A stretch of DNA of 64,000 nucleotides. Source: Ignavibacteriota bacterium (lineage in GTDB: Bacteria > Bacteroidota > Ignavibacteria > UBA10030 > UBA6906). The position numbers and the translations under genes were made by a program. The notes beneath the pieces were generated by a model. That model was not told the DNA's origin. It made no database searches and worked only from the letters and a program-made list of their open reading frames with translations. Location: the NCBI GenBank assembly GCA_963801355.1, contig CAWDEM010000004.1:32001-96000 (forward strand). The letters run 5' to 3'. Shown here one piece after another: positions 1 to 64,000 of this stretch (position 1 is its first letter; every line of letters begins with the position of its first letter).

Positions 1-1305
1 CGTCTTTGGCCATCGAATCAGAAATGGCAGTCACTCGAGCAGAGCCTTCGGAGAAGCTTTCTGAGCGCCTGTGCAATCTTGGCACTTGCATCTGTTATTG
101 GCATTCTTAGGTCTGGCCCAACTCAGAGAGATCTTATGCTTGAAGAGATGGTGAAGGCCCATATCGAGCAGGGCTTAACGGGCACAAAGGGATTCAACGT
201 AGCCACGCGTTGGCTCACTACCAAGACCGATGTCTTCCTAAATGGCCACCCAGTTTATGCTTCGAGCCCGCCCTTGTATTCTCTGGTTTCCATACCTCTT
301 TACGTGGCCATGGGCAACAATTGGAGAGCGATCAGGATGACCCCTGTGATTCTAGCCTTCATTTACCTCTATGGGGTTTTCATCCTTGCCGTTTCGTCCC
401 TTCGTATGAAAAGGCGGTACTTGCTAGTGCTTTTTGCGCTATCTCCTATGATCCTTATCTATGCGACCGAGTTGGAAATAAACACTGGCACGGTAGGTCT
501 GGCGTTGCTGTGTTATGTTTGCATTCTGGAATTTCTCAAGAACTATCGGCTCGGTTGGATTCTGTGGGCGGCACTCTTCTATTTACTTGCATTCTGGACT
601 TCGTATCTTGCTGCCTCGGTTTCTTTGCCTATCCTTGCGCAACTTCTCTTACACCCAGAGCTGCCTCGATCAAAACGTTTGTCATCGGCCCTGCTTTGGG
701 TCGCGTTTGTGGTTCTAGGAGTGGGTTTGGCTGTTTTGCATTTGTCGTTGATTCCTGGCGCTCTCTCGGATGTCCTCCCACGTATCACACTGCGATTCTC
801 TGGACACCTCGAGGCCGAAAAGGTCAACATGATTCCCTTTACGTCCTTTGTGCTTCGACAGACTGTGCGGGTGTTGACTCATTTTACCCCCATTGAGTTG
901 CTTCTTGCTCTGGTTGCGGTTGTTCGCTCCATCGTCGTTTTTGGAAGTGCACTAATTCGCCGAAGGCAACTTGATACTCAGGAAGGACTTCTGAATGCTA
1001 TCAATGTGCAGTTGTTTTCCTGGGGGTTTCCATTTGGAGTTATCGCTATCAACGTCGCATACATACATCCACACACATTGCACTACTTCTCCCCCTTCTT
1101 TGCCTTTGGTTCTATGGTTGGGCTAGATTGGCTTCTACAGAAGCTAAGATCAGAGAAAGCAAGGGGAGTAGCAGCCCTCACAACAGTTGTGATCTTCATC
1201 ATACTCTCTTTCGCTCGAACTGCCTACACTGTTTCTGGCCAAGGGCTGCCTGAGCTGCTTGGTCAACTATTGCCGAAAACCTGGATGTCAGCAATGGGTT
1301 GGTAG
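1..1305 (+). CDS. Polytopic membrane glycosyltransferase, ArnT/PMT (GT-C)-like; 5'-truncated by window edge
   Basis: Frame is open from base 1 (RLWPSNQ...) into ORF 79..1305. Many hydrophobic helices and a 'YASSPPLY' loop like the GT-C 'HPPL' motif. Neighbours are a GT2 and a methyltransferase. Confidence 0.6.
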   Translation, partial: RLWPSNQKWQSLEQSLRRSFLSACAILALASVIGILRSGPTQRDLMLEEMVKAHIEQGLTGTKGFNVATRWLTTKTDVFLNGHPVYASSPPLYSLVSIPLYVAMGNNWRAIRMTPVILAFIYLYGVFILAVSSLRMKRRYLLVLFALSPMILIYATELEINTGTVGLALLCYVCILEFLKNYRLGWILWAALFYLLAFWTSYLAASVSLPILAQLLLHPELPRSKRLSSALLWVAFVVLGVGLAVLHLSLIPGALSDVLPRITLRFSGHLEAEKVNMIPFTSFVLRQTVRVLTHFTPIELLLALVAVVRSIVVFGSALIRRRQLDTQEGLLNAINVQLFSWGFPFGVIAINVAYIHPHTLHYFSPFFAFGSMVGLDWLLQKLRSEKARGVAALTTVVIFIILSFARTAYTVSGQGLPELLGQLLPKTWMSAMGW

Positions 1306-1385
1306 GATAATCCAGGCAATTGGGGTTGAGGCTTTGTCCTTGGGCTGACCTCTTTTTTCTGTGATTATCAACCTTCAGGTACTCC

Positions 1386-2105
1386 ATGGAAATGCACCAT
1401 ACGCAAGCCCCCGAATACTTCGGCCGGGACCTTGAAGCAATGTGGTTCGCACGGAACTACTATGCATGGGTATTCGACGAATTCCGGCCCTTCCTGGGGA
1501 AGAACGTGGGGGAAGTGGGAGCTGGGTCAGGAACCTTTGCGGACTTCGTTCTCAAGGCCGGGGTAAGTACCCTTGTCGCGTTTGAACCATCTGCAAATAT
1601 GTTTCCGCTTCTCCAACAAAGGCTCTCCCGGTGTCATGCAGCACTTGCGGTGCAAGGTTTTCTTGAGACACACGCACGGGCCTATAGGGAAGCTTTCGAT
1701 TCAATCTTGTACGTCAATGTCCTGGAACATGTGGAATACGACGCGCAAGAACTCAGCATTGCCAGAACAACTCTGCAGCCAAATGGTTACCTCCTAGCTC
1801 TTGTTCCTGCCCAACCTTGGCTCTATAGCGACTTCGACCGGCACGTGGGCCATTTCAGGCGCTACACCAAAAGGGGCCTGAGAAAACTGGTGGAATGCAA
1901 TGGTTTTTCGATCGTTGAGCTAAAGCACTTCGATGTAGCCGGGATTATACCGTGGTATGTTGCGTATGTTCTGCTGAAACGCACTTTGACTAGTGGAAAT
2001 GTTTCCGCATACGACTCGATCATTGTGCCGGTCATGCGAAGAATCGAGCAGCTCGTGCCACCACCGATAGGGAAAAGTCTCATCCTCATTGCGAGGAAGA
2101 TCTGA
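1386..2105 (+). CDS. Class I SAM-dependent methyltransferase
   Basis: EVGAGSG motif I, 'NVLEHVE', 'VPA...YSDFDRHVGHFRRY', typical of glycan-cluster methyltransferases. Confidence 0.85.
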   Translation: MEMHHTQAPEYFGRDLEAMWFARNYYAWVFDEFRPFLGKNVGEVGAGSGTFADFVLKAGVSTLVAFEPSANMFPLLQQRLSRCHAALAVQGFLETHARAYREAFDSILYVNVLEHVEYDAQELSIARTTLQPNGYLLALVPAQPWLYSDFDRHVGHFRRYTKRGLRKLVECNGFSIVELKHFDVAGIIPWYVAYVLLKRTLTSGNVSAYDSIIVPVMRRIEQLVPPPIGKSLILIARKI

Positions 2106-2185
2106 GCAGAGGTGACGGCCATAAATCCGCCCGATACGCAGTCCTATTTCCGCCATCCAAACCAGGAAAATGGAGAATAGGTCCT

Positions 2186-2899
2186 ATGCTTCTTTCTGTG
2201 ATAGTCCCAGTTTACAACGAACAAGATCATGTGGACCAACTTCTTCAAAGGGTCACCGCGGTTGATCTGCAGCCGCTAGGGCTCTCGATGGAAATCATTG
2301 TCGTGGATGATTGCTCGACTGACAGGACTCCCTATGTTCTCAAGAACTGGAAAGACCGGGGTTCGATCATTCTTCTTAAACACTCAAAGAACCGGGGGAA
2401 GGGGGCGGCACTTCGCACGGGCTTTGGCCATGCAAAAGGGGAGATTGTTCTTGTCCAAGATTCCGACCTCGAGTATGATCCAAATGAGTACACAAAGTTG
2501 CTCAATCCAATAGTGCAGGGGAATGCAGACGTTGTATTCGGTTCCCGGTTCATGGGAGGAGAGGCTCACCGTGTACTTTTCTTCTGGCACTCCGTCGGCA
2601 ACAAGTTTCTCACGCTTCTCTCCAATGTCTTCACCAACCTCAACCTCACAGATATGGAGGTGTGCTATAAAGTCTTTCGGTCGGAAGTTGTACGTCAGAT
2701 TGACATAAAGGAAAAGGGGTTTGGATTCGAGCCTGAAATCACCGCGAAATGTGCGAAGCTGGCCAGGAAAAAGGGAATCCGCATCTTTGAGGTAGGTATT
2801 TCGTACAGCGGGAGAACCTATGCAGAAGGCAAGAAAATTGGCTGGAAGGACGGGTTCCATACACTCTGGTGCATCCTGAGGTATAATCTGGCTTCGTAA
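2186..2899 (+). CDS. GT2 glycosyltransferase (polyprenol-phosphate sugar synthase, DPM1-like)
   Basis: LSVIVPVYNE, VDDCSTD, NRGKGAAL, QDSDLEYDP, GRTYAEGKKIGWKDG. Confidence 0.92.
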   Translation: MLLSVIVPVYNEQDHVDQLLQRVTAVDLQPLGLSMEIIVVDDCSTDRTPYVLKNWKDRGSIILLKHSKNRGKGAALRTGFGHAKGEIVLVQDSDLEYDPNEYTKLLNPIVQGNADVVFGSRFMGGEAHRVLFFWHSVGNKFLTLLSNVFTNLNLTDMEVCYKVFRSEVVRQIDIKEKGFGFEPEITAKCAKLARKKGIRIFEVGISYSGRTYAEGKKIGWKDGFHTLWCILRYNLAS

Positions 2900-2953
2900 A
2901 GCCCCGATCAGAGCCTAAGATGCTCGGACAAGATATTCCTGCGTGTGATACAC

Positions 2954-2978
2954 TCGAAGTGGTGAAATTGGCAGACAC
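2954..2978 (+). other. tRNA-Leu-like 5' fragment (acceptor-stem 5' side plus D-arm only), not a complete tRNA
   Basis: TCGAAGTGGTGAAATTGGCAGACAC resembles the bacterial tRNA-Leu 5' end (GCCGAAGTGGYGRAATTGGYAGACRC). No anticodon arm or TTCGA T-loop follows. Confidence 0.45.
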
Positions 2979-3104
2979 AAGAACTAACACTGAATTTGGA
3001 CCCACGATGGGGGTAAGTACCCATAGCAATTCCACAAACTAATTCTTCGATCATCTTTCAGGGTGTCATCTTTAAAAAGGACAAAGTCAAGAGGGTAAGA
3101 TCTC

Positions 3105-3400
3105 CCGGGGCGAACTTTTCACGAAGAGTTCGCCATGATTCAGTGTAGTTGCGACTTTGACGAGTGTGCCACATGCCACGAGCCGTTCGATTCTCGTTCC
3201 CCGAGGCGCCAACGGCGGCCAGGCATCTTTCGGGGCTTATCAGTGATCCTTACAAAACAGATCACTGCATCGCACACGTTAGGTGCGACCATCCCAGAGG
3301 TTTTCATCGGCACAACACCCGACTTCCCAATCAGGTCAGCGGCCTCGCAAATGCGCGTGCCAGCCCCCACGCCCGGGCTTGTCGGGTGTGGCCGTGGCGC
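3105..3400 (-). ncRNA. Candidate bridge RNA / seekRNA in the IS 3' non-coding end
   Basis: Multiple hairpins (3308-3323 with 3381-3394; 3270-3288; 3241-3267; 3199-3204 with 3230-3235; 3109-3134). 3330-3339 is identical to the target flank 4600-4609, and 3224-3230 is identical to the element end 3067-3073. Confidence 0.65.
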
Positions 3401-3489
3401 TCCAAACAGACTCCCACTACGCTTCTCTCGGCCAGGTTGCCGACGAAGATGATAGATTTTCGGTGAGACGATCTGCGGAGCAAACTGCG

Positions 3490-4515
3490 CCTGGCGTGGC
3501 CAGGCACATGATTTCTGGCGACTGACGGGCTTGCCCTTGAAGCCTCGAAAGACTTCCTTGTCCTTGAGTATGTGATAGACGATTCGCGCAAGTTCTTTGG
3601 CAACGACTGTATGCGCGATGGCCTTGTTGGAACGTCAGAGGATCTTCTGGTAGAAGGCCCTGATCTCCGGGTAGTACCGCTTTGGCATGGACTGCAGCAT
3701 CGGTGAATGCAATCTTCAGGTATCTGTTCCCGTCTTTGCTCCCGGACTTCTGTCGACTCGACCGATTAGAGTTTTTTGCTCCGGGCACAAGGCGAGCAGT
3801 ACGAGAAGAAGTGTTTCTCGTCGGGAAGCGCTCGATCTGATCGATCTCCAGATACACCGAAAGAGCAGTGAGAAGCCCGACGGCCGGAACCCAGAGGAGG
3901 CGTTGAATGTCTTCGTTCGCGAATCAGTTCGGGACGAATCGTTTGCTCGAGCTCTTTGATCTGACGGTTGAAAGGCTGAATCTTGGTCCGTGTGCCACCG
4001 CATCTGGATCTTGTAGGGCTGCGGTAGATGATCGGGAGAAACACCGTCTTTCGGGTCGATTGCCGCTATTGAATTTCTCTCCGATCCGATGGATGGAGTT
4101 CTTTGAGGAGGTCCTCCTCTGGATGAGCCGGAGTCGAGTACGCATCGTGTCTCGGAGGCCCCGAAGTTCGGGACGGATCTTATGTGCCTGGGGAATGAAG
4201 TCCATGCGGAGAAGTTGCGCCAAGGTGCAGGAGTCCACCTTGTCGGTCTTCACCTTCGCATAGGCGATCGCCTTGATATATTTGGCATGAGCAAGCACAA
4301 GCTCAATCCCGTGTGCTTCCAGATAGATCGCTCAACCAGTACCAGTTGGCTGTCGATTCCACGACTGCCCGGTGGGGTCCGGGAAGGCCATGAAAGTAGT
4401 CGAGGATCAGGGCCGGTTCGTTCCGCATCCTTGCTCTCTTGACCACTGCTCCTGCATCATTGACTGTCGTGAGAAAGCAGTTGTCTTTATGGTCGTCGAT
4501 TCCTGTGCAGTACAT
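3490..4515 (-). pseudogene. IS110-family DEDD recombinase/transposase, multiply frameshifted with an in-frame TGA
   Basis: Fragments MYCTGIDDHK...AVVESTANW, KVKTDKVD, YLEIDQIERFP, LVPGAKNS...KDGNRYLK, VAKELARIVYHIL...WPR. Frameshifts at ~4322 and several in 3680-4060. TGA at ~3635-3637 (QKIL*RSN). Confidence 0.9.
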
Positions 4516-4879
4516 GTGGACCTTCTGAGATTGTGGTTGAACGATGCCTCCTTTCCATGTCGTGCAATGTGCATACTCGGGAGGTTCCTTTTTGGCAACA
4601 TCAGGTCAGTTCGAGGATTGAAGAAATGTAGGATCTGCGTATGTACAGAGATTGGTGACAGATGCAGTTCTTTCTCTGCAAAGGGGCCTTGAATCCGTAG
4701 TTATGGTAATAATTCTCAAGATCACGAACGGAGAGGATGAACTATTTGTGGTTTTCTGCTTTTACTTCTGTATATTATGAAGAGTGGTACGAAGAATGCT
4801 TGTACTGCAATTCTAGAGAGAGCAGGACAAAGAAGTATGGTGCAGTTGATAGCAGTCAAGTGATGTAAGGAGAGAAGAG

Positions 4880-7183
4880 ATGAGACAACGTACAGTTGTT
4901 TTTCCAGCACTTGTTCTGATCCTTGTTATGACACGTGGTGCACAAGGTCAGGTAATCAATCACAATCACACAGACTTCAATTCGATTCCTGTTCGCTATC
5001 TTGATCAAGCTCGCTCTCAGTTACATTTTATACTCGAGGGTGCATCACACTCAACTCAAATACCCGTTGGTTTAGCAGCATTAGCAGGATGGGATAGTAA
5101 GTTTTCTGTTCCGGCGAGTATGATTCGTAGTGATGTGGGTGATAATGTGACTTTAGGTACCGGCAATCATGGACAGACTCTAAATTTTCATGAGTGGGCA
5201 ACGCTTGTACGGGGGGTTCTCAAAACTCCCGGCAATGGCATAAATGCTGTTTTATGGATGTGGTGTGGAGAACTGATTGAGAATCCTATAGATTCTGTTA
5301 ATGTATATTTGAGTTTGATCGGTCAACTTGAAACAGACTATCCATCTGTAAAGTTTGTGTATGCAACTCAGCACACATGGGGAAAGGGACCAGGTGATTT
5401 ACTCACTACAAATAATGCTGCTATTCGCAATTATTGCATTGCAAATGGAAAGATGCTCTATGATTTTGAAGATATTGAATGCTACGATCCAGATGGGTTA
5501 GTAAACTACCTACAGTATCATGTGGACGATTTCTGTGACTACTACGCTCCTACTAAACATAACTGGGCAGACGAGTGGATTGCTGCAAATCCTTCATCAT
5601 ATCTTACTGCCATAGCAAGAACGATATGTGATGGTTGCTGTGCTCATTCAAAAGGACTGAATTGTGTACAAAAAGGTGGTGCATTCTGGTGGTTGGCTGC
5701 ACGATTAGCTGGATGGGATGGCACGACAGGAACAGTTGGTGCACCGGGAAGTGTAATTCTGGTCGTCCCCGCTGACAACGTAACAGGTCAGGGGGTCAAC
5801 CCCACGTTACGCTGGCTTTCCACTGCCGATGCGACATCCTACTGGCTCCAGGCCGGCACCAGCAGCAGCTTCACCTCCGGCATTGTCTTCTCCGACTCCA
5901 CTCTTACCGAAACCGCAAAGTCCTTGAGTGGCCTGTCGAACGACACGAAGTACTATTGGCACGTCCGGGCCAAGAACGCCAGCGGTGCCGGGGCATTCTC
6001 CCCAACCTGGTCCTTCACCACAACCGGGGGAAGCCCTGCCGCAACGGTGCTGCGCATTCCGGCAGACAACGCAACAAATCAGGGGCTCACTCCTGCGTTG
6101 TTCTGGCTTCGCACTCCCGGTGCGACATCCTACTGGCTCCAGGCCGGCACCAGTAGCACCTTCACCTCCGGCATTGTCTTCTCCGACTCCACCCTTACTG
6201 ACACCGTGAAGTCCTTGAACGGCCTCTCAAACAACACGAAGTACTACTGGCACGTCCGTGCCAAGAACGCCAGTGGCGCTGGCGCATTTTCCCCAACCTG
6301 GTCCTTCACGACAATAGCTCCCGTTCCCCCCGTGATTACGCTGATAGCGCCTTTGAACAATGCGAGCGTCTCAAGCGACAGCATCAAGTGTGTTTGGCGA
6401 ATCTCCCCATCATGGTGGGACTGGTTTGAAATCTCAACGGATTCCTTGTTTGTCTCTTCGTCGTCTATCGACTCCGCGCTCACCGACACAACAAAAGTGG
6501 TTCGCAACCTTCGCAACAACACGCCGTATTACTGGCGTGTGCGCGGCGGGAATCTTGCAGGTTGGGGACCATTCTCCCTAACCTGGACCTTCACCACGAC
6601 CGGCTCTGTTCCCGGAGTGATTCCGCTGATAACGCCCGTCAACAACGCAAGCGTTTCAAGTGACACTGTCAAATGTGTTTGGGGAGCCTCCCCCTCCTCG
6701 TGGGACTGGTTTGAGATCTCAACGGATTCCTTGTTTGTCTCTTCGACGTCAGTCGATTCCGCGGTGATGAGCTGCACGAAAGTGGTTCGCAACCTGCGCG
6801 ACAACACGCTGTACTACTGGCGTGTGCGCGGAGGGAATCTTACAGGTTGGGGACCGTTCAGCGAACGGCGTAGTTTCAAGGTGTCATATACTGCGGTACG
6901 CGATCAGTACGGTATCCCCCCCACCTTCGCGCTGAACCAGAACTACCCGAATCCGTTCAACCCATCGACGCAGATCGCCTTCGACATCCCCAGGGAAACC
7001 CGCGTGAAGCTCGAGGTGTATAATGTTCTCGGGGCACGGGTGCTGACGTTGGAGGACCGCATCATGTCCGCCGGGTATCACAGCGCTACAGTGCAGGCCG
7101 GCTCCCTTCCGAGCGGGCTCTACCTGTACCGCTTGACAACCCCGGAAGCCTCACTCACCCGGAAGATGTTGCTTATGAAATAA
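4880..7183 (+). CDS. Secreted protein: uncharacterised (possibly SGNH-like) N-terminal domain, 4 fibronectin type III-like repeats, T9SS C-terminal sorting domain
   Basis: Sec signal (..TRGAQG/Q). N-domain 'GASHSTQI...CAHS...WWLAARLAGWDG'. Repeats ending YYWHVRAKN / YYWRVRGGN...WSFTT. Tail LNQNYPNPFNPST...GLYLYRL...TRKMLLMK. Confidence 0.85.
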   Translation: MRQRTVVFPALVLILVMTRGAQGQVINHNHTDFNSIPVRYLDQARSQLHFILEGASHSTQIPVGLAALAGWDSKFSVPASMIRSDVGDNVTLGTGNHGQTLNFHEWATLVRGVLKTPGNGINAVLWMWCGELIENPIDSVNVYLSLIGQLETDYPSVKFVYATQHTWGKGPGDLLTTNNAAIRNYCIANGKMLYDFEDIECYDPDGLVNYLQYHVDDFCDYYAPTKHNWADEWIAANPSSYLTAIARTICDGCCAHSKGLNCVQKGGAFWWLAARLAGWDGTTGTVGAPGSVILVVPADNVTGQGVNPTLRWLSTADATSYWLQAGTSSSFTSGIVFSDSTLTETAKSLSGLSNDTKYYWHVRAKNASGAGAFSPTWSFTTTGGSPAATVLRIPADNATNQGLTPALFWLRTPGATSYWLQAGTSSTFTSGIVFSDSTLTDTVKSLNGLSNNTKYYWHVRAKNASGAGAFSPTWSFTTIAPVPPVITLIAPLNNASVSSDSIKCVWRISPSWWDWFEISTDSLFVSSSSIDSALTDTTKVVRNLRNNTPYYWRVRGGNLAGWGPFSLTWTFTTTGSVPGVIPLITPVNNASVSSDTVKCVWGASPSSWDWFEISTDSLFVSSTSVDSAVMSCTKVVRNLRDNTLYYWRVRGGNLTGWGPFSERRSFKVSYTAVRDQYGIPPTFALNQNYPNPFNPSTQIAFDIPRETRVKLEVYNVLGARVLTLEDRIMSAGYHSATVQAGSLPSGLYLYRLTTPEASLTRKMLLMK
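5760..6885 (+). repeat. Two pairs of intragenic tandem FN3 repeats (291-bp and 285-bp periods)
   Basis: GCGACATCCTACTGGCTCCAGGCCGGCACC at 5831 and 6122; TGGGACTGGTTTGA at 6416 and 6701. Confidence 0.9.
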
Positions 7184-7214
7184 TGCGGGATTCAAGAAAA
7201 GCAGAACTGGCAAT

Positions 7215-7246
7215 AGAAGGCCCGGGTCCGGGCCTTCTGCATTTTA
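7215..7246 (+). terminator. Probable intrinsic terminator after the T9SS protein
   Basis: AGAAGGCCCGG-GT-CCGGGCCTTCT hairpin followed by GCATTTTA. Confidence 0.55.
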
Positions 7247-7304
7247 TGTGCTGCAAATCGGGTTCTTGCTTCTCCAGCCTTTTTGGGGTATGTTTCCACA
7301 TTCC

Positions 7305-7817
7305 ATGAGTAAAGTCACGTGGGCATATCTCCTCGCTCTTGCAGGCACGGCGGTCTGGTGCGCGCTCGTGGTTGCCGCACCTGGTTTCATGCACGCAGGC
7401 GGTGCATGGACTCCAATCGGCGAGACGATCTACACGGGGTTCCATCGCATCTGTCACCAGATTGATGCGCGTTCACTGCATCTCTTCGGATTTCCTCTAG
7501 CAGCGTGCTCACGATGCTCTGCGATCTATTTTGCATTCCTTGCCGGCACGGTGCTCTATCCTTTCGTGCGCCCGCTGCAAACGCCGCACACGCCGTCCAG
7601 GCTGACTTTTTTGCTTGCCCTTGCGCCTGTGCTCGTTGATGTCGGTCTTGCGATCTCGGGTGTCCATGAGAGCGGCACGCTCTCCCGGTTGATTACCGGT
7701 GCATTCTTCGGCGTGATGCTTCCGTTCGTTGTTCTTCCCGTGTACCTTGGTGCGATTCTTGAGCACTCTCCCTCATCTTCAATTCACACACACCTGAAAG
7801 GATCATTCGATGCCTGA
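7305..7817 (+). CDS. DUF2085-type membrane protein
   Basis: ICHQIDARS...CSRCSAIY motif with hydrophobic helices. ATG at 7305 preferred over GTG 7248. Confidence 0.8.
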   Translation: MSKVTWAYLLALAGTAVWCALVVAAPGFMHAGGAWTPIGETIYTGFHRICHQIDARSLHLFGFPLAACSRCSAIYFAFLAGTVLYPFVRPLQTPHTPSRLTFLLALAPVLVDVGLAISGVHESGTLSRLITGAFFGVMLPFVVLPVYLGAILEHSPSSSIHTHLKGSFDA

Positions 7818-8334
7818 AAAACCGAGCAAATTGATGCCCGCCCTCTATGGTGGTATTATTATGGGCATCATTTCGGGGGTTCCCTTCCTCAATTTTGTCA
7901 ACTGTCTTTGCTGCGCCGGGGTGATGTTCGGCGGCTTCATGGCGGTGTTCTTCTATAAGAAAGACCTCCCGCCGGACAATCCCACGTTTACGAACAGCGA
8001 TGGCATGGCCCTCGGCGCGCTGGCCGGCGTATTCGGCGCCGTGTTTGGGAATATCATCACAGGCATTCTTCTGGTCACCGTCGGCAATGTCACCGGTCAG
8101 GCTATGTATGACATGGTCATGGGGCTGTACGGCTCATTGGGGATCCTCGACAAGATGCCTCCGGATGCTATCGAACAAATGGAGTCCAGCATGATGGACT
8201 CGGGCCTGTCGGCCACAAGCATCATTCTTTCATTTGTCATCGACCCATTGTTCGGAATGCTCGGCGGGCTTATCGGCTACGCATTCCTGAAGCCGAAAGA
8301 AAAACCCCCGGCACAAACAGTGGCTCCGGTGTGA
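7810..8334 (+). CDS. Conserved hypothetical membrane protein with NCLCC motif
   Basis: 4 hydrophobic segments with GxxxG motifs; overlaps the upstream gene by 8 bp. Confidence 0.7.
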   Translation: MPEKPSKLMPALYGGIIMGIISGVPFLNFVNCLCCAGVMFGGFMAVFFYKKDLPPDNPTFTNSDGMALGALAGVFGAVFGNIITGILLVTVGNVTGQAMYDMVMGLYGSLGILDKMPPDAIEQMESSMMDSGLSATSIILSFVIDPLFGMLGGLIGYAFLKPKEKPPAQTVAPV

Positions 8335-8410
8335 CAGCTGCCTTGTGAGTGAAGGTAGGCGTTAAGCGAGATGAACACAGGCAGGCGTTGAGCAAGGAAG
8401 GTCCTGGTGC

Positions 8411-8519
8411 GAGGCAACTGGCACGAGGCAATAGGCACGAGGGGAGCAGGCAGCAGGCAAGGGGTGATAGGCAATAGGATGGTATCCCTATTGCCTGTCA
8501 CCTGCCGCCTATTGCCTAC
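8411..8519. repeat. Heptamer-periodic intergenic repeat (AGGCAAT-like) with inverted second half
   Basis: gaggcaa-ctggcac-gaggcaa-taggcac-gagggga-gcaggca-gcaggca-aggggtg-ataggca-atagg, then cctattg-cctgtca-cctgccg-cctattg-cctac, between convergent genes. Confidence 0.7.
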
Positions 8520-10386
8520 TTTTTCTTGAAGATCTTCTTCACCGCATCGTCTATCCGTCCCTTCTTCTCTTTCTCCAGCCGCTCTTCCAGTTCTTTCTTC
8601 TTTGTTTCAACCATGGAAATCTTCTCGTTCACCAGCGCCTGGTACTGGGCAAGCTGCTGCTCTACCTCTGCCTTGCGAGCATTGTAGACTGTCTCGAACT
8701 CCTGCCGCTTCTTGGCGATGATAGCGTTCGACCGCGCACGCAATTCGGCCTGCGCCTTTGTCAATTCCGCCCCGAGCACCGCTTTCACCCGACCGATGAA
8801 CAGCGCGTCAAGATCTGTTGCCAGCGCCACATCAAATCCAGCATCCGTCTTCCATCCTCTGAGTTTTAGATCAAATCCGTTCACGCCGTCCAGCACATCA
8901 CGTACCAGGCGTTCGCCGATGTGGGCCGGAGCACCTGCATAGCTGAACCCGACCTGCCGGAAGTGCAGATTGGCTGAGCCGTCAAATCGGTCCCCAGGAA
9001 TGCTTACAGTGACTTCGGCGGCAAGCTGCGATCCGGTGATCTTTCCTTTGAGAAAGCTCTCCGATCCGATCCCGATATCGGAAATGCCGATCCCCGTAAT
9101 ACCGGCTTTGTATTCATCCACGGGTGTCTGCTTCCGGCGGTCCATGAGCGCCCCGAATGTTGCCGACACTTTACCGGCCTGTGTCCCCGAGAGCTGCACG
9201 GTCATCGGAAGTCCCGTCACGCGCTGGTCGCTGGCGATGTTCTTGACTTCTCCCTTTGCATAGAGATATTCGGTATCCTGTGTCCGGTCGGTCCCTCCGG
9301 ACACCACAAGATTCCGCACCCAGTACTTGGGTATGACGTCTCCACCGGGAAATGGATATCCTGCCCCTTCATCCGCGGCGGTGTTTCTATCTCCGGCTCG
9401 GGTTGGTACTCCGCGATCTTCGCACGGGCAATATCCACGTACGATAGGTATTTCTTCACATTCTCGATCAGCTGCCGGCCCAGGAGCGCTTCGGCAAGCC
9501 CCATGGTATTGAGATCGGGGAGCGCGCGCCAGGGCGAGGATCTTGCGGAAATCCTCTTTGGCAACATCGTCGATTCTGCCTGCCGAAGCAGCAATAGTAT
9601 TAATGTCGCTTCTAATGGAGGTCTGCCGGGAATCGAGTGTCGCAACAATATCCCGAAGCTCTTTGTACCCATGATCCACTGTCATGATAGCGGAAGTAAT
9701 CGAAGCGACATCCTTCAGCGCCGCGGGATTGATGGCACGAACACTCGAATCGATCAGGATCGCACGCTGTTTGGCGTTCTCAATGTCGTTCATCGCAGCC
9801 GGCCACTGGGCAGCCACTGCGGTTGCCTGCACCTTGAGCGTGTCAATGAATTTCAGTGAACGCAGATCCACCACTTTCAACAGGCTGTCTACGTTGATCC
9901 CCGTACGGAACATCGCCGGATCCAGCAAGCGGGTGCTCGATGATCCGCTTTTGCAGCGCTGCTTCAGCAAGGTCTGCGAACTTGATTGAGTTTTCCTGTC
10001 GCGTGCTTTTGCGCGCTACAGCCTGGCTACCCGGGAAGTGATCCGTCAGTCGTTCGCTGGTCCCCAGGATCAGATCATTCACCTTGGCGTTTTCGACGAT
10101 GTACTTCCCGCGCAAGAGCTGGCCGAGGTCCATCGCGAACTGCTACTTTCCCCGTTTCGAATATATTCTTCCACGGATCACTCGGATCAGCCACTTGCAG
10201 CTTGCTAAACTTCAATCCGAGGGGAGAGAATGTAACCGAAAGATTGTCAATCTCCACTCTCGCTCCCACAGCGTCTTCCGCCGCATACTCAATGCCCGAT
10301 TCGATCCAGCGGTCAATGAAGAAATAGGCCACAACTGCGAATATAATGAACGGAATCAGGACGAAGAGGATAAAGTTCTTTCTCAT
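8516..10386 (-). CDS. TIGR03545-family protein (N-terminal membrane anchor), split by several frameshifts
   Basis: MRKNFILFVL...GARVEIDNLS...LQVADPSDPWKNIFETG, PPRMKGQDIHFP, coiled-coil C-terminus. Pieces in ORFs 10075-10386, 9843-10133, 9217-9672, 8516-9970. Paired with TIGR03546. Confidence 0.75.
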
Positions 10387-10389
10387 GGC

Positions 10390-10914
10390 CTAGCCTCCGA
10401 TGTCCCGGAGCCGCTCATACCACTGTACGAGAGCGCTTCTTTTCACTATCTGATAGATCTTCATCTTCTCCACGCGCGCACCCACGGTGGTCCGGTATGC
10501 TACGACAAAGCGTTTCATGCCGAAGTAGATCGGGATAAAGAAAAGAAGTGCACAGAGAAAACTTCCCATCACCACCGTATTGTTGAAACGCGTGAGGGGG
10601 GCAATCGGAGCATTGTACAGCGAGGTCCAGAGGCTATGCAACGCGTCGATGTTCACTAGAACCTGGAATCCGAACCAGTGGAAAAGTGGATCCAGCAAAA
10701 AAGCAACAAGGCTGAACACCGTGAGTGCCACGAGGGATGCCGAAAGGTTGACATTGAGAACAAGAATAACCAGCCAGACCACGGCGCCCTGCAATGTCAG
10801 CATCGGTGAGAGTCCGAGTATAGAGCCGAGGGCGAACCCTCCGGCCACCTGCGCCGGCGTCTGTCCCTCACGAAGGATTTTTATGAAATCCCGCACCAAC
10901 TTGAGCCAGAACAT
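10390..10914 (-). CDS. TIGR03546-family (DUF2062-like) membrane protein
   Basis: TPAQVAGGFALG...LYNAPIAPLTRFNNTVVMGS. Confidence 0.85.
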   Translation of the reverse strand: MFWLKLVRDFIKILREGQTPAQVAGGFALGSILGLSPMLTLQGAVVWLVILVLNVNLSASLVALTVFSLVAFLLDPLFHWFGFQVLVNIDALHSLWTSLYNAPIAPLTRFNNTVVMGSFLCALLFFIPIYFGMKRFVVAYRTTVGARVEKMKIYQIVKRSALVQWYERLRDIGG

Positions 10915-10928
10915 TTGTTACCTCCGCA

Positions 10929-12654
10929 TTAGTACCCCACCGCTCTCCCCCCGCTCCTGGTGTCAGCCGCGCCCATCCAGACCTTCCCGCTACGGGCAAT
11001 CGACGGCGCAATGGCCAGCATCCTCACAAATTCCAACTTATGCCCCATCGCCTCCAACGCCGTGCAGGTTTCCGCAGAAAATCCCCCCTCTTCCAGATAG
11101 AGCTGATCGGGGAGATGCTGGTGATGCAACCTGGGTGCGCTGACTGCTGAGTCAATCGGCATCTTGAAATCCAGGACATTCGAGATGACCTGAAATGTCC
11201 CGGTGATGATGTGCGGCCCGCCGCTGGCCCCCACGATGAGTACCGGAGAGTCTGTGGCATCCAGGATGATGGTCGGCGACATGGACGAGAGAATGCGCTT
11301 CCCGGGGACGATGGCGTTGGCCTCTCCTTGAACTAAACCGAACGTGTTCGCACTTCCGGGCTTCGACGAAAAATCATCCATCTCGTTGTTCAAAAAGAAC
11401 CCTGCTCCTTCCACAACAACAGCAGACCCGAAACTGAGGTTCAAAGTTGTGGTTAGGGCAACCACGCACCCCGCACTGTCAACCACCGAGAAATGTGTGG
11501 TGTGCATACCTTCATGAACAGGCGCCATCAATCCGGGAAGGATCTCCCGCGACGGCGTGACATGGTGCAGGATCTATTGTGGATCGGCGTTCCGCCGCAT
11601 ATGATTTCGATAGCAGGGAATCCTGCGGAAACGTCACGACATCCGGATCGCCAAGCCAGTAGTTCCTGTCGGCGAAAGCTCTTCTCATTGCCTCGGCAAC
11701 CAGATGGATATGTTCCGGAGAATGCCACTTCATGCGGGGAAGATCGTATCCTTCGAGTATGTTCGCGATCTGCGCAATGGTGATCCCGCCGGACGACGGC
11801 GGCGGCGTGGAGATGATACGGTACCCGCGGTAGTACGCCTGCACCGGGGTGCGCCAAACTGCCTTGTATTCGCTCAGATCCTGTGCGGTGATGATCCCCC
11901 CACCCCGCTCCATTTCCCGCAGGAGAAGCTCCGCTGTTTCTCCGGTATAGAACCCGGCAGGGCCGCGTTGTGCAATGCGCTGCAGGCAACGCGCAATATC
12001 CGGATTGCGCCAGATGCTCCCTTCCGTTATGGAATGTCCACCGGGTAGAAACAGACCGGCTGAGCCGGGGAAACGCACAAGACGTACGGAATCCACGCGT
12101 ACGGAATGCGCAAAACTCCTGCTGACAGGAAACCCCTTGTCTGCCAGATGTATGGCCGGGTCCACCACATCACTCCAGGGCAGCCGGCCAAAACGCCGGT
12201 GCGCTTCATAGAGACCCGCGACGCTCCCCGGGATTCCTGCGGCAAGATGACCGGTGACCGAACGCTCGGTTACTTCCCCGGCAGCATTCAGATACATGTC
12301 ACGCCGCGCCGCAAGAGGTGCCTTCTCTCTGAAATCGAGCGCGGCGGTTGTGCCGTCAGGCATCCGTACAACCATAAATCCGCCACCGCCTAAATTGCCC
12401 GCTTCCGGCATGGTGACCGCCAGGGCGAACGCCGTTGCTACCGCAGCGTCTACGGCATTCCCTCCACGTTGCATGACTTCGATGCCCGCACGCGAAGCCA
12501 GTGGCTCATCACTCACGACGACACCGTGTGGCGCGGTGACAGCGGCACTGTCGGGAGGGTATGGCCAGGCATGATAATCCGGCAACAACCCTTCGATCCG
12601 GCCGCAGCCCGCATAGACCAGGAGCAGCACTGATACGAGGATTCTCGTGGACAT
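10929..12654 (-). CDS. ggt: Gamma-glutamyltransferase (frameshift ~11520-11590)
   Basis: GGNAVDAAVATAFALAV, GNLGGGGF, DFREKAP. Small subunit starts TTHFSVVD, with LNNEMDDF and PGKRILSSMSP. Confidence 0.93.
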
Positions 12655-12883
12655 TTTTTGTTTGCACGATGTCGGGATGAATCTTGCAAGATTCTCACCT
12701 CAATTCGTGATACACAAAGATACCGGAAACAGGTTCCATCTGCAACGAATCGAATACCCTTTCGAATGGAAACTTATGTGAGACGATAAGCGGGCAACGG
12801 CGTGGACGATCCTCCATCCAACACACAGGCACGGGCAGGGAGGAATGGTGAAATCTGTTATCTGAATTTCTTATCTTGTCTGC

Positions 12884-13630
12884 ATGGCTCACTCCGGTGT
12901 GTACAACTTCGCTCTCAAATCGTACCAACTGGATCAGCGCGGCCGCATGCCCGTCTGGATCATCTTCCAGAACCTGCAGGAAGCCGCCGAATACAATGCG
13001 GTGGATCTGGGATTCGATACCGAGACACTGCTTCAGCGCGGCCTCACCTGGGTCCTCTCGCGTCTGCAGCTCCGCGTGACCTCGGTCCCGAAAGGACGGC
13101 AGGGCATGGAGGTGGAGACCTGGCCGTCTGACATCGTGAGCCGGTTCGCCCACCGCGACTTCCGGCTCCGCCTTCCGGGCGAGGAAGAGTATTTCGCGGT
13201 GGCATCCAGTGCATGGATCATGCTCGATCTGCAGAAAATGAGACCGGTAACGGTGGCCACATACCTCCCTGAAGACCATGTTGTGCACCTCCCCCGCATG
13301 GTCACTGAACCATTTCCGGCTTTTGACACACAGGGTGAGCCGGAAGTTCTGACGGAATTCCGTGTGCGCAGATCGGACCTCGACCTGAACGATCACGTAA
13401 ACAACGTGCACTACGTCGAATGGCTGGCCGAGTCGGTGCCCGAACAGCTCTGGCGGAACGCGGATGTGAGTGCACTCGACGTTGAATACAAACGCGCCGT
13501 GAAGTTCGGCGACACCGTGACCGTTTCCACATATGCCGCAGGAGATCACACATACATCCACCGGATGCTGGTAGCCGGCCAACCCGGTGATGTTCTCCGC
13601 GCACGGACGGTCTGGAAGCCGTTGCCCTAG
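12884..13630 (+). CDS. Acyl-ACP thioesterase (FatA/B-like)
   Basis: LQEAA, TWVLSR, DLDLNDHVNNVHY catalytic motif. Confidence 0.9.
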   Translation: MAHSGVYNFALKSYQLDQRGRMPVWIIFQNLQEAAEYNAVDLGFDTETLLQRGLTWVLSRLQLRVTSVPKGRQGMEVETWPSDIVSRFAHRDFRLRLPGEEEYFAVASSAWIMLDLQKMRPVTVATYLPEDHVVHLPRMVTEPFPAFDTQGEPEVLTEFRVRRSDLDLNDHVNNVHYVEWLAESVPEQLWRNADVSALDVEYKRAVKFGDTVTVSTYAAGDHTYIHRMLVAGQPGDVLRARTVWKPLP

Positions 13631-13638
13631 AAAACGCC

Positions 13639-14520
13639 ATGCAAATCGGACAGACTTTCGCTCATTACCGCATCATCGACCGCATCGGGACCGGAGATAC
13701 CGGAGAGCTCTATCGCGCGATGGACCACCGCCTTCGCCGCATGGTCGCTCTTAAGTTCTTTTCACCCGGCTGCATTGCAGACGAGCAGGCACGTGAACGG
13801 TTCATGCATGAAGCTCGAACAGCTTCCGGCCTCGACCATCCAAACATCTGCACGATCCATGGCATCGAGGAAACACCGGAGGGTCAACTCTTCGTAAGTA
13901 GGGAATGGTACGGCGGCGAGACACTCCGCAACACCATCGCACGCGGACCCCTGCGGATGGAAGATGCAATCGGGATCGCCCGGCAAGTGGCCGAAGGACT
14001 CGCCAGAGCTCACGATGAAGGCATTACACACCGCGACCTCCATCCTGGCAACATTCTGATTACCCCGGAACGTGCGGTGAAGATACTGGACTTCGGCGTT
14101 GCAGCACTGACCGGAGCAACACAGCCCCGGCGGCCCCGCGTTACCCCGGGAAGGCTCACCTACCTGTCGCCCGAACAGCTTCGCGGTGAAGAGGGTGGTG
14201 CATCATCGGATATCTGGGCATTCGGTGTCATGCTGTTTGAAATGCTCGCCGGCCGCATACCCGAGCAGGGAGAGGATCTCTCAACCATCCGGAAAGAAGT
14301 CCCCGGATCAATCGTGCAACTTTGCAGGCAATGCCTTCAGGCGAACCCGGATGAGCGTCTGCACTCCATGCACGATGTGATCGGCATGCTCGGTCACTGG
14401 CCGTTCGACGCCTCGCGTGTGGCATCCCCTCTGGTTCGGAAACTCAAGTCCCGTTACTTCGTGCCGCTGCTCGTGGCTGCGATTCTGCTCATTGTCATTC
14501 TCTACCTCCTTCTGAGATGA
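13639..14520 (+). CDS. Hanks-type Ser/Thr protein kinase with C-terminal TM helix
   Basis: VALK, HPNI, HRDLHPGNI, KILDFG, YLSPEQ, SDIWAFG; hydrophobic tail. Confidence 0.88.
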   Translation: MQIGQTFAHYRIIDRIGTGDTGELYRAMDHRLRRMVALKFFSPGCIADEQARERFMHEARTASGLDHPNICTIHGIEETPEGQLFVSREWYGGETLRNTIARGPLRMEDAIGIARQVAEGLARAHDEGITHRDLHPGNILITPERAVKILDFGVAALTGATQPRRPRVTPGRLTYLSPEQLRGEEGGASSDIWAFGVMLFEMLAGRIPEQGEDLSTIRKEVPGSIVQLCRQCLQANPDERLHSMHDVIGMLGHWPFDASRVASPLVRKLKSRYFVPLLVAAILLIVILYLLLR

Positions 14521-15100
14521 GCAACCTGGATGCTGACAATGGTTCCCCCGGCACGCAAAGCCGTCCGCGCGTGTATATCCTCACGGGCCCGCAGGGCTCC
14601 GGAAAATCCACACTGCTGAGAAGACCTTCTCGGCGCTACTGAGGCAGCATGGCCGCACCGTGGCAGGAATACGCGCTCCCGTGGTGGTGAAAGACGGCAC
14701 GCGCATCGGCTATGATGTTGAAGATGTACGCACCGGAGACACGACTTCCGCTCTGCCGGATCGATCAACGAGATCCGGTTGCCTCTGTAGGCCCCTTCGG
14801 GTTCAACCATGACGGCATCCGTTTCGGCAATGCGGCATTGTCACTCGAGGCATGCGGCCGAATGCGATCTGGTGATTGTCGATGAGATAGGACCGCTGGA
14901 ACTGGAAGGCGGCGGATGGGCACCCGCACTGCGCCACTCTGCTCGAATCCTATACCGGCCGCCTCCTCCTTGTTGTGCGCCCGGATATTCTCGGGAAGGT
15001 CCTCGAACAATGGAAGATCCAACCCGCTGCGACATGGAACCCGGCTCTCCACTCGGCCGACCACATCGCGGAACAGCTGTGGAGATCAAGCAAAGATTAA
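14517..15100 (+). CDS. P-loop nucleoside-triphosphatase (NTPase_1/DUF2478-like), frameshifted
   Basis: VYILTGPQGSGKS Walker A, RIGYDVED, VGPFGF, DLVIVDEIGPLE Walker B, spread over several frames. Not captured whole by the ORF track. Confidence 0.75.
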
Positions 15101-15228
15101 CAGCAGATGAAGGAAGTATGAAGTCTGGGAAAATGCTCAAAGGCCGTGATTATGCACCGAGGCCTCTTTTTGCGTCTTTGTGCATCTCATCAGAGTAGAT
15201 ATTTTCGACTAATCAAGGATTCCATACC

Positions 15229-15693
15229 ATGCTAAAAAGAGAAGCAATAGTTAAGCATATTCAGGGTGTCACGTTTGCGGGAAAGGCCGATACCGGCCAC
15301 TGGGTCATGATGGACGGTCCCGCCCGGTTGGGCGGCAGTGACGCCGGAGCGCGCCCTAAAGAACTCGTGCTGATCGGCCTGGGCGGCTGCACGGCGAGCG
15401 ACGTCGCTAATATTCTCCAGAAGAAGCGGGTTCCGTTTGAAGATCTCGAAGTCCTTCTTCATGCTGATGCTGCCGAAGATCCCCCGCAGGTCTACACGAA
15501 GATCCACATCGAGTATGTGGTATACGGAGAGAACATCAATCCTGCCGATGTCGAGCGTGCAATCGAGCTTTCCACGACAAAGTACTGCTCGGTGTCTGCC
15601 ATGTTGCGTGCATCGGTGGAGCTCACGCACTCCTACACGATCAAGCCTCCCCGGAGGCTGAGCGGTCACACCGCCGCACAACTGACGGACTGA
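15229..15693 (+). CDS. OsmC family protein
   Basis: GARPKELVLIGLGGCT ... KYCSV. Confidence 0.92.
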   Translation: MLKREAIVKHIQGVTFAGKADTGHWVMMDGPARLGGSDAGARPKELVLIGLGGCTASDVANILQKKRVPFEDLEVLLHADAAEDPPQVYTKIHIEYVVYGENINPADVERAIELSTTKYCSVSAMLRASVELTHSYTIKPPRRLSGHTAAQLTD

Positions 15694-15788
15694 TCCCCTC
15701 ATCGATGACACACATTGACATCACCCGCACACAATCAGCAAAAATGTCGGCACTTATGCGTGGCTCGCCACCTATGGACGGATATACT

Positions 15789-16188
15789 ATGACAATTTCC
15801 CAGATTCTCCTGTATGCACTGCTGGCACTTGTCGATTCTTTTCTACTTGCGGCGTTTTCTCCTGACACGCACTGTTACGCGCTACTCGCCCGCACAGCTT
15901 GCCGACCGCTTGAAAGAACCCGGGGCTGTGCTGCTCGATGTCCGCACAGAAAAAGAGCGGCAGGCACAGCTGATCCCGGGTTCGCTGCATATCCCGCTGC
16001 AGGAGCTCGGGCGCCGCATGGGGGAACTTGAGAAGCACAAGAACCGCGAAGTGATCTGCTACTGCCAGTCGGGCAATCGCAGCCTCACCGCTGCTGTCCG
16101 CCTCCGCCGCTTCGGTTTCAACGCTTCACATCTCGAAGGCGGCATCGCAGAATGGAATTTCAGCCAACACACGAAAGGACAGCGATGA
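15789..16188 (+). CDS. Rhodanese-like domain protein with N-terminal TM (frameshift ~15834)
   Basis: LLDVRT, IPGSLHIP, YCQSGNRS, LEGGIAEW. Confidence 0.85.
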
Positions 16189-16568
16189 AATACGGATTTT
16201 CACGCACGGTCGACCTCACGTACGAACGCGCCATCGAGCGGGTGACGGAAGAGCTTAAGAAGGAAGGGTTCGGAGTCCTGACAACGATTGACGTGCAGGA
16301 GACACTCAAGAAGAAGCTGGGTGTGGATTTCACCAAATATATCATTCTCGGCGCATGCAATCCCCCGTTTGCTCATAAGGCGCTGCAGCTCGAGGAACAG
16401 ATCGGCCTGCTGCTTCCCTGCAATGTCATTGTCTATGAAAAGGAAGGCAAGACCGTCGTGGCAGCGTTCGACCCGATGATAATGAGCGTTATACTGGAAG
16501 GGGAAAAGATGGAACCGGTTGCCCGGGAAGTGAAAAGCCGTCTGGAGCGGGTCCTGCAGAACCTCTGA
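16185..16568 (+). CDS. DUF302 domain protein
   Basis: GFGVLTTIDV, YIILGACNP, IGLLLPCNV. Confidence 0.9.
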   Translation: MKYGFSRTVDLTYERAIERVTEELKKEGFGVLTTIDVQETLKKKLGVDFTKYIILGACNPPFAHKALQLEEQIGLLLPCNVIVYEKEGKTVVAAFDPMIMSVILEGEKMEPVAREVKSRLERVLQNL

Positions 16569-16575
16569 TGTACCA

Positions 16576-17743
16576 TCACCGGCGTCGTCGATCGGGAATG
16601 AATTCGCTTCCCGCTGACCGGCTCATGTGGAAGTAGTGTTTGATGACACGCACCGTCCGCTCGGCTGCGTGTCCATCACCGTACGGGTTGACCGCCGTGG
16701 CCATCGCACGGTACGCGGCCGGACGCGTGAGAAGTGTCTTGGCCGTGCGATAGATGCGATCGGCATCCAGCCCAACGAGTTTTACGGTGCCGAACTCCAC
16801 CGCTTCCGGTCTCTCGGTCTTCTCACGAAGCACAAGAATGGGTTTGCCCAGTGAAGGTCCCTCCTCCTGTACCCCCCCTGAATCCGTAATCACGAGTGTG
16901 GAGCGTGCCATCGTGTGCACGAAGTCGAGATAATCAAGCGGCTCGAGAAGAACGGCATTGGGCAGATCCCGGAGCAGCGGAACCACGACCTCTCTCACAA
17001 CCGGATTCTTGTGCAGGGGGAAGACGATCTGCACATCGGGAAATTCCACGGCAAGACGACGCAGTGCAGACGCCGCCCCACGCATCGGCGCTCCCCAATT
17101 CTCGCGCCGGTGCATCGTGACCAGAATCGTCCGGCGGCCGGTCTCCATGGCAGTCCGGAGCGCGGGAATGGAAAGCCTGTGCTTCCGTGCTCACCGCAAG
17201 CTGTAAGGCATCAATCACCGAGTTCCCGGTGATGAAGACGGTCCGGGGATCGATATGTTCCCGCAGGAGAGCCCGCTTTGCAGTTGCCGTCGGGGCAAAA
17301 TGCAGATCGCCGATGCAACTGGTCAACCGGCGGTTCATCTCTTCAGGGAAGGGTTGGGTTTTGTCGTTGGTACGAAGACCCGCCTCTACATGTCCCACGG
17401 GGATGTGACGGAAGAAAGCCGCAAGGCTGCCGACAAATGTGGTGAGCGTATCCCCCTGGACCAGCACCATGTCCGGTTCTTCACGAACCATGATGCGGTC
17501 GAGCGCGTCAATCGTGTTGCGCGTGATCTGCGCCAGAGATTGGCGGGGCTTCATGATGTTCAGGTCGTACTCCGGCCGGATGCCGAATACGGTGAGCACC
17601 TGATCCAGCATATGGCGGTGCTGCGCCGTCGCAATGGCGACGACGCGGCACCACGCATGTTCCTTCTGTAATCGCAGAATTATCGGGGCAAGCTTGATGG
17701 TATCAGGCCTGGTGCCGAATACTACCGCGATGGTCTTTTTCAC
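16576..17743 (-). CDS. wecB: UDP-N-acetylglucosamine 2-epimerase (non-hydrolysing), frameshift ~17150-17190
   Basis: FGTRPDTIK, VQGDT, HVEAGLRT, PFPEEMNR, HRRENWG, TDSGGVQEE, NPYGDG. Confidence 0.93.
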
Positions 17744-17748
17744 GATCG

Positions 17749-18641
17749 CTATTTGGTGTCGAGGATGATGGGGAGGCCATCCTTCCCGGCACCGACAATG
17801 ATGATCTTCGTGTTGGGTGAATTCGCCAGCTTCTCGGTGGCTTCAATTCCCTTCCACCGGAGCAGCGGCTCGCTGATTCCCTGTGCGACGATATTCTGGA
17901 AATCGGAGATTCCCTTTGCCTCGATCCGCTTCCGGTCAGCTTCCTGCTTTTCCTTCAGCAGGATAAACTCCATCCGCTGCGCTTCCTGATCGGCACGCTG
18001 TTTCTGCTCGATGGCTTCGGTTAACTGAGTGGGCAGAGAGACATTGCGCAGCGGCACCGTTTCCACGATGATGCCGCGGGGAGCAAGTGCCCGGGCAAGT
18101 TCCTCCTGGATATTGATCGCGAGGCGCTCGCGTTCGGTGGAATAGAGCGCACTGGCCTGGAAACTCGCGGTCACCGCACGGCTGATGGAACGGAACTGCG
18201 GGATCAGGAGCACGTTCTCGTAGTCGCCGCTCACGATGGTCTGGTACACGCGCGCCGCGGAATCGGGATTCAACCGGTACAGCACGCTGAGTTCCAGGCC
18301 GATGGTCAACCCCTCGCGCGACAGGACCTGCATGTTTTCCTTGTGCTCCTGGGTCTGGGCCGTGAACTTGTGCGACGTTAGCCATCGGGTTCACCAGATT
18401 GATGCCCGGCGGCAGCGTGCGCGCCTGCACGATACCGAAGAAGTCCACGACACCGACGTAGCCCGCAGGGATTACGCTGAACACCTGGATCACAGACACC
18501 AGCGGCGAAGAAGACGCAGACAAGCAACAAGACTGTCGCCACAGCACGGAACGACAGGTTGTTCTGTTTTACCTTACTCGCGGCTGCACGCCAGCCGAAG
18601 AATGCGACAATGGCAACGATGACACTCAGGACGAAGCCCAT
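17749..18641 (-). CDS. SPFH/prohibitin (band 7) family protein, frameshifted
   Basis: VIPAGYVGVV, LSREGL, AIEQKQRADQEAQRM, AKGISDFQNIV, GKDGLPIIL across three ORF pieces. Confidence 0.88.
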
Positions 18642-18686
18642 GGCTCATCTCCTCTAATGGAAGTTGTCAGAATAGCAGCTGTGCAT

Positions 18687-20408
18687 CTATACCGGCAAGC
18701 GCCGGATGATAAGAAGCGTTATGTCGTCCGCCTGCGGGGCGGTTCGCTGGTGTACACGTACTGCTTCAAGGATCTCTTCCTTGAGTCGCTCCGCGGGGAT
18801 GTTGTGCCGCTTGGCGATGAGCTCCTGCAGGTGGTCATCACCGAAGAGTTCCTGCTGCTCGTTCATCGCCTCCGTAACCCCGTCGGAATACAGGACAATC
18901 ACATCGCCCGGCGCAAGGGAGATAATCTCTTCTTCAAACGTCATCCCCTCCATAATGCCCAGGATGGGGCCACCCGTCGTCAACAACCGGGGACCCGCCT
19001 CGTTCACGCACACGGGCGGGTTGTGCCCGCCGTTCGTGTAGCGGAACATGTGATTGTGGGCATCCAGCACACCATAGACCATCGTCACGAATTTCTCGGG
19101 GCCGGTGCTCTGCACAAGACGGTCGTTGAGCAGCGTGGCGCATGCGCTGGCGGAGGACGCCTCGTGCGCCACATCGCGGACGGATGCCTGTGTGTGTGCC
19201 ATCAGGAGGGCGGCAGGAAGGCCTTTGCCTGACACATCACCCACCGTGACGACCACACGGTGCTGATCGAGACGGATGAAGTCGTAGAGGTCACCTGCCA
19301 CCTCAAGCGCGGGCACGGTCACAGCGGCAAACTCATAGCCCGGCAGTTCGGGAAGATTCTTGGGCAGAAGGCTTGTCTGCACTTCGCGCGCGGCTGCGAG
19401 GTCGCGCTCAATGCGTATTTTCTCTTTCTCCTGCAGTACCAACCGCGCATTCTCGAGGGCGATCGCAGCATGCACCGAAAGAGCGCCTATGATCGTCGCA
19501 TCGCTTTCGGTAAACACACCATCCCGTTTGTTCAACAGCTGGAAGACACCCACAATCTTCCCCGCCCGGTCTTTCATCGGAGCACAGAGAATCGAACGGG
19601 TACGATACCCGGTGACCCGGTCGAACTCCGGATCGAACCGCGGGTCGCTGTAGGCATCGGGAATGCTGATCGTGTCACCCGTCGCCGCCACGAAGCCGGC
19701 AATCCCCTTTCCGAGGGGAAGGCGAATGGTCTTCCGCTCGTCTTTGTCCAATCCGCGGGCGACTTTCGTCCAGATCTCCTTCTTGTCTTCCTGCAACACA
19801 TAGACCGTTCCGCGGTCGCCGTCCACAATATGCAGGGCGGTTTCCAGTATGACGTCGAGCAACTCTTCGAGATTCAGCGTGGAGTTCAAACTCTTTGCCG
19901 CCTCAATCAGCTGCTGAAGAGTCCGGACCTCGGCCTGCGTATGCTCCATGCGTCGGCTGATCTCCGACACGAAATGACTGTTCAGGGCGCGGAGGCGGAT
20001 GCTCAACACCTGAAGAAGACGCAGGGCAAGTACCGGTGAACGCCTTACCATCTCCTCAAAATCCCCGGCCGGGAGGAAATAGGCCACGCAATTGTCCTCT
20101 GCCACGATGCGCGCGGAACGCGGTCGCCCGGCAATGGCTTCCAATTCTCCAAAACAGTCGCCTGGATGCAACAGTGCAATCAGTTGAGGCTCGTTACCCG
20201 GACACGGTTTCAACACCCGTACCCGCCCCTCAACAAGAAAAAACACATCCCCACCCTGGGCCTCATCTTCTATAATGACGGCACCCGGAAGGAATGAGCA
20301 TTCTTTCAGAAGGGGCTCAAACTCTGCAAATTCCGCATCCGTGAGTGTCTCCAGGAGTACATTGTACCGGAGGCGGTTGCGAACAAGGGGATTCTGGGAT
20401 ATGGGCAT
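18687..20408 (-). CDS. cNMP-binding + GAF + PP2C (SpoIIE/RsbU-like) phosphatase
   Basis: GDCFGELEAI...PRSARI (cNMP); GKGIAG...FDRVTGYRTRSILCAPM (GAF); VAGDLYD, GDVSGKG, YSDGVTEA, DDIT (PP2C). Confidence 0.92.
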   Translation of the reverse strand: MPISQNPLVRNRLRYNVLLETLTDAEFAEFEPLLKECSFLPGAVIIEDEAQGGDVFFLVEGRVRVLKPCPGNEPQLIALLHPGDCFGELEAIAGRPRSARIVAEDNCVAYFLPAGDFEEMVRRSPVLALRLLQVLSIRLRALNSHFVSEISRRMEHTQAEVRTLQQLIEAAKSLNSTLNLEELLDVILETALHIVDGDRGTVYVLQEDKKEIWTKVARGLDKDERKTIRLPLGKGIAGFVAATGDTISIPDAYSDPRFDPEFDRVTGYRTRSILCAPMKDRAGKIVGVFQLLNKRDGVFTESDATIIGALSVHAAIALENARLVLQEKEKIRIERDLAAAREVQTSLLPKNLPELPGYEFAAVTVPALEVAGDLYDFIRLDQHRVVVTVGDVSGKGLPAALLMAHTQASVRDVAHEASSASACATLLNDRLVQSTGPEKFVTMVYGVLDAHNHMFRYTNGGHNPPVCVNEAGPRLLTTGGPILGIMEGMTFEEEIISLAPGDVIVLYSDGVTEAMNEQQELFGDDHLQELIAKRHNIPAERLKEEILEAVRVHQRTAPQADDITLLIIRRLPV

Positions 20409-20426
20409 GGTCGGAAGGCTTTATCG

Positions 20427-20455
20427 AGTATACTTGCATCGGCAGGTAAAGTCAA
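20427..20455 (-). promoter_or_regulatory. sigma70-type promoter for the cNMP-GAF-PP2C gene
   Basis: Minus strand TTGACT-N17-TATACT, 18 nt upstream of the ATG at 20408. Confidence 0.7.
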
Positions 20456-20541
20456 GCAGAATCTTTTCGAGGATTCGAACAGTATCTCTTGATGTTCCCC
20501 GGGGCAATCTGTATCTTTTCCGGACACTTCCTGGAGCTCCC

Positions 20542-21480
20542 TTGAAAACCCTGAAACCACGCCGCCTCAAAGCCGGCGACCTGATCGGCATCGTTTCTCC
20601 CGCAAGTACAATTCTCGACCCATCGCGCATCCAACAAGGCGTCGCATATCTCGAACGGCTGGGATATCGGACAGTCGTCGGAGAGCACGTGTTGAAAACC
20701 TACGGCTATCTTGCCGGCACCGATGAAGAACGGGTCGCCGACCTGCATGCCATGTTCCGCAACCCGGAGGTAAAAGCAATCATGTGCATCAGGGGAGGCT
20801 ATGGGACTCCACGCCTCCTTTCGCACATCGATTACCGGCTGATTGCGCGGAATCCGAAAATATTCGTCGGCTACAGCGACATCACGACACTCCAGCTCGC
20901 TCTCTGGAAGAAGTGCGGGCTGGTAAGCTTTCAGGGCCCGATGGTGGGCGTAGACATGCCGGATGGCCTGGATGCTTTCACCGAGGAACTGTTCTGGCGA
21001 ATCCTGACATCCCCAAAAAAGGCGGGATCGGTTCTGCCGCCGGATGAACCGGTGAATATGCTTCGCACCGGAAAAGGAACCGGAATTCTTATGGGCGGAA
21101 ACCTGGCACATCTGTCGGCGGCCATGGGAACACCTTACCTGCCGTCATTCAAAGGGACGGTCCTGTTTATAGAAGATATCGGGGAGGAACCCTACAGGAT
21201 CGACCGGATGATGTCACAATTGCGTCATGCATCGATTCTCCGGCAGGCGGCCGGGATTCTGGCCGGGAAATTCACCGACTGCGGCCCCAAGGATCCTGCA
21301 AAGCCGTCTCTGTCTGTGGACGATGTCTTGCGTGAACTCTCCGCCCTCACGCCGGTGCCGTTCCTGAGCAATCTGCCGTTCGGGCATGAAGCAAAGAAGA
21401 TTACCATGCCGATCGGGATCCGCGTGCGCATGGACGCGGCAAAACGCACGGTGGAGTTCCTTGAAGGGGCGGTGAGCTAG
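20542..21480 (+). CDS. LD-carboxypeptidase (peptidase S66, LdcA/MccF-like)
   Basis: IRGGYG, GYSDIT, GGNL, FIEDIGE, PFGH. TTG start at 20542 inferred. Confidence 0.92.
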   Translation: MKTLKPRRLKAGDLIGIVSPASTILDPSRIQQGVAYLERLGYRTVVGEHVLKTYGYLAGTDEERVADLHAMFRNPEVKAIMCIRGGYGTPRLLSHIDYRLIARNPKIFVGYSDITTLQLALWKKCGLVSFQGPMVGVDMPDGLDAFTEELFWRILTSPKKAGSVLPPDEPVNMLRTGKGTGILMGGNLAHLSAAMGTPYLPSFKGTVLFIEDIGEEPYRIDRMMSQLRHASILRQAAGILAGKFTDCGPKDPAKPSLSVDDVLRELSALTPVPFLSNLPFGHEAKKITMPIGIRVRMDAAKRTVEFLEGAVS

Positions 21481-21542
21481 GTACAGGCACAGGCATCGAG
21501 GCGTTGGTTGCATCTCTGGCGATTTCCTTGTACAATGATCGT

Positions 21543-22190
21543 ATGCTTAACATCACCGTTTTGGGATCCGGACGGGGATCTAACTTTGAAGCAATCCTGA
21601 AGGCAATGGCCGGCGGGATGCTCCCCGGCGGGAGGTTTTCCGGTGCAAGGATCGGACTGGTGTTAAGCAACAATTCAACCGCAGGGATTCTGGAGATTGC
21701 ACGGGCCCATGGGGTGCCGGCGGTGCATCTCAGCGAAAAGCAGTATCCATCGACGGAAGCGTTCGTCGATGCACTGCTTGCTGTGTTGCGCACGCATGAC
21801 ACGGGGCTGATCGTGCTCGCCGGCTATATGAAGAGGTTGCCGGCGCGTGTGGTGGCTGCCTACCGGCATCGTATCATCAATGTTCACCCGGCGTTGTTGC
21901 CTGAATTCGGCGGCCAGGGCATGTATGGCCTTCACGTCCATGAAGCCGTGCTTGCCGCTCACCGGACGGTCTCCGGTGCAACCGTCCACATGGTCGACGA
22001 CGATTACGACCATGGGGCAATACTGCTCCAGGAACAGGTTCCCGTGCTGCCGGACGACACGCCGGAGTCACTCGCCGCACGTGTGTTGCAGGTCGAACAT
22101 CGCATCCTCCCCGAGGCGATCCGTCTGTTCGCGGAGGAAAGAGTCTCTGTGGTTGACGGAAAAATCCATGTACGTTCTGCGCAGGAGTGA
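21543..22190 (+). CDS. purN: Phosphoribosylglycinamide formyltransferase
   Basis: SGRGSNF, LAGYMK, INVHPALLP, GATVHMVD. Confidence 0.96.
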   Translation: MLNITVLGSGRGSNFEAILKAMAGGMLPGGRFSGARIGLVLSNNSTAGILEIARAHGVPAVHLSEKQYPSTEAFVDALLAVLRTHDTGLIVLAGYMKRLPARVVAAYRHRIINVHPALLPEFGGQGMYGLHVHEAVLAAHRTVSGATVHMVDDDYDHGAILLQEQVPVLPDDTPESLAARVLQVEHRILPEAIRLFAEERVSVVDGKIHVRSAQE

Positions 22191-23734
22191 GTGTGCCTCG
22201 TATTCAACGCGCGCTGATTAGCGTGTCCGACAAGCAGGGGCTGGCCGAATTCGCATCCGCACTTCATGGCATGGGCGTTGAAATTCTTTCCACCGGCGGA
22301 ACACTCTCCGCTCTTCAAACCATGGGAATTCCCGCACGCTCGGTCGCTTCGGTCACCGGGTTTCCGGAGATTCTGGACGGACGCGTGAAGACCCTGCACC
22401 CGGCTATACACGGCGCACTGCTCGCCGTCGCCGACAACCCCGACCATGTACGTCAGCTCGCAGACCACAGTATCGCCCCTATCGACATGGTGGTGGTCAA
22501 TCTGTATCCGTTTGCCGCCACGGTGGCGCGGCCCGGCGTGACGCTCCCCGAAGCGGTGGAGCAAATTGACATCGGCGGACCGAGCATGCTTCGCTCTGCC
22601 GCGAAGAACTTCCGCCACAAAGCCGTTGTCACCAGTCCCTCACAGTATGCAGGCATTGTCGCAGAATTGCGCACCACGGGCGGCTCGCTGAGCGATGCCA
22701 CCTGCGCAGCGCTGGCCCGCGAGGTGTTCCACAATACGGCCCGCTACGACGCAACGATTGCCGGCTATCTGGATGCACAGGCTGCAACGGACGGTGCTCT
22801 TCCTCCGGCACTCACGATTGCCGCCCCCCGTGAGCTGGAGCTCCGGTACGGCGAGAATCCCCATCAGCATGCCGCGCTCTACGGCGCATGGGGGTCGCTC
22901 TTCAACAAGCTGCACGGGAAGGAACTCTCATACAACAACATCGTCGATGCGTCTGCGGCCGCCCTGCTCATTGCGGAATTTGACGAGCCGACCGTTGCGA
23001 TTGTGAAGCACACCAATCCCTGCGGTGTCGGTTCCGCGGCGACGCTGGCCGGGGCATACGACAAGGCCTTTGCCACCGACACCAAGTCGCCGTTCGGCGG
23101 CATCGTAGCCGTAAACCGTCCGCTGGATCTTGCCGCGGCGGAGAAGATCAACGCGGTCTTCACCGAAGTAGTCATCGCGCCGGAGTACCCTCCGGAAGTG
23201 CTGGCATTTCTCCAGAAGAAAAAGGATCGCCGTCTTCTCCGGTGCAGCGCCGATTTCCGGACGCACCGCCGTCATGACATCCGGAGCGTGCCCGGAGGAT
23301 TTCTTGTGCAGGAGAGCGACATGCCGGGGATGGCACACGAAGAGTTCCGCGTTGTCACCAAACGCGCCCCGACGGCCGATGAGGAACTTGCACTGAGGTT
23401 TGCGTGGCGTGTGACCAAGCACGTGAAGTCCAACGCCATCGTCTATGCCACTGCAGACCGTACGCTGGGTATCGGCGCCGGACAAATGTCACGCGTGGAC
23501 TCCGCGCGCATAGCCGCAGAGAAGGCGGCAGAAGCAGGTTTGTCGCTGACGGGCTCCGTTGTCGGGTCCGACGCGTTCTTCCCGTTCTCAGACGCCCTGC
23601 TTGAGGCAGTGCGCGCCGGCTCCAGAGCCGTTATTCAACCGGGGGGATCTGTCCGCGATGCCGAAGTCATCGCCGCCGCGGATGAACACGATATTGCGAT
23701 GGTTTTCACGGGCACCAGACACTTCCGGCACTAA
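22187..23734 (+). CDS. purH: Bifunctional AICAR transformylase/IMP cyclohydrolase
   Basis: [44 protein letters not shown]. Confidence 0.98.
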
Positions 23735-23739
23735 ACGCC

Positions 23740-24765
23740 ATGGGACTTTTTTCATTCTTTTCCGCCGATCTTGCCATCGATCTTGGCACGGCAAACACCC
23801 TGATCCACATGAAGGGAAAAGGGATCGTTCTCAACGAGCCTTCGATCGTGGCGTTCGACCGCAACACCAAGAAAATTGTCGCCATCGGTCACGAAGCGCA
23901 ACAGATGCTGGGGCGCACGCACCGCGACATCCGCACCATACGTCCCATGAGAGACGGTGTGATCGCCGATTTTGAAATCGCCGAAGGGATGATGCGCGAA
24001 TTCATCCGGAAGATCCACGCCAACTGGATGCCAAGCCGCCGCATCGTCATCTGCGTCCCGAGCGGCGTCACTGAAGTCGAGAAGCGTGCTGTCCGCGATG
24101 CCGCCGAACATGCCGGTGCAAAGGAAGTGCATCTGGTCGCCGAGCCGATGGCGGCTGCAATCGGAGTCGGGCTGGATGTGGATGCCCCCGTCGGCAATAT
24201 GATTGTCGATATCGGCGGCGGAACCACGGAAATCGCCGTTATCGCGCTTTCCGGCATCGTGAACGAAGAGTCGATCCGTGTGGCCGGCGACGAGATGAAC
24301 GGTGCGATCGTGCAGTTCTTCAAAAAGAATCACAACATTCTTATCGGCGAAAGGACTGCCGAAGCCATCAAATGTGAAGTCGGCTCGGCCATGCCGCTCA
24401 AGGAGGAGATCACCATCCGCGTCAAGGGACGCGATCTGGTGAACGGGATCCCGAAAACCACGGAAGCGAGCTCGGTGGAGATCCGCGAATCACTCAGCGA
24501 ACCCGTCGGCCAGATTATCGAAGCGGTCAAGCTCACGCTCGAGCGCACGCCGCCGGAATTGTCGGCGGATATTCTGGACCGCGGCATCATGTTGAGCGGC
24601 GGCGGAGCATTGCTGCGCGGACTCAACGAACGGCTGCGCCTGGAAACTCAACTGCCCGTCCATATTTCGGAAGATCCGCTGACTGCAGTCGTGCGCGGAA
24701 CCGGCAAGATCCTGGAAGACCTGAACGGCTACTCCAAGGTGCTCCTCAAGAGCAAACGCTACTGA
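23740..24765 (+). CDS. mreB: Rod shape-determining protein MreB
   Basis: AIDLGTANT, RPMRDGVIADF, DIGGGTTE. Confidence 0.98.
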   Translation: MGLFSFFSADLAIDLGTANTLIHMKGKGIVLNEPSIVAFDRNTKKIVAIGHEAQQMLGRTHRDIRTIRPMRDGVIADFEIAEGMMREFIRKIHANWMPSRRIVICVPSGVTEVEKRAVRDAAEHAGAKEVHLVAEPMAAAIGVGLDVDAPVGNMIVDIGGGTTEIAVIALSGIVNEESIRVAGDEMNGAIVQFFKKNHNILIGERTAEAIKCEVGSAMPLKEEITIRVKGRDLVNGIPKTTEASSVEIRESLSEPVGQIIEAVKLTLERTPPELSADILDRGIMLSGGGALLRGLNERLRLETQLPVHISEDPLTAVVRGTGKILEDLNGYSKVLLKSKRY

Positions 24766-24792
24766 TCGATCCGGTCCAATGCCACCGGTACT

Positions 24793-25618
24793 ATGTTCAA
24801 ACGCGCATACGATATCATCCTCCTGTTCAAGGAGTACTTCCTCCTTGCCCTCTACATTGCCGTTGCACTCCTGTTGCTCGCGAGCAATCGGACGCCCCAG
24901 GTGCGCGCCATCCGCGCAGGGTTGCTGTCCGCCACCGGGGCATTGCAGGACGTTTTCGGCATAGTGCCCAATTACTTCGCCCTCCGCCAGGAAAACCGCG
25001 TCCTGCGCGAACAGAATCTCACGCTGAACGATGAGGTCAGCCGGCTCCGGGAAGCCCGCCTGGAGAATATCCGTCTGCAACGCCTGCTCGGACTGAAGGA
25101 CCGTCCCGCGTTCCGGTATCTTTCCGCCCGTGTCGTCGGTGCCACCAGTCAGAATCTCCGCAATACCATTACCATCGACCGCGGTCTGGATGACGGTGTG
25201 CTGCTCAACATGCCCGTGGTGACGGCTGACGGCCTCGCCGGCAGAGTGAGCAGCGTGAGCAGCAAGTATGCCATCGTGCATTTGCTCCTGCACAAAGATG
25301 TCCGCGTGAGCGCCCGCGTTGAACGCAGCAGGGTCAACGGTATCATCCGGTGGACGGGCGGACGATCGCTGTCGTTCGCCAACGTTCCCACATCGTTTGA
25401 CGTGCAGGAACGGAGATGTGATCATCACATCGGAATTCAGCAGCATGTTTCCTGCAGGTATCCGCATCGGCATTGTCAGTGGAACACACACGGTTCCCGG
25501 AGACCTCTTCAAGGCGGTGGATGTGACCCCGGTGGTGGACTTCGACCGCCTCGAAGAGGTCTTCATCGCCCTTCACACACCCGAAAGTGGCAGGGTGGCA
25601 ATCGATCAACGTCGCTGA
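24793..25618 (+). CDS. mreC: Rod shape-determining protein MreC (frameshift ~25408)
   Basis: LENIRLQRLL, IDRG..DGV, GLAGRV. C-terminus GDVIITSEFSSMFPAGIRIG...VDFDRLEEVF lies in another frame. Confidence 0.92.
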
Positions 25619-25627
25619 TCCCCCGGT

Positions 25628-26119
25628 ATGCGCCGCAATCTCATACTCATCGCCCTCTCGCTGCTCATCCTGCTGGTGCAAACGCTCATCATCCCGCAAA
25701 TCGCCATCCTGAGCATCGTGCCCGATCTGTTGCTGATCTGGATAGTCTACGTCGCGCTTACCAGGGGCCAGATAACGGCTATGACCGTCGGGTTTTTTCT
25801 GGGTGTCCTGGTCGACATACTCTCCGGCGGTGACAACATGCTGGGGTTGTCGGCGCTGACGAAGACTGTCGCCGGATTTCTTGCGGGATATTCATATAAC
25901 GAGAACAAGATCGCACCGTTTCTGAGCGGCCCGCAATTTCCCCTCGTGCTCATTGTCGTCTCTCTTGTGCACAATCTCCTCTATTTTCTTATCTTTCTGC
26001 AGGGATCCGACCTTTCCTGGAAAACGACAATTCTCCAGTTCGGCCTGCCCGCAACGCTCTACACGGTGGCCATCGCGGTGATCCCGATGTTTGCGTTTGC
26101 CCGACATTATCGAACCTGA
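25628..26119 (+). CDS. mreD: Rod shape-determining protein MreD
   Basis: Hydrophobic, PDLLLI, GFFLGVLVD; position in the mre operon. Confidence 0.9.
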   Translation: MRRNLILIALSLLILLVQTLIIPQIAILSIVPDLLLIWIVYVALTRGQITAMTVGFFLGVLVDILSGGDNMLGLSALTKTVAGFLAGYSYNENKIAPFLSGPQFPLVLIVVSLVHNLLYFLIFLQGSDLSWKTTILQFGLPATLYTVAIAVIPMFAFARHYRT

Positions 26120-26121
26120 GC

Positions 26122-27963
26122 ATGGCACTGCAGGATGACATACATATTATCCGGAAACGGCGTGTGCTGTACGCCGTGTTAGCAGTGATGTTTCTGACAT
26201 TCTTCGGCCGGTTGTACCAGCTTCAGCTGATCTTCAGCGAGGAATACGAAAGAAAGTCCGACGAGAACAGCATCCGCATCATCTCGCGCGAACCGATCCG
26301 TGGATATGTGTTCGACCGGAACCACAGGCTTGTGGTGGACAACAGGCCGGCCTTCACGGTGACGATCATGCCCTATGAGTTTGACAAACGCAATATCCCC
26401 TACCTCTCTTCGCTTCTCGGCCTGGATACCCTGTTCATCCGCGACCGCCTGAAGAAGGGGGAAGACTATTCACGTTTCTCGCCGGTGAAGATCAAACGCG
26501 ATCTCAACTTCACCGAACTCTCAGCACTTGAAGAGAATCGTGACCGTCTGACGGGGGTGGACTATCAGGTGGAGTCGAAACGATGGTATGGCACCGGCGC
26601 GCACGCGGCACACATCCTGGGATATACCAAGGAGATCTCCGAAACACAGATCAGAACACTCGGCGGGGAGTACCGGCAGGGAGACGTTGTCGGTTCGTCG
26701 GGTCTTGAGGGGGAATACGAACAGGCATTACGCGGCCAAAAGGGTGCAGAGTTCAGCACCGTCAATGTTCGCGGACAGGTGATCGGCAGCTTTGACAACG
26801 GGCGACTGGATGTCAGTGCGGTCGACGGCAAGGATATCATCCTGACAGTTGATATCGGTTTGCAGGCGTTCGCCGAGTCACTCATGACAGGGCGGAGGGG
26901 AGCCGTTGTCGCAATCGATCCGACCGACGGCGGCATCCTTGCCATGGTGAGCGCGCCGGACTACGACCTTTCGTTCTTCAGCGGGGTGACGCCTTCCCAG
27001 GTGTGGCGTGCGATCAGCTCCGATCCGGCACGTCCCCTGTTCAACCGTGCAACCTTGACCCGCTACCCGCCGGGCTCCACCTTCAAGATGGTCCTGGCTG
27101 CGGCGGCACTTGAGACCGGCACGGTGACACCCTCCTGGCGGATTACCTGCGGCGGATCGTTCCGTATGGGCAACAAGGTGTTCAAGGACCTGCATGTCCA
27201 TGGCAGCGTTGACATGACCGAGGCTCTCCAGGTATCATGCAACGTCTACTTCTATCAGCTCATGCTCAAGACAGGCCTTGACAACTGGTCGCGCTATGGA
27301 CGGGATTTCGGCTTTGGCATGCTGACAGGGATAGACATCGCAGAAGAGAACCCGGGTCTCCTTCCTACTACGGCCTACATGAACCGGCGCTATGGTCCGT
27401 CGGGCTGGACGCGGGGGTTTCTGCCGAGCCTCGCGATCGGACAGGGAGAATTGGGAGTGACGCCGTTGCAGATGGCCTGCTATGCAATGGTACTGGCGAA
27501 CGCCGGAGAATACCACCAACCACACGCCGTATGCGCATTACTCAGCAAGGGCGCAGAGAAGCCCGACACGCTCGCGTTCCAGAACCGCCGGGTGCAGCTG
27601 GCGCCGGCAACCTGGGGAGTCCTTCGTGAAGGGATGCATCGAGCCGTGCAGTCTCCCGGGGGTACGGGCAGCCTGGCACGTGTGAAGGGAATTGAGGTCG
27701 CCGGCAAGACAGGAACTGCACAGAATCCTCATGGTCCGGATCATGCCTGGTTCGTCGGCTTTGCCCCCTATGACAACCCGCGCATAGCCATCGTTGTGCT
27801 CGTCGAGAATGCCGGATTCGGTGGTTCGTATGCAGCCCCGATCGCGGGTCTCTGCTTTGAGCGTTATCTGTACGGAAGGTTGACGCGCTATGACATTCCC
27901 CAGCGCGCGCCGGTGATCACAGCACGGGAACCGGTTTCCACAGCTCCTGTTGCAGGAAGGTAA
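26122..27963 (+). CDS. mrdA: Penicillin-binding protein 2
   Basis: RGYVFDRN, YPPGSTFK (SxxK), SCN, KTGTAQ. Confidence 0.96.
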   Translation: MALQDDIHIIRKRRVLYAVLAVMFLTFFGRLYQLQLIFSEEYERKSDENSIRIISREPIRGYVFDRNHRLVVDNRPAFTVTIMPYEFDKRNIPYLSSLLGLDTLFIRDRLKKGEDYSRFSPVKIKRDLNFTELSALEENRDRLTGVDYQVESKRWYGTGAHAAHILGYTKEISETQIRTLGGEYRQGDVVGSSGLEGEYEQALRGQKGAEFSTVNVRGQVIGSFDNGRLDVSAVDGKDIILTVDIGLQAFAESLMTGRRGAVVAIDPTDGGILAMVSAPDYDLSFFSGVTPSQVWRAISSDPARPLFNRATLTRYPPGSTFKMVLAAAALETGTVTPSWRITCGGSFRMGNKVFKDLHVHGSVDMTEALQVSCNVYFYQLMLKTGLDNWSRYGRDFGFGMLTGIDIAEENPGLLPTTAYMNRRYGPSGWTRGFLPSLAIGQGELGVTPLQMACYAMVLANAGEYHQPHAVCALLSKGAEKPDTLAFQNRRVQLAPATWGVLREGMHRAVQSPGGTGSLARVKGIEVAGKTGTAQNPHGPDHAWFVGFAPYDNPRIAIVVLVENAGFGGSYAAPIAGLCFERYLYGRLTRYDIPQRAPVITAREPVSTAPVAGR

Positions 27964-27965
27964 CA

Positions 27966-29183
27966 ATGTTCGCGTATATCCATCGCCATTTTGACCTTCA
28001 GGTGGGCATATCATCGCTGCTCCTGGCCATCGTTGGCGCAATTTCCATCTATAGCGCGACTTATGACGCAAGGGCCATGGGAATCTTCAACCGGCAGGTG
28101 ATCTGGCTTCTCTCAGGAACCGCTCTGGTGGTCATCATTGCGTTCATTCCCCTTCGACTATTACAGTCGCTGTCGTGGGCAGCGTATTTCTTTTCCATAT
28201 TCCTGCTGGTGAGTGTTCTGCTGTTCGGGAAGACCGTTTCGGGTTCGACGAGCTGGTTCAACCTGGGGGCATTCCGCATTCAACCTTCGGAGTTCGCCAA
28301 GATCACCACGGTGCTCGCCCTGGCAAGCTACCTCTCCCGTGTCGACATTTCGCTCCGGATACCCCGCCACTTCCTGACTGCATGCGGCATTGTGGGAATC
28401 CCGATCGTTCTGATACTGATGCAGCCCGATTTCGGAACCACGGTGATTTATGCAGGCATGTTTCTCACGCTTCTTTTCTGGGGCGGGGCACCCCGGTTCA
28501 CGCTTATTGCCATCGTCGCGCCGGTTGCGTCGGCTGTGGCCGCACTGTTCGGTACGACGTTCTTCCTTATTGTGATCGCGGTGTTCGGCGTCCTTCTGTA
28601 CGTTACGAAAGAGCACCGGCTCCTCGCCGCTGTGGCATTCTCGGTCATGGTGTTGTTCGGCATTTCCGTCCAGGTCATCTACGACGGCCTGAGGCCATAC
28701 CAGCAGAAACGCATTGAATCGTTTCTGAATCCGAATGCCGATCCGCTGGGGGCGGGGTACAACAGCCTGCAGTCGAAAGTGGCCATCGGCTCCGGGGGGG
28801 TGTTCGGAAAGGGATACCTGCGGGGTTCGCAAACACAATTGAATTTTATTCCCGAACAGTGGACCGATTTCATCTTCTGTGTGCCGGGAGAAGAATTCGG
28901 GTTCATGGGCGCCGGATTGGTCCTGGCGCTCTTTGCCGTGTTGCTGGTGCGGGGGGTCACCCTCGCGTCCATTGTCAAGAGCAGGTATGCCAGTTTTGTG
29001 GCTATCGGCCTGACCGCTCTGATCGCTACCCATGTCTTCCTCAACATCGGGATGGCGCTGGGTCTGCTTCCCGTGATCGGCGTTCCGCTCCCCTTCCTGA
29101 GCTACGGGGGTTCGTTCCTGATCACCAGCACCATCATGATTGGTATCCTCATGAACCTCTATACCAACCGAAAAGAGTACTAA
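27966..29183 (+). CDS. rodA: Rod shape-determining protein RodA (SEDS)
   Basis: IQPSEFAK, QPDFGT, AIGSGG, PEQWTDFIF, PLPFLSYGGS. Confidence 0.96.
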   Translation: MFAYIHRHFDLQVGISSLLLAIVGAISIYSATYDARAMGIFNRQVIWLLSGTALVVIIAFIPLRLLQSLSWAAYFFSIFLLVSVLLFGKTVSGSTSWFNLGAFRIQPSEFAKITTVLALASYLSRVDISLRIPRHFLTACGIVGIPIVLILMQPDFGTTVIYAGMFLTLLFWGGAPRFTLIAIVAPVASAVAALFGTTFFLIVIAVFGVLLYVTKEHRLLAAVAFSVMVLFGISVQVIYDGLRPYQQKRIESFLNPNADPLGAGYNSLQSKVAIGSGGVFGKGYLRGSQTQLNFIPEQWTDFIFCVPGEEFGFMGAGLVLALFAVLLVRGVTLASIVKSRYASFVAIGLTALIATHVFLNIGMALGLLPVIGVPLPFLSYGGSFLITSTIMIGILMNLYTNRKEY

Positions 29184-31624
29184 TGAAGAAACGCGCCGCC
29201 GGCCAACGCCGGCATCCACTCGAAGTGCCCTCCGACCGTCTTCGCTGGCACTGCGTCCCCTCATCGCTGGGCATTGCACAGATTGAAGAAGTCACGCCGC
29301 TGAAGGAAATCATCGGACAGGATCGCGCCCTGCGGGCATTGCATATCGGGCTGGAGATGAAGCATGTCGGGTACAATGTTTTTGTCACCGGCAGCAGCGG
29401 CACCGGCCGCACCACCTCCATCAAACAGCTCCTGCACGGCCTGGCGGAACAACCCGCGTCGTTGACGGACAAATGCTACGTGCACAACTTCCGTGATCCG
29501 GACTCCCCGTTGATGATCATGCTGCCGGCGGGACAGGGCACTGCGTTCAAGAAAGACATGGCCGCGTTCCTCTCCGAGTTAATGAAGGCCATCCCGGCTG
29601 TCTTCGACAGCCGCCGGTATGCAGACCAGCGCAAAACCACACTCGGACATTTTCAGGACCGCCAGCGCAGCATTCTCCGCGAGTTCGAAAAACGCGTCCG
29701 GGAGAAGGGATTCGAAGTTGTCCAGGTCCAGGGTGGCACCGGCAGCCGCCCCGAAATCGCACCCCTCATCGACGGCAATCCCGCCAGCATGGAGCAAATG
29801 CATGCCCGCATAGAGACCGGCGAGATGACCGAAGAGAACTTCAAGGCCCTGGTCGAGCAACATATGCTCCTCGAAAAGCAGATGGACCTCGTGATGCGTG
29901 AAATGCGGACCATCGAACGCAAGGCAAAACGCTCGCTGGAGGAATTGAACCACAAGATCGTGGTCCCGGTCGTCGAGGAATTGCTCGAGGACCTCCGCCA
30001 GCGCTATGAAAGTCCGCGCATCACCACATTTCTCAACGATGTTGAACAGAGCATTATCGAGAACGTTGCACGATTCCACACCCATGAAGAACCCCAACAG
30101 GCACTGATGTCGCTGGGCGCCGTCAAAGATGACGATGAGTTCCTGGAATACCAGGTCAACGTGATTGTCGACAACAGCGCCGTCAAAGGTGTCCCGGTAA
30201 TCATCGAAACCAATCCGCGCTACAAAAACCTCTTTGGCACCATCGAGCGTGTGGTGGACCGCAACGGGGTATGGCGGAGCGATTTCACCCGCGTGAAGGC
30301 GGGCTCAATACTGAAAGCCGACGGAGGGGTGCTGGTCCTGAATGCAACGGATGCACTCAGTGAACCCGGGGTGTACACGACGCTCAAACGCATCCTGCGC
30401 AACCGCCAGATTGAGATTCAGTCGCTGGAACAGGGGCTTTTCGGCGCGAGCTCCGCGTTGAAGCCCGAGCCGATCGACCTCAACGTCAAGGTCATCATGA
30501 TCGGCGATGCTTCGGTGTACCATCTGCTCTTCGCACTGGACGATGATTTCAAGAAGATTTTCAAGATTCGCGCCGACTTTGACTCCGAAATGGCCAACGA
30601 CGGGAAATCCATCTCCAGCTATCTCTCGTTCATCAAGACCCTCTGCGAACGCGAGGAGCTGCTGCCGTTCGAAGTGAGCGCTGCGGCGGAGGTGATCGAA
30701 TACGGCGCGCGGCTTGCCGGTCAACAGAACAAGCTCTCCACACGCTTCAGCGCCCTTGCGGACATCCTCCGGGAGGCAGATTACTGGGCCTCGGGAGAAA
30801 AGGCCGAGCGCGTCACAGCCACACACGTACGCAAAGCCATTGCCGAACGGATCGAGCGTTTCCGTCTCCTCGAAGACAAGATCCAGGAGATGATCCTGGA
30901 CGGATCCATCCTCATCGATTCCACCGGAGAAGTGGTCGGGCAGGTGAACGGTCTTTCCGTCTATGCCTTCGGGGAAACCGAATTCGGGCGGCCGACACGC
31001 ATCACCGCAAAGACCGCGGTGGGACGCGGCGGCATCATCAACATCGAACGGGAAGCCGCAATGAGCGGCCCGACGCACAACAAGGGCGTGTTGATCCTGA
31101 GCGGCTATCTTCATGCCCAGTATGCACAGGACAAACCCCTGGTCCTCAGCGCGAGCATCGCATTCGAGCAATCATACTCCGGGGTCGACGGCGACAGCGC
31201 ATCCTCCACCGAGATCTATGCGATCCTGTCGAGCCTTGCGAACCTTCCGTTGCGTCAGGATATCGCGGTGACCGGTTCCGTCAACCAGCACGGAAAGATC
31301 CAGCCGATCGGCGGCGTGAACCAGAAGGTGGAGGGGTTCTATGATGTCTGCAATGCGCGCGGCCTCACGGGTCATCAGGGTGTGCTCATCCCCATGCAAA
31401 ATGTCAAGGATCTGATGCTGCGTCACGACGTCGTCGATGCCGTCCGCGCCGGAAAATTCCACGTCTATGCCATCGACAGCATCGATCAGGGAATTGAGAT
31501 CCTGACCGGGAAGAAGGCCGGCGCCCGGAGTGCTTCGGGGAAGTTCACACCGGGCAGCGTGCATGCGCTTGTGAACAGTGTGCTGCAACGGTTCGCCCGC
31601 ACCAACAAAGCATTTGAAGCATGA
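29183..31624 (+). CDS. Lon-like AAA+ protease (LonB/LonC-type, S16)
   Basis: IIGQDRA, GSSGTGRTT, GQVNGL, VDGDSAS (Ser), IGGVNQKVEGF (Lys). ATG at 29183 overlaps the rodA stop. Confidence 0.92.
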   Translation: MKKRAAGQRRHPLEVPSDRLRWHCVPSSLGIAQIEEVTPLKEIIGQDRALRALHIGLEMKHVGYNVFVTGSSGTGRTTSIKQLLHGLAEQPASLTDKCYVHNFRDPDSPLMIMLPAGQGTAFKKDMAAFLSELMKAIPAVFDSRRYADQRKTTLGHFQDRQRSILREFEKRVREKGFEVVQVQGGTGSRPEIAPLIDGNPASMEQMHARIETGEMTEENFKALVEQHMLLEKQMDLVMREMRTIERKAKRSLEELNHKIVVPVVEELLEDLRQRYESPRITTFLNDVEQSIIENVARFHTHEEPQQALMSLGAVKDDDEFLEYQVNVIVDNSAVKGVPVIIETNPRYKNLFGTIERVVDRNGVWRSDFTRVKAGSILKADGGVLVLNATDALSEPGVYTTLKRILRNRQIEIQSLEQGLFGASSALKPEPIDLNVKVIMIGDASVYHLLFALDDDFKKIFKIRADFDSEMANDGKSISSYLSFIKTLCEREELLPFEVSAAAEVIEYGARLAGQQNKLSTRFSALADILREADYWASGEKAERVTATHVRKAIAERIERFRLLEDKIQEMILDGSILIDSTGEVVGQVNGLSVYAFGETEFGRPTRITAKTAVGRGGIINIEREAAMSGPTHNKGVLILSGYLHAQYAQDKPLVLSASIAFEQSYSGVDGDSASSTEIYAILSSLANLPLRQDIAVTGSVNQHGKIQPIGGVNQKVEGFYDVCNARGLTGHQGVLIPMQNVKDLMLRHDVVDAVRAGKFHVYAIDSIDQGIEILTGKKAGARSASGKFTPGSVHALVNSVLQRFARTNKAFEA

Positions 31625-33048
31625 CGCCAGAAGAATTCCGCGCACACGCGCATGAACTCGTCGATTGGATGGCGGACTATCTGGAAGGAGTCGGGCAGTA
31701 TCCGGTGAAATCTGCGGCTGCGCCGCGCGACATCATCCGCAAGCTCCCCGCAGCACCCCCCGACGCGGGAGAACCCTTTGACAATATCTTCCGCGATTTC
31801 CGTGAGATCGTTCTTCCGGGAATGACACACTGGCAGCATCCCTCGTTCTTCGCATACTTCCCCGCCAACAGCAGCCCGCCGTCTGTCCTGGCGGAAATGT
31901 TGACCGCCACACTGGCCGCGCAATGCATGAGCTGGGCGACATCACCGGCAGCCACCGAACTTGAAGAACGCATGATGGAGTGGCTGCGCGGGATGATCGG
32001 ACTGCCGGACGCATTCACCGGGGTGATTCAGGATACCGCATCCACGGCTACCCTGGCCGCGATCCTCTCGGCGCGGGAACGGCATACCGGTTTCCTCATC
32101 AATGAGCGCGGCTTCACGCCTGAAATGCGTTTCACGGTCTACTGCTCCACGGAAACGCACTCTTCTATTGAAAAGGCAGTCAAGATCGCCGGGTTGGGAA
32201 AGGCGCATCTGCGCAAACTCCCTGTGGATGACAGCTACGCGCTCATGCCGCGCGCCCTCGAAGACGCCATCGACCGCGACCGCCGCCGGGGGTATACACC
32301 CCTCTGCGTCATCGCCACAATCGGGACGACCGGTTCCACTGCAGTCGATCCGCTTCCGGCCATCGGCGCGATTTGCCGCAAGCACCGCCTCTGGCTGCAT
32401 GTAGACGCCGCCTTCGCCGGTTCCGCACTGATTCTTCCTGAAATGCGATGGATGATGGACGGCATTGAATACGCCGATTCGTTTGTGTTCAATCCGCACA
32501 AATGGCTTCTGACAAATTTCGACTGCACCGCGTTCTTTGTCAGGGATGTCGAATCCCTCGTGCGCACATTCGAAATCCTGCCCGAATATCTCAAGACTTC
32601 CGAAAGTGAACGGGTGAACAACTACCGCGACTGGGGTATTCAGCTCGGCCGCCGGTTCCGGGCTCTGAAGCTCTGGTTCGTCATCCGCTCGTACGGCGTC
32701 CAGGGCCTGCAGACCCGCCTAAGGGAACAGATTGCCATGGCGCATCGTCTCGCCGACACGATCGCACAGACACCCGATTTCGAACTCCTCGCACCCGTCC
32801 CCGTCAGTCTTGTCTGCTTCCGCTACCATCCAGAGGGGGTCGACGGGGATGCGCAACTCGACAGTCTGAACACCATGCTGATGGAACAACTGAACCGGAG
32901 CGGCGCGATGTACATCTCGCACACGAGACTCAAGGGGCACGTTGCCCTCCGCATGGCCATCGCACAGACATCCGTGCAGCAACACCACGTCGATGACGCC
33001 TGGACGCTGATTCTTCGCACAGCGCGGTCTCTGACGCCAACCACCTGA
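31621..33048 (+). CDS. PLP-dependent aromatic L-amino-acid (group II) decarboxylase
   Basis: PGMTHWQHP.FFAYF, SPAATELE, WLHVDAA, FNPHKW, DWGIQLGRRFRALKLW. Confidence 0.93.
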   Translation: MTPEEFRAHAHELVDWMADYLEGVGQYPVKSAAAPRDIIRKLPAAPPDAGEPFDNIFRDFREIVLPGMTHWQHPSFFAYFPANSSPPSVLAEMLTATLAAQCMSWATSPAATELEERMMEWLRGMIGLPDAFTGVIQDTASTATLAAILSARERHTGFLINERGFTPEMRFTVYCSTETHSSIEKAVKIAGLGKAHLRKLPVDDSYALMPRALEDAIDRDRRRGYTPLCVIATIGTTGSTAVDPLPAIGAICRKHRLWLHVDAAFAGSALILPEMRWMMDGIEYADSFVFNPHKWLLTNFDCTAFFVRDVESLVRTFEILPEYLKTSESERVNNYRDWGIQLGRRFRALKLWFVIRSYGVQGLQTRLREQIAMAHRLADTIAQTPDFELLAPVPVSLVCFRYHPEGVDGDAQLDSLNTMLMEQLNRSGAMYISHTRLKGHVALRMAIAQTSVQQHHVDDAWTLILRTARSLTPTT

Positions 33049-33061
33049 ATTCCGGGGACTC

Positions 33062-33619
33062 ATGATCCTCACCGATCAACGCATACTTGAGGAAATGGCG
33101 GCCGGCAGCATCGTCATTTCTCCTTTCGATCCGGCCTGCCTCGGATCGAACTCCTATGATGTCCACCTCGGAAAGACGCTTGCTGTGTACCGGGATGAAC
33201 TCCTGGATGCACGCGTCCACAATCAGGTGGACTATATGGAAATCCCCGACGATGGAGTCATTCTGCTGCCGCAGCGTTTCTATCTCGGTGTGACGCAGGA
33301 GTACACCGAAACGCACCGGCACGTGCCGTTTCTCGAGGGCAAGAGCAGTATCGGCCGCCTCGGCATTGACATTCATGCAACGGCGGGAAAAGGAGACGTC
33401 GGCTTCTGTAACACCTGGACACTGGAAATTTCTGTCAAGCAACCTGTGCGGGTGTACGCAGGGATGCCCATCGGACAGCTCATCTACTTCGAAATCTCCG
33501 GAACCATTGCCACACCGTATGCCCGGAAGGCTTCGGCAAAATATGCGCAACGCACCGATAAACCGGTCGAATCAATGATGTGGAAGAATTTCCCGCAGTC
33601 AGCGGAGGAATCAGACTAA
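33062..33619 (+). CDS. dcd: dCTP deaminase
   Basis: SYDVHLG, EGKSSIGRLG, TLEI, PIGQL. Confidence 0.93.
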   Translation: MILTDQRILEEMAAGSIVISPFDPACLGSNSYDVHLGKTLAVYRDELLDARVHNQVDYMEIPDDGVILLPQRFYLGVTQEYTETHRHVPFLEGKSSIGRLGIDIHATAGKGDVGFCNTWTLEISVKQPVRVYAGMPIGQLIYFEISGTIATPYARKASAKYAQRTDKPVESMMWKNFPQSAEESD

Positions 33620-35809
33620 TGAGCCTTGTTCTTCGATTTGCGTGTGCGGATGTTCTCAGATCTGTGTGTTCTGAGATTCTCCAATCTGTGTATGCTGGTT
33701 TTTTGCGACCTGTGTGTGCCGGTCTTCTCCTGGGGGCGCTGCTTTGCGGACCCGGTGCCGCGCAAGACAGTCATCCGACGGCCCAGCCGACGACGCAGCC
33801 GATGACTCGCCCAACGACCCGGCCAATGACCCTGGATGACGTGCTGGCCATGAAACGCATCGCCTCACCGGCCCTTTCTCCGGACGGACGGCGGATAGTC
33901 TTCACGGTAACCACGCCGGATCGCGGACTCAACAAGAACCTCTCCGATCTCTGGGTCGTCTCCGTCGACGGCACCGGAATGCGCCAGCTCACCACACATG
34001 TGGCAGCGGACCGCAGCCCGGTCTGGTCGCCTGACGGCAAATGGATTGCGTTTGAGTCGTCGCGCTCCGGCGACAACCAGATCTGGCTGATCAGTCCGGA
34101 GGGCGGCGAACCGCAGCAGTTCACACATCTCTCCACGGGCGCTGCACAGGCGGTCTGGTCGCCGGATGCGTCGCTCATCGCATATGTGTCGGAAATCTTT
34201 CCTGAATACTCCGACAGACCGTTTCCCGAAAGCGACTCTCTCAACGCAACAGAAGCTGAAGGAACTCGCGGAAGGCCAGGTCAAAGCGCAACTGTTCACC
34301 CGCTTGCTCTACCGGCATTGGGACCACTGGGTACAGGAGAAGCGTCAACACATCTTTCTGCAGCCGGTGGCAGGAGGTCCTCCCCGCGATCTGACCCCCG
34401 GCGACCGGGACGCAGTCCCCTCTTCATCCACGTTTGCTGCAGGAAACGAGTTTGCGTTTTCTCCCGACGGGACCGAGTTGGCCTACACCGCGACACCACT
34501 GCCCGTGCGCGAGGAAGCCTGGAGCACCAATCACGACATTTACATCATTCCCGTTGCCGGTGGAACACCACGCCAGTTCACCACGAATCCCGCCGCTGAC
34601 GGCTGTCCGCGCTATTCTCCCGACGGACGATGGATCGCGTATAGGGCGCAGCAACGGCCCGGCTGTGAAGCGGACCGATGGCAGTTGATGCTTTTCGATC
34701 GCCGCACGGAGAGCACACGCAGCCTGACGGCCTCGTTCGACGCATCGGTGGGCGAGCTGCACTGGTCACCGGACAACAGCTCTCTTTTCTTCGAATCGGA
34801 CGAAAAGGGAACGACGCCGGTCTTCTCCGTTCCGCTCGCAGGGGGTGTACACAAAATCGTGGATGGACAGAACAATCATGATATTTCCGTTGCACCTGAC
34901 GGGTCGTTTCTGCTTTTTACACGTTCTCACTCCGCCCGCCCTGCCGAATTGTACAGCGCACGCACGGATGGTTCTCAACTCCGGCGCATCACGGGCATCA
35001 ACGATTCGATCTTTGCCGCCCTGGACGTGCCGTCACCGGAATCTGTCTGGTACCAAGGCGCAGGAGGGGCAAAGATCCAGGCATGGCTCTTCAAGCCGCC
35101 GCAGTTCGACGCGCGGAAGAAGTATCCCCTCATCGTCATGATACATGGAGGTCCCCAGGGTGCATGGGGCGGGTGGTCATACCGTTGGAATCCGCCATTG
35201 TGGGCCGCCCGGGGCTACGTGGTGATTGCCCCGAATCCGCGCGGCAGTACAGGATTTGGACAGCAGTTCACCGATGACATCCGCAACGACTGGGGCGGCA
35301 AAGTGTTCATCGATATTATGCGCGGTGTGGACTACGCGGCAGCACTGCCATATGTCGACAGCACCCGGATGGCGGCAGCCGGCGCATCATTCGGCGGTTA
35401 CATGGTGAACTACCTGCTCGGCAACGCCGGCGGCCGTTTCAAGGCTCTTGTCTCTCACGCGGGCATCTACAATCTCGAAAGCATGTATGGCGGCACTGAC
35501 GAAGTGTGGTTCGATGAGTGGGAACACGGCGGCATGCCCTGGGAAAATCCGGAGGAGTATCGACGTTACTCGCCGCACGTGTTTGCCAAAAACTTCAGAA
35601 CTCCTACACTCGTCATCCATGGTGCCAACGACTTCCGCATTCCCTTCACCGAAGCCATGCAACTCTTCACCGCGCTGCAACGACAGGGAGTGCCATCGGA
35701 GTTCCTGTACTTCCCCGACGAAACACACTGGGTGATGAAGCCGGCCAACAGCGTGCTCTGGCATGAAACGGTGTTTGGATGGTTGTCACGTTACCTTCAA
35801 AAGAATTAA
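33619..35809 (+). CDS. S9 family (dipeptidyl-peptidase 5-like) peptidase with TolB/PD40 propeller; frameshift ~34249
   Basis: SPDG repeats, IHGGPQ, NPRGSTGFG, GASFGG (Ser), DFRIP (Asp), FPDETHW (His). Confidence 0.92.
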
Positions 35810-35946
35810 GGAGCAGTGCTGCGGCAGCGGGGTATATGATTCATCTCCTCAATGCTCATCCATCGGGCATTGCGGCGCGGCCGATGCAGGCCATTGGATC
35901 GTCTTTGACATCGTAAGGATCAAGAGCTATCACTCAGGGACACGGC

Positions 35947-36603
35947 ATGCGAACAATCTCCTCGACGCTCTTCCACCGGGCGCTGCCGCCGGAACGGAGT
36001 ACAGACGGGCCTCCACCGCTTCTCATACTGCTGCACGGGCGCGGTGCTGACGAAGAGGATCTTCTGGGCCTCGCCCCGGTGTTCGACGAACGTTTCTTCC
36101 TGGTCAGCGTCCGGGCTCCGTTCCCCTACGAGTACGGCGGGTTCACCTGGTACGACATTACGTCCAGCGCAGTGCCGGACCCCATCCGCTTCCGTGAAAG
36201 CTGTGACCGCCTGCATCAGTTTGCTCTGGATGTGCGTGCAGGATATCCGGTGGACCCCCAACGCGTCTTTCTGTTTGGTTTCAGTATGGGATGCGTCATG
36301 TCGTTTGCCATGGCGCTCTCTGATCCGGAATTGGTCCGCGGTGTTTCCGCCAACAGCGGCTACGTTCCCGAAGGAACACATCTCACGTTCCGGTGGCAGG
36401 AACTTCAGTCTGTGGAGTTTTTTGTCACACACGGCATGTTTGATACCGTGCTTCCGATTTCATTTGCACGCCGCTCCCAGGAACTCCTCAAGGCGTCGAA
36501 TGCGAAATTCACCTACCGGGAGTATCCTGCGGGGCACGAATTGACCGAGGAGGGGCTGCGGGCAACATCCGAGTGGCTGAAGGGGTTGATTGGAGGGGAA
36601 TGA
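35947..36603 (+). CDS. Phospholipase/carboxylesterase (alpha/beta hydrolase)
   Basis: LLHGRG, GFSMG, HG..D, GHEL. Confidence 0.9.
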   Translation: MRTISSTLFHRALPPERSTDGPPPLLILLHGRGADEEDLLGLAPVFDERFFLVSVRAPFPYEYGGFTWYDITSSAVPDPIRFRESCDRLHQFALDVRAGYPVDPQRVFLFGFSMGCVMSFAMALSDPELVRGVSANSGYVPEGTHLTFRWQELQSVEFFVTHGMFDTVLPISFARRSQELLKASNAKFTYREYPAGHELTEEGLRATSEWLKGLIGGE

Positions 36604-36611
36604 CGGAATTC

Positions 36612-36778
36612 ACTGTGAGATTGCGTCGGCCCTTCGGGCCTCGCAAGGGACGAGCGGGACGAAGCAATCTCAGACATTCTGGCTTCACTTGGAGATCGCT
36701 CCGTTGCCCCGCTCGTCGCAATGACAGATGACCGTAGACTGTGAGCTTGCGTCGGCCCTTCGGGCCTCGCAATGACAG
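36612..36778. repeat. Cluster of REP-like palindromic repeats between convergent genes
   Basis: 35-bp near-identical copies at 36612-36646 and 36738-36772 (ACTGTGAGMTTGCGTCGGCCCTTCGGGCCTCGCAA), a related copy ending TCGCAATGACA at ~36716-36726, and an inverted GCAATCTCA at ~36664. Confidence 0.85.
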
Positions 36779-36806
36779 ACGACCGCACGCGCTACTTCGT
36801 AATGCC

Positions 36807-39065
36807 TCAGGTCCCTTCCTGAGCACTCCACACAGCCATCGCCGTCAGATTCACGATATCCGCCACCTCGTTACCGGGGATCAGCAGATACACGGGTTTC
36901 TTGATGCCCAGGAGGATCGGGCCGACCATTTCCGCACCGCCGAGTTGATTGAGAAGCTTGTACGCGATGTTGGCCGATTCGAGGTTCGGGCAGATCAGCA
37001 CGTTCGCCCCGGTTTTCAATGCACTGAAAGGATAGAGGGTCTTCAGGATATCCGTAGAGACCGCGGTGTCAGCCATCATTTCACCGTCTACCACGAGATC
37101 CGGTGCTCGGCCCTTGACGATTTCCGCGGCCCGCGCCATTTTTGTTGCTGACGGGTGCGACGTACTCCCGAAATTGCTGAACGAAAGCATCGCGATGCGG
37201 GGCTCGATACCGAAACCGCGTAACTTCTCCGCTGCCAGGATGGCGATATCCGCCAGCTGTTCCGCCGTCGGATCGAAATTGACGGTTGCGTCTGCAATGA
37301 ACAGCACTTCTTTCTTGAAGATCAGCATGTACATACCGGCAATCGTGGAGATACCCGGGCGGGCCTTGATGATCTGCAGCGCCGGCCGGATGGTGCCGGG
37401 ATAGTTTTGCGTCAGTCCTGCAACCAGACCGTCCGCATCTCCTTCGTTCACCATCATCATCCCGAAATTGATGGGGGACACCACGTTGGTGTGCGCGTCG
37501 GTGCGCGTGATGCCCTTGCGCTTGCGGAGTTCGAAATACTTGTCGGCATACAGATCGAGCTTCGGTGAACCCGTCGGCTCAATGATCTCCGCACCCTTGA
37601 GATCCAGATCGAGAGCCTTCACCCGCTCCTCGATCGTCGCCCGGTTGCCGAGAAGAATCGGTGTGGCAATCTCCTCGTCCAGTATGATCTGTGTCGCCCG
37701 CAGGATTGGGTCTTCATTCCCTTCGGGAAACACTATCCGTTTCGGCGCTTTCTGGGCTTTGTGAATGAACATCCGCATGATTTCCTTGGAGCGCCCGAAA
37801 CGGCTTTCCAGCTGATCGCGGTACGCATCAAGATCTGCAATCGGCTGGCGCGCCACCCCGGTCTCCATCGCGGCCTTGGCTACGGCCGGGGCTTCCCACA
37901 GCAGCACACGCGGGTCGAGGGGTTTCGGAATGATATAGTTCCTCCCGAACTTGATCTGCACGCCGCCGTACGCCTTGATCACCGAATCGGGAACGTCTTC
38001 CTTGGCGAGACTGGCCAGGGCATGCGAGGCCGCAAGTTTCATCTCGTCATTGATCGTGGACGCCATCACATCAAGGGCGCCGCGGAAGATAAACGGAAAA
38101 CCGAGCACATTGTTCACCTGGTTCGGATAATCCGAACGGCCCGTCGCTATGACGACATCCTTGCGTGCGTCAAGCGCGTCCTCCGGCGTGATCTCCGGGT
38201 CGGGATTGGCCATCGCGAAAATGATCGGATCCCGCGCCATGGTCTTGACCATCTCCTTGGTCAGCACACCCTTCACGGAAACCCCCGCAAAGACATCGGC
38301 ACCCTTTATGGCATCGGCGAGCGTTCGCGCCGTTGTCTCGATGGCAAAGTACTCCTTGTACGGATTCATGCCTTCCTTGCGTCCCTTGTACACCACACCC
38401 TTGGTGTCGCAAAGGATGAGGTTCTCGCGTTTCACGCCGAGCGTGACATAGAACTTCGCGCACGCGATACCTGCGGCACCGGCGCCGCTGAACACGACTT
38501 TCACCTGGTCGATCTTCTTCCCGACAATCTCCAGCGCGTTTACCAATCCCGCCCCTGAAATAATCGCCGTGCCATGCTGGTCATCATGGAAGACCGGAAT
38601 GTTCATGATCTTCTTCAGGGATTCTTCGATATGGAAGCACTCCGGCGCCTTGATGTCTTCCAGATTGATGCCGCCGAAGGTCGGCTCGAGAGCCTTGACA
38701 ATCCTGATTATTTCTTCGGGATCGTGCGTATTGAGTTCGATGTCAAACACATCCACATCGGCAAATCTCTTGAAGAGAACACCTTTCCCCTCCATGACGG
38801 GTTTGCCCGCCATGGCCCCGATATCACCAAGACCGAGCACCGCGGTGCCGTTACTGACCACCGCAACCAGATTTCCTTTCGCCGTATACTTGTATGCGTC
38901 AGCCGGATTGGCCTGTATCTCCAGGCAGGGTTCTGCAACGCCGGGAGTGTAGGCCAGTGCAAGATCTCTCTGTGTCGCACAGGGTTTTGTGGAAACAACC
39001 TCGATTTTGCCTCTGCGTCCCATGCTGTGATAGTCGAGTGCATCCTGCTTGCGGATCATCGCCAT
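36807..39065 (-). CDS. maeB: NADP-dependent malic enzyme with phosphotransacetylase-like domain
   Basis: [39 protein letters not shown]; C-terminal RIVFPEG...LSFSNFGS. Confidence 0.97.
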
Positions 39066-39118
39066 GACCGGGACTCCTTGTCTGTAAGATGTGTTGATAC
39101 CGCAGATGAGTGGAAGGC

Positions 39119-39147
39119 AAGATACAACAAACCAATGTGCGGGTCAA
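39119..39147 (-). promoter_or_regulatory. sigma70-type promoter upstream of maeB
   Basis: Minus strand TTGACC-N17-TATCTT. Confidence 0.6.
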
Positions 39148-39367
39148 CATCAGATACCTTGATTTTCAGGCCCTCATTAGGTACTTTGGACAAACCACTG
39201 GGTACCTAACATCAGATGTTGTGCTGTGACCTCCCATCGGACTTGCGGCGTTGTACCGGCCAATGTCCGGCCCCTGCTTCGCGTCCGTAGTGTCTCTATC
39301 CCCGGCTGTCGTGCGAAATTCTGTCCGGCGTGTACGCGTGTCGCCGTGTTCGCCCCATGGGTGCACC

Positions 39368-40075
39368 ATGCTGGGTAGCATTTTCCGGCTGGCGGGAGCA
39401 GTGGCGGTCACTGTGGTGATGGCTGTTGTGGCCATCGTGGCGCTGGTATTCGACCGGTCCGGCAAGAAGTATCACTGGGTTTCACGCACATGGTCCCGCA
39501 TTGCAGTGCGTGTGTGCGGCGTACGGATTAAGGTCCGCGGGACGGAGCACCTGCAGCACGGGCGCTCCTACATTTATGTCTGCAACCACGCCAGCATGAT
39601 TGACATCCCCGTGGTGTCGGCAGGCATCCCCGACGATCTCCGGATCGTGTATAAACGCGAACTGGAGAAGATTCCGGTGTTCGGCTGGGGGTTGCGGTGG
39701 AGCAACTATATCGGCATCGACCGCGGAAGCAGTTCCGAAGCACGGCGCAGTCTGGATGATGCCGTCGAGAAGATACGCAACGGTGCGTCTGTTCTGATGT
39801 TCGCAGAAGGAACCCGGACGTCCGACGGAAAGCTCCAGCCGTTCAAGCGGGGAGCATTCCACCTTGCGGCGCGCTCGGGCGTGCCCATCGTGCCACTGAC
39901 TATCAACGGCTCCTTCAGCATCGTGCCGAAGCACTCGCTCCGGCTCCGTCCCGGGACGGTGGAGCTGGTGCTGTCGCCGCCGGTTTCTGTCGACGCCGTA
40001 CAGGGAAAAGATGCCGAACTTGAACTGATGGAGAAGGTGCGTTCCGCCATCGCAGCCGAGTACCACGACCAGTAA
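39368..40075 (+). CDS. plsC: 1-acyl-sn-glycerol-3-phosphate acyltransferase
   Basis: NHASMID, FAEGTR, FKRGAF, VPIVP. ATG 39368. Confidence 0.92.
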   Translation: MLGSIFRLAGAVAVTVVMAVVAIVALVFDRSGKKYHWVSRTWSRIAVRVCGVRIKVRGTEHLQHGRSYIYVCNHASMIDIPVVSAGIPDDLRIVYKRELEKIPVFGWGLRWSNYIGIDRGSSSEARRSLDDAVEKIRNGASVLMFAEGTRTSDGKLQPFKRGAFHLAARSGVPIVPLTINGSFSIVPKHSLRLRPGTVELVLSPPVSVDAVQGKDAELELMEKVRSAIAAEYHDQ

Positions 40076-40085
40076 GGAATTGCCC

Positions 40086-40379
40086 GTGCCCGTCACCATC
40101 GCCGATGTAGAACATGTTGCCCATCTCGCCCGCCTCTCCTTCTCCGATGATGAGAAGGTCCGTCTGACCAAGGAGCTCAACAGCATTCTGGAGTACATGG
40201 ACCAGCTGAACACGCTCGATACAACCGGGGTGGAGCCGCTCGCGCATGTCATCCAGCTGCAGAACGTGTTCCGCGAGGACGTCCTGACACCGGGGGTCAC
40301 CAGGGAAGAAGCCCTGAAGAATGCGCCTGCACATTCGGAGGAATTTTTCAAAGTGCCCAAAGTCATCAGCGAACGATGA
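40086..40379 (+). CDS. gatC: Asp/Glu-tRNA amidotransferase subunit C
   Basis: DVEHVAHLARL...LDTTGVEP...FRED...FFKVPKV. Confidence 0.95.
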   Translation: MPVTIADVEHVAHLARLSFSDDEKVRLTKELNSILEYMDQLNTLDTTGVEPLAHVIQLQNVFREDVLTPGVTREEALKNAPAHSEEFFKVPKVISER

Positions 40380-41136
40380 GCGCGCTCGCAACACGGACGG
40401 TCGCCATTATTCCAGCCCGCTACGGATCCACCCGGCTTCCCGGCAAACCGCTGTTGATGATCGCCGGAAAGCCGATGATCCAGCACGTCGTGGAACGTGC
40501 CGCCCGGGCAACGCTCGTCGAACGCGTGCTGGTGGCCACCGATGATGAACGCATCGTCGATGCGGTCAGGGCCTTCGGGGGTGAGGCGGTGATGACTTCA
40601 CCCGACTGCCGCTCCGGCACCGACAGGATCGCGGAGGCCGTCAGATCACTTCCCGACGCGGATATCGTGGTGAATGTCCAGGGAGACGAACCCCTCATCC
40701 CCCCCGGCATGATCGACGCCGCCATCACACCGCTCTGGAACGATCCGATGATCCTGGTCGGCACGCTTGTCCGCCGGATCGCCAGCAACGTGGAGTTGAA
40801 TGACCCCGCCGTGCCAAAGGTGGCGCTGGACCGGAGCGGACGCTGTCTGTTCTTCACGCGGTCACCCATTCCCTACGGCCGCGATATACCGCAGGACGCA
40901 TGGCTCGACCACCACACGTATTATCGTCACATCGGCATTTATGTCTTCCGTCGCTCGTTCCTTCTCCGGTATGCATCCCTGGAGCAAACGCCGTTGGAAC
41001 GCGCGGAGCAGCTGGAACAACTCCGCATACTTGAGCACGGTTACAGCATCCACGCCGCGGTGACGGGAGAGGAAAGCATGGCTGTCGACACGCCCGCGGA
41101 CCTCGAGCGCGTACGGCATATCATGGAAGCACTGAC

Positions 41137-41140
<4 letters not shown>
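40376..41140 (+). CDS. kdsB: 3-deoxy-manno-octulosonate cytidylyltransferase
   Basis: IIPARYGSTRLPGKPL, SGTDR, NVQGDEP, LEQLR. Confidence 0.97.
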
Positions 41141-43409
<2,269 letters not shown>

Positions 43410-43418
43410 ACTTTGCCG

Positions 43419-44121
43419 ATGCCAACTATCTCTTGAATAGCAATTCTCGCCCGCCTCCGCTCACTCGCCAACCCCCGCAATGTTGCCGGCATGGCAAGGT
43501 ACGGGATCACCGGGGAGGGACGGCTGGGTATCTCTGCGCCGGAGCTCTATGCGATCGCGAAAGAGACCGGGAAGAAACCATCCACTCGCACAGGCGCTCT
43601 TTGCCACGCACATTCCCGAAGCAATGCAGGTCGCCGCGATGGTTGCGGACCCGGAACAGCTGACCGTGGAACTGGCCGATGAGTGGGCCGCGGCTTTCAA
43701 CTCGTGGGATATTTGCGATGGGGCATGTCAGAACCTCTTCGTCAAGAGTCCGCTGGCATGGACACTGGTCAAACGGTGGGCAGGCAGGGAAGAGGAGTTT
43801 GTGAAACGTGCCGCCTTCTCACTCATTGCCTATCTTGCCGTGCACGACAAAGCAGCCGGCGATCGCAAGTTCATCGCTGCGCTGAAATTGGTCCGTGGTG
43901 CCGCACAAGATGAACGCAACTACGTGAAAAAGGCAGTCAACTGGGCGCTGCGGGGGATCGGGAAACGGAACCTGACGCTGCACCGCGCCGCACTGGAGAC
44001 CGCTCGAAAGCTGCACGCATCCGCCTCGCGCAGTGCCCGCTGGATCGCTGCGGATGCAATCAGGGAACTGGAGAACCCACGGACCATTCGACGCATCAAA
44101 CCCTCCTCCACTCCCGCATAG
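43419..44121 (+). CDS. DNA alkylation repair protein (AlkD-like), frameshifted at the 5' end
   Basis: NVAGMARYGI in one frame, then FNSWDICD, EEFVKRA, DERNYVKKAVNWALR, ARWIA.DA..EL. True start uncertain. Confidence 0.85.
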
Positions 44122-44153
44122 ACCCCTTGTCCCGCATAGACCCCTTATCCCGC
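44112..44153 (+). repeat. 18-bp tandem repeat (~2.3 copies) spanning the stop codon
   Basis: TCCCGCATAGACCCCTT(G/A) x2 plus TCCCGC. Confidence 0.8.
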
Positions 44154-44248
44154 CCGGCGCCCGTGAATCCCGGTCGGGATACGTGTTTCTTTACATTCGT
44201 CCCAGGAAACAGTACATTTTTGTTGGTCATCACATCTATGGAACGGAC

Positions 44249-45856
44249 ATGATCAACCGCCGTGCGTTCCTCAAAACCGTGGCGGCAGCAGGCGCCACTG
44301 TTGCCTTCACCCCAAAAACAGCCTTCAGCGCCATTTCCCACACGATGTCGCCGGGCTTCGGCGTGCACCCGTTCGTTGAGGCGCATCCCGAAGCGGTGTT
44401 CATTCTGCGAACCGCCGTCGACGTCAAAACCAATGCATCCGCCATCAAGAGCGCAGGACTGTCATTCGGACGTTCCGTCTTTCTCCCGCAGGATGTCGCA
44501 AGCGGCGGCATTCCGCTCACGCACATGATTCCCGTCAAGCCCAACCTGACCTGCCGCGCGAGAACGCACAGCATGTACACGGTCGAGCGCTCCATGGGGA
44601 TCCAGACCGATGCGAATTTCGTGGAAGGCATCATTGAGAGCATGAAGGAGCTCGGAATTCCGGGATCGCAATTCGCCATTCGCGAGGTGAATTGTCCTGA
44701 AGATTTTGCCGACGGCGGATACTACTCGATGGCGGCACGGACCGGTGCGGACATCCGCGACCTGAGCGCACAGGTCGGCATGCTGCCGGACGAGGCCATC
44801 CAGTGGAAGGATGTCCCCTCGGGCACCTGGTTCAACAGAATTCCCTATCTCGCTCCCGTCAACGCTCCCAACAGCTGGCTGCTGAACATTGCGAAATTCA
44901 AGACGCATGGGATGGGGCTGACGCTCTGTGCGAAGAACCTTCAGGGCACGATCGCGGCCTACTATCAGCAACACTGCACCGGATACAACTCGAACATGAA
45001 CATCGCTGCCGCGGATATCCGTTCCAACGCAAAGACGGCGATCATGAACAACTACAACGCACATAAGTCGGGAATTCCCCGCTGGGACCGCCCCGAGACC
45101 AGAGGGGGTCTCTGGATGGAAACATGGGCAAGCAGATGTCTTGACAACAACAGCGTCACAACGGCGGGGCTTCACATCATCGAAGGCATTTATGGACGCG
45201 ACGGCAACTTCATGGATGGTCCCAGCGCCGAGGGGATTGCCACCGACTACATGTGCAATCTGATCATCTTCGGTAAGAACCCGTTCTACGTGGATATTAT
45301 CGGACACTATCTTGGGGGACACGAGCCGGGGAACTTCGGCCTGTTCCACCTTGCGCGGGAGAGGGGGATGATCTCCCTGCTAAACCCGATGTCCATTCCC
45401 CTGTACGAATGGCAGACCGCTCCGACGCCGGGTGCAACCCTGACGCCGCTGACAAGCTTCACCCGTTATGAGTTAAAGACGTACTATCTGCAGCGTAACT
45501 ACGACGGCGGTACGGAGCCCTACTGGCATCTGGTCAACGAGCCGTACGATTACAACGCCACCGATGTCGCCGGTGCACCCCCGGCGGTTCCTGATGCGGT
45601 GGTGTTGTGCCAGAACTTCCCCAACCCCTTTAACGCAAGCACGATGTTCCAGTTTGTGATCCCCCGTGCTGGCACGGTGCGCCTGGATATCCATGATGCG
45701 CTGGGTGCTCTCGTGGGAGTCGTGGCAGAGGGTGCGTATCCTGCCGGCACACACATGGCGGTCTGGCAGAGTAACTCTCTTGCCACGGGCATCTATTTCT
45801 ATAGACTATGGTACGAGGGTTCAACGGTGACCCGGAGGATGCTCCTGGTCCGATAG
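44249..45856 (+). CDS. DUF362-domain protein with Tat signal peptide and T9SS C-terminal domain
   Basis: MINRRAFLK twin-arginine signal; IPVKPNLTC, NIAKFKTHGMGLTLCAKNLQG, IIEGIYG (DUF362 motifs); tail QNFPNPFN...GIYFYRL...RRMLLVR. Confidence 0.85.
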   Translation: MINRRAFLKTVAAAGATVAFTPKTAFSAISHTMSPGFGVHPFVEAHPEAVFILRTAVDVKTNASAIKSAGLSFGRSVFLPQDVASGGIPLTHMIPVKPNLTCRARTHSMYTVERSMGIQTDANFVEGIIESMKELGIPGSQFAIREVNCPEDFADGGYYSMAARTGADIRDLSAQVGMLPDEAIQWKDVPSGTWFNRIPYLAPVNAPNSWLLNIAKFKTHGMGLTLCAKNLQGTIAAYYQQHCTGYNSNMNIAAADIRSNAKTAIMNNYNAHKSGIPRWDRPETRGGLWMETWASRCLDNNSVTTAGLHIIEGIYGRDGNFMDGPSAEGIATDYMCNLIIFGKNPFYVDIIGHYLGGHEPGNFGLFHLARERGMISLLNPMSIPLYEWQTAPTPGATLTPLTSFTRYELKTYYLQRNYDGGTEPYWHLVNEPYDYNATDVAGAPPAVPDAVVLCQNFPNPFNASTMFQFVIPRAGTVRLDIHDALGALVGVVAEGAYPAGTHMAVWQSNSLATGIYFYRLWYEGSTVTRRMLLVR

Positions 45857-45915
45857 GGACACTAAGGGACAGCTGGTCCTATTGAAGGTCGTATGACAAC
45901 CACTCTGAGAATACA

Positions 45916-46320
45916 ATGAGCGCTCCCGACACTCCGCGCTACGGTTCCATCATCTGGACTGACCTGACAATCCCGGATGCGGAAAAGATACGCGATTTCT
46001 ATGCAAAGGTTGCGGGGTGGACGTTCACGCCCGTATCCATGGGCAGCTATGAGGATTTCCAGATGAACGCGCCTGCCACCGGCGAAGCGGTTGCCGGCAT
46101 CTGCCATTCCCGTGGCATCAACGCCGGGCTTCCCCCGCAATGGCTTATGTATATCAGTGTGGAAAACATCGACGACTGCGTGCAGCGCTGCAAAGAACTG
46201 GGCGGCACGATCCTCGTCGAACCCCGGCCCATGGGTTCCTATGGAATGTTTTCTGTCATCAAAGACCCGGCCGGTGCTGTCGCTGCTCTGTTCTGTCCGG
46301 AAAAAACTCAGGCATCCTAA
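45916..46320 (+). CDS. VOC/glyoxalase family protein
   Basis: IIWTDLT...FYAKVAGW, WLMYISV, IKDPAGA. Confidence 0.9.
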   Translation: MSAPDTPRYGSIIWTDLTIPDAEKIRDFYAKVAGWTFTPVSMGSYEDFQMNAPATGEAVAGICHSRGINAGLPPQWLMYISVENIDDCVQRCKELGGTILVEPRPMGSYGMFSVIKDPAGAVAALFCPEKTQAS

Positions 46321-46326
46321 GGCCCT

Positions 46327-46930
46327 ATGCCAACATCAACCCCGTTACGCGATCTCGTCCTGCGCACACGTTCAGTCCGACGTTTCAAGGAGCATGTGCG
46401 TGTCCCCCTTGAAACCCTCCAAGCGCTGGTCGATCTTGCGCGGCTCGCTCCCAGCGCCGGAAACAAGCAACCGTTCAAGTACGCCCTCTCGGTTTCCCGG
46501 CGGGTCAACGCGCTCATTTTTCCCCACCTGCGGTGGGCGGCGTACCTTCAGGATTGGTCCGGCCCCGCTCGAAGGAGAACGTCCGGCGGCCTACATCGTC
46601 ATCTGCCGCGACATCACCATAAGCAACGCCCTCAATAGTGATCAGGGTTTTTCGGTGCAGAACATCGTGCTGGGCGCTACAGAACGCGGCCTGGGTTCAT
46701 GTGTCATTGCATCGTTCGTCCGCGACGAAATCCGGAAAGTCATGCAGATCCACGAAGCTCTCGACCCCATCTGGGTCATCGCACTTGGCGTTCCGGCGGA
46801 GACCATTGTTCTCGAGCCGATGGGACCCGAAGGCGACATCCGCTACTGGAGGGACGCGGCGGGTGTGCACCATGTGCCCAAGCGGTCGTTACAGGAGATA
46901 CTGCTTACCCAATTCTGGGAAGATGAATAA
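46327..46930 (+). CDS. Nitroreductase family protein (frameshift ~46570)
   Basis: TRSVRRF, ARLAPSAGNKQP, then ERPAAYI, QNIVLGATERGLGSC, HHVPKR. Confidence 0.88.
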
Positions 46931-47498
46931 CACCAGCCCCACACGCGACGTCAGTATTTCTATGACGCGCATCAACCTGCTGGCACTCCCGGTTGCCCTC
47001 CTGACGCTGCTTGTTGCAGGAACACCCTTTGTCCTCATTCACGGGTGGAACGCGGCTGCACAGAGCGCGCGTGCATTTTTGAGACCGGGAGTTGCCATTC
47101 CCGTTCTTCTGGTTGGCATCGTGCTGCACGAGCTCATCCACGGCGCAGCCTGGGCATTCTATGGCGAGAAGAAACTGACGACGATCCGTTTTGGTATCAG
47201 CTGGTCAGCGCTCGCACCGTATGCACACTGTCCGGAGCCTTTGACTGCAGGTGCCTACCGGTTGGGAGCCGCGGCACCCGGAATTCTTCTGGGCCTCATC
47301 CCGGTGGCAATCGCCACATGGATAGGGTCATCCTGGTTGTTCCCGTCGGGACTGCTGTTCACCATTGCCGCCGCGGGTGATTTCCTTATTCTCTGGATCC
47401 TCCGCGGAGTCCCTTCGTACCTCCTTGTCCAGGATCATCCGAACAGAGCCGGCTGTCTTGTCTACGAATCAACGACCGATGGGGAATCGCACACATGA
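46923..47498 (+). CDS. DUF3267 putative membrane zincin
   Basis: LHELIHG (HExxH), PYAHC, AAAGD, VQDHP. Confidence 0.85.
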   Translation: MNNTSPTRDVSISMTRINLLALPVALLTLLVAGTPFVLIHGWNAAAQSARAFLRPGVAIPVLLVGIVLHELIHGAAWAFYGEKKLTTIRFGISWSALAPYAHCPEPLTAGAYRLGAAAPGILLGLIPVAIATWIGSSWLFPSGLLFTIAAAGDFLILWILRGVPSYLLVQDHPNRAGCLVYESTTDGESHT

Positions 47499-48911
47499 GT
47501 ATCTCACTTGAATTCTGGGGCGCTGCACAAACAGTGACGGGGACCATGCATCTTGTGCGGGTCGGAGGCCGCAGCGTTCTCCTGGATTGCGGCATGTACC
47601 AGGGCCGGCGCAACGAAGCCTTCGAGCGCAACAGCACATTCCCCTTTGACCCGGCGGCAATCGATGCCGTCATCCTCTCCCATGCCCACATTGATCACAG
47701 TGGCAACCTGCCCGGCCTGGTGCGGCACGGATATGACGGACCGATTTACTGTACGGGCGCAACAAAGAGTCTCTGTGAGGTGATGCTGCGCGACAGCGCC
47801 TATATCCAGATGCGCGATGTGGAGTTCGTCAACAAACGGCATGAAAAGAAACACCTTGCCGGCTGTTCAGCCGCTCTACACGGTAGAGAACGTTGACGAC
47901 ACAATTCCCTTAATGCAGGGGATCGACTACGGACGCACGTTTGATGTCGTTGACGGCGTGCAGTGCAGATTCGAAGATGCGGGCCACATTCTGGGTGCGG
48001 CGTCTCTTTCACTGCACCTGCGCGACAACGGCACAGCAACCGGGCTCGTGTTCACCGGGGATCTGGGCCGCCCGGATCTCCCCATCCTCCGCGATCCCGT
48101 GCTCGTTGCCGACGACAAGACCGAGTACCTGATTACGGAAAGCACCTACGGCGGACGCTCCCACACTCCGGTAACGGAGATGGAAGAGCAGCTGCTCCAG
48201 CCGCTCCTGCGTGCCTATGAACGGAAAGCAAAAGTAGTCATTCCGGCGTTCAGTGTCGGACGGACACAGGAAATTGTCTACATGCTGCATAAGCTCAGCG
48301 TGGCCGGCAGGATTCCTTCCATTCCCGTGTTTGTCGACAGCCCCCTCTCCGTCAATGTCACTGCAGTATTCCGCAAGCATAAGGAGTGCTTTGACGAAGA
48401 AACACTGGCGGTACTCGATTCCCCGGAAGAGAACGACCCGTTCGGGTTTAACCGCCTGACATACGTAAAGACAGTTGAGGAATCCAAAGCGCTCAACGAC
48501 CGGTCAGGACCGTTTATAGTGATCTCCGCGTCGGGGATGTGTGAGGCCGGCCGTGTCGTGCACCATCTCGCCAATTCCATCGGCGACCCGCGCAACATGG
48601 TCATGATCGTTGGCTACCAGGCGGAGAACACGGTGGGCAAGCGGATCGTCATGAAAGAGCCCGTCGTGAATCTCTTCGGCGAGCCGCATGCGCTCCGCGC
48701 CGAGGTAGTCGTCTTGAACTCCTTCAGTTCCCACGCCGATCGGAATGAGCTTCTCTCGTACCTGCGCCGTTTTCCCCGCAAGCCGCTCAAAAAGACATTT
48801 GTCGTCCATGGAGACCCGGACCAGTGCGAGGCGTTCAAAGGAGCCCTGGAGGAGGAACGGTTCGGCCCGGTGGTCATTCCTTCACGTGGTAACCGGATAG
48901 TTCTCACGTAA
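47495..48911 (+). CDS. MBL-fold beta-CASP RNA-processing exonuclease (frameshift ~47840-47860)
   Basis: GAAQTVTG, SHAHIDHSG, AGHILG, ESTYG, FSVGRTQE, SASGMCEAGR, FSSHAD, VHG. Confidence 0.92.
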
Positions 48912-48922
48912 GCGGACCGGCA

Positions 48923-50857
48923 ATGAGCGTGTCCGTGCGGTCCCTGGCTCTCGCTTTGCTTGTTCCCTCCGCGGTGCTTCTGGCCCCGGGGCAGGAATCC
49001 CAGCGCGAGCCCGGACCGTCTGCAGCGACACCGGATTCCCTTCGCAGGGTCAATTCCGCCAGTATCCTGTTCGACCGCAATCTCAACACATTTAACTGGG
49101 TCGGCCGCCTGGTTCTGGACACCGTATTTGTACGGACCCGCTTCACCGGGAGCGCACAGCTCTTCGCAAACACTGTCCAGCCGGAAGAAGGATCCGGCAT
49201 AAGTGCCCGCTCTTCGGAAAGCACGCAGAAGAATATGGCTCTTGCTGTGCGCCACCCCTTCAGCAGCGTTACGGGGCTGGATGCCCGCTGGTCATCCTTG
49301 GTATTCTCGGATAACCGCGGTATCGGATTGAGCAATGCGGCAAGCCACGCGCTGCTCGCGGGAGTGGCGTTCTATCCGACAGCGGCGCTGAGTCTCACCC
49401 CCCTGGGCGGATACCGCTGGGATACCCAGGGGGGACTCCATGACCGCGGTCCCGCACTCGCACTCGAGACGGAACTTCGCCCGGTTGAAATTGACGGATA
49501 CCGCTTTGCGGGGACGGGCAGGCTGCGGCGCGATATGGTGGACCCGCGCGTTCTTGAGAATCACAGCGCACAACTCGGCGTGTACAAACCCTTTGGTGCA
49601 TTTTCCCGCGACAGTCTGGATCTCGGCTTTCTCCAGACACGGCGTGAATTCTACTCACGCGGCGACAGTGCCATTGAAAGCCGCACGGACCGCTCGTTCT
49701 CGCTCGCAAATCTCCTGGCGTATGAAGTTGCACGCGATGTCGTTGCCAGCATCTTTGTGAACATCGGCAGCCGTGCGCTCGACAAAGACGAGCGTACGCT
49801 GTTCGATGCGGCGTATTCCCCCACGACCTTCGGTACCCGGATCGAGGAATTCCGCTTCGATACATATATCCAGGCTGCGTTTCAGGCCGGGGACGATGCC
49901 CCCTCGGCGGTGGTGCGCCTCGGCTATTCCGAGCGGAGCGAATCGCATCGTGCAACAGCCCCGGAACAGATGCCTCCCAATATCGCCGTGCTCTTTGGCG
50001 AACGGAACAAGCAGGAACAGACCAAGGACAATCTTGCCCAGCGTGTCGCGCTCACCACCGCCCTGGCGATTCCTGTCTTTACCTCTTCCCGGTTCTTTCT
50101 CGCAGGCTCCGCGGGCATCCTCCGCTACGACACGCCCAGCGAGCTGAATTTTGAAGACCGCGACGAACTTCTCATTTCCGCCACGGTCGGACTTCAGCAT
50201 ACCTTCAGCAGGTCACTCGAAGCCCTGCTGACACTTGACGGAACCTTGAGCCATCTGGTGTACCTGCTCAAAGAGAGAAGCGCCAACAACAATTACAACC
50301 GTGTCCTGCGCCTCTCACCCCGTACCACCTGGCGTCCGGCTTCCTGGTTTTCCACCACGAATGCCTTTGAAGTGCTGGCAAATTATACGGTGTACGACTT
50401 CGAACGCCAGGTCGCACTCGTGCGCAGTTTCTCCTACAGGCAGTTTTCGTGGATTGACTCCACCCGGATGGAGTTCACGCCGAAAGTTGGACTTGACTTT
50501 TTCACCTATTTAAAGTTGTATGAACGCGGGTTGCTGAAGTGGGACGAGTTCCGGGAGCGGACCGAAAACTCCTTTGTCGACCGGACACTGGGCGTTCAAC
50601 TCCGTTTTTCGCCGGACGGGATCAGTGTCTTCGCCGTTGGTCTGCGCTACTTCAGCCAGTCCCGCTATCTCTTCAAGGAAGCCGTGAAGCAGCCCGATTC
50701 TTTTACGAGCAGTGTTGGACCGACGTGTGAGATCAGATGGGTGATCGGTCCCCATAGCCGGCTGCAGTTTAGCGGCTGGTACGAACGCCGGAGGCTGCCC
50801 GACGGCACCTTCCGGTCGCTGGCAAGCTTGACCATGCATCTCTCATTCCATCTCTAA
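48923..50857 (+). CDS. Hypothetical outer-membrane (beta-barrel-like) protein
   Basis: Signal peptide, amphipathic alternating beta-strand pattern, strand-like C-terminus. Confidence 0.6.
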   Translation: MSVSVRSLALALLVPSAVLLAPGQESQREPGPSAATPDSLRRVNSASILFDRNLNTFNWVGRLVLDTVFVRTRFTGSAQLFANTVQPEEGSGISARSSESTQKNMALAVRHPFSSVTGLDARWSSLVFSDNRGIGLSNAASHALLAGVAFYPTAALSLTPLGGYRWDTQGGLHDRGPALALETELRPVEIDGYRFAGTGRLRRDMVDPRVLENHSAQLGVYKPFGAFSRDSLDLGFLQTRREFYSRGDSAIESRTDRSFSLANLLAYEVARDVVASIFVNIGSRALDKDERTLFDAAYSPTTFGTRIEEFRFDTYIQAAFQAGDDAPSAVVRLGYSERSESHRATAPEQMPPNIAVLFGERNKQEQTKDNLAQRVALTTALAIPVFTSSRFFLAGSAGILRYDTPSELNFEDRDELLISATVGLQHTFSRSLEALLTLDGTLSHLVYLLKERSANNNYNRVLRLSPRTTWRPASWFSTTNAFEVLANYTVYDFERQVALVRSFSYRQFSWIDSTRMEFTPKVGLDFFTYLKLYERGLLKWDEFRERTENSFVDRTLGVQLRFSPDGISVFAVGLRYFSQSRYLFKEAVKQPDSFTSSVGPTCEIRWVIGPHSRLQFSGWYERRRLPDGTFRSLASLTMHLSFHL

Positions 50858-50868
50858 ACGGACAGCGT

Positions 50869-51291
50869 GTGAAATCCACCCAGACCGTTTTTCGCTTGAC
50901 CCTCCGGAGTGTCCCGCGCAGCATCCGGCGTGTAGAAAGCTATCTTACCCGGATCAACGCCACTCTTCACCTCGGTGAAATCCAGATGCACAAGGTGATG
51001 GTATCTCTCACGGAAGCGGTCAACAATGCCATCGTCCATGGAAACAAATCCGACCCGGAGAAGAAAGTGTCGATACGATGTGAAGTCCTCCCGGGATGGT
51101 TACTCTTTACGGTTGAAGACCAGGGCCGGGGCTTCCGCGTGGATCACGTGAGAAATCCCCTGAAGGAAGAAAATATCATGAAGGAAAACGGGCGGGGAAT
51201 TTTCTTGATGAGAACGCTGATGGACAAAGTGGAATTCGAACTGACGCAGAAGGGAACACAGGTCCGCCTCTGGCTCGATACAAACAAGTAG
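50869..51291 (+). CDS. Anti-sigma factor / HATPase_c Ser kinase (RsbW-like)
   Basis: EAVNNAIVHGN, DQGRGF, GRGIFLM. Confidence 0.9.
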   Translation: MKSTQTVFRLTLRSVPRSIRRVESYLTRINATLHLGEIQMHKVMVSLTEAVNNAIVHGNKSDPEKKVSIRCEVLPGWLLFTVEDQGRGFRVDHVRNPLKEENIMKENGRGIFLMRTLMDKVEFELTQKGTQVRLWLDTNK

Positions 51292-51300
51292 GAGGAAAAG

Positions 51301-51373
51301 TCCTACGGTGCACCGGCACGTTCTACAGTGCACTGGCATGCTCTACACTGCACGGGCACGTTCTAGGGTGCAC
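51301..51373. repeat. 20-bp degenerate tandem repeat (3.6 copies) overlapping a stop codon
   Basis: tcctacggtgcaccggcacg / ttctacagtgcactggcatg / ctctacactgcacgggcacg / ttctagggtgcac. Confidence 0.85.
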
Positions 51374-52082
51374 TCACACGCGCATCGGTCAACGTGAAAT
51401 CCACACCCTTTGTGCTGTCACCCGGTTCAAGAATGTACCGGGCGAACGCCGGCGGGGAATCGGAGACCTGGAAGATATAGTTTGTTCCTCCCCCGATGAA
51501 AATGCTCACCTGATAGCAGGAAAACAGAGTCTGAACGCCATTGATATTCGCCGAGACCATTCCCCCGCTCCCGGTGAAGCTTCCGTACACCGTCTCCCGC
51601 CCTGCGGAATCGAGAGACCCCACCACCCACGAGCCGCCGATCCCCTGTGAAAACGCCGCGATCCGGTCCCAGCGCCTTGGCGGAACCGGCAACCCGGTGA
51701 CGCGTGCAATTTCCGCAAGCAATCCGAACCGGTAGAGATCGCCGTCCGCGGATTGCGCCAGCATGAACTCCTGCACTGTTGCAGTTGTGTCGCGCAGGAG
51801 CACGGTACTGTCAAGCACTGTGGTGACTCCGGTGAACCCTGCAAACGTTCCACCCGTGCTCAGGATGCGCTGTGTCGCACGACTCCGCGTGGAGGGGAGG
51901 TAGTAACCGAATTCGGAGATCAGTATTGCGTCGTATTCGTATACATCCCCCGGAGCGAACGCGGGGTGGAAGGCGATCGCCCCGGGGGTCAGCGGCGGAT
52001 CGGTGCCGTCACGGCACGCAAGCGGGAGAAGCCAGAGACAGAAAAGGGCAACCCACCGGGTTGCCCTTCCAAACGGTTTCAT
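51363..52082 (-). CDS. Hypothetical lipoprotein
   Basis: MKPFGRATRWVALFCLWLLPLA-C lipobox-like sequence. ATG 52082 is just downstream of mdh. Confidence 0.65.
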   Translation of the reverse strand: MKPFGRATRWVALFCLWLLPLACRDGTDPPLTPGAIAFHPAFAPGDVYEYDAILISEFGYYLPSTRSRATQRILSTGGTFAGFTGVTTVLDSTVLLRDTTATVQEFMLAQSADGDLYRFGLLAEIARVTGLPVPPRRWDRIAAFSQGIGGSWVVGSLDSAGRETVYGSFTGSGGMVSANINGVQTLFSCYQVSIFIGGGTNYIFQVSDSPPAFARYILEPGDSTKGVDFTLTDARVSAP

Positions 52083-52090
52083 CAAACAAC

Positions 52091-53029
<939 letters not shown>

Positions 53030-53045
53030 CTATAGGTGGGACGAA

Positions 53046-53303
53046 TTACGCTTGCGGAACAATGCTGACGATATGCCGTGACTTCTTCACTTTCTTGAAG
53101 TTGACAGCACCGCCGACCGTTGCAAACAGCGTGTCATCGCTGCCGATACGGACATTCACGCCGGGTTGAAACTTCGAACCGCGCTGACGGACGATGATGC
53201 AGCCGGCCGTCACAACTTCGCCGCCGAACCGCTTTACGCCCAACCGCTGCGCATTGCTGTCCCGACCGTTACGCGAACTGCCAACACCTTTTTTGTGTGC
53301 CAT
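53046..53303 (-). CDS. rpmA: 50S ribosomal protein L27
   Basis: [16 protein letters not shown]...IIVRQRG. Confidence 0.99.
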
Positions 53304-53312
53304 GACGCACCT

Positions 53313-53624
53313 CTACTGTGTAATGCTGTTGATTTCTATTTGTGTATACCCCTGCCGGTGTCCGCGCTTCACGCGGTACCCTTTCCGGCGCTTCTTCTTG
53401 AAGACAATGACCTTGGGGCTCTTGCCGTGGTCAATGACCGTGGCTTCCACACTCGCACCGGCAACCAGGGGATGGCCGACAACCACCGTCTTGTCGTCAC
53501 TGAGGAGGAGCACGCGGTCCAGATGGATCTTCGTCCCCGGTTTCTCCTGAAGGCTCGGCACTTCTACATGGTCTTTCGGCGTGACCTTGAATTGCTTACC
53601 GGCAATTTCTACTACGGCAAACAT
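53313..53624 (-). CDS. rplU: 50S ribosomal protein L21
   Basis: MFAVVEIAGKQFKV...FKKKRRKGY...GHRQ. Confidence 0.99.
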   Translation of the reverse strand: MFAVVEIAGKQFKVTPKDHVEVPSLQEKPGTKIHLDRVLLLSDDKTVVVGHPLVAGASVEATVIDHGKSPKVIVFKKKRRKGYRVKRGHRQGYTQIEINSITQ

Positions 53625-53655
53625 CGGTGGATTCCTCGAAATGAATAGGACTAAA

Positions 53656-53684
53656 AAGGTACTAAATCCGCGTCAAAAAGTCAA
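53656..53684 (-). promoter_or_regulatory. sigma70-type promoter of rplU-rpmA
   Basis: Minus strand TTGACT-N17-TACCTT. Confidence 0.6.
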
Positions 53685-54649
53685 TTAATGGACTCGATGC
53701 CCTCGTAGCGGCTGTCGATGGTCTTAAACCGATGCAGGGTAAAACGATAGAGAGATGGGGCGGTATATATGCAGAAAAGAAAGAAGATCACGCCGCCGAA
53801 CAGATCCACCACATAATGGTAGCGCTGGTACACCGTGGCAATAATGAGCAGTGAGCCGTTCACGATCATGAAATATCTGCTGTGAAGGCGGTACCGCACA
53901 CTGAGGGTCATCAGCACCAGCATCATCATGGTGTGGCCGCTGGGGAAAACATCGCGCTGGGCCGCCGCCTGGGCAATCGCGTTCGACACTCCCATGGGCA
54001 CCGATTCCCCGTAGTTGACGAACCAGCGGAGGTGAGGGGTCAACCAGAGCCCCGGAAGCTCCAGGTCGGTCATGCCGAAATCGTGCAGCGTGAAGCGGGG
54101 CCCGACGGCGGGGAGGGTGAAGTACCCGAGATACGAGAGGTAGAAACCGTAGATGCAGGTGAACATGTAGAAGTGAAACACCGCACGGTTCTTGCGGCGG
54201 TAGAGCTCATAGCCCGCCCAGAGGAAGAGCAGGTAGAAAATTGTATATGCAAATTGCAGAATCTCGGTGAACACCGGATGTGAAAACTGCATGAGCCACC
54301 GGGTCGGATCCACGCCGAACAGCCACCGGTCGGCCGCAATGAGGACGTCGTCATAATTCCGCCCCGCGTGCAGAGGCGAAATGATGAAGTAGAGTTCCTT
54401 GTACGTCAGGAACACCAGCGGGGCGGCATACCAGTCATGAATGTACTCGAGGAGTTTCAGATCGTACCGTGAACGGGCAACGGCAAGAAGGCAGATCGCG
54501 ATGCTCACCGCGATGTTGATCAGCACCAGGACCCACCAGTTTGGTATCCGCGAATAAAAGAATACGTTCAGAATACTCAGGAGAATACCGTAGGCGATGA
54601 TCAGCAGGTCCGCCGAATGGAGAGCCCGGAAGAGTGCGCGCAGATTCAT
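53681..54649 (-). CDS. PAP2-superfamily (Aur1/IPC synthase-like) membrane phosphatase/transferase
   Basis: PAVGPR, FPSGH, RYHYVVD. Confidence 0.88.
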   Translation of the reverse strand: MNLRALFRALHSADLLIIAYGILLSILNVFFYSRIPNWWVLVLINIAVSIAICLLAVARSRYDLKLLEYIHDWYAAPLVFLTYKELYFIISPLHAGRNYDDVLIAADRWLFGVDPTRWLMQFSHPVFTEILQFAYTIFYLLFLWAGYELYRRKNRAVFHFYMFTCIYGFYLSYLGYFTLPAVGPRFTLHDFGMTDLELPGLWLTPHLRWFVNYGESVPMGVSNAIAQAAAQRDVFPSGHTMMMLVLMTLSVRYRLHSRYFMIVNGSLLIIATVYQRYHYVVDLFGGVIFFLFCIYTAPSLYRFTLHRFKTIDSRYEGIESIN

Positions 54650-55461
54650 GCTGTTGGTGTTCCCGGGGATGATGCAGCAGAGAGGGCATTTGCCAGCAGC
54701 ACGAGTTCCTGGATGGAGAGGTCTTCCGGGCGTCGTTGCAGGTCCACCGGCAGGGGGACGGCGGGAAGTTCCGGAAGAAAATATCTGAGCGATGCACGGA
54801 GGGTTTTGCGGCGTTTCCCGAACACCGCACGGACCATCGAACGGAAGAACGCCGTGTCATCCACGGCGTGGCGTGGCAGAGGGAGCATTCGCAGCCGCAC
54901 GAGTGTCGATGTCACCTCGGGGCGGGGAAAGAATACGTTTGGAGAAACGTCGAAGAGCAAGGTCACATCCGCATACAGTTGACAAAATACCGAAAGAATT
55001 CCGTACTCCTTGTTGCCGTGGGGAGCCGCCAGGCGCCGTGCCACCTCGCGCTGCATCAACAGCGTTGCATCCAGCACATGTTCTTTCTGTTCCAGGATCC
55101 GGATCACGATCTGGCTGGTGATGTTGTACGGAATGTTCCCCACGATACGCAACGGACCATGCGCTTGTGCGAGCGCTGCGAGGTCCAGTTTCAGAATGTC
55201 CCCGATGATGACCTCCGCGGGGGTACCCTCAGTCAGCGCGCGGAGATGAAAGAGCACCCTCTCGTCCAGTTCCACTGCAATCAAGCGTTTCACACGCCCG
55301 GCCAGAAGAGCCGTCAGTGCGCCCTCACCCGGTCCGATCTCGAGCACAGTCTGATCCGGCGCGGGGTCAATTGCCCCGACAATCTTGCGGGCAATGTTCT
55401 CATCCCGCAGAAAATTCTGACCCAGTGCTTTTCGAGGACGAAGGGAAGGTGAGCCGGCCAC
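54646..55461 (-). CDS. rsmA: 16S rRNA m6,2A1518/1519 dimethyltransferase
   Basis: LGQNFL, EIGPGEG, GNIPYNIT, MQREVA, RPEDLS. Confidence 0.96.
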   Translation of the reverse strand: MAGSPSLRPRKALGQNFLRDENIARKIVGAIDPAPDQTVLEIGPGEGALTALLAGRVKRLIAVELDERVLFHLRALTEGTPAEVIIGDILKLDLAALAQAHGPLRIVGNIPYNITSQIVIRILEQKEHVLDATLLMQREVARRLAAPHGNKEYGILSVFCQLYADVTLLFDVSPNVFFPRPEVTSTLVRLRMLPLPRHAVDDTAFFRSMVRAVFGKRRKTLRASLRYFLPELPAVPLPVDLQRRPEDLSIQELVLLANALSAASSPGTPTA

Positions 55462-55609
55462 GGTACCTGAATGGAAATCGAACGTGAAAATATAGGGAGA
55501 ATCCGCGCAAAATTCAAATCAAACCCCCATAATTCGTTGATTTTCAAGGGGGAATTGGTTAGTATGCATTAATAATCTCATAAGTCCGAATCTCGCACAG
55601 CGAGCCCCC

Positions 55610-56671
55610 ATGATTGACACACCTGAACAACAGACGGCTCCTGCTCCTGTTCCCGTTCCCACCGGCCAGCAGCAGCAACCGCGGAACGTCCCGCAGCAGC
55701 GACAGCGTCAGAACGCTCCCCAGCGTGCCCCACAGCAGCCATGGAACGACCTGACGGTGCTCATCCCCCTCTATAATGAAGAGGAATCGCTCAAGGAGCT
55801 CCACCATCAGCTCAGGACCGTGCTCGGGCGGATGAATCTCCGCTATGAACTCCTGTTTGTCGACGATGGCAGCACAGACCGTTCATTTCAAGTGCTGCGC
55901 GATCTCAAACGGGTGGACAAGCATGTGAAGATCATCCGGTTTCGAAGGAACTACGGAAAATCCGCCGCCCTTGCCGTCGGTTTTGACAAATCGCAGGGGA
56001 ATGTTGTGATCACCATGGATGCCGACCTTCAGGACGATCCCGCAGAAATTCCGGCCCTCAAGCGCAAGCTCGAGGATGGCTACGACCTTGTGTCCGGGTG
56101 GAAGAAGGTCCGCCGCGATCCGATCACCAAGACCATCCCCTCACGGTTTTTCAACTTTGTGACCCGCCTGCTGACGGGCATCAAGATCCATGATTTCAAC
56201 TGCGGCTTGAAAGCCTATCGACGCGATGTGGTGAAAACGGTCAAGGTGTACGGCGAGCTGCATCGTTACATTCCTGTACTCGCGCACTGGGAAGGCTTTC
56301 GCATCGGCGAACTCCCCGTACAGCACCATCCACGCCGTTTTGGCAAAACCAAGTTCGGCTTCGGCCGTTTCTGGAAAGGCTTCCTGGATCTCCTGACCGC
56401 GTTGTTTACCACGCGGTATCTCCGCCGCCCGTTGCACCTGTTCGGCGTGCTGGGAATACTCGCCGTTCTTGCAGGTGTCATCATCGATCTGGTGCTTGTC
56501 ATCGAATGGTTCATGCAATTGACGTCGCTCGGCAACCGGCCCCTCTTCATTGCCGGAACCATGCTCATTGTCATTGGTATCCAGTTCATTTCCATCGGCC
56601 TGCTGGGTGAGATGATCAGCAAGACCCGGGCAACGACCGAGGAATACGCGATCCGGGAATATATCAAATAA
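55610..56671 (+). CDS. GT2 glycosyltransferase (ArnC/GtrB-like) with Q/P-rich N-terminus
   Basis: IPLYNEE, VDDGSTD, DADLQDDP, HDFNCGLKAY, GELHRYIP; two C-terminal TMs. Confidence 0.92.
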   Translation: MIDTPEQQTAPAPVPVPTGQQQQPRNVPQQRQRQNAPQRAPQQPWNDLTVLIPLYNEEESLKELHHQLRTVLGRMNLRYELLFVDDGSTDRSFQVLRDLKRVDKHVKIIRFRRNYGKSAALAVGFDKSQGNVVITMDADLQDDPAEIPALKRKLEDGYDLVSGWKKVRRDPITKTIPSRFFNFVTRLLTGIKIHDFNCGLKAYRRDVVKTVKVYGELHRYIPVLAHWEGFRIGELPVQHHPRRFGKTKFGFGRFWKGFLDLLTALFTTRYLRRPLHLFGVLGILAVLAGVIIDLVLVIEWFMQLTSLGNRPLFIAGTMLIVIGIQFISIGLLGEMISKTRATTEEYAIREYIK

Positions 56672-56683
56672 GACCGGACACCA

Positions 56684-57784
56684 ATGATCAAGCCGTGGTC
56701 TTCTCCTGATGCCCTGAAAACGGATTGCCGCTGGTTCCGCGGAGATGTCCCCTGCCGGCCGCACAAGCAGAAGGGATGCCACTGCACCGAAGCGGATGGC
56801 AGCGTGTGTGCACACTATCTGCCGCAATCGGGCAACACGCTCATCATCAAGCTCGGTGCGCTCGGTGATGTCATCCGCACGACCCCGCTCCTGCGCAAGC
56901 TTCAGGAAGTAGCACCTCAACGCCGTGTCTGGTGGCTCACCCTCAGCCCGGAAGTCGTTCCGGATGTTGTGGACGTCGTCCTTCCGTTCACTCCACAGAG
57001 TGTGGTCAGCCTGCAGGCGGTGCATTTCGATCTCGTGATCAATCTGGACAAGGACAGGGAAGCATGCGCGTTGACAGGCATCCTGCACGCCGATCAGAAG
57101 CGGGGGTTCATCCTGGTCAACGGCAAGCCCGCCCCCATCAATGCACAGGCGATGCCGAAGTACCTCACCGGAGTGTTCGATGACTTGAGCCGGGAGAATA
57201 CGAAAAGTTACATCGAAGAGATCTTTGACATTGCGGGGTTCACGTTTTCCGGGGAAGAATATCTCCTCGACAATTTTGCCCGTGACGGGTATACCTGGAA
57301 GCTCCCGTCGAAGAAACCCGTTATCGGTTTGAATACCGGATGCGGTGGCCGGTGGGTCTCCCGGCTCTGGCCGGAGCAATACTGGATAGTGCTGGCCAGG
57401 CGTCTGAAACGTGCCGGCTATGTTCCGTTGCTCCTCGGCGGCGAACAGGAACACAAGAAAAACACCCGGATCGCCAAGCGCAGCGGTGCACGGTATCCCG
57501 GCTATTTCCCTCTGCGGCAGTTCATCAACCTGGTCGACCAGTGCGATCTTGTGGTCACCGCCGTGACCATGGCCATGCACATTGCCATAGGACTCCGGAA
57601 GCAGCTGGTCCTGTTCAACAACACCTTCAACAAGCACGAGTTCGAACTCTATGGCCGGGGTGCAATTCTTGAACCCGATTTTGATTGCCCCTGCTACTAC
57701 TCGCCCGTCTGTCCGAACGATTGCATGCAGTACCTGCGGGTAGACACGGTCTTCGACCGGATCCGCGAACTCCTGCCAACGTAA
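56684..57784 (+). CDS. GT9 (heptosyltransferase-like) glycosyltransferase
   Basis: IKLGALGDVIRTT, IGLNTG, MAMHIA; Cys-rich N- and C-termini. Confidence 0.88.
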   Translation: MIKPWSSPDALKTDCRWFRGDVPCRPHKQKGCHCTEADGSVCAHYLPQSGNTLIIKLGALGDVIRTTPLLRKLQEVAPQRRVWWLTLSPEVVPDVVDVVLPFTPQSVVSLQAVHFDLVINLDKDREACALTGILHADQKRGFILVNGKPAPINAQAMPKYLTGVFDDLSRENTKSYIEEIFDIAGFTFSGEEYLLDNFARDGYTWKLPSKKPVIGLNTGCGGRWVSRLWPEQYWIVLARRLKRAGYVPLLLGGEQEHKKNTRIAKRSGARYPGYFPLRQFINLVDQCDLVVTAVTMAMHIAIGLRKQLVLFNNTFNKHEFELYGRGAILEPDFDCPCYYSPVCPNDCMQYLRVDTVFDRIRELLPT

Positions 57785-57798
57785 CCATCCGTAACGCT

Positions 57799-60108
57799 AT
57801 GGCACGCTCAGCGACCAAACCGCGGCAGACAACCCAACGGATATGGGAGCCGACGGACTGGCAAGCCATCGGTTTGCTTGGCGTCCTTGTGGGGATTTTC
57901 TTCGCTCCCTTTCTTCTGGGAAGAGCGTTCCTCTGGGAAGATTTTGTCTACCAGTGGTATCCGTTCCGGCAGTTTGCTGCGCTCGCCCTGGCCGGGGGGG
58001 AAATTCCGCTCTGGAACCCCTACACCCTGGTCGGCATGCCGTTCCTCGCCGAGATCCAGACCGAGGTCTTCTACCTCCCGATGACCGTACTGACGCTCTT
58101 CCTGCGTGACGGTCGGCTCGATGTGTTCTGGCTTCAGCTGATGAACATCCTGCACTACTGGCTGGCGGGCGCCGGGATGTACCTGCTGTCGCGATCGTAT
58201 GGACTGCGCCGCTGGCCTTCCCTCTTCTCGGGAATTGCCTATGCGTTTTCGGGATTCCTTGTGCTGCACGCGATTCACCAGGTGATTCTCGTCGTCGCCG
58301 CATGGTTTCCGTTTATTCTCTGGATGTTCCGCAAGGCCTTCGCCTCACGTTCCTGGTCATGGGTCTTCGGCACGGGACTCGTTCTGGGACACAGCTTTTT
58401 CGGCGGCTCACCCCAGATGTCGCTCTTCTTCTATCTCTTCCTTCTCTGCTTCGTGGTGTTCGAAATTCTGGCCAACCATGGACTGCGCGGAATGCTGCAA
58501 CGGCCTGCCCTCGTCGTGGCTGCAAAGTCTGCCGCTATCGTGGCCATCTCCGTCGGCTTCGCGATGGTCCAGTTCCTCCCCACGCAGGAATTGTCCGCCA
58601 TGTCAGTCAGGGCCCAGATCACATTCGCCAAGGCAACGGAGGGAAGTCTTGGCTGGATGCAATTACTGACGCTGCTGACGCCGAAGCTTTTTGGCTTTTC
58701 GAACGTCCACGGTTCGCAGTACTGGGGACCGGGACCATACTGGCATTACTGGGAGACGTGCGTGTATGCCGGTCTGCTGCCGATTCTCCTGCTGGTCGTT
58801 GCGCTCAGTGTCCTGCATGCGAACCGCACGGTTCTATTCTACGGGGCTGTTGCCATTTTTGCGCTCCTGTTTTCCCTGGGTGGAAATTTCTTCTTATACC
58901 AGGGGTTCTTTGACTTCATTCCCGGCTTTGCATCGTTCCGCAATCCTGCACGCATGGGCGTCTTCGTCGCTTTTGCTGCGTCGCTGCTCTCCGCCTTCGC
59001 GCTCCACTATCTCAGTGAAAACCATGATGCACAACAGGCTGCCACTCTCCGGCGCGTGCTGTTCGTTGTGACGGGTGCCGCCGCCGGCATACTGGTACTC
59101 ACCCTGAGTGGCACACTCGACGGCATGCTCGGCATCCCGGGCGACGCGAAGGTGCAAACCCTCGTGCAGAAGGAGCTCATGCTGAGCCTGCTGCTCCTCG
59201 GTGCAGCCTCAGTCATTCTCTGGCTCTTCATCACCCGGAAAGGGGCGCTGCACTGGCTGAGCGCAGCTGCGTGTGCTCTCCTGTTCATTGACTTCTATGT
59301 CTTCAGCGCCGACCACAACACTTCGCCGGAAAACCCCGCCGAGCATTTCCGACGGGCCGACCCCATTGTCAGATACATCAAGCAACAGTCAGGGCTTTTC
59401 CGCGTCAACACACGCAATGCGCAAGGACTCTTGATGGATCGCAATCAGGGACTGGTCGACCGGATCTTCACTACGGAAGGATATACGCCCCTCATTCTCC
59501 AGCGTGTGTATCCACCCACCGACACTCCCGGCACACTGTTGGACCTTCTCAACGTGCGGTTCGTCACCTTCACCGATTCAGTGAACCGCCGGCTGGTTCT
59601 CAGGGAACGTCCGGCGGTGCTCCCGCGTGCACACATGGTCTATCATGTGCGCACTGTCGCGCCCGAGGAAGAACTTGTTGCGGCACTTAAAGATCCGGCC
59701 TTCGATCCCCGGACCACGGCATTGGTGGAAGGCGACTTCCCGTACCGGATGGAAGCACATGACAGTGCACCTCCTGCATGGAAAGCGGACATCACGGAGT
59801 ATCGCAACAACAGCATCCGCCTCACCGTCACCACCGGACGCGAAGGGTTCCTGGTATTGAGTGAAGTATTTTATCCCGGATGGAACGCGTACATTGACGG
59901 AAAGGCGACGCCGGTGTATCGCACTGATTATAATCTCCGCGGTATCTTTGTACCTGAGGGTACCCGGACGGTGGAATTCCGTTTCGAGTCAGCCTCATTC
60001 CGAAACGGCCTCTGGATTTCCCTCGCCACACTGGTCGTGTGCATTGCCGGATGGGGTGTTTCCATGAGGCGGTCACGAACCGGCAACAGATCTGCGGCGG
60101 CACAATGA
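57799..60108 (+). CDS. YfhO-family membrane glycosyltransferase-like protein
   Basis: PLWNPY..GMP, FRNPAR, LPRA, LVLSEVFYPGWNAYIDG. Confidence 0.88.
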   Translation: MARSATKPRQTTQRIWEPTDWQAIGLLGVLVGIFFAPFLLGRAFLWEDFVYQWYPFRQFAALALAGGEIPLWNPYTLVGMPFLAEIQTEVFYLPMTVLTLFLRDGRLDVFWLQLMNILHYWLAGAGMYLLSRSYGLRRWPSLFSGIAYAFSGFLVLHAIHQVILVVAAWFPFILWMFRKAFASRSWSWVFGTGLVLGHSFFGGSPQMSLFFYLFLLCFVVFEILANHGLRGMLQRPALVVAAKSAAIVAISVGFAMVQFLPTQELSAMSVRAQITFAKATEGSLGWMQLLTLLTPKLFGFSNVHGSQYWGPGPYWHYWETCVYAGLLPILLLVVALSVLHANRTVLFYGAVAIFALLFSLGGNFFLYQGFFDFIPGFASFRNPARMGVFVAFAASLLSAFALHYLSENHDAQQAATLRRVLFVVTGAAAGILVLTLSGTLDGMLGIPGDAKVQTLVQKELMLSLLLLGAASVILWLFITRKGALHWLSAAACALLFIDFYVFSADHNTSPENPAEHFRRADPIVRYIKQQSGLFRVNTRNAQGLLMDRNQGLVDRIFTTEGYTPLILQRVYPPTDTPGTLLDLLNVRFVTFTDSVNRRLVLRERPAVLPRAHMVYHVRTVAPEEELVAALKDPAFDPRTTALVEGDFPYRMEAHDSAPPAWKADITEYRNNSIRLTVTTGREGFLVLSEVFYPGWNAYIDGKATPVYRTDYNLRGIFVPEGTRTVEFRFESASFRNGLWISLATLVVCIAGWGVSMRRSRTGNRSAAAQ

Positions 60109-61226
60109 ACATCACCATCGTCGGCACAGCATATCCGTTGCGCGGAGGGATTGCCCACTACAATGCCCTCCTGGCGGAGGCGCTCACCAAGCGTCACTCG
60201 GTGAACACCATCACGTTCAAGCGGCAGTATCCGTCGCTCCTGTTCCCGGGCAAGACACAGCAGGAAACCGGCGATATCCCTTCGACCCCCCCTGCGCCGG
60301 AGCTCGTGGATTCCGTGAACCCCTTCAACTGGATCTCCGTGGGGAAGAAGCTGAAGCATGAGCGGCCGGATCTGGTCATCTTCAAGTACTGGATGCCGTT
60401 CTTCGGCCCCTGTTTCGGCACCATTGCGCGCATCGCGCGGTCGAACGGTCACACCAGGGTGCTCTACATTTGCGACAATGTGCTGCCGCACGAACACCGT
60501 CCCGGTGACCGGGCATTCACACGGTACGCATTCCGCGCCGGGGACTACTTTATCGTGCAATCAGCCGCCGTGGAGCGCGATCTCAAGCTCCTCCATCCCG
60601 GCGCGGCATACCGGTTTGCGGCACATCCGATATACAACAACTTCGGAACCCCCATTGACAGGGGTACCGCCCGTGCCGCCCTCGGCATTTCTGAAGAACG
60701 CGTCCTGCTCTTCTTCGGCTATGTGCGGCGGTATAAAGGTCTTCATGTGCTCCTGGACGCGATCCATGCATTGCCCGCATCGCTTCCGGTCAGGCTTCTC
60801 GTTGTCGGGGAATTTTACGACGACGAAGCCTCATACCGCGCCAGGGTGGAAGCCCTTGACCTCTCGTCGCGCGTGACAATAGTCTCCGACTATATACCCA
60901 ATGCAAAGGTCCGCGACTATTTCTCTGCCGCAGATGCAGTCGTGCTGCCCTACATTTCCGCCACCCAGAGCGGCATCGCACAGATTGCCTATAATTTCGA
61001 TACACCCATCATCACCACGGATGTAGGCGGACTCGCGGAAACTGTGAAGGATGGAATGACCGGCTTTGTCGTCCCGCCGGAGAATCCCGGTGCACTTGCC
61101 GATGCAATCAGACGCTTCTATGAACCGGGAACAGCGGCGCGGCTGGTGAAGGGCGTTCAACAAGAGAAACTCAAATACTCCTGGGATACACTTGTGGACG
61201 CCATTGAACAACTTGCCGGGAAGTGA
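60105..61226 (+). CDS. GT4 glycosyltransferase
   Basis: PLRGGIAHY, FFGYVRRYKG, PYISATQSG, TDVGGL. Confidence 0.92.
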   Translation: MNITIVGTAYPLRGGIAHYNALLAEALTKRHSVNTITFKRQYPSLLFPGKTQQETGDIPSTPPAPELVDSVNPFNWISVGKKLKHERPDLVIFKYWMPFFGPCFGTIARIARSNGHTRVLYICDNVLPHEHRPGDRAFTRYAFRAGDYFIVQSAAVERDLKLLHPGAAYRFAAHPIYNNFGTPIDRGTARAALGISEERVLLFFGYVRRYKGLHVLLDAIHALPASLPVRLLVVGEFYDDEASYRARVEALDLSSRVTIVSDYIPNAKVRDYFSAADAVVLPYISATQSGIAQIAYNFDTPIITTDVGGLAETVKDGMTGFVVPPENPGALADAIRRFYEPGTAARLVKGVQQEKLKYSWDTLVDAIEQLAGK

Positions 61227-61230
61227 CGAA

Positions 61231-62124
61231 ATGGATTTTGCCAGCGTCTGCCACGTGTGCGGTTCATCCCGGCTGAAGAATCTCCCCTTCAGATACCGCT
61301 ACGAGGAGTCCTGGCTCCAGGCGCGCGCATGCAGATCCTGCGGCGTGATTTTCCTTGACCCGCAGCCGACGGATCGGCAGGTCCGGGAGATGTATTCCCG
61401 GGAATACTTTGACGGGGACTTCCGTTGCGGGCACGAGGCCGGCTACTTCGACAATGAAACACTGAAGAATCTGGCCGGTGATGCGGCCATGCGTGCCATT
61501 CAGGAGTACAAAAGAAGCGGGAGATTCCTTGAGATCGGATGTGCCGGAGGCGCATTCCTGGACACCGCCAGGAAGGCAGGATTTGAGGCACACGGAGTCG
61601 AGGTGTCACCGGTGGCGGCGGAATTTGCACGCACGCAGTTCGGACTGGATGTGTTCACCGGCGATATCCTGGATGCACGCTTTCCGGCGGATCATTTCGA
61701 TGTGATCTACATGGGCGACGTCATTGAACATCTCCCTCGACCGGTAGAAACTCTGACGGAAGTTGTACGGATCCTTGCGCATGACGGATTGCTGGTGGTG
61801 GTCTGTCCATCACAAACCAACACGCTCTTCTCGCGCCTGGGTTTCTTCGCCTATGCAATGTTGGGGAAGACGGCCACCGTGTCCATGCCCCCGTACCATC
61901 TGTTTGAATACCGTCCGGCAAGCCTCTCGTTCCTTCTGCGGCGCTGCGGGCTATCCATCGCGCGCATCGACGCCGGGATTCTGCCTCCAGGAGAAATATC
62001 TCTGCGCGGCTCAGTCCTGCAGAACGCCGGCAAGAAAGTTTTTCAGTATATCAATGCCCCGTTGACGCATCTGTGCGGAACGTGCGGAGACCGGCTCAGT
62101 GTGTATGCCCGAAAGGGCCCGTAG
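61231..62124 (+). CDS. Class I SAM methyltransferase with N-terminal CxxC..CxxC zinc ribbon
   Basis: CHVCG...CRSCG, LEIGCAGG, DVIEHL. Confidence 0.88.
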   Translation: MDFASVCHVCGSSRLKNLPFRYRYEESWLQARACRSCGVIFLDPQPTDRQVREMYSREYFDGDFRCGHEAGYFDNETLKNLAGDAAMRAIQEYKRSGRFLEIGCAGGAFLDTARKAGFEAHGVEVSPVAAEFARTQFGLDVFTGDILDARFPADHFDVIYMGDVIEHLPRPVETLTEVVRILAHDGLLVVVCPSQTNTLFSRLGFFAYAMLGKTATVSMPPYHLFEYRPASLSFLLRRCGLSIARIDAGILPPGEISLRGSVLQNAGKKVFQYINAPLTHLCGTCGDRLSVYARKGP

Positions 62125-62128
62125 CATT

Positions 62129-62950
62129 ATGGTCGCCATCATACTCGTGAACTGGAACGGCAAGGTTGTCACGCTGGATTGTCTGGCCTCACTGCAGAAG
62201 GTGGATGCGCCGGATGTCCGGATCGTGGTCGTGGACAACGCCTCGCAAGACGGTTCCGTGGATGCGATCCGCGCAGCGTATCCGGGTGTGGATCTTGTTG
62301 TGTTGCCGGAGAACCGGCGGTTCGCCGGAGGGAACAATGCCGGCATCGCGCATGCCCTGGCGCAGGGCGCGGAGTACATTCTCCTGCTCAATAACGATAC
62401 CGTCGTGGCACCCGATTTCCTCACACACATGCTTCATCGATTCACTGCAGAACAGCGGTGCGGCATGGTGACGCCCAAGATCTTCTATGCGGATTCCCCC
62501 GACCGTCTCTGGTTTGCCGGCGGGGAGATCTCCTTCTGGACGGGAACGATGCGCCACACGGGCATCCGGGAAACCGATCGCGGCCAGTACGACGTTTCCC
62601 GTGACACCGGCTACGCAACCGGATGTTGCCTTCTGACTTCCCGTGACGTGATCCGGAAGACCGGCGCACTGGACGAGTCGTTCTTTATGTACGCCGAAGA
62701 TGCCGACTGGTCGATGCGTGTCCGGAATGCGGGATACCGCATCGTATATGAACCGCGTGCCCGCGTATGGCATAAGATTTCCGTGAGCGCCGGAGGACAC
62801 CTCTCATTGTTCAAAATGCGCAACAAGGCAATCAGTAATCTGCGGTTTTTTGTACGCCATGCGCGCTGGTATCACTGGCTCACATTCCCCTGGCTGAATC
62901 TCTTCGTGAATGCCCGGGCGGCGGTGCGGTACCTGACGGATCGGCACTGA
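62129..62950 (+). CDS. GT2 glycosyltransferase (WbbL/rhamnosyltransferase-like)
   Basis: ILVNWN, VDNASQD, FAGGNN, LLNND, FFMYAEDADW. Confidence 0.9.
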   Translation: MVAIILVNWNGKVVTLDCLASLQKVDAPDVRIVVVDNASQDGSVDAIRAAYPGVDLVVLPENRRFAGGNNAGIAHALAQGAEYILLLNNDTVVAPDFLTHMLHRFTAEQRCGMVTPKIFYADSPDRLWFAGGEISFWTGTMRHTGIRETDRGQYDVSRDTGYATGCCLLTSRDVIRKTGALDESFFMYAEDADWSMRVRNAGYRIVYEPRARVWHKISVSAGGHLSLFKMRNKAISNLRFFVRHARWYHWLTFPWLNLFVNARAAVRYLTDRH

Positions 62951-64000
62951 TGGAACTCGGCAAACATCTCGGGAAGGGGCTCTGGGGACTGGCGGACAAG
63001 ATTCTGCCGGTTGTGTACGGCCTCGGCTACGTGGTGCTCGTCATCCGCGTTCTTCCGGAGGAGGAGTTCGGCAATTTTGTGCTGGTCCAGGAAGTGTTTC
63101 TGGTGATCTCCGGACTCTCAACGGCATTCGCGCTTCAGCCGATGCTCAAGTTCGCGGCGGAAAAGAACAGCAATGCCGTGGAAATCGCCCGCGCGGGTAT
63201 GGTGCTGAACCTGTTGTTCACCGCCGGGGCCGCGCTTCTGGTTGCTGCGTTCAGCATGCCGCTTTCGGCGTTGTTCCATTCCCCGGGCCTGCGCATGCTG
63301 TTGTTGTTCGTCCCTGTCATGCTTGTCGCCTCGTTCATCCGGAACGTCGCGCTCGTCCTTCTGCAGGCGCAATTCCGCATTTGGGAAGTGTTCGTCATCG
63401 ATGCGGCACACTTTCTCGGAGCACCGCTTCTCACCTGGGTGTACTCGCACCTCGCGCTTTTCGATTCGGCAATGGAGCTTGTCTATATCAACATTATTTC
63501 CCTCTCGGTGTCGTCGCTTGTCGGCCTGGTACTGGCGCGGAACCTTATTGCCTTCCGGGGAGCTCCGCTGAAGCCCGTGGTGTCGCAACTCTGGAACTTC
63601 GGCAAGTTCGCCATCGGGGGCGCCGCCAGTCAGATGTTGTATACGCGCATGGACTCCTTCGTGCTTGCGGCATTTACCGGGCCTGTCACCGTCGCGGTGT
63701 ATAATGCCGCAAAAATCGTTACCCGCGTGTTTGAGATGTTGAACCAGGTCGTGCAGATGTTCGTTCTTCCCGCAACCTCGCGCCTGGCACACGAAGGAAA
63801 CTCCGCATCACTGCGCTCCATGCTGGAAAAGGTACTCTTTGTGACCCTTGTCGGGATGCTCCCCGTGGCGCTGCTGCTGCTTGTCGGTGCGCCGCTGCTG
63901 GTGCGCGTACTGTACGGCGACCGGTACGGTGAGGCGGCGATCCTCCTTCAGATATTCTCTCTGCTTTCTTTCTCCACACCGTTTCTTGCCGTGGCATGGA
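62950..64000 (+). CDS. Polysaccharide flippase (Wzx/MOP-like), 3'-truncated by window edge
   Basis: ATG at 62950 overlaps the upstream stop. MELGKHLGKGLWGLADK...LPEEEFGNF...MDSFVL...VAVYNAA...LYGDRY; open to window end, so absent from the ORF track. Confidence 0.85.
   Translation, partial: MELGKHLGKGLWGLADKILPVVYGLGYVVLVIRVLPEEEFGNFVLVQEVFLVISGLSTAFALQPMLKFAAEKNSNAVEIARAGMVLNLLFTAGAALLVAAFSMPLSALFHSPGLRMLLLFVPVMLVASFIRNVALVLLQAQFRIWEVFVIDAAHFLGAPLLTWVYSHLALFDSAMELVYINIISLSVSSLVGLVLARNLIAFRGAPLKPVVSQLWNFGKFAIGGAASQMLYTRMDSFVLAAFTGPVTVAVYNAAKIVTRVFEMLNQVVQMFVLPATSRLAHEGNSASLRSMLEKVLFVTLVGMLPVALLLLVGAPLLVRVLYGDRYGEAAILLQIFSLLSFSTPFLAVAW

What the first reader, a model, noticed from the sequence alone, without database searches (positions are those of the whole stretch)
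3105..3400. Candidate bridge/seek RNA whose guide matches this element's own insertion site
Seen, on the minus strand: the reconstructed pre-insertion target is ...gaaCTGACCT-GATG-ACACCCtg... The 3' non-coding end contains CTGACCTGAT (plus 3330-3339), identical to left flank plus core (plus 4600-4609). A specific 10-mer is expected by chance in ~400 nt with probability of roughly 4e-4. It sits inside a loop closed by a long stem (3308-3323 with 3381-3394). There are two right-target guide candidates. GGGTGTTGT (3312-3320) pairs with ATGACACCC with two wobbles, but lies in the stem. GGGCGT (3369-3374) has one mismatch and lies on the opposite side of the loop. A second stem-loop (3199-3235) carries AAAGATG, identical to the donor junction (3067-3073); this 7-mer is weaker evidence, and no clear right-donor guide was found. 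Established: IS110/IS1111 recombinases are guided by a non-coding RNA (bridge RNA/seekRNA) that base-pairs with target and donor, and in IS1111-type elements it lies downstream of the ORF. Inference: a programmable RNA-guided recombinase locus with an apparent GATG core, possibly an uncharacterised subfamily.
Basis: partly seen in the sequence, partly recalled or inferred. Interest (0 to 1): 0.85.

Follow-up and report, generated by a model that had tools for sequence, protein, structure and literature searches.

The report
Decayed insertion sequence with bridge RNA
This is the dead remnant of an IS110/IS1111-type jumping gene whose built-in guide RNA still spells out the left half of its own insertion site; the mechanism has been known since 2024, so it is a clear but ordinary new example.

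Summary
CTGACCTGAT occurs twice in the window, at 3330-3339 and 4600-4609, both on the minus strand.

The region is a 1,533-nt IS110-family element of IS1111 layout on the minus strand (4601..3069). It has an 86-nt left end, a frameshifted transposase and a ~440-nt 3' non-coding region.

In 22 related copies from other genomes, this position of the non-coding region always repeats that copy's own left flank, a 2-nt core and AT/AA. A segment about 30 nt upstream is the reverse complement of the right flank. Two further segments match the element's own ends. The closing stem shows compensatory changes.

So the 10-mer is the left target guide (CTGACC) plus core (TG) plus two nucleotides of the left end.

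- The core is TG, not GATG; unoccupied sites in relatives show this.
- Neither proposed right-target guide is correct. The homologous one, CGUGGGGGC at 3363-3371, fits this copy's right flank poorly.
- A right donor guide exists at 3297-3304.
- The transposase is a pseudogene and the element is single-copy here.

This is a new member of a known kind, from a divergent clade labelled Ignavibacteriota/Calditrichia. No RNA evidence was obtained.

The parts
4604..4609 (-). Left target flank (LT) CTGACC, outside the element
   Evidence: Homology to the G031a copy includes it, but flanks further out differ. In relatives, copies of one element carry different LT (L040 vs L041).
4602..4603 (-). Core dinucleotide TG, left copy
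   Evidence: Only TG/GG is shared by the left and right junctions across relatives. Unoccupied sites hold one copy.
3069..4601 (-). Element body, 1,533 nt (left end starts ATGTTGCC; right end finishes TTTTTAAAGA)
   Evidence: Alignment of ends with 21 related copies. 86% identical over its full length to the G031a copy.
3509..4515 (-). IS110-family (DEDD) transposase pseudogene. Frame changes occur near codons 64 and 280. A garbled stretch runs from about codon 150 to 195. There are two in-frame stops.
   Evidence: Pfam PF01548 and PF02371 on fragments. tblastn with the intact G033 protein gives three frames and two stops.
4578..4593 (-). Left subterminal inverted repeat (AAAAAGGA 4593-4586 and CTCCCG 4583-4578)
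   Evidence: Exact reverse-complement matches to the right end. Conserved in relatives.
3309..3393 (-). Target-binding loop domain. The outer stem pairs 3393-3381 with 3323-3309. The inner stem pairs CCCG 3377-3374 with UGGG 3329-3326. Between them lies an internal loop with both target guides and a variable hairpin.
   Evidence: 7 of 13 outer pairs are compensatory and 97.5% of cells pair. [quoted passage not shown]
3363..3371 (-). Right target guide (RTG) CGUGGGGGC. It expects G|CCCCCACG.
   Evidence: The homologous segment is the reverse complement of the right flank in 21 of 22 copies (>=5 nt exact). It matches the G031a flank CCCCCA but matches the window flank ACACCC at only 3 of 6.
3330..3339 (-). 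The finding's 10-mer: left target guide CUGACC (3339-3334) + core UG (3333-3332) + AU (3331-3330, equal to the first 2 nt of the left end; handshake-like)
   Evidence: Identical to 4609-4600. The homologous segment tracks the left flank in relatives.
3297..3304 (-). Right donor guide (RDG) AAAACCUC, followed by the conserved UGGG at 3296-3293
   Evidence: The homologous segment is the reverse complement of core-G + left-end start for 3-8 nt in relatives. In the window 5 of 8 pair.
3222..3230 (-). Left donor guide AAAGA (3230-3226) + core UG (3225-3224) + handshake-like CC (3223-3222), followed by UGG and a hairpin
   Evidence: All 19 distinct rows repeat their own right end + core. In 16 of 19 the match runs 2 nt into the right flank. 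In the window CC faces AC.
3109..3134 (-). Conserved-position hairpin (GGCGAAC..GUUCGCC) just before the right inverted repeat
   Evidence: the repeat finder I15, 12-nt arms, 92% complementary. Relatives have a hairpin of different sequence at the same place (reading).
3074..3107 (-). Right subterminal inverted repeat (CGGGAG 3107-3102, UCCUUUUU 3081-3074), enclosing TTGACT at 3090-3085
   Evidence: TTGAC is conserved in relatives. The idea that it acts as a -35 box of a circle-junction promoter is inference.
3067..3068 (-). Core dinucleotide TG, right copy
3061..3066 (-). Right target flank (RT) ACACCC
   Evidence: Homology with G031a stops at ..AAAGATG.

Best explanation
Window 4601..3069 (minus strand) is a decayed copy of an IS110-family insertion sequence with the IS1111 layout. 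It has a short left end, a DEDD transposase gene, a long 3' non-coding region and subterminal inverted repeats.

The non-coding region encodes a bridge RNA (seekRNA). Its target-binding loop is closed by the stem 3393-3381/3323-3309 and carries two guides:
- About 30 nt further 3', a left target guide (CUGACC, 3339-3334), followed by the 2-nt core UG and by AU, which equals the first two bases of the left end.

A second module carries two more guides:
- A right donor guide (3304-3297).
- A left donor guide AAAGA + UG + CC (3230-3222).

By homology with IS621 and IS1111-family elements, the RNA bound to the transposase would pair with both strands of target and donor around the TG core. It would then direct insertion of the circularised element at CTGACC-TG-(C-rich) sites.

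Shown here: the sequence anatomy, the guide-flank and guide-end covariation, the stem covariation, the 2-nt core and the gene decay.

Inferred: that an RNA is made, that it binds the transposase, and the chemistry.

In this genome the element is a fossil, with a broken transposase, a single copy and a poor right-flank match.
For: FAMILY
- PF01548 and PF02371 hit the ORF fragments.
- An intact 350-aa relative scores 174 bits against NF033542, whose cut-off is 140.

LAYOUT
- The left non-coding end is 86 nt and the right is about 440 nt.
- Subterminal inverted repeats of 8 + 6 nt are present.

LEFT TARGET GUIDE
- The 10-mer is identical to left flank + core + AT.
- In 22 copies with 13 distinct guide pairs, the 6 nt 5' of the core match the copy's own left flank at a mean of 3.8 of 6. 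14 of 22 copies score >=4.
- Foreign flanks give a mean of 1.8 of 6, and 26 of 344 comparisons score >=4.

RIGHT TARGET GUIDE
- 21 of 22 copies have an exact reverse-complement match of >=5 nt to their own right flank.
- Only 1 of 176 foreign comparisons does.

DONOR GUIDES
- All 19 distinct rows repeat their own right end + core. Five different end/core types are each matched.
- 16 of 19 extend 2 nt into the right flank.

STRUCTURE AND SITES
- Stem: 7 of 13 pairs are compensatory.
- A second, independent insertion with the same guides (G031a) lies at CTGACC-TG-CCCCCA. It matches both guides.
- At least 9 unoccupied paralogous sites in relatives hold a single TG/GG.

PUBLISHED FRAMEWORK
- Durrant 2024, PMC11208160 (passages): guide definitions, and the bridge RNA lies in the right end of IS1111 elements.
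- Siddiquee 2024, PMC11187229 (sections 6, 9, 13): the non-coding region is downstream, and the top-strand match lies 5' of the bottom-strand match, as here.
- Hiraizumi 2024, PMC11208158 (passages): handshake guides.
Against: - There is no evidence that any RNA is made. The only RNA run that held words of the stretch covered a short conserved transposase motif from other organisms.
- No Rfam family matches.
- No sigma-70-like promoter lies upstream of the loop.
- The minimum-free-energy fold of the 404-nt region is no better than shuffles (z = -0.93).
- This copy's right flank matches its right target guide at 3 of 6 positions, and its handshake CC faces AC. So 'matches its own insertion site' holds for the left half only.
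- Some relatives also match poorly on the left: G031b and L051 at 1 of 6.
- The 22 copies are kin, so the own-versus-foreign contrast overstates independence.
- Phylogenetic placement within IS1111 versus IS110 was not tested.
- The conserved motif reads RL-P----SN, not the published GL-P----S(t)G.
Confidence: 0.88

Rival explanations
1. The internal copies of the junction sequences act at the DNA level, not through an RNA. They might be subterminal transposase-binding repeats, or single-stranded DNA guides as in IS200/IS605.
For: No transcript was shown and no promoter was found upstream. The covariation itself cannot tell DNA from RNA.
Against: - The closing stem keeps pairing through G-U intermediates and compensatory changes, as expected for a folded RNA.
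- The protein family is the one for which RNA guidance was shown experimentally (NF033542; PMC11208160 and PMC11187229).
- Guide order and syntax equal the published IS1111 seekRNA order.
Confidence: 0.05
2. The locus is still a working programmable recombinase system in this genome. Either the gene is read through its breaks, or the RNA serves another transposase in trans.
For: - The guide region is nearly unchanged between the window and G031a although the elements are only 86% identical overall (reading).
- The genome holds another open IS110-like frame of 368 aa at G000:C4:864555-865466.
Against: - There are three frame changes and two in-frame stops relative to the intact relative.
- The element is single-copy in a 100%-complete genome.
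- The other IS110-like gene shares no detectable DNA similarity with this element and scores below the family cut-off (125 vs 140 bits).
- The closest copy, G031a, is also frameshifted.
Confidence: 0.04
3. The 10-mer identity is a chance repeat with no role.
For: A 10-mer can recur. The same 10-mer occurs 12 times in the genome.
Against: - It occurs twice in the window against an expected 0.19.
- The homologous position changes with the flank in relatives, which chance does not predict.
Confidence: 0.01

Closest known systems
IS1111-group elements with a 3'-encoded seekRNA/bridge RNA (ISEc11, ISPa11, ISKpn4, ISPst6; Siddiquee et al. 2024, PMC11187229; Durrant et al. 2024, PMC11208160)
   Same: - DEDD transposase followed by a long non-coding region.
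- Subterminal inverted repeats.
- Site-specific insertion.
- The RNA segment complementary to the top strand lies 5' of the one complementary to the bottom strand.
- Relatives target palindromic repeated sequences.
   Different: - At most 34% protein identity to any plasmid-borne IS110-family gene found.
- The motif is RL-P----SN instead of GL-P----S(t)G.
- The core is TG or GG.
- Hosts are labelled Ignavibacteriota, Calditrichia, Gemmatimonadota and Bacteroidetes.
- No experiment has been done.
- This copy is dead.
IS621 bridge RNA system (IS110 group; Durrant 2024; Hiraizumi 2024, PMC11208158)
   Same: - Four guides (LTG, RTG, LDG, RDG) around a 2-nt core.
- A target loop closed by a stem.
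- Two extra nucleotides after the core that match the other DNA partner (handshake-like).
- A -35-like box near the right end that could form a junction promoter (inference).
   Different: - The RNA lies downstream of the gene, in the right end.
- Guide order is reversed.
- The handshake-like nucleotides follow the LTG and LDG (the bottom-strand binders), not the RTG and RDG. If the DNA is viewed rotated by 180 degrees this is the IS621 arrangement (inference).
- The core is TG/GG, not CT.
- The RTG pairs with only the second core base.
- The only sequence hit to a solved structure was weak (ISCro4 transposase, E = 0.0016).
ISGsu4-like IS110-family transposases (annotation on the best plasmid hits)
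   Same: Full-length alignment over 92% of the protein.
   Different: About 33% identity only. Their RNA and ends were not examined here.

Membership tests
IS110 family (RNA-guided DEDD transposases) | N-terminal DEDD/RuvC-like domain (PF01548) and C-terminal PF02371 domain | tested here: met
   - Window fragments: PF01548 at E = 2.2e-7 and PF02371 at E = 1.6e-6.
- Intact relative: both domains, and NF033542 at 174 bits against a cut-off of 140.
- The window gene read through its breaks scores only 75 bits.
IS110 family (RNA-guided DEDD transposases) | Conserved serine in a G--P----SG-type motif | tested here: inconclusive
   The motif reads RLVPGAKNSN in the window, G031a, G033, L039 and L043. 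L, P and S are kept, but the residue after S is N, not G. Catalytic competence is not testable here.
IS1111 group | Longer non-coding region downstream of the transposase gene | tested here: met
   86 nt upstream against about 440 nt downstream. The same holds in relatives.
IS1111 group | Subterminal inverted repeats of 7-17 bp | tested here: met
   AAAAAGGA/TCCTTTTT (8 bp, offsets 9 and 6 from the ends) plus CTCCCG/CGGGAG. Conserved in relatives.
IS1111 group | seekRNA with the top-strand match 5' of the bottom-strand match, both overlapping at the insertion point | tested here: met
   The RTG (3371-3363) lies 5' of the LTG (3339-3334). Covariation with flanks was found in 22 copies. The published order is given in PMC11187229, section 9.
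IS1111 group | Transposase clusters with IS1111 in a phylogeny | not tested
   No reference IS1111 or ISfinder sequences were available in the tools. The best named hit is ISGsu4-like at about 33% identity.
Bridge RNA / seekRNA | The RNA is transcribed, binds the transposase and is required for recombination | not testable with these tools
   The only RNA run found gave no cover of the non-coding region. There is no Rfam model.
Bridge RNA / seekRNA | Donor-binding guides matching the element's own ends | tested here: met
   LDG + core matches in 19 of 19 distinct rows, across five end/core types. The RDG matches 3-8 nt.

The most novel reading that the evidence does not exclude
The window copy belongs to an undescribed clade of IS1111-like bridge recombinases found in records labelled Ignavibacteriota, Calditrichia, Gemmatimonadota and Bacteroidetes. 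Its distinctive features would be:
- An NG core (TG or GG).
- A fixed syntax in which each of the four guides is followed by a UG(G) anchor.
- Handshake-like dinucleotides on the bottom-strand guides.
- An S-N instead of S-G catalytic motif.

Naturally intact members, such as the four copies in G033, would be new programmable recombinases with a different core preference. The poor right-flank fit of the window copy and of L118 would point to loose right-target requirements, or to insertion directed in trans by a variant RNA.
Probability: 0.3. Interest if true: 0.45.

Novelty: new member of a known kind. Interest (0 to 1): 0.3.

Why it matters
- It shows that a tool-less reading of raw sequence can recover a bridge-RNA guide.
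- It gives a fully annotated example (four guides, core, stems, inverted repeats) from a poorly sampled bacterial lineage.
- Intact relatives could widen the set of bridge recombinases with non-CT cores.
- For the biology of this genome it matters little. The element is a single, dead, intergenic copy.

Tried and rejected
- Rfam scan of 2500-5200 at E <= 1: 0 matches.
- Single-sequence fold of 3067-3470: z = -0.93, uninformative.
- Unoccupied site for this copy. Both flanks were searched in 4 same-genus genomes (93-97% complete), with 0 of 4 matching each. So the pre-insertion sequence of this site was not seen directly.
- Predicted full target in the own genome: 0 exact and 1 one-mismatch site. 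It is not a repeat family here.
- tRNA scan of 2500-5200: none.
- Expression. One metatranscriptome run held 4% of the words. Laid, it covered only 4197-4310, at 85-95% likeness, with pieces that continue into unlike sequence. That is a conserved transposase motif of other organisms, and it says nothing about the non-coding region.
- Sigma-70 scan: no promoter-like site on the minus strand upstream of the loop.
- The local stem 3235-3230/3204-3199 around AAAGATG is possible in the window. However, the CCC before the left donor guide instead covaries with the GGR after the right donor guide: 15 of 15 rows pair, 10 as G-C and 5 as A-U.
- The repeat finder did not list the short subterminal repeats among its 25 longest. 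They were found by direct comparison.
- Metagenome locus L120 holds the 20-mer in an unrelated context and was treated as a chance match.

Rows dropped before the counts:
- L046: no loop found by my pattern.
- L047 and L058: right end not found.
- L098: no left end in the locus.
- A second left-end-like hit in L041.
- The two G052 copies, whose guides and flanks repeat rows already in the table.
- L117-L119, which are incomplete.

Supplementary files of the three papers were not seen. They may already list this clade or its RNA models.

Full report
WHAT IS THERE

On the minus strand, window 4601..3069 is a 1,533-nt mobile element. Its parts, in order, are:
- An 86-nt left end.
- A transposase gene starting at 4515.
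- About 440 nt of non-coding sequence ending in ..CCTTTTTAAAGA.

The gene is in pieces. The ORF fragments hit PF01548 (DEDD_Tnp_IS110) and PF02371. Compared with an intact 350-aa relative, the reading frame changes near codons 64 and 280. The stretch from about codon 150 to 195 is garbled, and there are two in-frame stops.

The element occurs once in its genome, which is 4.8 Mb and 100% complete.

THE OBSERVATION

CTGACCTGAT is at 3330-3339 and 4600-4609. These are the only two matches in the window, against 0.19 expected. The genome holds 12 copies in all. The stem 3381-3393/3309-3323 and the AAAGATG at 3224-3230 are also as described.

RELATIVES

A DNA search of 61 genomes (G000 plus 60 relatives) matched in 11, counting G000 itself. 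Among them:
- A full-length copy at 86% identity in G031 (G031a).
- Four copies within 14 kb in G033.
- Copies in G052.
- A second, divergent copy in G031 (G031b).

A protein-seeded scan of genome contigs gave 79 loci. A covariance model of the loop (R1) matched 19 of these, always just downstream of the transposase gene. The records are titled Ignavibacteriota, Ignavibacteriae, Calditrichia/Calditrichaceae, Gemmatimonadota and Bacteroidetes.

Homology between the window and G031a starts at AACTGACCTGATG.. and ends at ..AAAGATG. Beyond that the flanks are unrelated.

BOUNDARIES AND CORE

Aligning the ends of all copies gives three regularities:
- The left end always begins AT.TT....A.AAAGG.
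- The right end always finishes ..TT(T/A)(T/A)(T/A)AAA plus two variable bases.
- Only two bases, TG or GG, are common to both junctions.

Relatives that target a repeated sequence give the direct test. At least 9 unoccupied copies of that sequence read ..GCCGCT-TG-TTAGGC.. or ..CT-GG-TTAGGC.., with a single dinucleotide. Occupied ones read ..GCCGCT-TG-[element]-TG-TTAGGC...

Hence the core is 2 nt. The window's apparent GATG duplication is a coincidence of register.

In G031a, removing the element and one TG joins two open frames in phase (and my count of positions).

GUIDES

For 22 copies (13 distinct guide pairs) I extracted flanks, ends and the loop.

Left target guide:
- The 6 nt before the core in the 3' half of the loop equal the copy's own left flank at a mean of 3.8 of 6. 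14 of 22 copies score >=4, and the window and G031a score 6 of 6.
- Against flanks of copies with different guides the mean is 1.8 of 6, and 26 of 344 comparisons score >=4.

Right target guide:
- The 5' half of the loop holds an exact reverse-complement match of >=5 nt to the copy's own right flank in 21 of 22 copies.
- Only 1 of 176 foreign comparisons reaches that.

Examples of covarying right flank and guide:

| Copy | Right flank | Guide |
|---|---|---|
| G031a | CCCCCA | UGGGGG |
| G033 | TTAGGCG | CGCCUAA |
| L055 | TTAGAA | UUCUAA |
| G031b | GTCCCGAA | UUCGGGAC |
| L043 | ACCACC | GGUGGU |

Donor module:
- About 160-200 nt from the right end, every one of 19 distinct rows repeats its own right end plus core. 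The five types seen are AAAGA-TG, AAAGG-TG, AAAAT-GG, AAACT-GG and AAAGT-GG.
- In 16 of 19 rows the match continues for 2 nt into the right flank.
- A segment just 5' of a conserved UGG is the reverse complement of core-G plus the start of the left end, for 3-8 nt.

These 22 copies are kin, so the numbers describe a pattern and are not independent trials.

STRUCTURE

The outer stem keeps pairing in 97.5% of 119 cells, with 7 of 13 pairs changed on both sides. Slid controls pair at 32-44%.

A short stem joins the GGR after the right donor guide to the YCC before the left donor guide. It pairs in 15 of 15 rows, 10 as G-C and 5 as A-U.

READING

This matches the published architecture.
- Durrant et al. 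2024 (passages read) define LTG, RTG, LDG and RDG around a core dinucleotide. They place the bridge RNA of IS1111-group elements in the long right end, next to subterminal inverted repeats.
- Siddiquee et al. 2024 (sections 6, 9 and 13 read) show that IS1111 seekRNAs carry the top-strand match 5' of the bottom-strand match, as here.
- Hiraizumi et al. 2024 (passages read) describe handshake guides after the core.

The window has:
- The inverted repeats AAAAAGGA/TCCTTTTT and CTCCCG/CGGGAG.
- TTGACT 16 nt from the right end. This could serve as the -35 box of a circle-junction promoter (inference).

The 10-mer is therefore LTG (CUGACC) + core (UG) + two bases equal to the left-end start.

Here the two extra bases follow the bottom-strand-binding guides. 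Viewed with the DNA rotated by 180 degrees, this is the IS621 arrangement (inference).

WHERE THIS COPY DEPARTS

The window's RTG, CGUGGGGGC, expects G|CCCCCACG. That is what G031a has. The window's flank is G|ACACCC, 3 of 6, and the handshake CC faces AC.

A metagenome scan with the 20-mer around the LTG found three more relatives with the same LTG but different RTGs (L117-L119) and one unrelated hit. L118 shows the same pattern as the window: flank ACCCCC, handshake CC.

Three explanations remain open:
- The right half tolerates mismatches.
- The A after the core is bulged, which would give 4 of 5 in the window.
- Insertion was directed in trans by a variant RNA.

I cannot decide between them.

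STATUS AND NOVELTY

No RNA evidence could be obtained. Rfam has no matching family.

The protein clade is at most 34% identical to plasmid-borne IS110-family genes. The best named hit is ISGsu4-like. The only sequence hit to a solved structure is weak: ISCro4 transposase, E = 0.0016.

The kind of system is known. This is a new, dead member from a divergent clade whose intact relatives could be tested.

Noticed in passing
window 3050-3059 (minus strand): GAAAGATGAT lies 8 nt beyond the right end. It repeats the predicted circle junction (right end AAAGA + TG + left end AT). My rough chance estimate is about 0.01. It could be a pseudo-donor site or a coincidence.
   Followed up: partly
L032 (G033), L040, L041, L049, L035, L045, L055, L008, L017: Most relatives insert into a repeated sequence, ..CCGTCAGCT(T/C)(G/C)AGC..CT(G/T)G|TTAGGCG.., at the centre of a short palindrome (GCGCC..GGCGC). 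Both occupied and unoccupied copies occur in the same contigs. G033 has four element copies within 14 kb. The nature of this repeat is unknown.
   Followed up: partly
G000:C8:~12085 (outside the window): The window's own genome has one unoccupied site resembling that repeat (..CGTCAGCAGCCGCCGCTGGTTAGGCGGC..), although it has no element of that type.
   Followed up: no
G000:C4:864555-865466 and C8:1891050-1891541 (outside the window): There is another IS110-family-like open frame of 368 aa (125 bits, below the 140-bit cut-off) and a fragment with a stop. Neither is related at the DNA level to the window element.
   Followed up: no
window 3109-3134 (minus strand): A strong hairpin lies just before the right inverted repeat. 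Relatives have a hairpin of different sequence at the same place. It is possibly the 3' end of the RNA or a protein-binding site.
   Followed up: partly
window ~3790-3770 (minus strand); G031a, G033, L039, L043: The motif around the presumed catalytic serine reads RLVPGAKNSN (S-N), whereas the published IS1111 consensus is GL-P----S(t)G.
   Followed up: partly
window 3290-3400 vs L003 2700-2820: The target-loop region is almost identical between the window and G031a, although the elements are 86% identical overall and both transposase genes are broken at different places.
   Followed up: partly
L118 (metagenome contig), right junction: This is a second copy with the same left guide. Its right flank also begins with an A not predicted by its guide or handshake (ACCCCC vs expected CC..). 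Its donor guide reads TA where the core should be TG.
   Followed up: partly
window 1386-2899 and 4880-7183: The element sits between a methyltransferase-like/glycosyltransferase-like gene pair and a large secreted repeat protein. That protein's C-terminus looks like a type IX secretion sorting domain (my recollection of the motif, not tested).
   Followed up: no
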